Below are positions 1 to 35,024 of a stretch of 35,024 nucleotides of DNA, piece after piece (within the stretch, counting starts at the first letter, position 1; each line of letters begins with the position of its first letter). Source of the DNA: an uncultured Nitrospina sp. GTDB taxonomy: Bacteria > Nitrospinota > Nitrospinia > Nitrospinales > VA-1. Made by a program: the position numbers and the translations under genes. The notes under the pieces were generated by a model, which saw only the letters and a list, made by a program, of their open reading frames with translations, ran no database searches and had not been told where the DNA came from. The stretch covers positions 1 to 35,024 of the forward strand of contig CAZEBI010000004.1 of assembly GCA_964510355.1 (NCBI GenBank), in the 5' to 3' direction.

Positions 1-483
1 CTGAATGACGGTGAACGCGGGCTCATGGGTTTCCAGTTTGGCCATATCGCGGATCTGGATAAACATATTTCGGGCGAACAGGCTGTGCCAAGCAGTTTCG
101 GTGATCACGCGTATATGGGTCTGGTGTTTGGGGTCGGAACCGGCGCAACAATCCTGTACATAAACTGTTTTGCCCTGAAGATAAGCCAGAACCCTGGAGT
201 ACAGAGCTTCAAACTGTTCAACGGTAAAAGGCTTATTGACTTTCCCCCACCAGATGTTCTCCTGACTGGAAGGTTCTTGCACGATGAACTTGTCTTTGGG
301 AGCCCGTCCGGTATGCTCTCCTGTGGTCACGCACATAGGCCCCAAATGAGAAAGATGCCCCTCGCCGTTATTGATGATGTGTTCGTAGAGCTGGGGAGTT
401 GATAAATTCCAGTGAATCCCCTCCAGATTTTTCAAGCCATGCGTTTCCAGTCCAACTTTATGTTTTAAAACTTTTTGCGACAT
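1..483 (-). CDS. pckA: Phosphoenolpyruvate carboxykinase (ATP), first 161 codons; the gene continues past the left edge
   Basis: Absent from the supplied ORF track because there is no stop inside the window. Reverse-complement translation from ATG 483..481 reads MSQKVLKHKVGLETHGLKNLEGIHWNLSTPQLYEHIINNGEGHLSHLGPMCVTTGEHTGRAPKDKFIVQEPSSQENIWWGKVNKPF...ETAWHSLFARNMFIQIRD... and stays open to base 1. The TGRxPKDK(F/Y)IV and NMFI blocks match ATP-type PEPCK as I recall E. coli PckA. Confidence 0.88.
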   Translation of the reverse strand, partial: MSQKVLKHKVGLETHGLKNLEGIHWNLSTPQLYEHIINNGEGHLSHLGPMCVTTGEHTGRAPKDKFIVQEPSSQENIWWGKVNKPFTVEQFEALYSRVLAYLQGKTVYVQDCCAGSDPKHQTHIRVITETAWHSLFARNMFIQIRDMAKLETHEPAFTVIQ

Positions 484-664
484 GGACGATATTCCTTTAT
501 GATATGAAGGATATGGTTGTAAGCCATTGAAAGGGAGTTCCTTTCCCTGATTAGCCCAGGTTCAGTGCTTAAACTATATACCAAATCTTATCATATTTAA
601 GATAAATGGAAAACGCTTTTTGACCGGAAAAACCGGTTTTGAAACATAACCCAGGGTTTTTAGA

Positions 665-1579
665 ATGTTTCGATTATTTGGTGAAAAAAAAGAGCCGCCC
701 AAGATCAAGGTTCTGGCGCGGGAAAAAACCCGATATAACGATATTTATGTCATCCAGAATGGAGAACACCGCGAACTCTGGTTCAAAGGCAACGGGGAAT
801 ACTACCTGCAAAGCCGGGCAGACACTCAGGGGCAAAACCCCCTTACTCTGGTGTACTCGCGCATGATCATGGCTTCTTTGATGTTTTGCCCGGAGCCCAA
901 AAGAATGCTCATGGTGGGTTTGGGCGGCGGCATAGTCAGTGATTGTCTTGGCAAATGGTTCCCGAATTTGAAGATAGATATTGTGGAGGTCGATGAAAAG
1001 GTTATTGATCTGTCTAAAAAATATTTTTCCCTGCGTGAGTCGAGTCACTGCCGGGTGTTTGCCGAAGATGGCAGGGTGTTCATTCAGAAGCAACAAGAAC
1101 CCTATGACTGGATCATCCTGGATGCGTTTAAAAGCGGGTCCATCCCTTATCATTTGAAGACGCATGAGTTTTATAAGGAAATTCGTGCGGTGCTGAATCC
1201 CGGTGGTGTGGTGGGGTCAAACCTTTATGGCAAAGGCAATACCTTGAAACCCAGAGATACTAAAACCTTTCTCTCGGTATTTCCCCAGATTTATTGTTTT
1301 GAAGATGATGATCAGGTTGCAACGGTGCTCATCGCAACAGACGGTGAACGCTGGGGCGAAGAAAAAATCCGTGACAAGGCTCTAACGTTCCAAAGTCTGC
1401 CGGAACCCTTTTCCATGATGCAGGACGCTGCAAAAACGTATCGACCGGGGAAATTTCTGATGGATTCGGCCTCGATGTTTGAAGACCATTTTTCGGATAA
1501 TGGATTTCTGCACGATGTGGAGAATGAAAACCTGCAAAACTCCAAAGGTCGTCGCTACCCCATCACTAACGTCCAGTAA
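665..1579 (+). CDS. Spermidine synthase-like / class I SAM-dependent methyltransferase-fold protein
   Basis: 304-aa ORF. Motifs MLMVGLGGG (glycine-rich AdoMet loop), IDIVEVD and DWIILDAF are typical of the polyamine aminopropyltransferase-like fold. Confidence 0.6.
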   Translation: MFRLFGEKKEPPKIKVLAREKTRYNDIYVIQNGEHRELWFKGNGEYYLQSRADTQGQNPLTLVYSRMIMASLMFCPEPKRMLMVGLGGGIVSDCLGKWFPNLKIDIVEVDEKVIDLSKKYFSLRESSHCRVFAEDGRVFIQKQQEPYDWIILDAFKSGSIPYHLKTHEFYKEIRAVLNPGGVVGSNLYGKGNTLKPRDTKTFLSVFPQIYCFEDDDQVATVLIATDGERWGEEKIRDKALTFQSLPEPFSMMQDAAKTYRPGKFLMDSASMFEDHFSDNGFLHDVENENLQNSKGRRYPITNVQ

Positions 1580-1591
1580 AAAACGGGCGGG

Positions 1592-4500
1592 TCAAGAGGA
1601 AAGGTCAAAGATCTGTACTCTGCCCCCATCCACATTGGCCACGGCTAACTGGTCGTTGAAAATGGAAAGCCCCCCCACTTTTCCTAACTGCCCAGCCCTT
1701 CTGCCCGGCTTGTGGTAAACGTTTTGGACTTCGAGTTGCTCATTAAGATGCACGATTTGGCTGTTCCAGAAATCGGAGCCAAAAATACCGTGCTTGGGAT
1801 GCCAGGCGAGAAAATAAAGTTCGTCCACTCCCCAATCGGCTTTCTCCGTCGCGTGGATCAGGTTTTCTTGCGCATTAAAATGTTTCAATAAAGATTCTGA
1901 CCGGTCCCCCACCAGGTATTCTCCATTCGGCAGACAATAGACACTGACGGGTTCCTGCAAGTGGGCGCTCAGGGTTCTTTGCAATTTACCCTGCCCATCA
2001 AAAACCCGTATACGGTTGTGTTCGGATTCCGCGACCCAGATATGATCCTGGGCATCGACGGACAGGGAGAAAATGGGGCCAAAATCTCCCCGCCCAAACT
2101 GTAGTAAAAAGTTCCCCTGAGGGTCGAATTTTTTAATCTCCCGGTTCAATTCGTCAATAACATAAATCGAGTTTTTGCTGTCGGTGGATAGATGAACCGG
2201 GTATTGCAGGCAAGTGGGTGCAGACCCCCATCCGCCAAACTGAAACTGGTAATGTCCCTGTTGCGAATAACTGTAAACCCGGTGGTTTTCATAGTCGGCA
2301 ACCAGCAGATCGCCATCCCTGTTGTAGTGGATGCCTTGCGGTGTCAGGATTTGGCCGATTTCCGCCCCGGCTTTTTCCAGAATCCGGATTTCCTGGAAAA
2401 CTGCGCTTTTCCCTGTAGGAGACAGGGGCTCCAGAAATTCGGCCAGCTTGCCCAAAATATTTTTTACTCTGGAGGTCCTCTGGAATTCAAATTCAAGCTG
2501 CTCTAGGTCAATGGTTGCCCGTTCGATTTCATCTTCATTTTTTATCGAGTCTGAAATCTCCGAGATGTCATATTTTGATTCCAGTTCACGGGTCTGGTTC
2601 TTCAAGCTTGAGACCTTGAAAAGTTTTTCTTTGCGGGATTTTAAGATTTCCCGGAGGCGCTGATCGCGCTCTAAAAGATGATCGTTAAAGGTCTGGAAAA
2701 ATTGTTGGGCTTTTGAGTTTTCGTTGTCCATCATCGATAAAAAAGCGCCTGCAAGAACAAGGCGACGAAGGTTGAGCGACTGGTTGATGCCGAGACTCAT
2801 GACCATTCGGCGAATCAGATTGATTTGAAACTGCACAATGGCGATATTATTTTCGATAGTGATGGGGGAGGCTTTGTCTTCCACGTGGGTCTGTTTTAAC
2901 TGGATATCCAGATCTTTGCGGTTCTGCAACATTTCCTCCAATTGCTGGGCGAGTTCCCGGGATTTTTCCTGATAGCTGGCTTGAGTTTCCATCAGCGTTG
3001 ACGCGCAATGGGCAAGTTTCTCCTGGTGCTCCAAAAAACCAGGAAACCGAAAACGGTCCTGCCCCCAAATCAGTTCCTCATTGTTCTTGCGCAAAGGCGC
3101 GCCTTCTGCCCTGAGAATTGCCAGGACTTCTGAAAAATTCAGGTTCTCGGAGTCGTAGGCAATGGGAGAAAAATCTGTGAGTGCGAGATTTTTTGCACTG
3201 ACCGTTTCGCCTGATGAAAGCGTGTCCAACGAGTTTAAAAATTTCTGTTCCAGCTGGGCGTGAGCCGACCCGTTTTCATGAAACCCGATCAGGATTTCCA
3301 GGATATCCGCGCACGCATCGCCAGCCTTCTTTCCGGCTAGATTTTCCAGGCAGACAGGGGTGTTGCGTGCAAGGGCTCTGAGGTTGAACCAGTGGGACTG
3401 CAGCTCAAATTGCAGATGTTGTTGCAGATCCATGAGCCTTCCGTTGCTATGATACGGGGCGAGGAAAGCCGATAACTTATCTTTTTCCCCTTGTGATTCC
3501 CCCAATATACGGACCATGGATTCTTCGGTTTTTTCTTTTTGCCCGAAGTATTCCTTCATGATGCTCAGGGTTGCTTGTATTTGCCGGAGCAGGACATCCT
3601 TCAAAGAATTCAGTTGGGTTTCAGGAAGTTTGCTCTCTGTCAAGTTGCAGAGGCACTGGGAAAATTTCTGCACGGTTTTTTGGTAGCAATAAAACTTGTT
3701 TCGGGTCAGGCGGTAGATTTTTTTGTCTTCCTGGTCGGCGATATGAAGCTCGCGGTTGAACTCACGAATCCCCTCCGGGTCCTGCATAATCTTTTGTTGC
3801 TCGGCAAGTAAAAGTTCAGTATAGGTGCAACCCGATTCTTGCCAGGATAGAAAATATTTTAATGCCTCGTTCCTGGCCGCTTCTAATTGTTCCTGTGCCA
3901 CACGGCAAACCAGGTCGGTAGTTCCCTTGGCTGACAGGCGGCTGAGGTGTAGCGCGGCCTGCATTTTCAAGTCTGGCGGCGTTTTTTCTGAAGAACCTTC
4001 GTTTAAAAGGGTGAGGGTTTTTTCAAGTGCTGCCAGGGCTTTTGAATTGTCATTCTTCTGTTCGAAGACAAGGGCCTGATAAAAAGTATGAGCGGGATTT
4101 GAAAACGAGCTTTCCGCCAGAGTGTTCTGAGAGACCAGCGGAATAAGATATTTAAAAATCCGGGTGTCGAAGGTGCAACCGATATGCAGGCAACCTTTTA
4201 AATCTATGGCGGTCAGGCAGGGCGCGGCAAATCCCTGCTTTGCTCCCTCAATGGCGAACAGATACTGGCCGAAGGGGGAAAAAACCTGGATGCGTTCATT
4301 GTTGAGGTCGGCAACATAAAGCAGGTCATTCGGTGCCACGGTTATACATTGGGGATATTGGAATTGCCCCGCGTTGCTGCCCATTTCCCCAAAAGATAAA
4401 ATCTCCTGCCACTGGGAGTTGAATTTGCGCACCCGATGATTGCCGCTGTCGGTGATGAAAAAATTCCCTTTACTGTCTTTGGCAATGGAAGTGGGCAATT

Positions 4501-5047
4501 CAAATAAAATGGGAGCCAGTAGATGGGCGGGAGTCTGCTGAAGTTGTGCCAGCTGTTCTTCTAAAACGGTCCCCCGGTCCCCCAGGCAACCTAATGATAC
4601 GCCTTGGGAATCGAAGAACTGGATGCGATGGTTGTAACGCTCCACGACAATAATATTTCCCGAAGGCTCAACCAGAATGTCATAGGGTTCATTCAGTTCC
4701 CCTTTGGCATCGCCACAAGTACCGAAGGTAAGAAGCGGGGTTCCTTTTGCATCAAATTTCTGTATCCGGTGATTCCAGCAGTCGGCGACATAGATATTTC
4801 CGTCTGCGTCCACCGCGATGCCCTTGGGATATTGAAATTGACCGGGTTCCTTTCCCTTACTGCCGAAACTATACAGGGGGTTGAATTGCGAGTCATAGAC
4901 CTGAATGCGGTGATTGAAATCATCGGCAAGCAGAAGGTTCCCATCATCGGTAAAACACAGGCCGGAAGGTGGGGAGATCTTTTCCTCCGAGGAGTTCTCG
5001 TTTCGATAGGCGTTTTCAAATTTTATGGGAAACAGGGCGGTTGTCAT
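1592..5047 (-). CDS. Large NHL-repeat protein: N-terminal NHL propeller, ~600-aa helical middle, C-terminal NHL propeller
   Basis: The ORF is open to 5119 (TTG). I prefer ATG 5047 (MTTALFPIKFENAY...), but no clear SD precedes either start. Repeated NHRIQ(V/K/F)(Y/F)D and YP.GIAVD-type blades occur in the first ~300 aa and the last ~300 aa. The middle is rich in Q/E/K/L and looks helical. No signal peptide or TM segment is evident. Confidence 0.75.
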   Translation of the reverse strand: MTTALFPIKFENAYRNENSSEEKISPPSGLCFTDDGNLLLADDFNHRIQVYDSQFNPLYSFGSKGKEPGQFQYPKGIAVDADGNIYVADCWNHRIQKFDAKGTPLLTFGTCGDAKGELNEPYDILVEPSGNIIVVERYNHRIQFFDSQGVSLGCLGDRGTVLEEQLAQLQQTPAHLLAPILFELPTSIAKDSKGNFFITDSGNHRVRKFNSQWQEILSFGEMGSNAGQFQYPQCITVAPNDLLYVADLNNERIQVFSPFGQYLFAIEGAKQGFAAPCLTAIDLKGCLHIGCTFDTRIFKYLIPLVSQNTLAESSFSNPAHTFYQALVFEQKNDNSKALAALEKTLTLLNEGSSEKTPPDLKMQAALHLSRLSAKGTTDLVCRVAQEQLEAARNEALKYFLSWQESGCTYTELLLAEQQKIMQDPEGIREFNRELHIADQEDKKIYRLTRNKFYCYQKTVQKFSQCLCNLTESKLPETQLNSLKDVLLRQIQATLSIMKEYFGQKEKTEESMVRILGESQGEKDKLSAFLAPYHSNGRLMDLQQHLQFELQSHWFNLRALARNTPVCLENLAGKKAGDACADILEILIGFHENGSAHAQLEQKFLNSLDTLSSGETVSAKNLALTDFSPIAYDSENLNFSEVLAILRAEGAPLRKNNEELIWGQDRFRFPGFLEHQEKLAHCASTLMETQASYQEKSRELAQQLEEMLQNRKDLDIQLKQTHVEDKASPITIENNIAIVQFQINLIRRMVMSLGINQSLNLRRLVLAGAFLSMMDNENSKAQQFFQTFNDHLLERDQRLREILKSRKEKLFKVSSLKNQTRELESKYDISEISDSIKNEDEIERATIDLEQLEFEFQRTSRVKNILGKLAEFLEPLSPTGKSAVFQEIRILEKAGAEIGQILTPQGIHYNRDGDLLVADYENHRVYSYSQQGHYQFQFGGWGSAPTCLQYPVHLSTDSKNSIYVIDELNREIKKFDPQGNFLLQFGRGDFGPIFSLSVDAQDHIWVAESEHNRIRVFDGQGKLQRTLSAHLQEPVSVYCLPNGEYLVGDRSESLLKHFNAQENLIHATEKADWGVDELYFLAWHPKHGIFGSDFWNSQIVHLNEQLEVQNVYHKPGRRAGQLGKVGGLSIFNDQLAVANVDGGRVQIFDLSS

Positions 5048-5345
5048 GAAGGAGCGAACCTTTGATTGCGGAGATTTGTGCGGGCAAACCGGCGAGTTGC
5101 CGGTGGCAAGTCGCGGCAAATAAAACCCATTTGGGCGATTTAATCACAACTGTAATGATAAAACAAGGGCACCCCTAAAAACCGCTTTTGGTCATGATCC
5201 CGTTTTCGCTTGCGGCCAGAGGGTTTTATGCTGAATGATAGGATTGCTTCATAAATAATTAGGCGATAAATAATCAAATATTACTAAAAGTTATCGGAAA
5301 AAATACCGCTAAGCTAGTAATGAGCCTTAATTTAAAGAGAGAAAA

Positions 5346-6806
5346 ATGACCCACCCTAAGACTCGGCTTGCGTCATACAAGGCGCAAATCGCAAGGTTGA
5401 TTTTGACGGATGATCTTGACGAAGCAAAAAGGACTCTACAAAAAGCCCCGGAAGATTTTAACCTGATGAGGGGTCTTATGGAAAAGGTTCAAGCTCAAAC
5501 CCGTCCCCTCGATTCATATAGAAATTCAGGGCCAAAATATGCCATCTCATCGGTTTCTTATACCTGCGGCGTGGGGTGCGAAATGTGTTGGGCAGGCTTT
5601 CATGACAAAACAAAGCTCTTTGACAACTATAAAAATCTCTTGCCGGAGGAGTTCGACGATTGGATGCCTTGGGTGGAATATGCTGACATGGTCATGCTGG
5701 CCGGGCTGGGAGAAACTCTGGACTCTCCCTATATCTTTGATCATTTAAACAAGCTCCGCAATAAAACCACTTATCTCACAACAAGTGGATCGACCTTGAC
5801 CTTGAAAAAGGGGAAGCAACTCATTGAATCCGGCCTTTCTTATCTGAGCCTGTCGTTTGATGGGGAGACTGTAGCGGGTCATGGAAGTGGCGACAAGGAG
5901 TACACGCGTCGTTTTTGGGAAAATATCACTCAATTAAATACTTTGAAGGATCAACTTGCGTCTTCCAGTCCAATTTTACGTATGCAAATCGCTTTAAACC
6001 TGGAAAACCTGGACCAGCTTCATTCGTTGATTGAAAAAGCGGTTGCCCATAATATTAAGAGTGTAGAGTTTTTTTTCATGATCCCTTCGAGTGGTGAATT
6101 GTTTGAAAAAAGCATTTTCAGTGATTATGAAAATTCCCGGGAACAAATAAAAAAGGTTTTGAGTTATTGGTCGTCCGAAGGCCTGGATATTTCAATATTC
6201 AACAGGAAGGACATTTCTGAAAAACCGACCTCTTGTCATTATATTGACCTGACTGCAATTTTCAATTTGGATCGTTATTTACCTCAACCCTGTTGCGGCC
6301 CCTTGAGGCTACCTCTGGAAACCCGAGGTTTAACTCCTGAGCGATACTGGAACTCTTTTCCACTGCGTTATTTTCGATACTTGCATGCCAATGATGAAAA
6401 GGAGAGGGTGCCATCTCTTTGTGATTTTTGTTGGGCGCGCAACCCCGATAAATTTGCCAACTCCATACAAGAATCTTTTGCCCCAGAAAAAAATTCTGAA
6501 AACCTGATCCCTGTTTACCAGAAAGCCTCAAACTTGAAAAAGCGGAACGAATTTGACCCGGCAATTCAGCAATTTGAATATGTGATCAAAACGACTCAAG
6601 ATTCCGATCTGCTTGGCAAGGCCCATTTTCACATCGGAGAAATAGAGCTGGGTCAAGGACGCTTTGAAAACGCTTTCTCGCATTTCCAGAAAGCCATCCA
6701 TTTTCAGTTTCGCCACCAATTGGCCTTTTGTTATTTTTATCTATTATGGATTATCCTGGATAAAAATAACCGGGTTCTCTCACCGGAGCTGAGAAAGCTT
6801 ACCTAG
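5346..6806 (+). CDS. Radical SAM protein with SPASM/twitch-like Cys-rich region and C-terminal TPR-like helices (paralogue 1)
   Basis: 486 aa. CX3CX2C motif in VSYTCGVGCEMC, followed by GLGETLD and SFDG blocks typical of the radical SAM core. Downstream cysteines: SCHYID, CCGP, CDFCWA. The tail has TPR-like repeats and a hydrophobic HQLAFCYFYLLWIIL segment. Confidence 0.75.
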   Translation: MTHPKTRLASYKAQIARLILTDDLDEAKRTLQKAPEDFNLMRGLMEKVQAQTRPLDSYRNSGPKYAISSVSYTCGVGCEMCWAGFHDKTKLFDNYKNLLPEEFDDWMPWVEYADMVMLAGLGETLDSPYIFDHLNKLRNKTTYLTTSGSTLTLKKGKQLIESGLSYLSLSFDGETVAGHGSGDKEYTRRFWENITQLNTLKDQLASSSPILRMQIALNLENLDQLHSLIEKAVAHNIKSVEFFFMIPSSGELFEKSIFSDYENSREQIKKVLSYWSSEGLDISIFNRKDISEKPTSCHYIDLTAIFNLDRYLPQPCCGPLRLPLETRGLTPERYWNSFPLRYFRYLHANDEKERVPSLCDFCWARNPDKFANSIQESFAPEKNSENLIPVYQKASNLKKRNEFDPAIQQFEYVIKTTQDSDLLGKAHFHIGEIELGQGRFENAFSHFQKAIHFQFRHQLAFCYFYLLWIILDKNNRVLSPELRKLT

Positions 6807-6841
6807 CGGGGCGCTGAAAAGCTCTGTCGAAGGGGTAAAGA

Positions 6842-6944
6842 ACAACCCCCTTCGTAGAAGGGGGAGCTTCAATGGACCCCTCTTTTACAAAGAGGGGCTG
6901 GGGTGATTTAGAAACTCTCGCGCAATATGTGGGCTAGGGGGGGG
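6842..6944 (-). repeat. Intergenic repeat family A, copy 1 (inverted relative to copy 2 at 30478..30609)
   Basis: The reverse complement of 6842..6944 aligns by eye with 30478..30609. Shared blocks: CCCCCC(C)T(T/A)GCCC(G/A)CATATTGCGCGA, then CTTTGTAAA(A)GAGGGGTCCATT(A/G)AAGCTCCCCCTT...AAGGGGG. Boundaries are approximate. Confidence 0.7.
6846..6897. terminator. Two strong GC hairpins between convergent genes; candidate bidirectional terminator
   Basis: Hairpin 1: CCCCCTTC-gta-GAAGGGGG (6846..6864). Hairpin 2: CCCCTCTTT-tac-AAAGAGGGG (6877..6897). They lie between the stops at 6806 (+) and 7011 (-). Neither has a clear U-tract, so terminator function is inferred only. Confidence 0.35.
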
Positions 6945-7010
6945 TAAACAATTGGGTAAAACCAGATATAAAAGCTGAAGGCTAATGCCAATTAGTTTTT
7001 CAGTAACCTG

Positions 7011-8471
7011 CTAGTGGCAGGCGCCACTCGTGCATTGCGCCTGCTCTAAGGTTATTTCTTCCGGATTTTTTTCAAGTAGCATCATCAATAAATAAAGATA
7101 GGCAAATGCCAGTTGATGCCCAAAATAGTTTTTAATGGTGAGTTTGAACAGGGTGTAAGCCTTGGGATAGTTTTTTTCCTGCATTTCCCTTTCGGCTAAA
7201 TGGAAATAGCATTTTCCCTTCCACACGGGGTTGTCGCTATTTTGTATGATGGTTTTATAATTCTTCTCAGCTTGACCCCACTGGTTATTATTTTTTAGTT
7301 CAGTGGCCTCAAGGTACAGTGGGCGAGCTTTGAAATTGCTGTCATCAGGCTGTAAGTTTTTCGCGAATTTCAAAGGGTTCATAGCCCAACACGTATCACA
7401 GGCAACGGGAAGGGTTTCCGATTTTCCGGTGCCATGCATATACCTGAAGTACCGGAAGGAAAACGAGTTCCAGTAGGTATCCGTTGAATAACCCTGGATT
7501 TTAAGAGGCATGGTGATGGGTCCGCAACAGACCGAGGGCAGGTAGCGATCCAGATTAAAAATGAGCATCTTGTCGATGAAGTGACAGGGCTGTGAATCCT
7601 TGATCTCAACATCATCGCCGATGCGGACCCAAAGGTCTTTTGCGTTGCCCTTTTTAATCTCCTCGTTGATCTTCTTTTGATAATATTTGAAATCGGTGAA
7701 AATCGATTGTTTGTACAGGCCGGGGTTGTGGGGGACCATAACATCCAGTTGCAGTAGATACACCCCTCTCGCCCTGGCCAAGTCAACCATTTCTCCGATC
7801 TGGTCCACGTTTTCCTTGTTGAGGACCATTGTGATCATGACATGCGGAGTCTCGGAGTTGAATTCCTTTTTCACCGCCTGGACCATTTCAATTTTTTTCC
7901 AGATGGTCTGGCTGTATTTTTCGTTTCCGCTGCCATGCCCGGCAGCAGTGAGCCCATCGAATGAGAAATTCAAGGTCTGGAGGCTGGACTGGATGAGGCG
8001 TTTTAGTTTTTCTCGAGTCAAAGGGATTCCGCTGGTGGTGAGGGTGGATTGTTTTAATTCGGATTTTTTCACGAAATCGTAAATATGGGGATTGTCCAGG
8101 GTTTCTCCCTGGCCGACATACACGACAAGGTCGGCAGAATGAATCCAGGGAAGAACCTCACCAAACTGTTCAGGAGACAGCTGTTTGTAGTCTTCAAAGA
8201 GGGATGTTTTATCATGAAAACCCGAGCCGCACATCTTGCACCCGATACCGCATGTATAGGAAACAGCTGTATGTATTTGTTTGGGTGGGGGTGCCGTAAG
8301 ATTTTTCAAGGGTATGGGTTTGCCGGTCACCTGTTTCAGGAGTTCTGAAATACCACTCAATTTTCCATCATCTTGCTGCAACAACTTTTTGGCTTCTGTC
8401 AGATCATCCACCAAAATCGCGCTCATGACTTTATTTTGCAGATTGGGCCAATCTCGTTTTTCAAACTCCAT
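7011..8471 (-). CDS. Radical SAM protein with SPASM/twitch-like Cys-rich region and C-terminal TPR-like helices (paralogue 2)
   Basis: 486 aa. VSYTCGIGCKMC (CX3CX2C), GQGETLD, SFDG, PCHFID, CCGP, CDTCWA, and the HQLAFAYLYLLMMLL tail. Collinear with the 5346..6806 product along its whole length. Its start lies 12 nt downstream of the stop of the 8484..11861 gene. Confidence 0.75.
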   Translation of the reverse strand: MEFEKRDWPNLQNKVMSAILVDDLTEAKKLLQQDDGKLSGISELLKQVTGKPIPLKNLTAPPPKQIHTAVSYTCGIGCKMCGSGFHDKTSLFEDYKQLSPEQFGEVLPWIHSADLVVYVGQGETLDNPHIYDFVKKSELKQSTLTTSGIPLTREKLKRLIQSSLQTLNFSFDGLTAAGHGSGNEKYSQTIWKKIEMVQAVKKEFNSETPHVMITMVLNKENVDQIGEMVDLARARGVYLLQLDVMVPHNPGLYKQSIFTDFKYYQKKINEEIKKGNAKDLWVRIGDDVEIKDSQPCHFIDKMLIFNLDRYLPSVCCGPITMPLKIQGYSTDTYWNSFSFRYFRYMHGTGKSETLPVACDTCWAMNPLKFAKNLQPDDSNFKARPLYLEATELKNNNQWGQAEKNYKTIIQNSDNPVWKGKCYFHLAEREMQEKNYPKAYTLFKLTIKNYFGHQLAFAYLYLLMMLLEKNPEEITLEQAQCTSGACH

Positions 8472-8483
8472 AGTTTGTGCCTT

Positions 8484-11400
8484 TTAGTTTTTGATGATCA
8501 GTTTTTCGACCTCGTGGTCGTAAGCGGTTCGGCTTTGTTGAATCTGGGACCTGCGAAAAAGCATCTGCGGGAGTAATTTCAGGGCATCCCATTTGCTTTT
8601 CAAAAGTACCTGTCCTTGTCCGCGATAGGTGAAATATTTTATGTCGGCAAACTGGTGTTTCCAGATAGAAAAAATGAATTTAAAGTACATCTTGAGGGAA
8701 TAGTTTTTGATGAAAACCCAAAGATCGTTACGTTTGCATAGATAAACATAGCGGTCGCTGTACAGGCCCACTGTGGCGGTGCCGATATGGTAGACCTTGG
8801 CTTTTGGCAGATAAACGGCTCTGAACCCTTGCAATTGCCCCCGCATATTGAGATCGACATCTTCTGCGAAGATGAAAAAATCCTCATCGAAAAGCCCTAC
8901 CTGATTGAAAAATGTGCGTCGATAAATTCCGGCCCCGGCACAGGCTCCGAAAACATAGTCTTCTTTTTCATATTGCCCGACATCTTTTTCTCCCTGACCG
9001 CGGCCGCCGCCTGCGGACCAGCTGTGAAACAGGTCGCCGGTATTGTAAAAAACATCGCGTTGGTCGAGAAACATCATTTTGGTGGTGCCCATGCCGCATT
9101 CGGGATGGCGTTCCATGCCTTCGTAAAGTTCGCGCAACCAGTCCGGGGTCACCTCAATATCATTGTTGAGCAATACGATATATTCTGCGTTCGATGCTTT
9201 GATGCCTTCATTGCAGGCAATGGCGAACCCCATATTTTCAGGGAGTTTCAGTAGCCTTACGTCTGGGTATTGCTCCTCGATCATTTCTCGGGAACCATCG
9301 CTCGAGCCGTTATCGACAACGATGACCTCGTAGTCTGCGAAATCGAGTTTGGCGAGCGAATCCAGACACATGCCGACGAAGCGCATGCCATTCCAGTTGG
9401 GGACCACAACACTGACTTTCAAGGGAGAGCGGGAATTCGGGTTCATAGGTATCTTTTCGGTGTTTTGTGCGCAATTCTGAATAGGGATTTCCATAGTTTC
9501 TGCCGGTTTGCTGCGCAATAAAGCTTTTGCCCCCTGATGCGAGGGGTCTCTCTCAAGGCATTGTTGTAGGAGTTGAGTTTGCTTGTCCGGAGAAACCAGC
9601 AACGCCATCCTGAACCAGGCATTGGCCTGTATATGGGGATAGCTTGATGTCGCCACCGCTGCAAAAACTTTATAAGCTCCGGGTCGGTCGCCGGATTTTT
9701 CCAGGGCGGAAGCGAATGCATAGCGCATGATGTCATTATCCCGGTCTTTTTGCAGATAAAGTTCCAGCGTTTCGTGTTCGGGCCTCAGGTTAGAGTCGAG
9801 CTGGGCAAGACTTTTAACGATCAGAACATGCAGCCATTCGCGGTCTTTAGAGTCTGTGATGTCCCAGGTTTCAGCGTAAAGGTTTCTGAGTCCGTCCCGG
9901 TCCACCAGATTCTGCATGCATTCAACGCTGAATTCCCAGCAGTCATGTCGTTCAGGTTTTTGTCTGCGAACTTTTTCAAATTCTGCCAACGCTTGGGCGT
10001 AGTTTTTTTTGTGCTTTTGCAATAACCCCTGCGAATAAGAGGCTTCCAGATTATAGCCAAAGCGTTTTGTTTCTTCGTTTAGCAAGGAGAGAGCTTCATC
10101 GAGCTTGTTCTGTTCTATTTTTATATTGCAGAGTTTCAAGCGGGTATTGGCCCAATGAGGGGCGAGTTTGAGAACGGTCTCAAATGCTTTTTCGGCTTGC
10201 TCGGTGCGGTCCATGGCGTGATAAATTTCTCCCAGATAATCATGGCCTGCTATATCCAGCTTGTTCAACTTGATGAGTTTTTTGCACTCTTTGAGGGCGA
10301 GAGCGAGTTTTCCTCGGTCGGCATCGGAGCGGTCTAAGCCGGGTGCGTGCCACTCAGCTTGGGTGAGCGCATCCATATGGCGCATTTTTTCCTGCCAGGA
10401 CAAGGCAAGCGGATCGCCTGAAACAGGTTCTACAGATTCCAGGCGGTATACCGGGAACCGGGCCAGCACAACTTTTAATAATTTATAGCGCAAGCCGGTG
10501 ATCTCTTCCAGATGCTGGACATCCAGATCGGTAAAGCTCTTGATCAGGTATTTGGGTTTATGGCGCAAAAGCCCGCCGATGAAGCTGTCGTAAAAACCTT
10601 CGAGATCCGGGGTGTCCCAGGGGCCGATGGTGTGATGCAGAAAATTGTCGGAAGCCGGTGTATCGACCAGATGATAAAGCTGTGAAAAAGTTCCCCAGAC
10701 AAAAATACGTTCACCGCTTTCACCGCGCATTCGCATCAGCCGTTTGAGAATTTTTCCCAGCCGGGGCAGATACAGGTATTGGTCAAATTTTTCGTAATGG
10801 ATCAGGGTCTCAGGTTTTGTTGGGCGCAGATAATAAAAAGCCATGGTTTTTAAATTCCACGCCAGCAAAACCGAGAAACCGGCAAGAACTTTCCATATTG
10901 TAGCTTGCTCCAGCATCAATACGGCATCCATGCCCAAACCACAGCCCAATGAGAGCAAAGCAAATAATGGCAGATAGTGGTACCTGGAAAACGCCCGCTG
11001 GAAAACGATCATGCTAAACAGGACCAGGGAAAAAGCCGGCAACCAGATGTTTTGCTTTTGTATGCAAAAATATGTGAGCGCAATGAGACCCAGCCAGATG
11101 GGCAGGGCTTGCTTGAAGAGTTTGCCGATTTCAAGCAAAACACTGAAATGCATGCTTTTGGTTTGGGTCAGCCTGAGGGTGGTGGCCATACGGGTTTTCA
11201 TTTGTTTGCGCGCGAGGGCATCCCAAAACCCCATCTTCCATTCTACCAGGTTGGAAAGCGCCATCACCCCTGCACCCGCCAGGGCAAACTGGGCCGAGGC
11301 CAGCGCACCGAATTCAATCCAGACCACCGGCGTTAAGACTCCGGCAAAAAGAGCGCTGGTGTATTTGGGCAGGGTAGCCAGACCAAAACAGAATCCTGCA

Positions 11401-11861
11401 AGGATCACCCAACCGGTTTGCAATAAAGCCAGCCCGGAAAAAATAAAAGGAATATAAAATTGTTCGAAGTTGAAAGAACCCGCCGTCAGGTCAGGAGAAG
11501 TGCCATAAAAAGCATAGAGCAAGCCGCCGGTGAAACTGGCCCAGGGGTTGTGGGTGAAACTCCATAAGGCACCATAGATGGCCAGTGAGCCGGCAAGGTG
11601 AAAAGCGGTCTGCAAATGACGGATGCGCTGAACTCCACCCTGAGGGGAACCATAGAGTTTGTCGAACAACAGCATTTTCCACATGGGGATACCGATGATT
11701 TGCAGGTCTTTTTTCCAGCGGAACCCTTGCGACGATGCAAAACGGGCGCGGTAAGTGTAGATGGCAAAATCATCATCCAGAGGAAAATTCCGAAAAGGCC
11801 GACGCAATAAAACGGCGGCGAGGGAAATGATGACTAAAAATGTCGGGGTCAACAGGTCCAT
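8484..11861 (-). CDS. Fusion protein: N-terminal polytopic membrane domain (GT-C-like), central TPR repeats, C-terminal family-2 glycosyltransferase
   Basis: 1125 aa. The first ~400 aa contain many hydrophobic helices, with an acidic FPLDDDFAIYTY loop after TM1. The middle has TPR-like repeats (e.g. GHDYLGEIYHAMDRTEQAEKAFETVLKLAP). The C-terminus reads VSVVVPNWNGMRF...YEVIVVDNGSSDGS...NMGFAIACNEG...LLNNDIEV...FAEDVDL, classic GT2. Confidence 0.8.
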   Translation of the reverse strand: MDLLTPTFLVIISLAAVLLRRPFRNFPLDDDFAIYTYRARFASSQGFRWKKDLQIIGIPMWKMLLFDKLYGSPQGGVQRIRHLQTAFHLAGSLAIYGALWSFTHNPWASFTGGLLYAFYGTSPDLTAGSFNFEQFYIPFIFSGLALLQTGWVILAGFCFGLATLPKYTSALFAGVLTPVVWIEFGALASAQFALAGAGVMALSNLVEWKMGFWDALARKQMKTRMATTLRLTQTKSMHFSVLLEIGKLFKQALPIWLGLIALTYFCIQKQNIWLPAFSLVLFSMIVFQRAFSRYHYLPLFALLSLGCGLGMDAVLMLEQATIWKVLAGFSVLLAWNLKTMAFYYLRPTKPETLIHYEKFDQYLYLPRLGKILKRLMRMRGESGERIFVWGTFSQLYHLVDTPASDNFLHHTIGPWDTPDLEGFYDSFIGGLLRHKPKYLIKSFTDLDVQHLEEITGLRYKLLKVVLARFPVYRLESVEPVSGDPLALSWQEKMRHMDALTQAEWHAPGLDRSDADRGKLALALKECKKLIKLNKLDIAGHDYLGEIYHAMDRTEQAEKAFETVLKLAPHWANTRLKLCNIKIEQNKLDEALSLLNEETKRFGYNLEASYSQGLLQKHKKNYAQALAEFEKVRRQKPERHDCWEFSVECMQNLVDRDGLRNLYAETWDITDSKDREWLHVLIVKSLAQLDSNLRPEHETLELYLQKDRDNDIMRYAFASALEKSGDRPGAYKVFAAVATSSYPHIQANAWFRMALLVSPDKQTQLLQQCLERDPSHQGAKALLRSKPAETMEIPIQNCAQNTEKIPMNPNSRSPLKVSVVVPNWNGMRFVGMCLDSLAKLDFADYEVIVVDNGSSDGSREMIEEQYPDVRLLKLPENMGFAIACNEGIKASNAEYIVLLNNDIEVTPDWLRELYEGMERHPECGMGTTKMMFLDQRDVFYNTGDLFHSWSAGGGRGQGEKDVGQYEKEDYVFGACAGAGIYRRTFFNQVGLFDEDFFIFAEDVDLNMRGQLQGFRAVYLPKAKVYHIGTATVGLYSDRYVYLCKRNDLWVFIKNYSLKMYFKFIFSIWKHQFADIKYFTYRGQGQVLLKSKWDALKLLPQMLFRRSQIQQSRTAYDHEVEKLIIKN

Positions 11862-12107
11862 GATAGTTGGCTTTGGGATGCGTGGAGAACTATGGCTTTC
11901 CTACACTTATATAATCGGCTGATTTCCCAGGTTTCTTTAGTCTTTCGACGGGTCGCCGGGACACCTTTCCTCCTTAAAGCCTCTCGAGTATAGGCAATGG
12001 GGCCTGGGGGATCAACCCTGCAATTTCAGCCCGATACAGGCCCCCGGTCGCTTGCTTTTCGAGCTCAGATTGAGGAGAATAACATCAACAAATTTAAGGA
12101 GATTCAG

Positions 12108-13227
12108 ATGCAAGAAGATTTAGCCAAGACGTTCAAAGATATAGAAAACAAGATAGGACTTCTTCGGAGGTTACTTTGACGTTGATCAGAAGATAAAAGA
12201 AGTGGCGTCTCTGGATGCAGGAATTGCCGGCTCGGGGTTCTGGAATGATAATGAGTCCGCCCAAAAAATTCTACAAAAAAGGTCCGGTCTGCAACGTTCC
12301 ATAGAAATCTGGAAAAACCTGGATAAAGAGGGCGAAGACTTGAGTGCCATGCTGGAGCTTTCTGCCGAGGAAGAAGACCCTTCTCTCGACGAGGAGATCC
12401 AATCTTCTTTGATCCAGCTTAGAGAACAGGTTGTCCTGGCAGAATTGCAGGCCATGTTGTCGGGGGACAATGACTTTAATAATGCTTTCCTGGCGATCAA
12501 CTCCGGCGCAGGGGGCACGGAGTCGCAAGACTGGGCGGAAATGCTTTTACGCATGTACCTGCGCTGGGGAGACCGTAATGGTTATAAAACAGAAGTTCTG
12601 GATATGCAATATGGCGAGGAGGCGGGTATCAAAAGTGCCACGGTCCTGTTCACCGGCGACTACGCTTTCGGTTATTTGAAAGCGGAGATCGGAGTGCATC
12701 GCCTGGTGCGTATTTCTCCTTATGATTCCAACAAAAGACGCCACACCTCGTTTGCGTCGGCTTTTGTCTACCCTGAAGTTGATGATGAAATCGACGTTGA
12801 AATCAAGGACGAAGACTTGAAGGTAGATGTCTATCGCGCTTCAGGGCCGGGAGGTCAAGGCGTGAACACCACCGATTCTGCGGTCCGGTTGACGCATACT
12901 CCGTCGGGTATTGTGGTCCAATGCCAGAATGAACGCTCGCAACATAAAAACAAGGCATCGGCCATCAAGGTCTTAAAATCCCGCCTGTACGAGCTGGAAC
13001 AGGAAAAACAGGGTGAAGAAAAAAAGGAAATGGAGAAGCAAAAAAGAAAAATAGAATGGGGCAGTCAGATCCGTTCCTACGTTCTGCACCCTTACCGCCT
13101 AGTTAAAGACTTGCGGACGAATGTGGAAGTGGGCAATGTGGATGCGGTGCTCGATGGCGATCTACAGACTTTCATTCAGGCTTTTTTGCGTTTCGATAAA
13201 ACCGGAGAGGAGGCAGGAAAGGTATGA
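12108..13227 (+). CDS. prfB: Peptide chain release factor 2, expressed by +1 programmed frameshift: join(12108..12176,12178..13227)
   Basis: ATG 12108 follows AAGGAG (12096..12101). Frame 0 reads MQEDLAKTFKDIENKIGLLRRLL, then an in-frame TGA at 12177..12179. The +1 frame continues DVDQKIKEVASLDAGIAGSGFWND...SGAGGTESQDWAEML...GVHRLVRISPYDS...YRASGPGGQGVNTTDSAVR...QCQNERSQHKNK. GGQ and an SP(Y/F)-type motif are present. Confidence 0.95.
12166..12180 (+). promoter_or_regulatory. prfB: prfB +1 frameshift site: internal SD-like GGAGG, 3-nt spacer, CTT TGA C
   Basis: The sequence is GGAGG-TTA-CTT-TGA-C. E. coli has AGGGGG-TAT-CTT-TGA-C, with the same slippery CUU, a UGA followed by C, and the same 3-nt spacer. 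Confidence 0.9.
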
Positions 13228-14249
13228 AATCGGGGATGCAACCGGCTTTAATCAATGACCCGTTCGGGGACCCCGGACTGCTGGTGCAGTTTCTTCTGCA
13301 AAAGCGGGTGCTGTTGTTTGACCTGGGCGATTTATCCGCTGTATCGAACGCAACCTTGCTCAAAGTTTCCCATGTTTTTGTCAGCCACACCCATATCGAC
13401 CATTTTATTGGTTTTGACCGGTTGTTGCGCACGCTTTTTGGCCGGGAAAAAACACTGACAATTTTTGGCCCGGAAAATATCATTCAAAATGTGCAAGGTA
13501 AGCTGGCCGGATTCACCTGGAACCTGGTTGAGCTGTATGCGGAATCGCTCACCATAGAGGTGGTCGAAGTGCGCCAGAGCGGTTTGCGGAAAGGCAGTTT
13601 CAGGGCGATTGAAAAATTTCAGCTTTGCGACGAAAGGCAAGAGGCTTTTGAGGAAGGGGGGCGGATCGTGGACCACCCTGACTTTTCTGTGCACGCGGCG
13701 ATACTGGAGCATCGGGTGCCTTGTCTGGGTTTTGCGCTGGAAGAAAAACCGCACGCCAATATTGACAAAGATAAATTGCAATCGATGCAGGCCGAGCCTG
13801 GACCCTGGCTGAATCAATTGAAACAAAGCATATTGAGCGGTGAACCGGAATCCACACTCATAGCGGTGCCGTTTAGAAAGCCTGAGGGCGCGCGAAATAT
13901 TCCCCAGGGCCAACTCAAGAGCGATTTGGTGGAGGTTTTTCCCGGGCAAAAAATTGGCTATGTGGTGGATACGGTTTTTAATGAGCGTAATAGAAAGAAG
14001 ATCGTGCAATTGGTAGAATCTGCGGATATCTTTTTTTGTGAATCGCCTTTTCTGGCCGATGAAGAAGAACGCGGGCAAACACGTTACCATCTTACATCCC
14101 GTCAGGCGGGAACCCTGGCCCGAGAGGCGGGTGTCAAGCAACTGCAGGTTTTTCATTTTTCGTCCCGGCATAAAGATTGCCGCGAGCAGTTCTATAATGA
14201 GGCGCAGGAGGCTTTCCAACAAACACAGCCTGCCGCCATTGAGAAGTAA
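13224..14249 (+). CDS. Metallo-beta-lactamase-fold hydrolase (RNase Z-like subfamily possible)
   Basis: 341 aa. HxHxDH motif in VSHTHIDHFIGFDRLL. The ATG overlaps the prfB stop in ATGA (13224..13227), which suggests translational coupling. Confidence 0.7.
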   Translation: MKSGMQPALINDPFGDPGLLVQFLLQKRVLLFDLGDLSAVSNATLLKVSHVFVSHTHIDHFIGFDRLLRTLFGREKTLTIFGPENIIQNVQGKLAGFTWNLVELYAESLTIEVVEVRQSGLRKGSFRAIEKFQLCDERQEAFEEGGRIVDHPDFSVHAAILEHRVPCLGFALEEKPHANIDKDKLQSMQAEPGPWLNQLKQSILSGEPESTLIAVPFRKPEGARNIPQGQLKSDLVEVFPGQKIGYVVDTVFNERNRKKIVQLVESADIFFCESPFLADEEERGQTRYHLTSRQAGTLAREAGVKQLQVFHFSSRHKDCREQFYNEAQEAFQQTQPAAIEK

Positions 14250-14288
14250 ATTTCTCCTGATTGCTAACACTCATTATGAGGGCGCCCC

Positions 14289-15776
14289 TTGTTCTGGATT
14301 GATTTGGGATTACTGGGAATCACCGCCTACCGCATGGTGGCGGCGCTAAAAGCCGCTTTCACGGTAATGGAAAAACTGGCCCTGGCATTTTTGTTGGCGT
14401 TGGGGCTAAAGAGCCTGATTCTATTTTTCCTGATTCAAATGGGAGTTCGTCCTTTCGCCAGCATCCAGATCGGGGCGACTATATTTGTGCTTGTCCTGAC
14501 AGTGTTGCTGACTCGACCCGCAATGGTGCCCGCCGCCCAGACAGTTTTCGTGAGTGCCAAGTGGGCAACGGTTTTGGTTTGTCTGGTGATTGGAGTGCTT
14601 TTTTCATTCAGTCTGGTGAATGCCTGGTTTTTTCCCATTGTAGAATCGGATGCGGCCTGGTATCAGGTCAAAGCTTTATCCTTCCTGCATGAGGTCCGTT
14701 TCGATTCAGAATGGATTGTCCCTCAGCTTCAGCAGTATCCTCCGTTTGTGCCGCTTTTGTTTTCCTGGCTTACGGCTTTTGGCATTGAGCCGATGCGAAT
14801 CATTTTTCCGTTTTTTTATTTGGCGCTGAATATCATTTTTTATTGCCGTGTGTGCGAATTCACCGGGAACTCTAAAATGGCCGCCATGTTGACGCTTGTG
14901 TTGGGAACAACCCCTTATATCTGGTGGCATGGTGTCTTGCCTTTTCTGGATTTATGCACGGCGGTGTTTTATTCGGCAGGAGCCCTGTACTGGTTTTTCT
15001 GGATGGAAAGCGGGGCTGAGGAAAAGAGCAGGGGCAGGACACTGGCTTTTTTGAGTGGCCTGTTTTTTGGCCTGTCTGCCTGGGTCCGCCTGGAGTTTTT
15101 AATTTATTGCCTGATTCCCATTGCGCTGACCCTTTGCGCTGATGCTGAACGCACGCAGGGCAGGGACCAAAAAGCATATCTGCTCTTTTTTGCGTTGCTA
15201 CTGGTTTTCCCGACCCTCTGGTTTTTGAGTTTGGCTTCTTTTGAACCGGCTCTTTTGGGGCGGGTCAAAATGGTGGCGATGGTTGCTGTATTTGCCTGGA
15301 TAGTCGCTCTGGCATTTGTGCTGGGAAGCTGGAGGTTGAAGGTTTTCACGGTGATCAAGGCAGGACTCGTGGCGGGGGCAGTATTTGTTGTTTTTATTTT
15401 GATGGATAGTGCAGGGCAGATTCCGGGGTGGAAAAAACTTTCCATTGCTTTATACCGGACAATAATCGTGCACGTTTTTTATCTGTTCACAGCGTTCCTT
15501 GCTGTTTTTCTTTTTCTCGGCAGGTTGAGAAATATCCCCAGGCTCAATAAATTGTTTGGTCTGTTTCTGGTGTTCTATCCGCTGGTTCACTTTGCCATCT
15601 TCTCCTATTCCACCCCGAAGTGGCTGACTCTCGGGGAATATGTACACGCCACGTTTATCAGCCCCGGCAATTCGGTCAGTCTTTCCGATACCCGAGGGAT
15701 GATATCGATGTATCCCCTCTTGCTGTTTTTCATTGCCAGTATTCCCTCTGTTCGGCGAGGATTCGACGATGCCTAA
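14289..15776 (+). CDS. Polytopic membrane protein, GT-C-like (ArnT/PMT_2-like) glycosyltransferase candidate
   Basis: 495-aa ORF that is almost entirely hydrophobic helices. An acidic loop motif, PIVESDAAWYQVKA, follows the early TM helices and resembles the GT-C loop-1 D/E motif. The start is uncertain: TTG 14289 or ATG 14334. Confidence 0.45.
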   Translation: MFWIDLGLLGITAYRMVAALKAAFTVMEKLALAFLLALGLKSLILFFLIQMGVRPFASIQIGATIFVLVLTVLLTRPAMVPAAQTVFVSAKWATVLVCLVIGVLFSFSLVNAWFFPIVESDAAWYQVKALSFLHEVRFDSEWIVPQLQQYPPFVPLLFSWLTAFGIEPMRIIFPFFYLALNIIFYCRVCEFTGNSKMAAMLTLVLGTTPYIWWHGVLPFLDLCTAVFYSAGALYWFFWMESGAEEKSRGRTLAFLSGLFFGLSAWVRLEFLIYCLIPIALTLCADAERTQGRDQKAYLLFFALLLVFPTLWFLSLASFEPALLGRVKMVAMVAVFAWIVALAFVLGSWRLKVFTVIKAGLVAGAVFVVFILMDSAGQIPGWKKLSIALYRTIIVHVFYLFTAFLAVFLFLGRLRNIPRLNKLFGLFLVFYPLVHFAIFSYSTPKWLTLGEYVHATFISPGNSVSLSDTRGMISMYPLLLFFIASIPSVRRGFDDA

Positions 15777-16242
15777 AGAAAGGTGGGTGCAGAATGTTAT
15801 CTGGGGAGTGGTGTTTTTTAATACGGTCGTTATTTGTGGTCTTTTCATAATGCCACGGGCGCAATTTATCATGGACCATATTGAGGACAGCCGGGAAGTG
15901 TTGCGGGAATCTGTGGGGCCACTCGATATGCCCAATCAATATGTCCATACTTATCGGGTTATGCATCAGGTGCGGGACATAGCCGGTGAGGATGCGGTGT
16001 TACTTCTGCCTGCGGATGACTGGGAATTTGGCTCGCCCCGCTCAGCTGTGATTCAGACCTTATACCCGCGCAAGGTTTATTTTTCAGGCGATCAGGGCTT
16101 CGATGAAATACTTTCCCAGGCCGCCGGTTTAAAGGAGGCCTATGTGGTGTTCAATAAAAAATGGGGAAAAGAATTTTGCCTGAAACTTTCCGTTCAGGAT
16201 TTTGGCGAACAGGGGTTTGGGATTTGCCGAGTCAGTAAATGA
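15769..16242 (+). CDS. N-terminally membrane-anchored protein of unknown function, overlapping the preceding gene by 8 nt
   Basis: ATG 15769 (MPKERWVQNVIWGVVFFNTVVICGLFIM...) gives one TM helix followed by a ~125-aa soluble domain. The ORF-track start at 15733 is less likely. It overlaps the stop of the 14289..15776 gene. Confidence 0.5.
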   Translation: MPKERWVQNVIWGVVFFNTVVICGLFIMPRAQFIMDHIEDSREVLRESVGPLDMPNQYVHTYRVMHQVRDIAGEDAVLLLPADDWEFGSPRSAVIQTLYPRKVYFSGDQGFDEILSQAAGLKEAYVVFNKKWGKEFCLKLSVQDFGEQGFGICRVSK

Positions 16243-16270
16243 TGCCAGACGTTTTATTGGCAGAGCCGCT

Positions 16271-17113
16271 CTATTTATTGGGGCTTTTGCACAGGCGGGT
16301 GCCAAAAAAGAAAAGCGTATCTCCGAGACCTGTGCTGAAGCGCGAAAGAACGGCCAGTGTTATCACCTCGGCTTCGGGCAGGTAATTTTTCATGAAAAAT
16401 ATCAACACCATCTCGCGCACACCCACTCCGGCAGGAGCACCGGGAGTGATGAACCCGACCAGCCAGGCCACTGTATATATCGATGGAAACACGAGCATTA
16501 ATCTCCAGTCCTGGAAATTGATGGTCGTGGAAATCAAGGTGAGAAAATAAAACAGCAGGCCTGAGCAGAGAAGGAAGCTCAGGTAAAAAACGGTGGCTTT
16601 AAAAAGTAGAATATCAGTTTTGAACCAGGAAAACGCAACAGCCGCAAGTACAAATAATGCCAGGCACCCTGACAGGGTAAGGGTTAAACCTAGATGTGTT
16701 AAAAGTACAGGCGCGAAAGGCAATGCCATAGAGGCAATGCATAGAATTTCCCACATCGTGGTTTTTGCCAGAGGGGATGCGGATAAACCCGCTTGTTGCC
16801 CCTCAGCTTGACGACTTGCCAGGTGGAAAATATTCCCCGGAACATATTTTATAATTTGTGTTTTTCCATATATATAGACGGCCCATCTCCAGTCTACATT
16901 CAGCTCGTATTTCTGCAGTAATGTATGCCAGGCTAAAGCCAGAAAAGTGCTTGCCATTGCGTAAGCGGCAGAAAGGAAAAGCAGGCAGGACCATTGAGCA
17001 AGGCTTAGCGTGCCGAATTGATCTGTATATGAAATCAACTTGGACAGGATGAACACGACTCCCGCAAAAGCCAAAACAGATCCTAAAAGCGCAACTGCTT
17101 TTTTTGCGGACAT
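16271..17113 (-). CDS. UPF0104 / lysylphosphatidylglycerol-synthase-TM-region-like (flippase-like) membrane protein
   Basis: 280 aa with multiple TM helices. Motifs KYVPGNIFHLASRQ and ITPGAPAGVGVREMV resemble the P-G-G-x-G-v-r-E signature of this family. Confidence 0.6.
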   Translation of the reverse strand: MSAKKAVALLGSVLAFAGVVFILSKLISYTDQFGTLSLAQWSCLLFLSAAYAMASTFLALAWHTLLQKYELNVDWRWAVYIYGKTQIIKYVPGNIFHLASRQAEGQQAGLSASPLAKTTMWEILCIASMALPFAPVLLTHLGLTLTLSGCLALFVLAAVAFSWFKTDILLFKATVFYLSFLLCSGLLFYFLTLISTTINFQDWRLMLVFPSIYTVAWLVGFITPGAPAGVGVREMVLIFFMKNYLPEAEVITLAVLSRFSTGLGDTLFFFGTRLCKSPNK

Positions 17114-17126
17114 CAGGAAGGGGAAG

Positions 17127-17756
17127 TTATTTTTTGCAAAGCAGCATTGTCCATGGCAAGGGCGATCTTATATCAATGATTTCGAAGTACCGCCCTACAA
17201 GGGTTATAAATTCTTTCTTCGACCATTTTTGAATATGTCCGGGAGTATTTCCAAAAGCACTCCAGTATTTTCCTCGCAACATATTTAAAATACTCCAGAG
17301 GGGTTCGTCAGGGACACTTATGATGAGGTAAGGTTTTGCAATGCTGCGCAAAACTTCAAGTGCCTTTATGGGTTCATCAAGATGTTCTAAAACCTCGCAA
17401 CATACAACCAATGTGGCAGAGTCCACCGCAGGCTCAAGATCATAGATTTGTTTGACCTTGAGGCCTTCTATGTCAAGGTTGAGCGATTCTAAATTGTTTC
17501 TGGCTAAGTCTATTGCGATGCGGGAAAAATCGCTTCCGCGAGTTTTTAGCCCCCTTGAGGCCCATTCGGAAATCCAGTATCCTTCGCCGCACCCGACTTC
17601 GTGAATATCCTTTGCCTGGGTGCGATTCACCAGGGAATTCAGGTTTTTGAAAAACCCTTGCATCAATATTTTGACGACGGGATTTTTGGAATTGTATTTG
17701 TCGTAAAAATTACCGACCTCAATGCCATCTTCAGATTTCCCGCCGGCAATTTTCAT
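17127..17756 (-). CDS. Class I SAM-dependent methyltransferase
   Basis: 209 aa. Motif I in IHEVGCGEGYW, and a later VVCCEVLEHLDEP block typical of Methyltransf_11/23-like enzymes. Confidence 0.7.
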   Translation of the reverse strand: MKIAGGKSEDGIEVGNFYDKYNSKNPVVKILMQGFFKNLNSLVNRTQAKDIHEVGCGEGYWISEWASRGLKTRGSDFSRIAIDLARNNLESLNLDIEGLKVKQIYDLEPAVDSATLVVCCEVLEHLDEPIKALEVLRSIAKPYLIISVPDEPLWSILNMLRGKYWSAFGNTPGHIQKWSKKEFITLVGRYFEIIDIRSPLPWTMLLCKK

Positions 17757-17759
17757 GAA

Positions 17760-18704
17760 TCACTTGTCATCGAGCTCGGATTTTTTGATTCTTACTTGAA
17801 TATCTTCCAGGAGTTGCCGGTTTACAGCGATGAGTTCAGCAGAAATTCCCATCATAATAACTTGAAATCCGACAATAAGTAGAATGGCGGATAGGATCAG
17901 CGATTGGATATGCCCCTCGGTTCGCCCCTGAAAAAAGAAAAAGAGGTATCGGCAACCAATGGCGAAGCCCAGCAGAAATGTGGTGCCTCCGGCAATGCTG
18001 AAAAGCTTCAAGGGGCGATACATGGAATAGGCTTTGAGCATGGTGACCAGAGAGCGTTGCAAATATGTCTGGATGTTGGGAAACAATCTCGATTCCCGCA
18101 GTTTTTTATTGGTTCGGACCGGGATATGCTCAATAGCCAGATTCTTTTTTCCGGCGCTGATCAGGGTTTCAATGGTGTAGGTGAAGTCGGAGACGACATG
18201 CATTTGGAGCGCGGCTCCCCTGCTGTAGGCGCGAAACCCGCTGGTCGCATCGGGGATGGTTGTTCCTGATAATTGGCCCACGATCCAACTGCCAAATTTC
18301 TGTAAAAATATTTTAAGCGGTGAAAAGTGGCGAACGGTTTCGACCTGACGGTTACCGACTACGATATCGGCTCTCTTATCGAGAATAGGCTGTATGAGTT
18401 TGGCGATATCCTCACCGCAGTACTGGTTGTCTGCATCGGTATTGACGATAATATCCGCCCCCAGTTTAAGGGCATGGTTCATGCCATACATGAATGCTTT
18501 AGCCAGACCTTTATTGTTGGTGAATTTCAAAATGTGGGTGACGTTGTGTTGTTGGGCCACCTCTATTGTTTTATCAGTGCTCCCGTCATCAATGACAAGT
18601 GTTTCAATGCAGTCAATGCCATCAATTTTATCAGGCAGATCGTTGAGCGTGATGGGAAGGGTTGCCTCTTCATTCAGGCAGGGAATTTGGATGATGAGTT
18701 TCAC
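17760..18704 (-). CDS. GT2 polyprenyl-phosphate glycosyltransferase (GtrB/ArnC/DPM1-like) with two C-terminal TM helices
   Basis: 314 aa. N-terminal IQIPCLNEEATL...LVIDDGSTDKT...NKGLAKAF...NTDADNQ. The C-terminal hydrophobic helices are LFSIAGGTTFLLGFAIG and ILSAILLIVGFQVIMMGI. Confidence 0.8.
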   Translation of the reverse strand: MKLIIQIPCLNEEATLPITLNDLPDKIDGIDCIETLVIDDGSTDKTIEVAQQHNVTHILKFTNNKGLAKAFMYGMNHALKLGADIIVNTDADNQYCGEDIAKLIQPILDKRADIVVGNRQVETVRHFSPLKIFLQKFGSWIVGQLSGTTIPDATSGFRAYSRGAALQMHVVSDFTYTIETLISAGKKNLAIEHIPVRTNKKLRESRLFPNIQTYLQRSLVTMLKAYSMYRPLKLFSIAGGTTFLLGFAIGCRYLFFFFQGRTEGHIQSLILSAILLIVGFQVIMMGISAELIAVNRQLLEDIQVRIKKSELDDK

Positions 18705-18710
18705 GATGGA

Positions 18711-20441
18711 TTAAGATGAACCTTGTTTTTCGGCGACTCGCCGGTAAATGTGTACTCTTTCAGACGAGGTGGGTGAGCGAAACCGGTGTATTTGAATATC
18801 GTAAGAATTGTTGATTCGCTTAACCGGAGCGTTTAGAACAATTTTCTCGTACTGATGGGCGGAAAAAATAGTGTCGAGCTTTTTCTTTAACCCAAGAATA
18901 ATTTTGTTTGGATGGGGATTTCTCTGGTTTCCCCTTAGAACAATCCAGTCAGGCTGACTCTTGAAACCCAAGTCGGTGTCATGAATCATCTTCAGCCCTG
19001 TCAGCAGAGCCAAAGCTTCCGATTCGTTATCAATATAGCATGTTTCGCCTTTTTCCCCATGGGTTTTGAAAAACCGTACCAATTCATCCAGTGGCCCCTG
19101 ATAGCGATGGGTCAATTCCTGAGAGTAGAGATAGAATACGGAATTCAAGCTTGTTTCCCGCAAGAAGGTTCGGGTGGCATTTTCTGTGTAATTCGTCAGG
19201 GTAAATTTCCCGGGATTATTTTTGGCGACCTGTTTTAAAGGAAGAAGAGGACCCACGTGAACAAGATTGGTGGCAATCAGAACCAACAGGAGAACAGATT
19301 GCCGGACAACAGAGTTCTCAAATAAATGAAACACCACCATGGCTAGCAGAACAAATAACATGGGAATGCAGGCAACGATATATTGCATGAGCGGAATCGT
19401 GTGCAGGCAAGCCGTGATGAGGACCGACATGCAACAAAGTAGCAAGAGCGAAACTTGAAACCGTTGGCGCCGCAAAAATGAAATAAATAAAAATGGCGCA
19501 AGAATAAAAGGGAAAATATAATTGTTGAGCTGGAATAAGAATGCAGCGAAATGCTGGGGAAAACGCCACCAGGATGTATCGATCAATGGGCTGGCGGAAA
19601 TATAAAACTCGGATACTTTGCTCATCAACGCAGGAAGGGTGACCAGCCACGGAAGACAGAACAGGCCTGTAATAATTGCCGACCCCTTTACTTTGCCCAG
19701 GTTGCCGCTGGGGACACGGCCCCTGTAAATACACAGGTGGATCAGCATCCCCATGATCACTCCGGCAAACTCAACATACATGGTGTGAAAATAAATGATC
19801 GACACCACTGTGAGGGGGAGGGGGTTCCATTTTTCTTTATCAAAAATGGTGATATAAAATCTCAGTAAAAGCGGGGTCAGTAGTATGGGAACGGCAACGT
19901 AGCGCGCAGTGCGAAAATAGAGCAGAGCGGGAACGCAGGTTGTAAGTAACAGGCACGCGAAAAAAGCGATTGTTTTCCGGTTGGTCCATCGTAAAGTGAA
20001 ACTATAAAGGCTCCAAATCGAGAAAACCCCCAGAATCGCAAAGGGAAGCCGGGCCGCAAAGGTGTTCTGCCCAAATAACTGGAGTGAAACAGATTGCAGA
20101 TAATAAGAAACCCAGGGCCGATACAAAAAGATGCCGCCAAAAACATCTCCCTCCGGCATGGTGTAATGGGTGCCATCGGAATGTTTTGGATAGCCATATT
20201 TAAGGATTGTGGTGGATATAAAAGTGTCAGCACCTTCATCCGTCTGCAACACCGTGTCATCCAACCCTGTGAAAATCAGCAGGAATGAAAAAGGCAGGAG
20301 AAAAACCAAGGCTAAATGGGTTTTTAGAAAATTTTGGATGGGCACCACTTTAGCAAACTGTTGAAGGTATCCGATCGGACCTGCTTTATTATACTCAAGC
20401 GGGTGGCCTGCTGGATATAAAAGTGGTGATTGATCTTTCAT
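18711..20441 (-). CDS. GT-C fold membrane glycosyltransferase (ArnT/PMT_2-like)
   Basis: 576 aa, with >=10 hydrophobic helices by eye. The loop after TM1 reads GLDDTVLQTDEGADTFISTTILKYGYP, a DE-type acidic motif. A ~170-aa soluble C-terminal domain follows. The stop lies 6 nt upstream of the GT2 start. Confidence 0.65.
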   Translation of the reverse strand: MKDQSPLLYPAGHPLEYNKAGPIGYLQQFAKVVPIQNFLKTHLALVFLLPFSFLLIFTGLDDTVLQTDEGADTFISTTILKYGYPKHSDGTHYTMPEGDVFGGIFLYRPWVSYYLQSVSLQLFGQNTFAARLPFAILGVFSIWSLYSFTLRWTNRKTIAFFACLLLTTCVPALLYFRTARYVAVPILLTPLLLRFYITIFDKEKWNPLPLTVVSIIYFHTMYVEFAGVIMGMLIHLCIYRGRVPSGNLGKVKGSAIITGLFCLPWLVTLPALMSKVSEFYISASPLIDTSWWRFPQHFAAFLFQLNNYIFPFILAPFLFISFLRRQRFQVSLLLLCCMSVLITACLHTIPLMQYIVACIPMLFVLLAMVVFHLFENSVVRQSVLLLVLIATNLVHVGPLLPLKQVAKNNPGKFTLTNYTENATRTFLRETSLNSVFYLYSQELTHRYQGPLDELVRFFKTHGEKGETCYIDNESEALALLTGLKMIHDTDLGFKSQPDWIVLRGNQRNPHPNKIILGLKKKLDTIFSAHQYEKIVLNAPVKRINNSYDIQIHRFRSPTSSERVHIYRRVAEKQGSS

Positions 20442-20595
20442 GGTCGGCAGATAATGCGGTTAATTCCGAGTGACCCCTATGGTATGATCGCCTATTAGGA
20501 TTTATCGGCATTTGAGAATTTGATATTAGCCTTAAATTCCACAAACGGGTTTTATTCTTCTGCTCGGCGGTGGGCTCGTTCATTCGGGTTGTAAA

Positions 20596-21312
20596 ATGAA
20601 AAGTCCTGACATTTCAGTGGTTGTTTTGGCCTATCGCAGTGCATCCACGATTGAAGGGTTTGTGGCCTCTCTGGTGGCTTCTTTGGACGAGGAGAAGATA
20701 GAATGGGAGGTCATTCTTGTGGGTAATTATTTTGAGGGAGAGGGCGATCAGACGCCGGAGGTGGTTCAAAGGATTTCAGACGGCAATTCGCGCATAAAAG
20801 CGGTGATTAAAGTTAAAGAAGGAATGATGGGGTGGGATATGAAATCCGGCCTTCAGGCCGCAACAGGAAATAAACTGGCGGTCATTGACGGAGATGGGCA
20901 GATGCCGTGCACGGATGTGATGCGTGTTTATAATCTCATGGTTGAAAAGGGCTACGACCTGGTGAAAACGGTTCGTGTTAAAAGGAGTGATGGTTTTTAC
21001 CGTATGTTTATATCCGCCGTTTATAATTTGTTATTTAAAATAATGTTTCCAGGAATCAATGCCCGGGATATGAATTCCAAGCCCAAAATATTAACGCGGG
21101 AACTGTATCAGAGGATGAACCTGGAGTCTGACGGTTGGTTTGTTGATGCTGAAATTATGATAAGAGCCCGGCACCTGAAAATAGGAATCGGAGAAATAGA
21201 AACTACTTTTCACAGTATTGATACGCGCCCTTCTTTTGTAAAACCTCTCGCTATTCTGGAATTTTTAGCCAACCTGATCTGGTACCGCATTAAAGAATTT
21301 GGCGTAAAATAA
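20596..21312 (+). CDS. Family-2 glycosyltransferase
   Basis: 238 aa. ISVVVLAYRSASTIEGF...EVILVGN...VIDGDGQMP gives a DxD-type motif. Confidence 0.7.
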   Translation: MKSPDISVVVLAYRSASTIEGFVASLVASLDEEKIEWEVILVGNYFEGEGDQTPEVVQRISDGNSRIKAVIKVKEGMMGWDMKSGLQAATGNKLAVIDGDGQMPCTDVMRVYNLMVEKGYDLVKTVRVKRSDGFYRMFISAVYNLLFKIMFPGINARDMNSKPKILTRELYQRMNLESDGWFVDAEIMIRARHLKIGIGEIETTFHSIDTRPSFVKPLAILEFLANLIWYRIKEFGVK

Positions 21313-21358
21313 TTTCACGGGCATCTCCGCCTTAGAAGAAATCACCGAATACATAGAG

Positions 21359-22258
21359 ATGGAAATGCCGAAACTTCTGATCACAGGTGCATCGAGCGTT
21401 TTGGCTGCCGGACTGGTGGCCTTGTTACGCGAAAGAGGGGAGTTTTCCTTCCGCCTTCTGGTACATCGCGCGCCGGTCACCACGGAATCGTGTGAAACCG
21501 TTTTTGGGGATTTGAATGACCCTGAATCTTTGGACCGGGCATGTCAGGGCATGGATACGGTCGTACATTTGGCGGCACTGACACATTCTTGTGACACGGC
21601 CAAATATTTTCGGGTGAATAGGGAGGGCACCCGAAACCTGATCAATGCCTGTAAGAAAAATGCGGTGCAAAGATTTGTTTTTATCAGTTCTGCTGCCGCC
21701 AGCCGGGACGGCGGAGCCTATGCTTTGAGTAAACTGGAGTCGGAGGAACTGGTTTGCGAGTCGGGCTTGCAATGGATTATTTTAAGACCTTCGGAAGTTT
21801 ACGGGCCGCAAATGAAAGAAGGCATCGGAAAACTGATTGCGTGGGTCAGGAATTTAAAAATCATTCCTGTCATCGGAGAGGGTTCTTATTGCTTGAGTCC
21901 TGTTTATATTGATGATGTGGTAGAAGCCATGGCACGGGTAGTGCTGAAGCCTAGTCTGAAAAATCGGAAATTAAATTTATGCGGTCCGGAAGTGATTCCC
22001 TTTAAAGAAATAATAAATCGATTGTCACGATACCTGCAAGTTCGTAGGTATAAGATATTTATTCCTGTCTGGATAGCACGGTTGGGAATAGCACTGGCCT
22101 CCTCATTGAAACCGGGTTCTTTTTCGCCGGACCAAATTCCCCGTTTATTATGCAGCAAGCAACTGGATATCACCGAGGCTTCAACATTGATTTCTTATTG
22201 TCCCAGAAAATTGGAAGAGGGTTTGGCGGCGTATCATTCCGACTATAAGGAATTATAG
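21359..22258 (+). CDS. NAD-dependent epimerase/dehydratase (extended SDR)
   Basis: 299 aa. N-terminal LLITGASSVLAAGL Rossmann turn and catalytic YALSKLESE (YxxxK). The 3' end overlaps the convergent GT4 3' end by 16 nt. Confidence 0.7.
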   Translation: MEMPKLLITGASSVLAAGLVALLRERGEFSFRLLVHRAPVTTESCETVFGDLNDPESLDRACQGMDTVVHLAALTHSCDTAKYFRVNREGTRNLINACKKNAVQRFVFISSAAASRDGGAYALSKLESEELVCESGLQWIILRPSEVYGPQMKEGIGKLIAWVRNLKIIPVIGEGSYCLSPVYIDDVVEAMARVVLKPSLKNRKLNLCGPEVIPFKEIINRLSRYLQVRRYKIFIPVWIARLGIALASSLKPGSFSPDQIPRLLCSKQLDITEASTLISYCPRKLEEGLAAYHSDYKEL

Positions 22259-23372
22259 AGGCGGGTATACTGGTCCATGATGTTTTCCCAGTCAAATTTT
22301 TCTCGGATAAGATTTTTGATCTGATCTCCCATTTGTTTTCTAAGCTTGTTGTCCTGCAATAACTCGATGCGATCACTCATTGCTTCCGGGTTATCCTCTG
22401 TCAAATAACCGGTTTCTCCTTCGATAATGATATCTCGGGCTACACCCACCGCCGTGGCAATGATTGGCAGGCCGTGCGCCCCGGCCTCAATGAGTGGTTG
22501 TCCAAAATTTTCGTATTGGGATGGGTAGACGAATAGGTCCGCCATTTTGTAATACTCTTTCAGTTCTGCTTGCGATTTTCTTCCGGCAAACGTCACCTTG
22601 TTGTTCAGGTTGAGGCTCTGCGTGAGTTGTTTTAGTTCTTGCAAGTAGCCGGAACGCGTGACACTGCTGGTTTTTTCTTCGCCGCCAGCGATGGTTAAGT
22701 GAAAGGGGAGGGTCAATTGTGCAACCGCCTGCAATAGCAGTTCAAGGTGCCGCACCCGCGCGATTCGACCGACAAATAGCAGTTGCAGGGTGTCGCTGGA
22801 GGTTTTTTCATCAAGGGTGTCGTTTACCTTGACACCCATAGGGATGATATGAATTTTGTCTTTCGCAATTCCAAACTCCAAAGCGTCTTCATATTCAAAT
22901 TTTGAGGAAACGATGATGGCCTGGGCTCTTTTTGCCGAAGTTTTTAAAGTCATCCAGTCGTAAGCGTGATAGGGAATCCGCTGGAAAAAGGAAGGCAGAT
23001 AGTTTTTAAAGCCGAGAAGGGAGCCGTGGGTATTTAAGATGAAAGGTTTATCTTTCAAGAGCGCAAAAAAAAACCGCTGTCGGTTTGAAAGTTTCGATAA
23101 TTGTGGCTGTGTAAGATATCAAAATTTTTAAAATAAGAAAGCATTCCTGCGCTCACGCAGTAGCGCATGATTTTAAACTGGTGGGGAAACCTGAACACGG
23201 ATACGCGCTCATATTTTTCATGGTGAGCGAGATCAGGATCAACATCGGAGTAGGTGGTGTAAACCGGGGAGTGAATGCCTCTTTCTTCCAAGCGGTTGGA
23301 GATTTGAAAAGCCTGATTGGTTGGGCCGCAAATATAGGGTAAAAAAGTTTCTATGGTGCGTAAGATTTTCAA
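22243..23372 (-). pseudogene. GT4 (GT-B fold) glycosyltransferase interrupted by a single-base frameshift in a T9 tract
   Basis: The N-domain (LKILRTIETFLPYICGPTNQAFQISNRLEERG...ILHSHNYRNFQTDSGFFLRS*) and the C-domain ((L)KDKPFILNTHGS...FVYPSQYENFGQPLIEAGAHGLPIIAT...EGETGYL) lie in adjacent frames. The junction is A9 on the plus strand at 23065..23073. One extra T on the coding strand would give ...TDSGFFFALLKDKPFILNTHG... and a ~376-aa protein. The proposed TTG start at 23372 overlaps the upstream stop (TTGA). Confidence 0.7.
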
Positions 23373-23755
23373 GTCTGCGTGCCGGTTTGCCAGGGAGGCT
23401 GGTGAATTTTTTCTTCCAGTACTTTCTTTTCGTGATCCAATATCCCGACATGCTGTGTCAGGATACGCACTTGTTGAGTCAAGGCGGAAATGCGGATAGA
23501 AAAATGCAGACAAATGACCATGAGGAACAAGAGCCCGAAAAAGAATAATGTGGAAGTGACTAAAGTGGCCCCCACCAACCCCGAAACCCATTGTAAGGTA
23601 CTTCCTGAAACCGAAAGCACAAGCATCAAAGTTCCGGTGATCAGCCAGCCCATTGAGTATTCCTCGCTCAAATGCTTTCTTCGGACCAACTCAAAAACAT
23701 ATGCGACCAGAAATACGCATATCAAAATGGAGATTATTTGAATTCGAGTGGGCAT
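23369..23755 (-). CDS. Small membrane protein, DUF2304-like
   Basis: 128 aa with 3-4 TM helices. ELVRRKHLSEEYSMGWL after TM1 resembles the DUF2304 family as I recall it. That family is usually found next to a GT2 gene, as here. Confidence 0.55.
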   Translation of the reverse strand: MPTRIQIISILICVFLVAYVFELVRRKHLSEEYSMGWLITGTLMLVLSVSGSTLQWVSGLVGATLVTSTLFFFGLLFLMVICLHFSIRISALTQQVRILTQHVGILDHEKKVLEEKIHQPPWQTGTQT

Positions 23756-23758
23756 GGC

Positions 23759-24571
23759 TTATCTCGATTTTCTTAAAAGGGTTACAAAAATTGAAAGGAA
23801 CATTTTAAAAACATAATAAATTGTTTTGTGCCCGTGATGCATGGATTCTTTATTTGGGCTGGCGTGCATGGTCACCGGAATCTCTTTGACGTTGAACCCG
23901 CAGCGGTTCAACAAAATGATGAAGTCCGCATCCGGGTAGTCCGGGGGGTAGTTGTCGCTTGCGGCAAACTCAATGGCTCGTCCCTTCAACGCTTGAAACC
24001 CTGAAGTGGGGTCGGTCACTTTTTGTCTGCAAATGAGAGAAGCGATAGTGCCAAACAATAACATCCCCGCATGGCGTGCCAGGGATGTTTTATAAGAGTC
24101 CGGGCTTAAAAAACGCGAGCCGATCACCACATCGCGATTTTCTTTTTGAACTTCTTTGAGCAGGTCTTTAATATTTTCAGGGTCATGCTGACCATCGGAA
24201 TCCATTTGTACCACGATGGAAAAATTATTTTTTACGGCATATAAAAATCCCGTTTGCAGTGCAACGCCATAACCTGAATTGTAAGGCAAGGAAATAACTT
24301 TGGCATTGTGTGCCAGGGCTACTTTTTCTGTGTTGTCTGCAGAACCATCATTGATCACCAGTATGGGAATTCCTGGTGACTGTTTTCGGATGCCATCGAG
24401 AACCGCGCCTATATTTTTTTCTTCATTATAGGCTGGAATGATGATCAGGATTTTAGGTTGTTTGGTCAAGGGTTCCTGAGACGAAAAAATTTCTGTCGTA
24501 TCATCCTCCTGGATAACCGCCAAGGCTTCGGGTGCCTGGGATTTGAAAGTTTTATAACTGAGGGTTTCCAT
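23759..24571 (-). CDS. Family-2 glycosyltransferase
   Basis: 270 aa. ILIIIPAYNEEKNIGAVL...LVINDGSADNT...QMDSDGQHDP. Confidence 0.8.
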   Translation of the reverse strand: METLSYKTFKSQAPEALAVIQEDDTTEIFSSQEPLTKQPKILIIIPAYNEEKNIGAVLDGIRKQSPGIPILVINDGSADNTEKVALAHNAKVISLPYNSGYGVALQTGFLYAVKNNFSIVVQMDSDGQHDPENIKDLLKEVQKENRDVVIGSRFLSPDSYKTSLARHAGMLLFGTIASLICRQKVTDPTSGFQALKGRAIEFAASDNYPPDYPDADFIILLNRCGFNVKEIPVTMHASPNKESMHHGHKTIYYVFKMFLSIFVTLLRKSR

Positions 24572-24848
24572 TCACCGGGAATCTTTCAAACAGGCACGCA
24601 ATGAAAATCATCTTTGAGCCAGCCAGAGAAAGGCCTTCGGGATCTTTTGTATCTATTATACAAAATTAACTCGAACCAGGGCTGGACCATTTATTAATGG
24701 CGCTCATAAGTTATAAAACGGTTGTTAGGGAAATAAACTTGACCCCATAATCTACGCATATTTTATACGAAATGTAACCCATTGTAAATAATAGGGTTGG
24801 GAGATTTCAAGGGCCTGGGGTTGTTTGAAAGCTCAGGGGCGGAGGATT

Positions 24849-25193
24849 CTACCGGTTTAACAGTTTGCAGGAGTCACGAATGCGTGCTGAAAGTATCCGT
24901 AAGAGAGGAATCAGGGCTTCAGGGTGGGTTCTTTCCATGGAATCAAAACACTCCTGAGTGATGAGGGAGACTTTGCCTTTTTCCAGGGCGGTGACGGTTG
25001 CAGACCGGGGTTGCCCGTCTATAATTCCCATTTCCCCGAAAATATCCTTTTCCTTGAGGATAGCCAGAACCTGTTTTTGTCCGTCACATATTCTGAACAC
25101 TTCAAATTTTCCTTCTTCAACGAGATAAGCGCAGTCACTGGAGCTGCCTGCCTCGAACACCACTTCTCCAGGCTCAAAGCATTGAGTTTTCAT
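24849..25193 (-). CDS. Stand-alone cyclic-nucleotide-binding (CNB) domain protein D
   Basis: 114 aa. GEVVFEAGSSSDCAYLVEEGKFEV...IFGEMGIIDGQPRSATVTA has an intact phosphate-binding cassette. No other domain is present. A GGAG SD lies within the upstream gene's 3' end. Confidence 0.85.
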   Translation of the reverse strand: MKTQCFEPGEVVFEAGSSSDCAYLVEEGKFEVFRICDGQKQVLAILKEKDIFGEMGIIDGQPRSATVTALEKGKVSLITQECFDSMERTHPEALIPLLRILSARIRDSCKLLNR

Positions 25194-25197
25194 AGCC

Positions 25198-25617
25198 CTA
25201 TTCTCCTTTTTTGTTGTAATAGTCCGATACGGTGGTTTTGCTTGTCGTGTTGTTTTTCGGTTTTGTCCTGTTCAATTTGGTTATCGTGGTTCGCAGTTTT
25301 TCTGTCAGCGATTTGATCAGGCTGACCATGAAATGCGGATTAAATTTTGTCAGATAATTGAACCGGGATATTTCAATGATCGTGCATCGAGTATTTTCCA
25401 GAGCAATAGCTGTTGCGGACCGGGGATATTTGTCGATCAGGCCCATTTCCCCGAACAGGTCATTTTTGCCCAGTTTGCGGATGAGGGATCGGTTGCCCCG
25501 GGAATCTTCCCCGTATATCCCGACGTTTCCAGACTCGATGATGTAGGCGCAATCACTGGACTGGCCTACCAGAAAGATGATTTCATCTTTATAAAAAGTT
25601 GTGAAATTGTGATCCAT
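25198..25617 (-). CDS. Stand-alone cyclic-nucleotide-binding domain protein C
   Basis: 139 aa. DEIIFLVGQSSDCAYIIESGNV...LFGEMGLIDKYPRSATAIA, with a polar K/T/N-rich tail. Confidence 0.85.
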   Translation of the reverse strand: MDHNFTTFYKDEIIFLVGQSSDCAYIIESGNVGIYGEDSRGNRSLIRKLGKNDLFGEMGLIDKYPRSATAIALENTRCTIIEISRFNYLTKFNPHFMVSLIKSLTEKLRTTITKLNRTKPKNNTTSKTTVSDYYNKKGE

Positions 25618-25623
25618 GATGAC

Positions 25624-26034
25624 CTAACCTTTCCCCGTAGGTATTACCAGAGTGTCGCTACGCTTTGTTTTTGCACCGCTCAACCTGTCCTCCAATAGTT
25701 CTGTGGTTTGGCGCAATCGTTGCGACAAAACCCCTAGAAGAGGACTCAGTGTCAAAGGTTCGTTCGTAATCAAATAATGCAGTGTCTTTGAAGTGATGAT
25801 CGATAACTGGCAGTCCTCAAGAGCAAATGCTGTGGCGGTGCGAACTTCCTCATCAATCAGGGCCATCTCTCCGAAAATGGCATCTTTATGCAATATGGCC
25901 AAAACCTTGTGTTTTCCACGAACATCCCTTCCCGATATGATCGCGATCTTGCCCTCGTCAATCATGTAGGCGCAATCGCCCGGACTGCCTTCGGTGAAGA
26001 TCAAATCATATTTTTTGTAATGAACCTTTTTCAT
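25624..26034 (-). CDS. Stand-alone cyclic-nucleotide-binding domain protein B
   Basis: 136 aa. DLIFTEGSPGDCAYMIDEGKI...IFGEMALIDEEVRTATAFA. Confidence 0.85.
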   Translation of the reverse strand: MKKVHYKKYDLIFTEGSPGDCAYMIDEGKIAIISGRDVRGKHKVLAILHKDAIFGEMALIDEEVRTATAFALEDCQLSIITSKTLHYLITNEPLTLSPLLGVLSQRLRQTTELLEDRLSGAKTKRSDTLVIPTGKG

Positions 26035-26126
26035 GGAAACTCACCCGCCTTTCCGTTATGTAATAAGTTTGCTTCCTATGCAAAATCTTTGTGGCAACTC
26101 GCAGACCTTATAAATAGAGATGCCTT

Positions 26127-26513
26127 TTAAAGGGTTTGACGTCTGCCTGCTCCCGGAAGTTTGTATCCCTGCTTTAGACATTGCATCGTTTCTCGCAACC
26201 TGCCGATCAGAATCTTCAGGATAGGCAACAGCGCTTCCGGGTTTTCCTGAACCATGTTGTCAAAGGTTTTAGGGGTCAAGATATAAACCACCGAATCTTC
26301 CCGGGCTCGTGCTGTGGCAGAGCGCGGCAGACCGTCAATCAGGCCCATTTCCCCAAAAATTTCGTTTTCGCCCAGAACTCCCAGCACTTTTTGTCCTTCG
26401 GCGGTATTTTCAAGGATTTCTATGGAACCATGGCCGACTATATAAGCGTCCTCGCTGGGGTTGCCTTCATGGAAAATGACATCTCCCTTTTTCAAATCTT
26501 TTCTTAGATTCAT
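26127..26513 (-). CDS. Stand-alone cyclic-nucleotide-binding domain protein A
   Basis: 128 aa. DVIFHEGNPSEDAYIVGHGSIEI...IFGEMGLIDGLPRSATARA. A strong SD, AAAGGGGGGAG, lies just upstream of the ATG. Confidence 0.85.
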   Translation of the reverse strand: MNLRKDLKKGDVIFHEGNPSEDAYIVGHGSIEILENTAEGQKVLGVLGENEIFGEMGLIDGLPRSATARAREDSVVYILTPKTFDNMVQENPEALLPILKILIGRLRETMQCLKQGYKLPGAGRRQTL

Positions 26514-26730
26514 TGCTCCCCCCTTTCATAACTTTAATCTGCTCTTCTAATATTAGTATAAGCAATATGCAGGCCAAAAATGGTTGATAAAGGACTATTA
26601 TCTGCAAGTATATGCAAATAAAGACATTATTTTGCATTAAATGGTTTTAATATTATATCTGTGCGCTATTGTGGGTGATTATTGGCGCAATATGCGCAAT
26701 AGTGTATGAAAAATTGTTATTATGCGGGGT

Positions 26731-27762
26731 TTAAACCTGATTGATAGCTTCAATCAATTGATTGAGCCTGCCAAATCCCGATTTATCAAAATAAAAAGAT
26801 AGGCGGGGCAGTTCCAGGTGTTCTTTGTTTTTTAGTTCCTGTTTATGGGGTGGGGTGGGTTGCAGGGAGCCCTTCACAATAATATCCTGAAACTCGGCAT
26901 TTAATTTTTTCACGAAATCAGCGGGGAGGGATTGAGTGAGCCTGAGCACGGTCAGGTCTCCGACATAGCGCAGGGAGTGGAACACTTTGTAATAGTTGAG
27001 AATCTGGTCGATAGCCTCCTGGGCGGAGTGGGCTCTGTATACCAGGCTCAAATCACTCTGGCAGGCGAAGCCCTTTTTAACCACGACCGAGCTTATAAAG
27101 TCCATCCAACGGTCCCAGTAGTCGTCACCTTTATGACCCAGAAGGATAATAGGGCGGGGCATGCATTTCCCGGTCTGAAACAGGGTGAGGTTTTCGAAGC
27201 CTTCGTCCAGAGTCCCAAACCCCCCTGGCAAGAGGACGGTGGCAGAAGATTCTTTGATAAACACAAGTTTGCGCGTGAAAAAATACTTGAATTCCAGGAG
27301 GTGAGGGTCGTTTTCGATGAAGGCATTGGCCGCTTGTTCGTGCGGCAGTTTGATATTGAGTCCAAAGCTGTTTTCCCGTCCGGCACCCCGGTTTGCCGCC
27401 TCCATGATTCCTCCTCCGGCTCCGGTTATGACCTGATAGCCTTGCCGGGTCAACCCCTGTGCAAGCTCCAACGCCAGTTTATAATCGGGGTGAGAATCGT
27501 TAGTTCTACTGGAACCAAAAACCGCGACCTTGCGCTTGTCGCGATGGGGCAAAAACGTTGTCAGAGCCTCACGTAATTCGTGCAAGGCTTTATGGATGAG
27601 CTTATGATCGCCATGATCGGGATGTTCCCTTCCTATCAGCGCCAGGTCGGTAAACATGTCCTCAAATATTTTTGCTTTGGCATCAGGACCCATCAGCTGT
27701 GAAAGCTCCCGGATCAAAGCTTCAATGCGTGGATGATCGAGTTTTTTATTTTTAGGACTCAT
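26731..27762 (-). CDS. LOG-family (TIGR00730-type) Rossmann protein with N- and C-terminal extensions; nucleotide 5'-monophosphate nucleosidase-like
   Basis: 343 aa. VAVFGSSR...ITGAGGGIMEAANRGA...LLPGGFGTLDEGFE carries the PGGxGTxxE signature. About 75 aa N-terminal and about 95 aa C-terminal lie outside the core. Confidence 0.75.
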   Translation of the reverse strand: MSPKNKKLDHPRIEALIRELSQLMGPDAKAKIFEDMFTDLALIGREHPDHGDHKLIHKALHELREALTTFLPHRDKRKVAVFGSSRTNDSHPDYKLALELAQGLTRQGYQVITGAGGGIMEAANRGAGRENSFGLNIKLPHEQAANAFIENDPHLLEFKYFFTRKLVFIKESSATVLLPGGFGTLDEGFENLTLFQTGKCMPRPIILLGHKGDDYWDRWMDFISSVVVKKGFACQSDLSLVYRAHSAQEAIDQILNYYKVFHSLRYVGDLTVLRLTQSLPADFVKKLNAEFQDIIVKGSLQPTPPHKQELKNKEHLELPRLSFYFDKSGFGRLNQLIEAINQV

Positions 27763-27985
27763 ACGGATCTTTTCCCAAATAAGGTGTGGCGGATTAAAAG
27801 AACAATTCTAAAACAAAAAATAATGGAAGCAAATGTTTTCATACACCAGACAGAATTGCTACAATCACTGCGAGCCGGTGAGCCACCGGAGGCAGAGGGG
27901 CTTGATTGTGCCGAGACAACTCTTTGCTCGCCAGCAAAGGCTATTGCTAATAGGGTCCAGCGTCACGCTGGTAGAGGAATTTATT

Positions 27986-28183
27986 ATGAACGATAAAGTA
28001 CTTATTATTTCCATTTTCAGTTTGCTGGGCATAGGTATTGTCGCGGTGCTTTTCATCGCTGTGCCATGGCTTGTGAACTACGCCCTGCCAAACTGGAAGG
28101 ATTCACTTCTCGATAGCGGGATCGTAATGATAGCTATTGGTCTTTTTGTCTATGGGTTTTATATGAATACCAAAATGCATTGA
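27986..28183 (+). CDS. 65-aa two-TM membrane protein (paralogue 1)
   Basis: ATG 27986 is preceded by AGAGGA. MNDKVLIISIFSLLGIGIVAVLFIAVPWLVNY...IVMIAIGLFVYGFYMNTKMH. It has the same length and topology as the next ORF. Confidence 0.6.
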   Translation: MNDKVLIISIFSLLGIGIVAVLFIAVPWLVNYALPNWKDSLLDSGIVMIAIGLFVYGFYMNTKMH

Positions 28184-28201
28184 GCAAACGGGTTTCTGAC
28201 C

Positions 28202-28399
28202 ATGGACGAGAAAAAACTGATATTCATACTTGCCGGCATTTTGATATTTGGTTTTTTGTCCCTGTTCATCATAATCGTTCCCTGGTTCAACTGGGGGCGG
28301 ACTTCGGACTGGGGAGCGGTGGCTATCGATAACCTTCTGATGGGTCTTATTGGTGCCGCGATTGCCTATGGAATTTATATCGGCTCGAAAACCATGTAG
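28202..28399 (+). CDS. 65-aa two-TM membrane protein (paralogue 2)
   Basis: MDEKKLIFILAGILIFGFLSLFIIIVPWFNWG...LLMGLIGAAIAYGIYIGSKTM. It shares VPW, a central W, and the YG.Y..(T/S)K tail with paralogue 1. Confidence 0.6.
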   Translation: MDEKKLIFILAGILIFGFLSLFIIIVPWFNWGRTSDWGAVAIDNLLMGLIGAAIAYGIYIGSKTM

Positions 28400-28411
28400 C
28401 CGCCTCTTGGC

Positions 28412-28575
28412 AGGGAGACCTTTGCGTAAGTCGTCATTGCGAGCGAAGCGAAGCAATCCAGCGAAACTCTGGATCGCCACGCCGCTTTGCGGCTCGCGAT
28501 GACGATCTTGTGAGGTTTGATCTGTTATGTTTAAGAGCTATGATGAAAAATATCGAGTTATGCAAAGGTCTCCTT
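28412..28575 (+). mobile_element. MITE-like intergenic repeat family B, copy 1 (~160 bp, ~19-bp terminal inverted repeats, hairpin core)
   Basis: The ends are AGGGAGACCTTTGCGTAAG and GAGTTATGCAAAGGTCTCCTT, which are reverse complements apart from 2-3 mismatches. The core at 28432..28504 folds as CGTCATTGCGAGC...GCTCGCGATGACG, with an inner ATCCAG-cgaaact-CTGGAT stem. No coding capacity. A second copy lies at 31741..31971. Confidence 0.7.
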
Positions 28576-28637
28576 AGCATGGGAGGCAGATTGTAAAAGC
28601 TCGTCAAGCCGAGAGCATCGTTGCTAGCAAGAAAAAG

Positions 28638-29429
28638 CTATTGCCTGTTGGCCCCACGCCTAGTGGTTCTGAAAAAAACTACAGCAAAAATTCCCAGGCT
28701 GATCAGGGTTCCTACGCCTCCCAATACGATTTCCCCAATATAGAAGGTCACGCCAAGGTTAAAGATCAGCACGCCAAAATATAACCCGGGGCCCAGTAAA
28801 GCCTGGCCATAGACTTGATGTTGCGCCGTGAAGGGAATTTTTGTATCCAGCCAGCGATCGAGTACAGCAAAACACGACAGGGTCAGCCCCGCCACAAACA
28901 GCCAGCCGGCAAAATTAGTCAGCGGAATATGGAAATATTCTCCTACTTCCTCATAAAAATATATTTTTCCGAGAAACCAGCGGTCCCCCAAAAAGGCCAC
29001 CGGGTCAATGATGACATCGAGCAACATGCACAAGACACAGGCCGAGACAATGACTCGCGCTGAATGTTTGAGCGGCTGGATACTGCGGATATCCCAGCCC
29101 TTTTTTATACGAGGAGCCCAGAGCAAAAGGCTCACGGTATAACTGATATAAATCAAAAATGAAAACGACAAAGAATCCATGAACGGCACATTGCTGATCC
29201 ACAATTCCTGGTTGCGGGTGGTTTCAATATAGGTGTAATAGCCAAACGGAAATCCGTTGCGGGTGGAAGAGTATTCGCAGACAAATGCAACCAGATAGGC
29301 CAGCACGGTAAATAAAAGCGACCGGACGACACCCATATTGAGAATGGCAATCGTCAGGTAAAACGCGAGAAAAACGAATACATAGGGTCGCAGGATAACG
29401 GTGCCCCATAAAAGAGAAAGAGTTTCCAT
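28638..29429 (-). CDS. Polytopic membrane protein, DUF422 / 'carotenoid biosynthesis protein'-like
   Basis: I prefer ATG 29429 (METLSLLWGTVILRPYVF...), 4 nt after the upstream stop. The ORF-track start at 29567 would overlap the upstream gene by 134 nt. Motifs FPFGYYTY, PFMDSLSF, DPVAFLGDRWFLGKIYFY and IPLTNFAGW resemble that family as I recall it. Confidence 0.5.
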   Translation of the reverse strand: METLSLLWGTVILRPYVFVFLAFYLTIAILNMGVVRSLLFTVLAYLVAFVCEYSSTRNGFPFGYYTYIETTRNQELWISNVPFMDSLSFSFLIYISYTVSLLLWAPRIKKGWDIRSIQPLKHSARVIVSACVLCMLLDVIIDPVAFLGDRWFLGKIYFYEEVGEYFHIPLTNFAGWLFVAGLTLSCFAVLDRWLDTKIPFTAQHQVYGQALLGPGLYFGVLIFNLGVTFYIGEIVLGGVGTLISLGIFAVVFFRTTRRGANRQ

Positions 29430-29433
29430 TGGC

Positions 29434-30414
29434 TCAGCGATTTTCCTCAAACCAGCGCACAGCCTGGCCCAGGGCATTTTCGACCGGGTTTTGCGGCAGG
29501 CCCAGTTCTTTGACGGCTTTTGCGGCATCAAAATACATAAAATATTTTGCCATCTTGACCCCCGCAAGAGGAACGGCAGGCGGTCGGTGGGTGATATTGT
29601 CCGACGCCCATTCGCAAGCCAGTCCGGCGGTGTAGGCGACCCAATAGGGCATTTTTATCCGGGGTGCCGACAGTCCCGTCAAATTTTCTAAGGCCAGAAG
29701 GATAGCTTTCAAGGACATGTTCTTGTTGCCGAGAATATAGCGCTCACCAGGTCGGCCCTTTTCTTGTGCCAGGATATGTCCACGGGCGCAATCGGCAACG
29801 TCAATCAGGTTGAGCCCGGTATCAATGTATGCGGGCATCTTGCGGTCGAGAAAGTCGAGAATTATTTTTCCAGTCGGAGTGGGCTTGATATCCCGGGGCC
29901 CGACCGGGGTGCTGGGGTTGACGATGACTAGGGGAAGTCCTCGTGCAAACAATTCATGGGCGATTTGCTCGGCTTTATATTTCGACAATTTGTAGTCATT
30001 GCAAAGCGTTATCGGGTTCATGGGCTGGTTTTCATTGGCAGGAGAGCCATCTTCTGCCAGACCGATGCAACCCACGGTGCTGGTATAAACGACTTTCTCG
30101 ATACCCATTTCTAATGCGGATTCAAGAATGTTGCGGGTTCCCTGCACATTGATGTCGTAGATCAGTTTTTTGTCCCGGCTCCAAAGGCTGTAGTACGCCG
30201 CAGTGTGGTAGAGGGTTTTGCATCCGGCTAAAGCGGATTTTAAGGAATCTTGATCGCGCAAATCCCCGTATGCCACTTCGCAATCGAGGTCATCGATATT
30301 ACGTGTGTCGGTGTTTTTGCGCACCAGAAGTTTGAGGGTCCGCCCATCTTTGAGTAATTCCCGGGCGAGTGCGGAACCCAGAAAACCAGTGGCTCCTGTA
30401 ACCAGAGTGGTCAT
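29434..30414 (-). CDS. NAD-dependent epimerase/dehydratase, HpnA-like (hopanoid-associated sugar epimerase / dihydroflavonol-reductase-like subfamily)
   Basis: 326 aa. TTLVTGATGFLGSALAREL, YHTAAYYSLW, NVQGTRNILESA, VVYTSTVGCIG and catalytic YKLSKYKAE. Confidence 0.65.
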   Translation of the reverse strand: MTTLVTGATGFLGSALARELLKDGRTLKLLVRKNTDTRNIDDLDCEVAYGDLRDQDSLKSALAGCKTLYHTAAYYSLWSRDKKLIYDINVQGTRNILESALEMGIEKVVYTSTVGCIGLAEDGSPANENQPMNPITLCNDYKLSKYKAEQIAHELFARGLPLVIVNPSTPVGPRDIKPTPTGKIILDFLDRKMPAYIDTGLNLIDVADCARGHILAQEKGRPGERYILGNKNMSLKAILLALENLTGLSAPRIKMPYWVAYTAGLACEWASDNITHRPPAVPLAGVKMAKYFMYFDAAKAVKELGLPQNPVENALGQAVRWFEENR

Positions 30415-30477
30415 GTTATTTTATGGAAAATTTTCATGTTTGGTTTTATGCCTCGGGGGGTGCAGAGGATGTTTGCT

Positions 30478-30609
30478 CCCCCCTTGGCCCGCATATTGCG
30501 CGACCCCAGCCCCTTGTGATGTTCTCTTCATTAGCCCTCATGCCCCGAGAAGCGGGTACTTTGTAAAGAGGGGTCCATTAAAGCTCCCCCTTGATAAGGG
30601 GGGGATTGT
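30478..30609 (+). repeat. Intergenic repeat family A, copy 2 (carries an internal ~45-bp extra segment relative to copy 1)
   Basis: See copy 1. It contains the hairpin TCCCCCTT-gat-AAGGGGGA. The extra segment includes CATTAGCCCTCATGCCCCGAGA (30529..30550), which also occurs inverted inside family B copy 2 (31793..31814). Confidence 0.7.
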
Positions 30610-30622
30610 GAGAGGGTTGCCG

Positions 30623-31654
30623 TTAAATGAAGATCTGTATATCAGCTTTTTTCCCCAGGCCTTCCACATAGGTTTCGAAGAGGTTCCGGGTTTTCATTTT
30701 TAGCAGGAGGTTCATGATATCTGTTTTAGTTTCTGCAAAAGGGATCAATATGCTGGGAATAATTTCGTCAAGTTTGAGGATATGAAAGCCGAACTGGCTT
30801 TCGATGATACCGCTCGTTGCCCCTTCATGAAGTGTGACCATTTCCTTGCCGATTTCGGGGATGGTGGCATCCGGGTGGAGGTCACCGAGCAGTCCCCCTT
30901 TTTCTTTAGAGGCTTCATCCTCTGAAAAGCGCTGGGCCAACTGCGCGAAATCTTCACCTGCTTTTACTTTTTTGAGGAGTGAATTTATCTTTTCTTTTGC
31001 ATCTTCATGGATCATCCGGGTGAGACGCTCGGCTTTTTTCCGGCTGGCTTCATCTTCGGCTTCTCCAGCGGGTCCGAGGGTGGTTATATGAATATGACGC
31101 AATCGGTACAAGACAGGTTTGGTGAACTGGGCTTTGTTGCTATCGTAATATTTTTGGGGTTCTTCATCGCTGATCTTGACCTTCGGGGCTATTTCGAGTC
31201 GCATCAGTTCATCTTCAAGCAGGGTCCGGTATATTTTTTCTGTCAAGGAGGCAATGCTCATATGCTGAAACGCCAGTGCGGTGATAAATGATTTGTGATT
31301 GGGAAACTGGCCTTCGACATTTTTAAGCTGGAGGTCCACCTTTTCCTTTGTGATCGTGATGCCGAGGGATTCTGCTTTTTGCACTACCAGCTCATGGGCG
31401 ACTGCTGATTTTAGCAATTCACGGGCGATACTATGTTCATCAGCAGGTTTTATTTTCCTACCCCTTTGTTGGGTTTTAAAGCGAAAGGCAAAAAATTCCC
31501 GTTCCAGGGTTTTGGAATATAGGGGGACGCCGTTCACTTTGGCGACTATATTAGGAACGAATTTACCGTCGAGAGTAAAGGGTTGCTGAGTTTCTCCTGC
31601 AGTCACCAGGCTGGGGAGAAACAATAAAAATAGCAAAAGAGATTTAAATTTCAT
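30623..31654 (-). CDS. Periplasmic parvulin-type peptidyl-prolyl isomerase (SurA/PrsA-like)
   Basis: I prefer ATG 31654, because MKFKSLLLFLLFLPSLVTAGE looks like a signal peptide. The GTG 31714 extension is unlikely. The C-terminal rotamase block is RHIHI...GGLLGDL...FGFHILKL. Confidence 0.75.
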   Translation of the reverse strand: MKFKSLLLFLLFLPSLVTAGETQQPFTLDGKFVPNIVAKVNGVPLYSKTLEREFFAFRFKTQQRGRKIKPADEHSIARELLKSAVAHELVVQKAESLGITITKEKVDLQLKNVEGQFPNHKSFITALAFQHMSIASLTEKIYRTLLEDELMRLEIAPKVKISDEEPQKYYDSNKAQFTKPVLYRLRHIHITTLGPAGEAEDEASRKKAERLTRMIHEDAKEKINSLLKKVKAGEDFAQLAQRFSEDEASKEKGGLLGDLHPDATIPEIGKEMVTLHEGATSGIIESQFGFHILKLDEIIPSILIPFAETKTDIMNLLLKMKTRNLFETYVEGLGKKADIQIFI

Positions 31655-31740
31655 GAGACTTCGTGCATCCAAAAGAATAGGTTTTTCATTATACCCGATT
31701 GATGTTGAGACCACGGCAGAAACTATTTGGAGTCTCTACC

Positions 31741-31971
31741 AGGGAGGTCTTTGCGTGAGTTGATAAGGTAGAAAAATGCGATGCTTCTACCCCTGCGGGG
31801 CACGAAGGCTAATGAAAAATATCACGGCGGCTCAGCATGACAAATCAAGCCCGTCGTCTTCGCGAGTCGCAAAGCGGCGTGGCGATGCAGAGTTTCGCTG
31901 GATTGTTTCGCGGAGTCTGTATTGAGCGCAGCCGAAGTGCTCGCAAAGACGAGTTATGCAAAGGTCTCCTA
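31741..31971 (-). mobile_element. MITE-like intergenic repeat family B, copy 2 (~230 bp, inverted relative to copy 1)
   Basis: The ends are AGGGAGGTCTTTGCGTGAG and GAGTTATGCAAAGGTCTCCTA. The internal CGTCGTCTTCGCGAGTCGCAAAGCGGCGTGGCGATGCAGAGTTTCGCTGGATTG is the reverse complement of the copy-1 core, with a few mismatches. Confidence 0.7.
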
Positions 31972-31994
31972 TGAAGGAAGGGAAATATAAAGGC

Positions 31995-32025
31995 AAAAAA
32001 AAACCCCCGGCCCAAAGGCCGGGGG
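31995..32025 (-). terminator. Rho-independent terminator of the porin-like gene
   Basis: The minus strand reads CCCCCGGCC-tttg-GGCCGGGGG followed by T9. It begins about 16 nt after the stop at 32042. Confidence 0.85.
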
Positions 32026-32041
32026 TTCGAGAAAACCTAAC

Positions 32042-33493
32042 TTAGAACTTTACCATGAACTGCAAATAAGCCCAGTTCGCACCAGCTCCTCTAACATCCC
32101 GCAAACTTCTGAAGGCGGTGGTGGTGGTGAAGTTTGAGAAACCGAGGGTGATGTTGGTGTTGGCGTTGTACTTGTTGCTCAACGAAACATCCAACTCATT
32201 TCCCAGGGCATCGCCCACATTACCATCTGTAGTGATTGCATTGCGACTTCCAGAAACGCTTTCAGCGGTCCAGAACCAGTGGTAGTCGGCTTTTAAAGTC
32301 CAACCCGGCATCGGAGACAGCTTGGTTTTAATGGCCAGATCTTCCAGGCCTAAACCAGCGGTTCCACCAGCGGAGCCACCGCCACCAATACCGAGGAACA
32401 GATCCTGCAAGCCATAGAATTTATGACCGGTATCAAACAAAGTGTTGAAACTTTTGTACGTGGGGTTTGCACCATCAAGATCGGAATCAGACGTTCCTGA
32501 AAGGTAGTCATACCAGACCGTCAGGCCAGGCTTCATCGTTACATTTTTGAAGGTCTTGCCAACACGTATACCAAACATATAAGCGTCACGATCTACGGGA
32601 GTACCGGACGTAGGCGCACGACCTGTTGCTCCGCTTATACCAGCTGCCGTGGCATCCGCATCACCCCATTGGTAGTAATACTCAGCGCGGTAGTCAATGC
32701 CGTAGAGCTGACCAGCTTGACGAAAACCGAAATTATAAAGGTCATCGGCTAAGTTACCACAAACAGCAGTACCACCGCCGCTACCGCAACCATCTGATGT
32801 GTAAGAAAACGTGGTGCTGAGAGTGCCGCCGAGAATTCCCTGGTAGCTACCATAGATGACATGACTCTCAACATCATTGCGGTCGTTAATATTATTACCG
32901 ACCGGTGCCGCATCCTCTGCCGAATCAATGTAAAGATAGACGAGGCTCATATTGTCATGCTTGTGGGTCAGGCGAATCGCATCGTGAGCCTGCATACCCA
33001 TGGTCCAGATGGTGTTACCGAACAGACGATGTCCGTCCAGAATAACTTCCTGCCGACCCACCTGCAAATCAACAGGCAGGGTGGCGAAGTTTTTCAAAAC
33101 GAAATAGGCCTGATGGATACCCACGCTGGCATCCTGATCGTTGACTGAGCTGTCACCGTCACCGACAACGTTTGCGCTACTCGCTGTTGCATTACCACCA
33201 TCGGCACCCCAAGTGCGGTTGCTTTGCAGTTGGATGAACGCCGAGGTGCTGTCGTTAACTTTGATATTGGCATTGAGACGAATGCGTGACTGGATATAAT
33301 CATCCGCATCACTCGCGTCATCGAAGGCCCCGGTGAGAGCGGAGGTGGAGTTGTTGACCCCACCATGCTCGTTGCTCTCGAAACGACTCGTGATCTCGCC
33401 GCCGAAGGTCACATCGGCCGCCTGCGCAACCGTGGTTGCGGCAAAAAATGCCGTGACCATGAGAGCGGCTACAGTCAAAAAATTCTTTTTCAT
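32042..33493 (-). CDS. Outer-membrane beta-barrel (porin-like) protein
   Basis: ATG 33493 is preceded by GGAGGAG, so the TTG 33508 ORF-track start is actually the RBS. The signal peptide is MKKNFLTVAALMVTAFFAATTVAQA. Composition is Gly/Asp/Thr/Tyr-rich with alternating patterns, and the C-terminus is ...YLQFMVKF (terminal Phe). Confidence 0.7.
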   Translation of the reverse strand: MKKNFLTVAALMVTAFFAATTVAQAADVTFGGEITSRFESNEHGGVNNSTSALTGAFDDASDADDYIQSRIRLNANIKVNDSTSAFIQLQSNRTWGADGGNATASSANVVGDGDSSVNDQDASVGIHQAYFVLKNFATLPVDLQVGRQEVILDGHRLFGNTIWTMGMQAHDAIRLTHKHDNMSLVYLYIDSAEDAAPVGNNINDRNDVESHVIYGSYQGILGGTLSTTFSYTSDGCGSGGGTAVCGNLADDLYNFGFRQAGQLYGIDYRAEYYYQWGDADATAAGISGATGRAPTSGTPVDRDAYMFGIRVGKTFKNVTMKPGLTVWYDYLSGTSDSDLDGANPTYKSFNTLFDTGHKFYGLQDLFLGIGGGGSAGGTAGLGLEDLAIKTKLSPMPGWTLKADYHWFWTAESVSGSRNAITTDGNVGDALGNELDVSLSNKYNANTNITLGFSNFTTTTAFRSLRDVRGAGANWAYLQFMVKF

Positions 33494-33700
33494 ACTTTTC
33501 TCCTCCAAGTTTTGTTGATGACTAACTACTTTGTAAACTGTTTTATATTTCCAGCAAGTCCAAATACAATTTGCGCTTATTCAATACAATGCAACGAAAA
33601 TCCACATAAAATCCTAGGTAAAATACCACCAAACGAAATAAAAATCAACGGTTATTTAGCCTTTTCACTATATTTATGTGAAACCCGGGCCAGCGTCTTT

Positions 33701-35024
33701 TTACTCGTCAGGCCACTCGTAGGTCGAAAAGGTGCTATATGCGCTTTTCTTTAAAAACTCCTTTTCTGTACGCAGGACATAAACGCCGGCTCCATTTTTA
33801 TGGGGAACCACCCGGTAGCTACCCAAAAACCCCTTTTGCGGGCTGGACTCAAAACCCTTCTCAAAGCCTTCTCCTGTGAGCTTGAGCACAGCCAGACCCG
33901 AGTTTTCCACGATGATCAGCCTGTTCAGGAAACCATCGCCAGCGGTGTGGTTCCGGGGCAGGAACAAAAAGCGATCCCCACCCTTTTTGACGAACTCCAG
34001 CCGCCCTTTAAAGCGTACCGGAGTGCCCATGGTTGGGATAACGTCCGCACCGTACTCCACCCCGACATCCATCAGGCGCGGATCATGACCATAGTAATCC
34101 CCTGATTTTACTACCAGTTGACCGTTGGGGGAATATACTCTTAAATGGTAATTATTGTCAAGCACTACGGTTTCCGGGGCCCCGTTGCCGTTGAGATCCT
34201 GTTGGGTCAGCCCATACAGGATGAAGTGGGTGCCATATATATCCGGGGTGTTCAGTTTGGGGCCTTGCCGGTATTTTCCGTTCTTGAAATGCACGCTTTT
34301 TATCGGCCCCTGAAACGGATTTTGAAATCCCGGGCTTTGGGACATCAAAACGGGTCGTTTCCCAATAGGCCGGATAACGCGGAAATAAAGGTTGGCCTCT
34401 TTCCACACATAGTGAAACCCCTTTTGTTTCGGCTTGGTTTCCAGCGCGAAGGATTGCAGTGAGTCGCCCACCTGGTTGGTGACAAAAATTTCATCCCGGC
34501 CATTGCCATTGATGTCCGCCACATCCACGCCGAGAAAATGATTGGAAATTTTGTTGGTCTTGACCTGGGCGATTTTTCTCAGATGGCCTTTTTTGTTTTC
34601 AAAGACCATTACCCGGTAGCGGTCGATGAGCACGAACTCGTTTTTACCATCGCCGTTCAAATCACCGACATCAAAGTCGACAATCTCATAAGGAAAATTC
34701 TCTTTGCCGACAAACGTGAATACGTCATTTTTCTGCTTGAAGCTGGTTTGTGTTCCGCGCTCTCGCTCTCTGGGGGCATCCGGGGCCGGTAGATTATCGG
34801 ACATGATATCGGCCTGTTTTTTCAGGGAACCGTCCAGGGCCGATACCAGCTTGTAGTTCAGCACCATTTTGCCCTTCACCGTGCGGACGCTGGGAACCAG
34901 AATGAAGTCGGCCTGGACCTTGCGGAGCAGCCTCTTCAGGTTCTTCGACTGCAAGGCAGATTTGATGTTGAGTTTTTCATCGATCATCCACAGCCCCAGG
35001 TCGAACGCCGGGACTTCAAATCGC
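33701..35024 (-). CDS. FG-GAP/VCBS-like repeat protein, 5' end outside the window
   Basis: The frame remains open upstream of the listed Met, all the way to the window edge. Repeated Ca-binding-like loops: DVGDLNGDGKNEFVLID, DVADINGNGRDEIFVTN, QQDLNGNGAPETVVLDN. Confidence 0.55.
   Translation of the reverse strand, partial: RFEVPAFDLGLWMIDEKLNIKSALQSKNLKRLLRKVQADFILVPSVRTVKGKMVLNYKLVSALDGSLKKQADIMSDNLPAPDAPRERERGTQTSFKQKNDVFTFVGKENFPYEIVDFDVGDLNGDGKNEFVLIDRYRVMVFENKKGHLRKIAQVKTNKISNHFLGVDVADINGNGRDEIFVTNQVGDSLQSFALETKPKQKGFHYVWKEANLYFRVIRPIGKRPVLMSQSPGFQNPFQGPIKSVHFKNGKYRQGPKLNTPDIYGTHFILYGLTQQDLNGNGAPETVVLDNNYHLRVYSPNGQLVVKSGDYYGHDPRLMDVGVEYGADVIPTMGTPVRFKGRLEFVKKGGDRFLFLPRNHTAGDGFLNRLIIVENSGLAVLKLTGEGFEKGFESSPQKGFLGSYRVVPHKNGAGVYVLRTEKEFLKKSAYSTFSTYEWPDE

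Follow-up and report, generated by a model that had tools for sequence, protein, structure and literature searches.

Nitrospinota are the ocean's dominant nitrite oxidisers, and because they are hard to culture their envelope biology is largely unknown. On a stretch of 35,024 nucleotides from an uncultured Nitrospina sp. (hereafter, the window), two radical SAM (rSAM) genes lie tail to tail between the gene of a membrane-TPR-glycosyltransferase fusion and that of a giant NHL protein. This locus raises the question of what the two enzymes act on: a sugar, a protein, a precursor peptide or a metalloenzyme. The genes and intergenic features concerned are:

1592..5119, minus strand: giant NHL / helical spacer / NHL protein (P0004), the conserved downstream flank
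5138..5166, minus strand: sigma-70-like promoter element, TTGTxA-N17-TTAAAT, conserved ahead of the NHL gene
5346..6806, plus strand: rSAM-A (P0001, 486 aa), which forms a long branch within the family
6807..7010, no strand: tail-to-tail spacer of 204 bp, with a REP-like high-copy repeat core at 6848-6919
7011..8471, minus strand: rSAM-B (P0002, 486 aa), a family member syntenic with its relatives
8484..11861, minus strand: P0003, in which a GT-C-like membrane domain is fused to a TPR array and a GT2 domain; the conserved upstream flank

A BLASTP alignment of the two rSAM proteins spans 473 aa with 5 gap positions and 39% identity (E 1e-124). In the core with the cluster, GGE and ribose motifs (residues 63-185) identity reached 54.5%, and in the auxiliary cysteine region (residues 291-365) 52%, compared to 24-34% elsewhere. 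These values and the ORF coordinates agree with a preliminary description of the DNA, in which the proteins were said to be collinear, both of 486 aa and more than half identical in the core. The comparison supports the view that rSAM-A and rSAM-B are genuine paralogues within a radical SAM family that is still uncharacterised. Conservation was followed in two family alignments, A1 (21 sequences) and A2 (28 sequences), with residues numbered as in rSAM-B. Invariant in both were C74, C78 and C81, G120-x-G122-E123-T124-L125, S170, G173 and G178-H179-G180, as well as C296, C315, C358 and C361 (spacing C-X18-C-X42-C-X2-C) and W334, F337, R340, Y341 and R343. D172, G182 and S336 were invariant in A1 and conserved in at least 90% of A2. 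Of the CCGP element listed earlier in the cysteine set, only the first cysteine is invariant, the second being E, N or D in one clade, and the supposedly invariant block IFNLDRYLP is common to the two window proteins only. Within the two genes, the motifs and regions lie as follows:

5565..5588, plus strand: rSAM-A CX3CX2C motif (C74, C78, C81) for the SAM-binding [4Fe-4S] cluster, invariant in A2
8229..8252, minus strand: rSAM-B CX3CX2C motif (C74, C78, C81), invariant in A1
6234..6431, plus strand: rSAM-A twitch-like auxiliary-cluster region (C297, C316, C359, C362), from invariance in A2 and the AF2 hairpin and helix
7389..7586, minus strand: rSAM-B twitch-like auxiliary-cluster region (C296, C315, C358, C361), from invariance in A1 and AF2 topology
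6507..6755, plus strand: rSAM-A C-terminal TPR-like helices (residues 388-470), from AF2 and Pfam matches below cut-off
7074..7328, minus strand: rSAM-B C-terminal TPR-like helices (residues 382-466), from AF2, family-profile matches to the PDB and the tail of an enzyme in locus L003

Both proteins belong to the radical SAM superfamily, as seen from these motifs, from PF04055 on rSAM-B (47.6 bits, cut-off 29.5; rSAM-A falls just below at 24.8 bits) and from matches of the AF2 models to radical SAM structures. The HMM check bore out the expectation that no known subfamily would claim them, with no curated subfamily model reaching its cut-off for either protein. The best NCBIfam matches were TIGR04317 (84.4 and 66.5 bits) and TIGR04311 (59 and 35.6 bits), both against curated cut-offs of 380-400 bits. 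NF033640 scored 16 bits only, and the PADLOC model for prokaryotic viperin (pVip) matched the generic barrel of rSAM-A at 21.6 bits and gave no match for rSAM-B, so that the pair was not counted among viperins or defence systems. We consider it very unlikely that the pair act as cofactor or metalloenzyme maturases, as proposed for TIGR04317 and TIGR04311, or, in a variant, as anSME-like sulfatase maturases. Besides the two NCBIfam matches, such a role would fit the presence of anSME among the best fold matches and the arrangement in locus L009, the only one with adjacent sulfatases, where two sulfatase genes and one for an AlkP-type phosphodiesterase precede the family rSAM. However, the scores are far under the cut-offs, and neither a tungsten/molybdenum oxidoreductase nor a sulfatase occurs in the window or in most loci. 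An anSME would also need two auxiliary clusters (seven or eight cysteines), whereas only four auxiliary cysteines are conserved here, and the NCBIfam matches included no anSME model.

The AF2 models of rSAM-B and rSAM-A (pLDDT 85.2 and 86.5; pTM 0.85 and 0.86) agreed in predicting three N-terminal helices, where a helical segment had been expected, followed by a partial barrel, a beta-hairpin and helix with four cysteines, and five C-terminal TPR-like helices. The four invariant cysteines are placed before and after the predicted hairpin and after the helix at residues 330-347, suggesting a twitch-like domain with one predicted auxiliary cluster site. A SPASM domain (PF13186/TIGR04085) was rejected. 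The SPASM motif has seven cysteines, CX9-15GX4C-gap-CX2CX5CX3C-gap-C, and binds two auxiliary clusters (PMC6231123), whereas the rSAM family has only four invariant C-terminal cysteines, no CX2CX5CX3C and no PF13186 match. The SPASM/twitch-type cluster first proposed is retained as a predicted auxiliary domain with one four-cysteine, twitch-like site, and its SPASM part is dropped. Foldseek matched the models to the SPASM/twitch radical SAM structures SkfB, BlsE, anSME, SuiB, DesII and MoaA. This fold search does not tell enzymes that act on sugars from those that act on peptides, and SkfB, SuiB and anSME are among its top matches.

The five C-terminal helices are stacked with pLDDT >90, and the conserved "hydrophobic tail" is in fact the last of them, predicted with high confidence. 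Pfam TPR_2, TPR_1 and TPR_8 matched the rSAM-A tail at 19-22 bits, below cut-off and as single-repeat matches in rSAM-A only, and among PDB entries the family profile picked up CTR9 and consensus TPR proteins (E 0.003-0.008). The idea that the rSAMs and the glycosyltransferase have TPR tails in common held in part: the TPR array of the GT2 fusion bears no resemblance to the rSAM tail (E 0.2-0.4), whereas the C-terminal tail of a GT2-TPR enzyme in the L003 cassette is alike at E 5e-5, a weak likeness of 28% identity over 79 aa.

Domain-model searches of either rSAM gave no RRE or PqqD match, and no conserved small ORF was present in the intergenic regions of 11 loci. The lack of a precursor peptide and of an RRE makes a classical RiPP locus unlikely, as already concluded in the preliminary description. 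That the enzymes mature an unrecognised precursor peptide is extremely improbable. RiPP pathways that depend on an rSAM rely chiefly on SPASM/twitch enzymes, and the L003 cassette encodes three tandem 195-aa paralogues, but these genes are absent from the window and most loci, the N-terminus consists of three helices and no strands, and no protease or exporter is present.

The rSAM family is small, uncharacterised and seen only in marine nitrite-oxidising Nitrospina-group bacteria. An exhaustive profile search returned only ~20 full-length clusters at 50% identity, and every named member and each of the 16 genome loci comes from Nitrospinota. In other Nitrospinota, orphan genes located between rpsB and pfk, with neither glycosylation genes nor an NHL gene nearby, are the closest homologues of rSAM-A (70% identity). 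In the exhaustive search, the nearest relatives outside the family were P0077 (an rSAM-SPASM::GT4 fusion), P0083 and P0090, members of an uncharacterised rSAM-SPASM clade at 107-138 bits. All three contexts examined are polysaccharide clusters, Wzt-type or acyltransferase-type, with genes for Wzt/Wzt_C, GT2/GT4, methyltransferase, kinase and Acyl_transf_3. This clade has the SxDG..GHxGGG loop, the WNS helix and the C...CC...CxxC layout in common with the rSAM family. In contrast, P0077, P0083 and P0090 have neither the N-terminal helices nor the TPR tail, their clusters contain neither the NHL giant nor the GT-C-like/TPR/GT2 fusion, and a long stem branch of ~2 substitutions per site lies between clade and family. 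Of the two kinds of substrate first suggested, protein and glycoconjugate, this outgroup points to the glycan.

Linkage to the membrane-TPR-GT2 fusion and the NHL giant, put forward earlier as a check, is conserved across Nitrospinota. The usual order across most loci is the GT-C-like/TPR/GT2 fusion, then one to three family rSAMs with variable genes, then the double-NHL giant. The deep-branching locus L023 holds two rSAMs, a sulfotransferase, a PMT_2+TPR gene and NHL; the membrane and TPR part of P0003 aligns with a stretch of L023 whose ORF scores as PMT_2+TPR. The extra genes in the slot (TylF/Methyltransf_24/CmcI-like O-methyltransferases, B12-rSAM, GT2-TPR or GT2, sulfotransferase, sulfatase/phosphodiesterase) are of glycan-decoration types, and YfhO and DegT genes adjoin the locus in L009. 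The slot between the GT2 fusion and NHL is a variable cassette in which the paralogue is swapped while the flanks hold: between the window and loci L020 and L022, the GT2 fusion is 74-79% and NHL 64-69% identical, compared to only 34-41% for the slot rSAM. Such a swap-prone slot in a sugar-attachment locus suggests that a sugar is probably remodelled rather than a peptide. The convergent pair, at first treated as a unit, proved to be an unusual layout, as the one to three family members present in most relatives are co-directional and the closest relative has rSAM-B only, with no rSAM-A at this site.

rSAM-B lies downstream of the GT2 fusion at the 12-nt gap first reported, and P0003 is its probable operon partner. 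The region between the divergent neighbours rSAM-A and NHL, said to be a shared promoter region, measures 226 bp, but NHL is preceded by a conserved promoter-like element of its own, which makes the tie of rSAM-B to the GT2 fusion closer than its tie to NHL. The 204-bp spacer does contain a repeat element, a high-copy hairpin repeat (two GC hairpins, fold z-score -3.8) with a k-mer depth of ~4400 in its core compared to 14-19 in the flanks, and a second, partial copy is found at 30565-30592. The repeat is probably a bidirectional terminator. It could also mean that the adjacency of rSAM-A and rSAM-B is an assembly join of two strain variants of this locus rather than one molecule. Logan unitigs from the probable source run break within the repeat at 6872/6900, the left and right sides of the junction differ in k-mer depth (13.8 and 19.4), and the closest relative lacks rSAM-A at this site. 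We consider such a join quite unlikely, as the repeat is only ~70 nt and spannable by ordinary 150-nt reads, one syntenic locus includes both flanks, a single unitig carries NHL and rSAM-A side by side in divergent orientation, and L021 independently has rSAMs divergent from NHL.

The linkage to NHL also bears on a possible protein substrate. The rSAMs might be protein-modifying maturases whose TPR tail replaces the RRE. Their target would be a folded protein, with the NHL giant the most plausible candidate, and the change made could be a cross-link, an anSME-like oxidation or an epimerisation. A family rSAM directly adjoins this giant in 11 of the 15 distinct loci, including the atypical L009 and L021; in L009 the GT2 fusion is absent and the rSAM still adjoins NHL, so that a protein target fits as well. 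Matches to the NHL giant were found in Nitrospinota only, and the named members of both families and all loci are from this phylum. TPR domains are usually protein-binding, most characterised SPASM/twitch enzymes have peptide or protein substrates, and the protein or peptide modifiers anSME, SkfB and SuiB are among the top fold matches. However, the slot rSAM does not co-evolve with NHL, rSAM-B is coupled to the GT2 fusion while NHL has its own promoter-like element, rSAM-A-type orphans occur without a nearby NHL gene, and the nearest outgroup is found in polysaccharide clusters. We therefore regard a protein-modifying role, the chief alternative to a glycan role, as unlikely.

That rSAM-A and rSAM-B are glycoconjugate-tailoring twitch enzymes docked by their TPR tails is our proposal, which we hold at about even probability. 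It draws on the 12-nt coupling to the GT2 fusion, the recurrent locus order, the glycan-decoration extras, the polysaccharide-cluster outgroup and the likeness of the rSAM tail to the cassette GT2-TPR tail, and a peptide substrate is disfavoured by the searches for an RRE, a PqqD-like domain and a small ORF. Against it stand the fold search, which is blind to sugar versus peptide, the rSAM-A homologues away from glycosylation genes, the best curated matches (far below cut-off) to putative metalloenzyme maturases, and the usual substrates of SPASM/twitch enzymes and partners of TPR domains. Judged from the invariant motifs and AF2 matches, the products of both genes would be catalytically competent as radical SAM enzymes. 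Each would begin with three helices, followed by a partial barrel for the SAM cluster, a domain of the twitch type in which cysteines supply all protein ligands of a single auxiliary Fe-S cluster, and a TPR tail of ~2.5 repeats. Both may tailor, in the cytoplasm, a sugar of a glycoconjugate built by the neighbouring GT-C-like/TPR/GT2 fusion and surrounding glycosyltransferases. The likely chemistry would be H-atom abstraction leading to oxidation, epimerisation, decarboxylation or similar, with the auxiliary cluster as electron acceptor. The tail would dock each enzyme on a shared protein partner, either the glycosylation machinery or the adjacent double-NHL scaffold, and swaps or additions of paralogues and of methyl-, sulfo- and glycosyltransferases in the slot would diversify the product. 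In a bolder and unlikely version, the tail aims the rSAM in place of a leader-binding RRE by docking on the GT-C/TPR/GT2 fusion and the NHL scaffold, a folded protein or protein-bound glycan is modified, and slot swaps re-programme the modification.

The locus defines a phylum-restricted radical SAM family with a predicted fusion of twitch rSAM and TPR tail that is, so far as we found, undescribed. Turnover of the slot between close relatives is a pattern that surface structures typically show when exposed to pressure from phages or grazers. If sugar tailoring is true, the pair would join the many radical SAM enzymes of glycan clusters, a group that has hardly been studied, and might carry out sugar chemistry that needs no oxygen. 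Should the NHL protein be modified, the pair would reveal a way of recognising substrates that is new among radical SAM enzymes acting on proteins, and if TPR-aimed docking is true, it would represent modular, cassette-encoded diversification of a surface or envelope structure in the main marine nitrite oxidisers. In practical terms, a few soluble 486-aa enzymes with clear partner genes are testable in E. coli.

Compared with known systems, the carbohydrate twitch enzymes BtrN, BlsE (7VOB), DesII (8HZV) and AbmM (8WM2) have, as is predicted for rSAM-A/B, a partial barrel with a C-terminal beta-hairpin/helix domain and one auxiliary site, with a Cys before the hairpin, a Cys after it and CX2C after the helix. 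This one-cluster layout around hairpin and helix was described for BtrN, the butirosin DOIA dehydrogenase (PMC6231123). BlsE, DesII and AbmM are among the Foldseek matches, and rSAM-A/B are also set among sugar-handling genes. In contrast, identity is only 11-17%, BtrN lies outside the top 50 fold matches, none of the four has a three-helix N-terminal segment or TPR tail, and the rSAM-A/B locus has no antibiotic pathway. SkfB (6EFN), SuiB (5V1T), anSME (4K36) and PqqE (6C8V), of the same superfamily branch, gave the best overall Foldseek matches (E 4e-9 to 4e-7, target TM-score 0.48-0.58), whereas rSAM-A/B lack the RRE, the precursor gene and the seven-Cys SPASM motif, with four auxiliary cysteines only. 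TIGR04317 (tungsten cofactor oxidoreductase rSAM maturase) and TIGR04311 (rSAM_Geo_metal), to our knowledge experimentally uncharacterised, are the best curated models for rSAM-A/B and for the nearest outgroup, but they mainly cover the barrel and their cut-offs are far off. We found no description of a radical SAM and TPR-tail fusion in the searchable literature. TPR-bearing protein glycosyltransferases, in which the TPRs recruit a protein partner, include Listeria GmaR (GT2+TPR), Caulobacter FlmG and eukaryotic TMTC (GT-C+TPR). Their layout of catalytic domain and TPR recurs in the neighbouring fusion protein and in the cassette GT2-TPR, whereas the predicted TPR tail described here is carried by a radical SAM enzyme.

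The two radical SAM (rSAM) genes lie tail to tail:

5346..6806, forward strand: rSAM-A, 486 aa
7011..8471, reverse strand: rSAM-B, 486 aa

BLASTP aligned the two proteins over 473 residues at 39% identity (E 1e-124), leaving only five positions as gaps. The coordinates, the equal lengths and the collinearity claimed in the preliminary description are confirmed. Identity is uneven along the alignment. It reaches 54.5% at residues 63-185, which hold the SAM-cluster, GGE and ribose core and for which identity of more than half had been claimed, and 52% at residues 291-365, the second cysteine set; it is 24-34% in the N-terminal helices, the remaining barrel and the tail. The spacer between the genes, described as filled by a repeat, is 204 bp by coordinates, and a 12-nt gap separates rSAM-B from the upstream GT2 fusion (a GT-C-like membrane domain, a TPR array and a GT2 domain), again as claimed. 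rSAM-A shares a 226-bp region with the gene for the NHL giant, a protein with two NHL parts separated by a helical spacer.

Radical_SAM (PF04055) was the sole Pfam domain above cut-off, scoring 47.6 bits in rSAM-B; rSAM-A scored 24.8 bits, just under the cut-off, and gave single sub-threshold TPR matches. The best NCBIfam models, TIGR04317 and TIGR04311, scored 36-84 bits where the cut-offs are 380-400, and no curated subfamily therefore claims either protein; besides the generic PF04055, the HMM scans of Pfam, NCBIfam and PADLOC returned no subfamily above cut-off. Neither protein qualifies as a RiPP maturase, an anSME, a TIGR04317/TIGR04311 protein or a viperin, and the PADLOC result gives no support for membership of a defence system. 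In both family alignments, of 21 and 28 sequences and in rSAM-B numbering, C74/C78/C81, G120-x-G122-E123-T124-L125, S170, G173, the unusual loop G178-H179-G180, and W334, F337, R340, Y341 and R343 are conserved, with D172 and G182 each at 90% or more. Further conserved cysteines number exactly four (C296, C315, C358 and C361), spaced C-X18-C-X42-C-X2-C. The second cysteine set previously described holds for these four positions and fails at the second cysteine of 'CCGP', which is substituted in one clade of the family. A C-terminal 'LE..xC' cysteine, 3-9 residues before the end, is conserved in the rSAM-B clade alone (21-sequence alignment; rSAM-B residues 470-486, window 7011-7062); it may serve as an additional ligand of a cluster or be modified by the enzyme itself.

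A search of the PDB by sequence with the family profile returned no radical SAM structure and, for the tail, only weak matches to TPR proteins, which made a comparison of folds necessary. The AF2 models were confident (pLDDT 85.2 and pTM 0.85 for rSAM-B, 86.5 and 0.86 for rSAM-A). Both predict three N-terminal helices followed by a partial barrel, a beta-hairpin flanked by one cysteine before and one after, a helix at residues 330-347 followed by CX2C, and five stacked helices at the C-terminus. The predicted arrangement corresponds to the twitch topology described for BtrN and SkfB (PMC6231123). The seven-Cys SPASM motif is absent from the family, which has four conserved C-terminal cysteines, and SPASM membership was rejected; of the SPASM/twitch-type auxiliary cluster initially suggested, what is predicted is a twitch-type site. 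Foldseek placed both models in the SPASM/twitch branch at 11-17% identity and a TM-score on the target of 0.33-0.68. The matches included peptide or protein modifiers (SkfB, anSME, SuiB, PqqE, CteB, ChlB, EpeE), enzymes with sugar, nucleotide or nucleoside substrates (BlsE, DesII, MoaA, AbmM, viperin) and GDGT-MAS, which modifies lipids. Because these span several substrate classes, the fold alone cannot decide the substrate class; we regard a role as a cofactor or sulfatase maturase as quite unlikely. Judged from sequence and predicted structure, rSAM-A and rSAM-B are members of the radical SAM superfamily, of a putative twitch type.

Word-indexed searches found about 30 clusters per paralogue, with all named matches in Nitrospina, Nitrospinaceae, Nitrospinae or Nitromaritima. 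An exhaustive profile search of 1.84 billion representatives gave 34 matches below 1e-30, about 20 of them full-length family members at 318 bits or more; the top non-family protein scored 138 bits and ranked after family fragments. All 16 loci recovered by a motif-seeded scan of GTDB species genomes belong to Nitrospinota, and a tree shows the family as a monophyletic group with a long stem and at least six deep clades. The family is real and bounded; its chemistry is what we infer. On one complete Nitrospinales chromosome (L025, 9953-10378), the match to an rSAM-A-like protein is confined to its residues 229-367, at 60% identity, and may represent a gene remnant. In the searchable literature we found no paper on Nitrospina rSAMs of the present type, on fusions of an rSAM with TPRs or on O-antigen clusters with rSAM-SPASM enzymes, nor any description of a twitch rSAM that carries both an N-terminal helical segment and a TPR tail, of the restriction of such a twitch rSAM-TPR family to Nitrospinota, or of a paralogue-swapping rSAM slot beside a GT-C/TPR/GT2 fusion and a double-NHL giant.

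Linkage to the neighbouring genes persists in other genomes. Loci of distinct Nitrospinota lineages share the order RF2 (reverse strand), membrane-TPR-GT2 protein (fused or split), variable cassette, one to three family rSAMs and giant NHL gene, then a spermine-synthase-like gene (reverse strand) and PEPCK. In 11 of 15 distinct loci, three of them with an unusual layout, a family rSAM is the immediate neighbour of the NHL giant. Locus L021 reads NHL (reverse), two rSAMs (forward), then a CmcI-like methyltransferase, a B12-rSAM and a GT2; the deep-branching L023 reads rSAM, rSAM, sulfotransferase, PMT_2+TPR, NHL. The third, L009 (1678-17464), places the family rSAM and NHL giant between two sulfatases with an AlkP-type phosphodiesterase and two 1000-aa YfhO-like proteins, and the GT2 fusion is absent there. 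Over its N-terminal 635 residues, the window's fusion aligns with the membrane protein of L023, and the latter matches PMT_2 in Pfam, supporting the GT-C-like nature of the fusion's membrane domain. From 8.5 to 24.6 kb the window is rich in GT2, GT4 and GT-C genes. Named matches of the NHL giant are from Nitrospinota only. Its annotated TTG start (ORF 1592-5119) may sit too far upstream, an ATG at 5047 giving MTTALFPIKF; where tblastn aligns the protein to relatives, however, the match starts at residues 8-17 of the long form.

The content of the slot between fusion and NHL gene varies. The closest relative (rSAM-B 83% identical) carries rSAM-B alone, other relatives carry rSAM-B and then a ~500-aa gene from a different clade with a few-base overlap, and some slots hold three family members. 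Identity to the window's flanks is 76-79% for the fusion and 68-69% for NHL in L020 and L022, yet the single slot rSAM has only 34-41% identity to either window protein; a different paralogue has taken over the slot there. The window's rSAM-A is not orthologous to the usual second slot gene. One of its closest homologues (70-81% identical) is an orphan gene that a different Nitrospinota lineage carries between rpsB and pfk, and the strand of rSAM-A is opposite to that in every syntenic relative. The convergent pair is atypical among family loci. Inversion via flanking repeats was rejected, as inverted repeats were sought around rSAM-A and none was found. The junction holds a repeat:

6848-6919: REP-like element of about 70 nt with two GC hairpins, between rSAM-A and rSAM-B
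30565-30592: partial copy of this element

In the probable source metagenome run, k-mer depth is ~4400 in the repeat versus 14-19 in the flanking genes, and Logan unitigs end at it, with depth 13.8 versus 19.4 on its two sides. The join is probably real, because the repeat is short enough to be spanned by ordinary reads, synteny is correct on either side, and L021 has a comparable divergent layout.

Just upstream of the NHL gene lies a promoter-like element:

5138-5166, reverse strand: sigma-70-like element, TTGTxA-N17-TTAAAT

It is conserved upstream of the NHL gene in the window and in L002, L008, L013, L020 and L022, from divergent Nitrospinota, suggesting that the NHL gene is transcribed alone and not with the rSAMs. 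Co-transcription of the rSAMs with the GT2 fusion is therefore more likely than with the NHL gene. RNA runs searched for transcripts yielded none containing the region, and no known RNA family was found in window 4900-8700. The persistent rSAM-NHL adjacency would fit a rival reading in which the enzymes modify a protein directly, the NHL giant being the most plausible target and the TPR tail serving for recognition; against this reading stand the NHL gene's own promoter, the lack of co-evolution between slot rSAM and NHL, and the rSAM-A orphans, which are unlinked, and we consider it unlikely. Across 11 intergenic regions the small ORFs show no conservation at the peptide level, so a hidden precursor peptide was rejected, and a recurring '..MIKC' string proved to be the TTGTxA-N17-TTAAAT element read in varying frames. 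With RRE, precursor, protease and exporter all absent, a RiPP role is poorly supported and highly improbable, in keeping with the poor fit to a classical RiPP locus noted at the outset.

The nearest non-family proteins, P0077, P0083, P0090 and P0099, all have the SxDG..GHxGGG loop in common with the family; three of the four carry the WNS motif, and P0077, P0083 and P0090 have the C...CC...CxxC layout. P0077 is an rSAM-SPASM::GT4 glycosyltransferase fusion. All three outgroup contexts fetched are polysaccharide clusters:

Context 1: Wzt with Wzt_C, sulfatase-like protein, GT2, Methyltransf_24 and GT4 genes
Context 2: methyltransferase, APH-type kinase, rSAM-SPASM, GT2, B12-rSAM and Acyl_transf_3
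Context 3: Wzt with Wzt_C, rSAM, methyltransferase and GT2

Decoration genes of the same type make up the additions in the Nitrospinota cassettes, among them Methyltransf_24/TylF/CmcI-like O-methyltransferases, B12-rSAMs, one further rSAM-SPASM, a GT2-TPR enzyme and a sulfotransferase. Between GT2 fusion and family rSAM, L022 (8770-9960) and the same region of L018 contain a 398-codon frame with CNLLCKHC, a further radical SAM enzyme distant from the family (~22% identity). The cassette of one relative, L003 (2680-4651), has three 195-aa paralogues in tandem, which begin with a hydrophobic anchor and have a beta-rich domain that ends in NNTWFAIEV; they have no Pfam match and do not occur in the window. 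TPR tails on both the rSAMs and the glycosyltransferase had been taken to suggest a shared macromolecular substrate. Between the rSAM tail and the TPR array of the large fusion no alignment was found, and a TPR module common to the two is not supported; a weak match (E 5e-5) links the rSAM tail to the C-terminal tail that the GT2-TPR enzyme of the L003 cassette carries, which suggests a putative common docking tail on different catalytic domains.

We give about an even chance to the reading that rSAM-A and rSAM-B abstract hydrogen from a sugar, use the auxiliary cluster as electron acceptor and dock by the TPR tail on a partner protein. It draws on the intact SAM-cluster and SAM-binding motifs, the putative four-Cys twitch-type site, the TPR-like tail, the conserved placement in a glycosylation locus and the glycan context of relatives. 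Reductive cleavage of SAM would be followed by hydrogen abstraction from a carbon of the sugar, which could be nucleotide-bound, polyprenyl-linked or part of a nascent glycan at the cytoplasmic face, and the TPR tail would hold the enzyme on its partner protein. The radical would then be resolved by electron transfer to the auxiliary cluster, resulting in oxidation, epimerisation, decarboxylation or a similar outcome. The same function as electron acceptor has been proposed for the auxiliary clusters of BtrN and anSME (PMC6231123).

What the first reader, a model, noticed from the sequence alone, without database searches (positions are those of the whole stretch)
24849..26513. Tandem array of four output-less cyclic-nucleotide-binding domain proteins
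Four co-directional genes of 128, 136, 139 and 114 aa each encode only a CNB beta-barrel plus a C-terminal helix.
- None has an HTH, kinase, channel, TIR or TM output domain.
- All four keep the phosphate-binding cassette: FGEMGLIDGLPRSATA, FGEMALIDEEVRTATA, FGEMGLIDKYPRSATA, FGEMGIIDGQPRSATV. They therefore look ligand-competent.
- The gaps between them are 92, 6 and 4 nt, and the last genes have SDs embedded in the preceding gene, so at least B-C-D look translationally linked.
- They are clearly diverged paralogues rather than a recent duplication, roughly a third identical by eye.
- One has R-T-A where the others have R-S-A, and their C-terminal tails differ.

CNB domains normally act as regulatory modules fused to an effector. 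A conserved operon of four bare ones suggests three possibilities: a hetero-oligomeric sensor, adaptors that act in trans on a partner protein, or a graded cNMP buffer or sponge. I do not know of a characterised system with this layout.
Basis: partly seen in the sequence, partly recalled or inferred. Interest (0 to 1): 0.72.

Follow-up and report, generated by a model that had tools for sequence, protein, structure and literature searches.

The report
Operon of four bare cAMP-sensor proteins
A marine nitrite-oxidising bacterium (Nitrospina group) carries a conserved operon, apparently driven by a sigma-54 promoter, of up to four old paralogues of the cAMP-sensing half of a Crp regulator with no DNA-binding half; two of them are fused into one protein in sister lineages, so they probably work as paired, trans-acting cyclic-nucleotide receptors whose targets are unknown.

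Summary
Four minus-strand genes (128, 136, 139 and 114 aa; gaps of 92, 6 and 4 nt) each encode only a cyclic-nucleotide-binding (CNB) domain plus a C-terminal helix, and the ligand-binding residues are intact.

- **Not decay products.** A, B, C and D each form an orthologous clade across about 12 Nitrospinaceae species. They are 50-82% identical within a clade and 33-41% identical between paralogues. dN/dS is about 0.1-0.27.
- **Best match.** In sequence and predicted fold they most resemble the sensor domain plus dimerisation helix of Crp/CAP. They stop where the hinge and HTH domain would begin.

New findings:
1. A sigma-54-type -24/-12 motif lies 61-69 nt upstream of the first CNB gene in the window and in 15 related loci.
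2. B and C occur as one conserved fused protein in at least 12 protein clusters from sister lineages. In the window they are in the same frame, separated by TAG plus two codons.
3. The slot holds A; A-B-C; A-B-C-D; A-BC-D; or BC-D. An obligate four-part complex is therefore unlikely.
4. Bare CNB proteins, and proteins made only of 2-5 CNB domains, are widespread.

No cyclase, phosphodiesterase or partner gene is linked to the array. The most likely function is a set of dimeric, trans-acting cAMP receptors. This is a new variant of a known kind and of moderate interest.

The parts
26561..26576 (-). Sigma-54-type -24/-12 promoter motif, TGGCCTGCATATTGCT (GG and GC elements at consensus spacing), starting 63 nt upstream of the ATG of A
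   Evidence: It is the only match to TGGYN7TTGCW in the 35-kb window. The same motif lies 61-69 nt upstream of the first CNB gene in 13 of 13 array-1 loci and upstream of the fused B~C gene in L081 and L082, which lack A. It is the one conserved island in an otherwise divergent AT-rich spacer. Function is inferred from the motif only.
26127..26513 (-). Gene A, 128 aa: a CNB barrel plus C-helix with a disordered tail. PBC is FGEMGLIDGLPRSATA.
   Evidence: The orthologue clade appears. E55, R64, S65, R105 and T109 align with CAP E72, R82, S83, R123 and T127.
26035..26126 (-). A-B spacer of 92 nt, with no detectable structure or promoter. Its length varies between species, from an overlap to about 100 nt.
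   Evidence: Folding z-score is +0.45. There is no Rfam hit. The coordinates show variable A-B spacing.
25624..26034 (-). Gene B, 136 aa: a CNB barrel plus C-helix. Its PBC variant, FGEMALIDEEVRTATA (Val-Arg-Thr instead of Pro-Arg-Ser), is fixed across the whole B clade.
   Evidence: B is fused to C in P0274 and P0277-P0287.
25198..25617 (-). Gene C, 139 aa: a CNB barrel plus C-helix. PBC is FGEMGLIDKYPRSATA, and the N-terminal part of the C-helix is clade-specific (F94, no P97). C is in the same frame as B, separated from it by TAG plus 2 codons.
   Evidence: The distance from the B start to the C start is 417 nt here and in L001 and L002.
24849..25193 (-). Gene D, 114 aa: the shortest CNB barrel plus C-helix. 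PBC is FGEMGIIDGQPRSATV. The C-helix Thr is replaced by Ser or Ala in the D clade.
   Evidence: D is absent in L007-L009.

Best explanation
The locus is a self-contained operon, apparently sigma-54-dependent, that is specific to Nitrospinaceae. It encodes up to four anciently duplicated, separately maintained copies of the sensor half of a Crp/CAP-type regulator. Each copy has the cyclic-nucleotide-binding beta-barrel and the long C-helix that forms the Crp dimer interface, and none has a DNA-binding domain or any other output domain.

Shown:
- domain content
- conservation of gene order
- purifying selection on all four genes
- conservation of all canonical ligand-contact residues
- the promoter motif
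- the natural B-C fusion

Inferred:
- Each protein binds a 3',5'-cyclic nucleotide, most likely cAMP, in the Crp manner (PBC Glu/Arg/Ser plus the C-helix Arg/Thr).
- Each protein dimerises through the C-helix.
- B and C act as a physically associated pair, like a tandem-CNB protein. A and D are optional extra subunits or homodimers.
- Because there is no output in cis, the signal is passed on in trans by ligand-dependent binding to other proteins. These would be single-domain second-messenger receptors, analogous to single-domain PilZ or CheY-like adaptors or to the PKA regulatory subunit.
- They are produced only when a sigma-54 activator turns the operon on.

The targets are unknown.
For: - Domain content: PF00027 only, well above threshold, in all four proteins.
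- Similarity to Crp: the full-length profile and fold similarity, C-helix included, is to Crp-family sensor domains (GlxR, MtbCRP, CAP; TM about 0.71-0.74) and to the cAMP-binding domain of Bd1971 (35% identity).
- Ligand residues: an ungapped alignment puts E55, R64, S65, R105 and T109 on CAP E72, R82, S83, R123 and T127. The query CRP sequence was verified against the PDB. These positions are universal across the A, B and C clades and across array 2.
- Orthology and selection: orthologous A, B, C and D clades span about 12 species, with dN/dS of 0.07-0.27.
- Paralogue signatures: the fixed paralogue-specific positions lie in the PBC loop and the C-helix.
- B-C fusion: it is conserved in at least 12 clusters with both PBCs intact and a conserved linker. 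One identical fused protein occurs on 12 contigs. The B and C half-trees are congruent.
- Promoter: the sigma-54 motif is found at a fixed offset in the window and 15 related loci, including loci where A is missing.
- Sigma-54 system in the phylum: an NtrC-type sigma-54 activator exists in Nitrospina.
Against: - No nucleotide cyclase, phosphodiesterase or candidate partner is encoded in the window or in the flanks of any related locus.
- Whether Nitrospina makes cAMP or cGMP could not be established.
- Copy number varies from 1 to 4, so the paralogues may be partly redundant.
- Dimerisation and B-C packing are not shown. The AlphaFold2 model of the fused protein was low confidence (pLDDT 50, pTM 0.35), and no multimer prediction was available.
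- The promoter is a sequence motif only. A single match in the window is not significant by itself (1.8 expected per window). The argument rests on positional conservation.
- D has Ser or Ala instead of the C-helix Thr.
Confidence: 0.5

Rival explanations
1. The proteins are a cyclic-nucleotide buffer or sponge. They only sequester cAMP/cGMP, setting thresholds or graded responses for other effectors, and they have no protein partners.
For: - There is no output domain and no linked partner gene.
- Several copies with differing PBC loops could give graded affinities.
- Conditional expression from a sigma-54-type promoter would allow regulated damping.
Against: - Four paralogues have each been kept as a distinct orthologous clade, with fixed differences on the C-helix as well as in the pocket, under purifying selection.
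- A conserved B-C fusion with a conserved linker is more than simple sequestration needs.
- Species with a single copy (L003, L013) show that dosage is not conserved.
Confidence: 0.15
2. The proteins are dominant-negative or modulatory partners of full-length Crp/Fnr regulators. Lacking an HTH, they would heterodimerise through the shared C-helix with a DNA-binding Crp-family protein and alter or block its activity, as HLH-only Id proteins do.
For: - The proteins end where the Crp hinge would start, and they keep the C-helix with the RLRxT motif.
- Crp-family proteins dimerise along this helix (established knowledge).
Against: - No full-length Crp/Fnr gene lies in the window or in any related locus.
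- I could not test whether Nitrospina has a Crp with a compatible helix.
- The B-C fusion suggests that the paralogues pair with each other rather than with a third protein.
Confidence: 0.13
3. The array regulates its syntenic neighbours: the LOG/SLOG-family protein upstream, or the GT2-DUF2304-GT4 envelope glycosylation genes downstream.
For: - The order LOG-array-GT2-DUF2304 is conserved in most Nitrospinaceae loci.
- LOG/SLOG proteins act on or bind nucleotides (family knowledge; Pfam and NCBIfam hits).
Against: - L007-L009 keep A-B-C without LOG. In L013 LOG is fragmented while A is intact.
- The array has its own promoter motif between LOG and A.
- Sigma-70-like sites lie between D and GT2.
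- The second Nitrospinota CNB array (L014-L016) sits in an unrelated neighbourhood.
- No LOG or GT2 gene lies next to CNB-only genes in other phyla.
Confidence: 0.1
4. The proteins sense a ligand other than a cNMP. Some Crp/Fnr-family domains use the same fold to sense haem-CO, 2-oxoglutarate, an Fe-S cluster with O2, or other ligands.
For: The CNB fold is used for non-nucleotide ligands in FNR, CooA, NtcA and related regulators (established knowledge; family list in PMC2246266).
Against: Those families have degenerate PBCs. Here the full canonical PBC (FGE...PRSAT) and the C-helix Arg/Thr are invariant. There is no Cys cluster and no haem-ligand motif.
Confidence: 0.07
5. The genes are products of gene decay: fragments of a Crp/Fnr regulator, or of a single multi-CNB gene broken by stop codons.
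For: - B and C are in the same frame, separated only by TAG plus 2 codons.
- Fused B-C genes and proteins with four CNB domains exist.
Against: - Each ORF has its own start codon and SD.
- Separate A, B, C and D ORFs are conserved over deep divergence, with dN/dS of 0.07-0.27.
- More than 100 clusters of A orthologues are all short.
- The TAG junction is conserved in an independent MAG (L002).
- The four-CNB proteins examined (for example P0148) alternate canonical and degenerate PBCs and belong to a different family.
Confidence: 0.02

Closest known systems
Crp/CAP-family cAMP receptor proteins (E. coli CAP, M. tuberculosis CRP, C. glutamicum GlxR): N-terminal sensor domain
   Same: They share the beta-barrel with a canonical PBC, aB, and a long C-helix carrying the Arg/Thr that contact cAMP. 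These are the best matches in the full-length profile search and by Foldseek.
   Different: The proteins here have no hinge and no winged-HTH DNA-binding domain. They end at or just after the C-helix, so they cannot be transcription factors by themselves.
Bd1971 of Bdellovibrio (a cAMP-sensing CNB-EAL c-di-GMP phosphodiesterase): N-terminal CNB domain, PDB 6hq2-6hq7
   Same: This is the closest solved CNB domain by identity (about 35%; TM normalised to the target 0.79). Like the proteins here, it starts directly at the barrel with no N-terminal helical extension.
   Different: In Bd1971 the CNB domain is fused to an EAL output domain. The proteins here have no fused output.
PKA regulatory subunit and other tandem-CNB proteins
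   Same: The logic is the same: CNB-only polypeptides that act in trans on a separate partner. The fused B-C form is a two-CNB protein. The barrel similarity is strong.
   Different: The proteins here have no dimerisation/docking domain and no inhibitor sequence, and no kinase partner is known. Similarity to PKA/PKG covers only the barrel (query residues about 4-90), whereas similarity to Crp also covers the C-helix.
Stand-alone or output-less bacterial CNB proteins. Examples are P. aeruginosa CbpA (cited in PMC11139211), the structural-genomics protein Mfla_1926 (PDB 3gyd), and a 160-aa CNB protein in the N. gracilis hydrogenase cluster (supplement of PMC3578206).
   Same: These proteins consist only of CNB domain(s), and their downstream mechanism is unknown.
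   Different: None of them is described as a conserved operon of four diverged paralogues with a sigma-54-type promoter and a fusion/fission pair. Sequence relationships to CbpA were not tested here.
Single-domain second-messenger adaptors (PilZ-only c-di-GMP receptors, single-domain response regulators)
   Same: This is a functional analogy only: a small sensor domain with no output that acts by protein-protein contact.
   Different: The fold and the ligand are unrelated. The analogy is an inference, not a test.

Membership tests
CNB domain superfamily (Pfam PF00027 cNMP_binding) | A profile match above the curated threshold and an 8-stranded beta-barrel fold | tested here: met
   Scores are 69-86 bits against a cutoff of 27.5 for all four proteins. 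The AlphaFold2 model of A has the barrel and the PBC helix.
CNB domain superfamily (Pfam PF00027 cNMP_binding) | An intact phosphate-binding cassette: G-E...R-[ST]-A | tested here: met
   FGEM[GA][LI]IDxx[PV]R[ST]AT is present in A-D and universal across the orthologue clades.
CNB domain superfamily (Pfam PF00027 cNMP_binding) | Actual binding of a 3',5'-cyclic nucleotide | not testable with these tools
   This needs ITC, DRaCALA or a crystal structure.
Crp/Fnr family transcription regulators | An N-terminal CNB-type sensor domain followed by a long dimerisation C-helix | tested here: met
   The profile match covers query residues 2-117, corresponding to Crp-family residues about 26-141. Foldseek top hits are GlxR, MtbCRP and CAP. 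The alignment with CAP runs through T127.
Crp/Fnr family transcription regulators | A C-terminal winged helix-turn-helix DNA-binding domain | tested here: not met
   The proteins are 114-139 aa and end after the C-helix. There is no HTH Pfam hit. NCBIfam CRP scores 40-49 bits against a cutoff of 266. The tail of A is disordered.
Pycsar anti-phage effectors (CNB fused to TIR or TM) | A CNB domain fused to a TIR or transmembrane effector, next to a pyrimidine cyclase | tested here: not met
   PADLOC hits cover only the CNB part of the PycTIR models. There is no effector domain, no cyclase in the window, and the context is chromosomal housekeeping genes.
PKA-R-type regulatory subunit | Tandem CNB-A/CNB-B plus an inhibitor site and a docking domain, with a catalytic partner | tested here: not met
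   Only the fused B-C relatives are tandem. There is no extra N-terminal region in A-D, and no kinase gene is linked.
Sigma-54-dependent promoter | GG at -24 and GC at -12 at fixed spacing (consensus TGGCACG-N4-TTGCW), upstream of the operon | tested here: met
   TGGCCTGCATATTGCT lies at 26576..26561. The same motif sits 61-69 nt upstream of the first CNB gene in 15 related loci.
Sigma-54-dependent promoter | Transcription that depends on RpoN and an enhancer-binding protein | not testable with these tools
   No activator gene lies in the window. An NtrC-type activator is present next to the second array in L015.
Output-less CNB proteins such as P. aeruginosa CbpA | Sequence orthology to CbpA, and polar localisation dependent on cAMP | not tested
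   The CbpA sequence and paper were not available. CbpA is known here only from a review.

The most novel reading that the evidence does not exclude
The array encodes a combinatorial set of Crp-sensor-only subunits. They would form cAMP-dependent homo- and heterodimers, with B and C an obligate pair (sometimes one polypeptide) and A and D optional. Together they would act as a sigma-54-induced, trans-acting cAMP receptor system: a CNB-based counterpart of single-domain PilZ or CheY adaptors. That would be a previously uncharacterised branch of cAMP signalling in the main marine nitrite oxidisers. The in-frame TAG between B and C might additionally allow both split and read-through fused forms to be made from one locus.
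Probability: 0.3. Interest if true: 0.65.

Novelty: new variant of a known kind. Interest (0 to 1): 0.45.

Why it matters
- **cAMP signalling beyond Crp.** In bacteria, cAMP is usually thought to act almost only through Crp-type transcription factors (review PMC11139211). A conserved, selectively maintained operon of Crp sensor domains with no DNA-binding part points to non-transcriptional, trans-acting cAMP receptors. These organisms (Nitrospina) carry out much of oceanic nitrite oxidation, and their signalling is essentially unstudied.
- **A concrete prediction.** The B-C fusion/fission gives a testable prediction about which proteins interact.
- **An experimental handle.** The sigma-54 motif offers a way to find the conditions that induce the operon.
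[quoted passage not shown] Here A orthologues with PF00027 as their only Pfam domain form more than 100 clusters in metagenomic assemblies, on contigs of up to tens of kilobases. At least some CNB-only ocean sequences are therefore genuine full-length proteins.

Tried and rejected
- **Structured RNA:** an Rfam scan of 23000-29000 found nothing. Folding of the A-B spacer, the region downstream of D and the 5'UTR gave no significant structure. No minus-strand terminator-like site lies between or after the genes.
- **Defence system (Pycsar):** PADLOC hits were confined to the CNB part of the models, so this was rejected.
- **LOG/SLOG neighbour as partner:** rejected as obligatory. LOG is absent in L007-L009, decayed in L013, separated from the array by the promoter motif, and not adjacent to CNB-only genes outside Nitrospinaceae.
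- **Window MBL-fold ORF (13224-14249):** tested as a relative of the MBL genes that accompany CNB-only genes in Alphaproteobacteria. It shows only superfamily-level similarity.
- **AlphaFold2 of the natural B-C fusion:** run to read out domain packing, but the confidence was too low (pLDDT 50, pTM 0.35), so it was not used.
- **Exhaustive profile search:** the ranking is dominated by multi-CNB proteins because scores add up. It was useful only for showing that output-less proteins with 2-5 CNB domains exist.
- **DNA alignment of the B-C junction, fused versus split:** too diverged to identify the exact mutational event.
- **Literature searches:** searches for stand-alone CNB proteins, for Nitrospina cAMP or cyclases, and for SLOG-CNB links found nothing directly relevant. 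The CbpA paper is not held.
- **Sigma-54 motif at the second Nitrospinota array:** there was no strict match.
Full report
**Observation.** The four ORFs are real and lie on the minus strand: A 26513..26127 (128 aa), B 26034..25624 (136 aa), C 25617..25198 (139 aa) and D 25193..24849 (114 aa). The gaps are 92, 6 and 4 nt. Each ATG is preceded by a purine-rich SD. Those of C and D lie inside the preceding gene. All four match Pfam cNMP_binding (69-86 bits, cutoff 27.5) and no other Pfam family. NCBIfam and PADLOC give only sub-threshold hits to the CNB part of CRP, Pat, family 2B encapsulin and PycTIR. The paralogues are 33-41% identical to A and share the cassette FGEM[GA][LI]IDxx[PV]R[ST]AT.

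**Source and context.** Related loci are from Nitrospina and other Nitrospinota MAGs. The window is ordinary chromosome: prfB, radical-SAM genes, many glycosyltransferases, a SurA-like gene and an alginate-export porin. Upstream of A on the same strand is a 343-aa LOG/SLOG (TIGR00730) protein. Downstream are a polyprenyl-phosphate-type GT2, DUF2304 and a GT4. No cyclase or phosphodiesterase is present in the window or in any related flank that I examined.

**Real, old and maintained genes.** A tblastn map shows LOG-A-B-C-D-GT2-DUF2304 in the same order in L002, L004-L006 and L010-L012.
- In an NJ tree, A, B, C and D each form an orthologous clade whose internal branching mirrors the species split. 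All Nitrospinota CNB-only proteins group together as ((B,C),(A,(D,E))). E is a second tandem array (1-3 genes) found in other Nitrospinota (L014-L016).
- Orthologues are 50-82% identical, against 33-41% between paralogues.
- Nei-Gojobori dN/dS is 0.07-0.27 wherever dS is not saturated.
- More than 100 metagenomic clusters of A orthologues are all 96-157 aa with PF00027 only.

**What kind of CNB domain.**
- Profile search against the PDB: similarity to PKA/PKG stops at the barrel (about residues 4-90). Similarity to Crp-family regulators (GlxR, MtbCRP, CAP) and to the Bd1971 CNB domain runs through residue about 117.
- AlphaFold2 model of A (pLDDT 83): barrel, PBC helix 55-60, aB 81-90, aC 92-114 and a disordered tail.
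- Foldseek: Crp-family sensor domains rank first (TM about 0.71-0.74), along with Bd1971 (35% identity).
- Ungapped BLASTP alignment with E. coli CRP: E55, R64, S65, R105 and T109 fall on CAP E72, R82, S83, R123 and T127. From established CAP structural work, these residues contact the ribose, the phosphate and, from the C-helix, the adenine N6.
- Conservation: these residues are conserved in the A, B and C clades and in the second array. D has Ser or Ala at the Thr position.
- Tails: the tails after about residue 118 are not conserved.

These proteins are therefore Crp sensor domains, including the dimerisation helix, that stop where the hinge and HTH domain would begin.

**Paralogue-specific features.** Positions that are fixed within clades but differ between them lie mainly in the PBC loop and on the C-helix. 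In the PBC loop these are positions 61-63, 65 and 68-69; for example, B has Val-Arg-Thr where the others have Pro-Arg-Ser. On the C-helix they are positions 94-98 and 110, and the C clade lacks P97. This pattern fits diversification of ligand affinity and of pairing. It does not fit interchangeable copies.

**New: a conserved sigma-54-type promoter.** The LOG-A spacer is AT-rich and poorly conserved, except for TGGCC[TC]-N5-TTGCT. This has exactly the GG/GC spacing of the -24/-12 consensus.
- It is the only match to TGGYN7TTGCW in the window, at 26576..26561. About 1.8 matches per window are expected by chance, so this single hit is not significant on its own.
- The same motif lies 61-69 nt upstream of the first CNB gene in 13 of 13 array-1 loci.
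- It lies 67 nt upstream of the fused B~C gene in loci without A.

The array is therefore its own transcription unit, separate from LOG, and probably needs an enhancer-binding activator. Sigma-70-like sites sit between D and GT2. No structured RNA, attenuator or terminator was detected.

**New: B-C fusion and fission.**
- The exhaustive profile search led to P0274, a 278-aa protein whose N-terminal half is B-type and whose C-terminal half is C-type.
- Using it as a query found at least 12 clusters of such fusions: 253-282 aa, 56-80% identical, with both PBCs intact and a conserved linker (KDKLKGxxVxRRDFDTxYRE). They come from JGI, ENA, Logan and NCBI, where one is annotated as Nitrospina sp..
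- One identical fused protein occurs on 12 contigs.
- The B halves fall in the B clade and the C halves in the C clade, with congruent topology. The fused lineages bracket the split lineage that contains the window.
- In the window, L001 and L002, B and C are in the same frame, 417 nt from start to start. In the window and L002 the junction reads GGT TAG GTC ATC ATG.

Either a fused ancestor was split by a stop codon, or fusion arose twice. Both readings are Rosetta-stone-type evidence that B and C function together physically.

**Variable composition.** The same slot contains:
- A only (L003; L013, where LOG is fragmented)
- A-B-C without D or LOG (L007-L009; L007 has an extra A-like copy)
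- A-B-C-D (the window and seven loci)
- A-[BC]-D (the P0277 contig)
- [BC]-D without A (the P0274 and P0284 contigs)

This argues against an obligate four-subunit complex. It favours a modular set in which B+C is one unit and A and D are separable.

**How unusual are bare CNB proteins?** Not very. Among the 80 loci retrieved with A, single short CNB-only ORFs (about 112-135 aa) occur in Alphaproteobacteria (SAR116, Hyphomicrobiales), Porticoccaceae and other groups. The profile search found 97,022 CNB proteins at E <= 1e-3, including proteins that consist only of 2, 3, 4 or 5 CNB domains. Tandem arrays of three or four separate CNB-only genes were seen only in Nitrospinota within this (biased) sample. 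The second Nitrospinota array lies between an NtrC-type sigma-54 activator and a U32 peptidase. It shares no neighbour with array 1, so synteny does not identify a partner.

**Literature.** I found no description of this operon and nothing on cAMP signalling in Nitrospina. The supplement of the N. gracilis genome paper lists a different stand-alone 160-aa cyclic-nucleotide-binding protein in the hydrogenase cluster. Kannan et al. 2007 defined no CNB-only family. They attributed CNB-only ocean-metagenome sequences to fragmentation, and the PBC here fits their poorly characterised 'Other_bacterial' class. A review names P. aeruginosa CbpA as a non-Crp cAMP-binding protein.

**Mechanism.** The best-supported reading is a sigma-54-controlled set of HTH-less Crp sensor domains. 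They would bind cAMP (less likely cGMP), dimerise through the C-helix with B and C as a heteromeric pair, and signal in trans.
- Shown: domain content, conservation, selection, ligand-contact residues, the promoter motif and the fusion.
- Inferred: ligand identity, dimerisation and trans action.

The rivals, in order, are a cNMP buffer, dominant-negative pairing with full-length Crp/Fnr proteins, regulation of the LOG or GT neighbours, a non-nucleotide ligand, and gene decay (effectively excluded).

**Verdict.** This is a lineage-specific variant (a paralogous operon with a sigma-54 promoter and a fusion/fission pair) of a widespread but essentially uncharacterised kind, the output-less CNB proteins. 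Interest is moderate.

Noticed in passing
window 25617-25626 (B stop TAG, two codons, C start ATG, minus strand); the same junction in L002 near 6848-6859: B and C are in the same reading frame, separated only by TAG GTC ATC. Sister lineages have a fused B~C gene. This may be a relic of gene fission, or it may allow stop-codon read-through so that one locus makes both split and fused forms.
   Followed up: partly
L058-L063, L067, L070, L073, L076, L078 (CNB-only gene near 5990-6340; MBL gene near 5186-5985): In marine Alphaproteobacteria and SAR116-like genomes, the 112-117-aa CNB-only homologue is immediately preceded on the same strand (gap -4 to +19 nt) by an MBL-fold gene of about 263 aa (Pfam Lactamase_B_2). 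This may be a cNMP-hydrolase + CNB-only pair. Four other neighbouring ORFs in non-Nitrospinota loci are class III cyclases.
   Followed up: partly
L014 5983-6360; L015 4716-6378; L016 5353-6366: Other Nitrospinota carry a second tandem array of 1-3 CNB-only genes (a clade sister to D) in a different neighbourhood, directly downstream of an NtrC-type sigma-54 activator and upstream of a U32 peptidase and a radical-SAM/DUF3463 gene. It has no strict sigma-54 motif.
   Followed up: partly
P0148 (574 aa), P0171 (550 aa), P0232 (568 aa), P0128 (471 aa), P0155 and about 60 clusters of roughly 329 aa: Many metagenomic proteins consist only of 2, 3, 4 or 5 CNB domains with no other Pfam domain. In P0148 canonical and degenerate PBCs alternate. 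Their function is unknown.
   Followed up: partly
window 26731-27762 (minus strand); L013 4791-5768; L007-L009: The 343-aa LOG/SLOG (TIGR00730) gene upstream of the array has N- and C-terminal extensions with no Pfam match. It is fragmented in L013 and absent in L007-L009, while the CNB genes remain.
   Followed up: partly
window 12174-12180 (+), upstream of the RF-2 ORF at 12202-13227: This is the classic prfB programmed +1 frameshift site, CTT TGA C. The short upstream frame ends ...GLLRRLL*.
   Followed up: yes
window 27833-28183 (+) and 28202-28399 (+): Two adjacent small paralogous hydrophobic ORFs, each with a core of about 65 aa and apparently two TM segments, have no Pfam or NCBIfam match. 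They are conserved between the carotenoid-synthase-like gene and LOG in all Nitrospinaceae loci.
   Followed up: no
window about 26660-26700 (minus strand, LOG-A spacer): There are repeated TTGCGC / TGCATAT-like motifs (ATTGCGCATATTGCGCCAAT ... AATAGCGCAC) upstream of the sigma-54 motif. They are not conserved in the closest relatives L001 and L002, so their significance is unclear.
   Followed up: partly
Supplement of PMC3578206 (N. gracilis gene NITGRv1_190069): N. gracilis has a separate stand-alone 160-aa cyclic-nucleotide-binding protein inside its hydrogenase gene cluster, where it is listed as a hydrogenase accessory protein.
   Followed up: no
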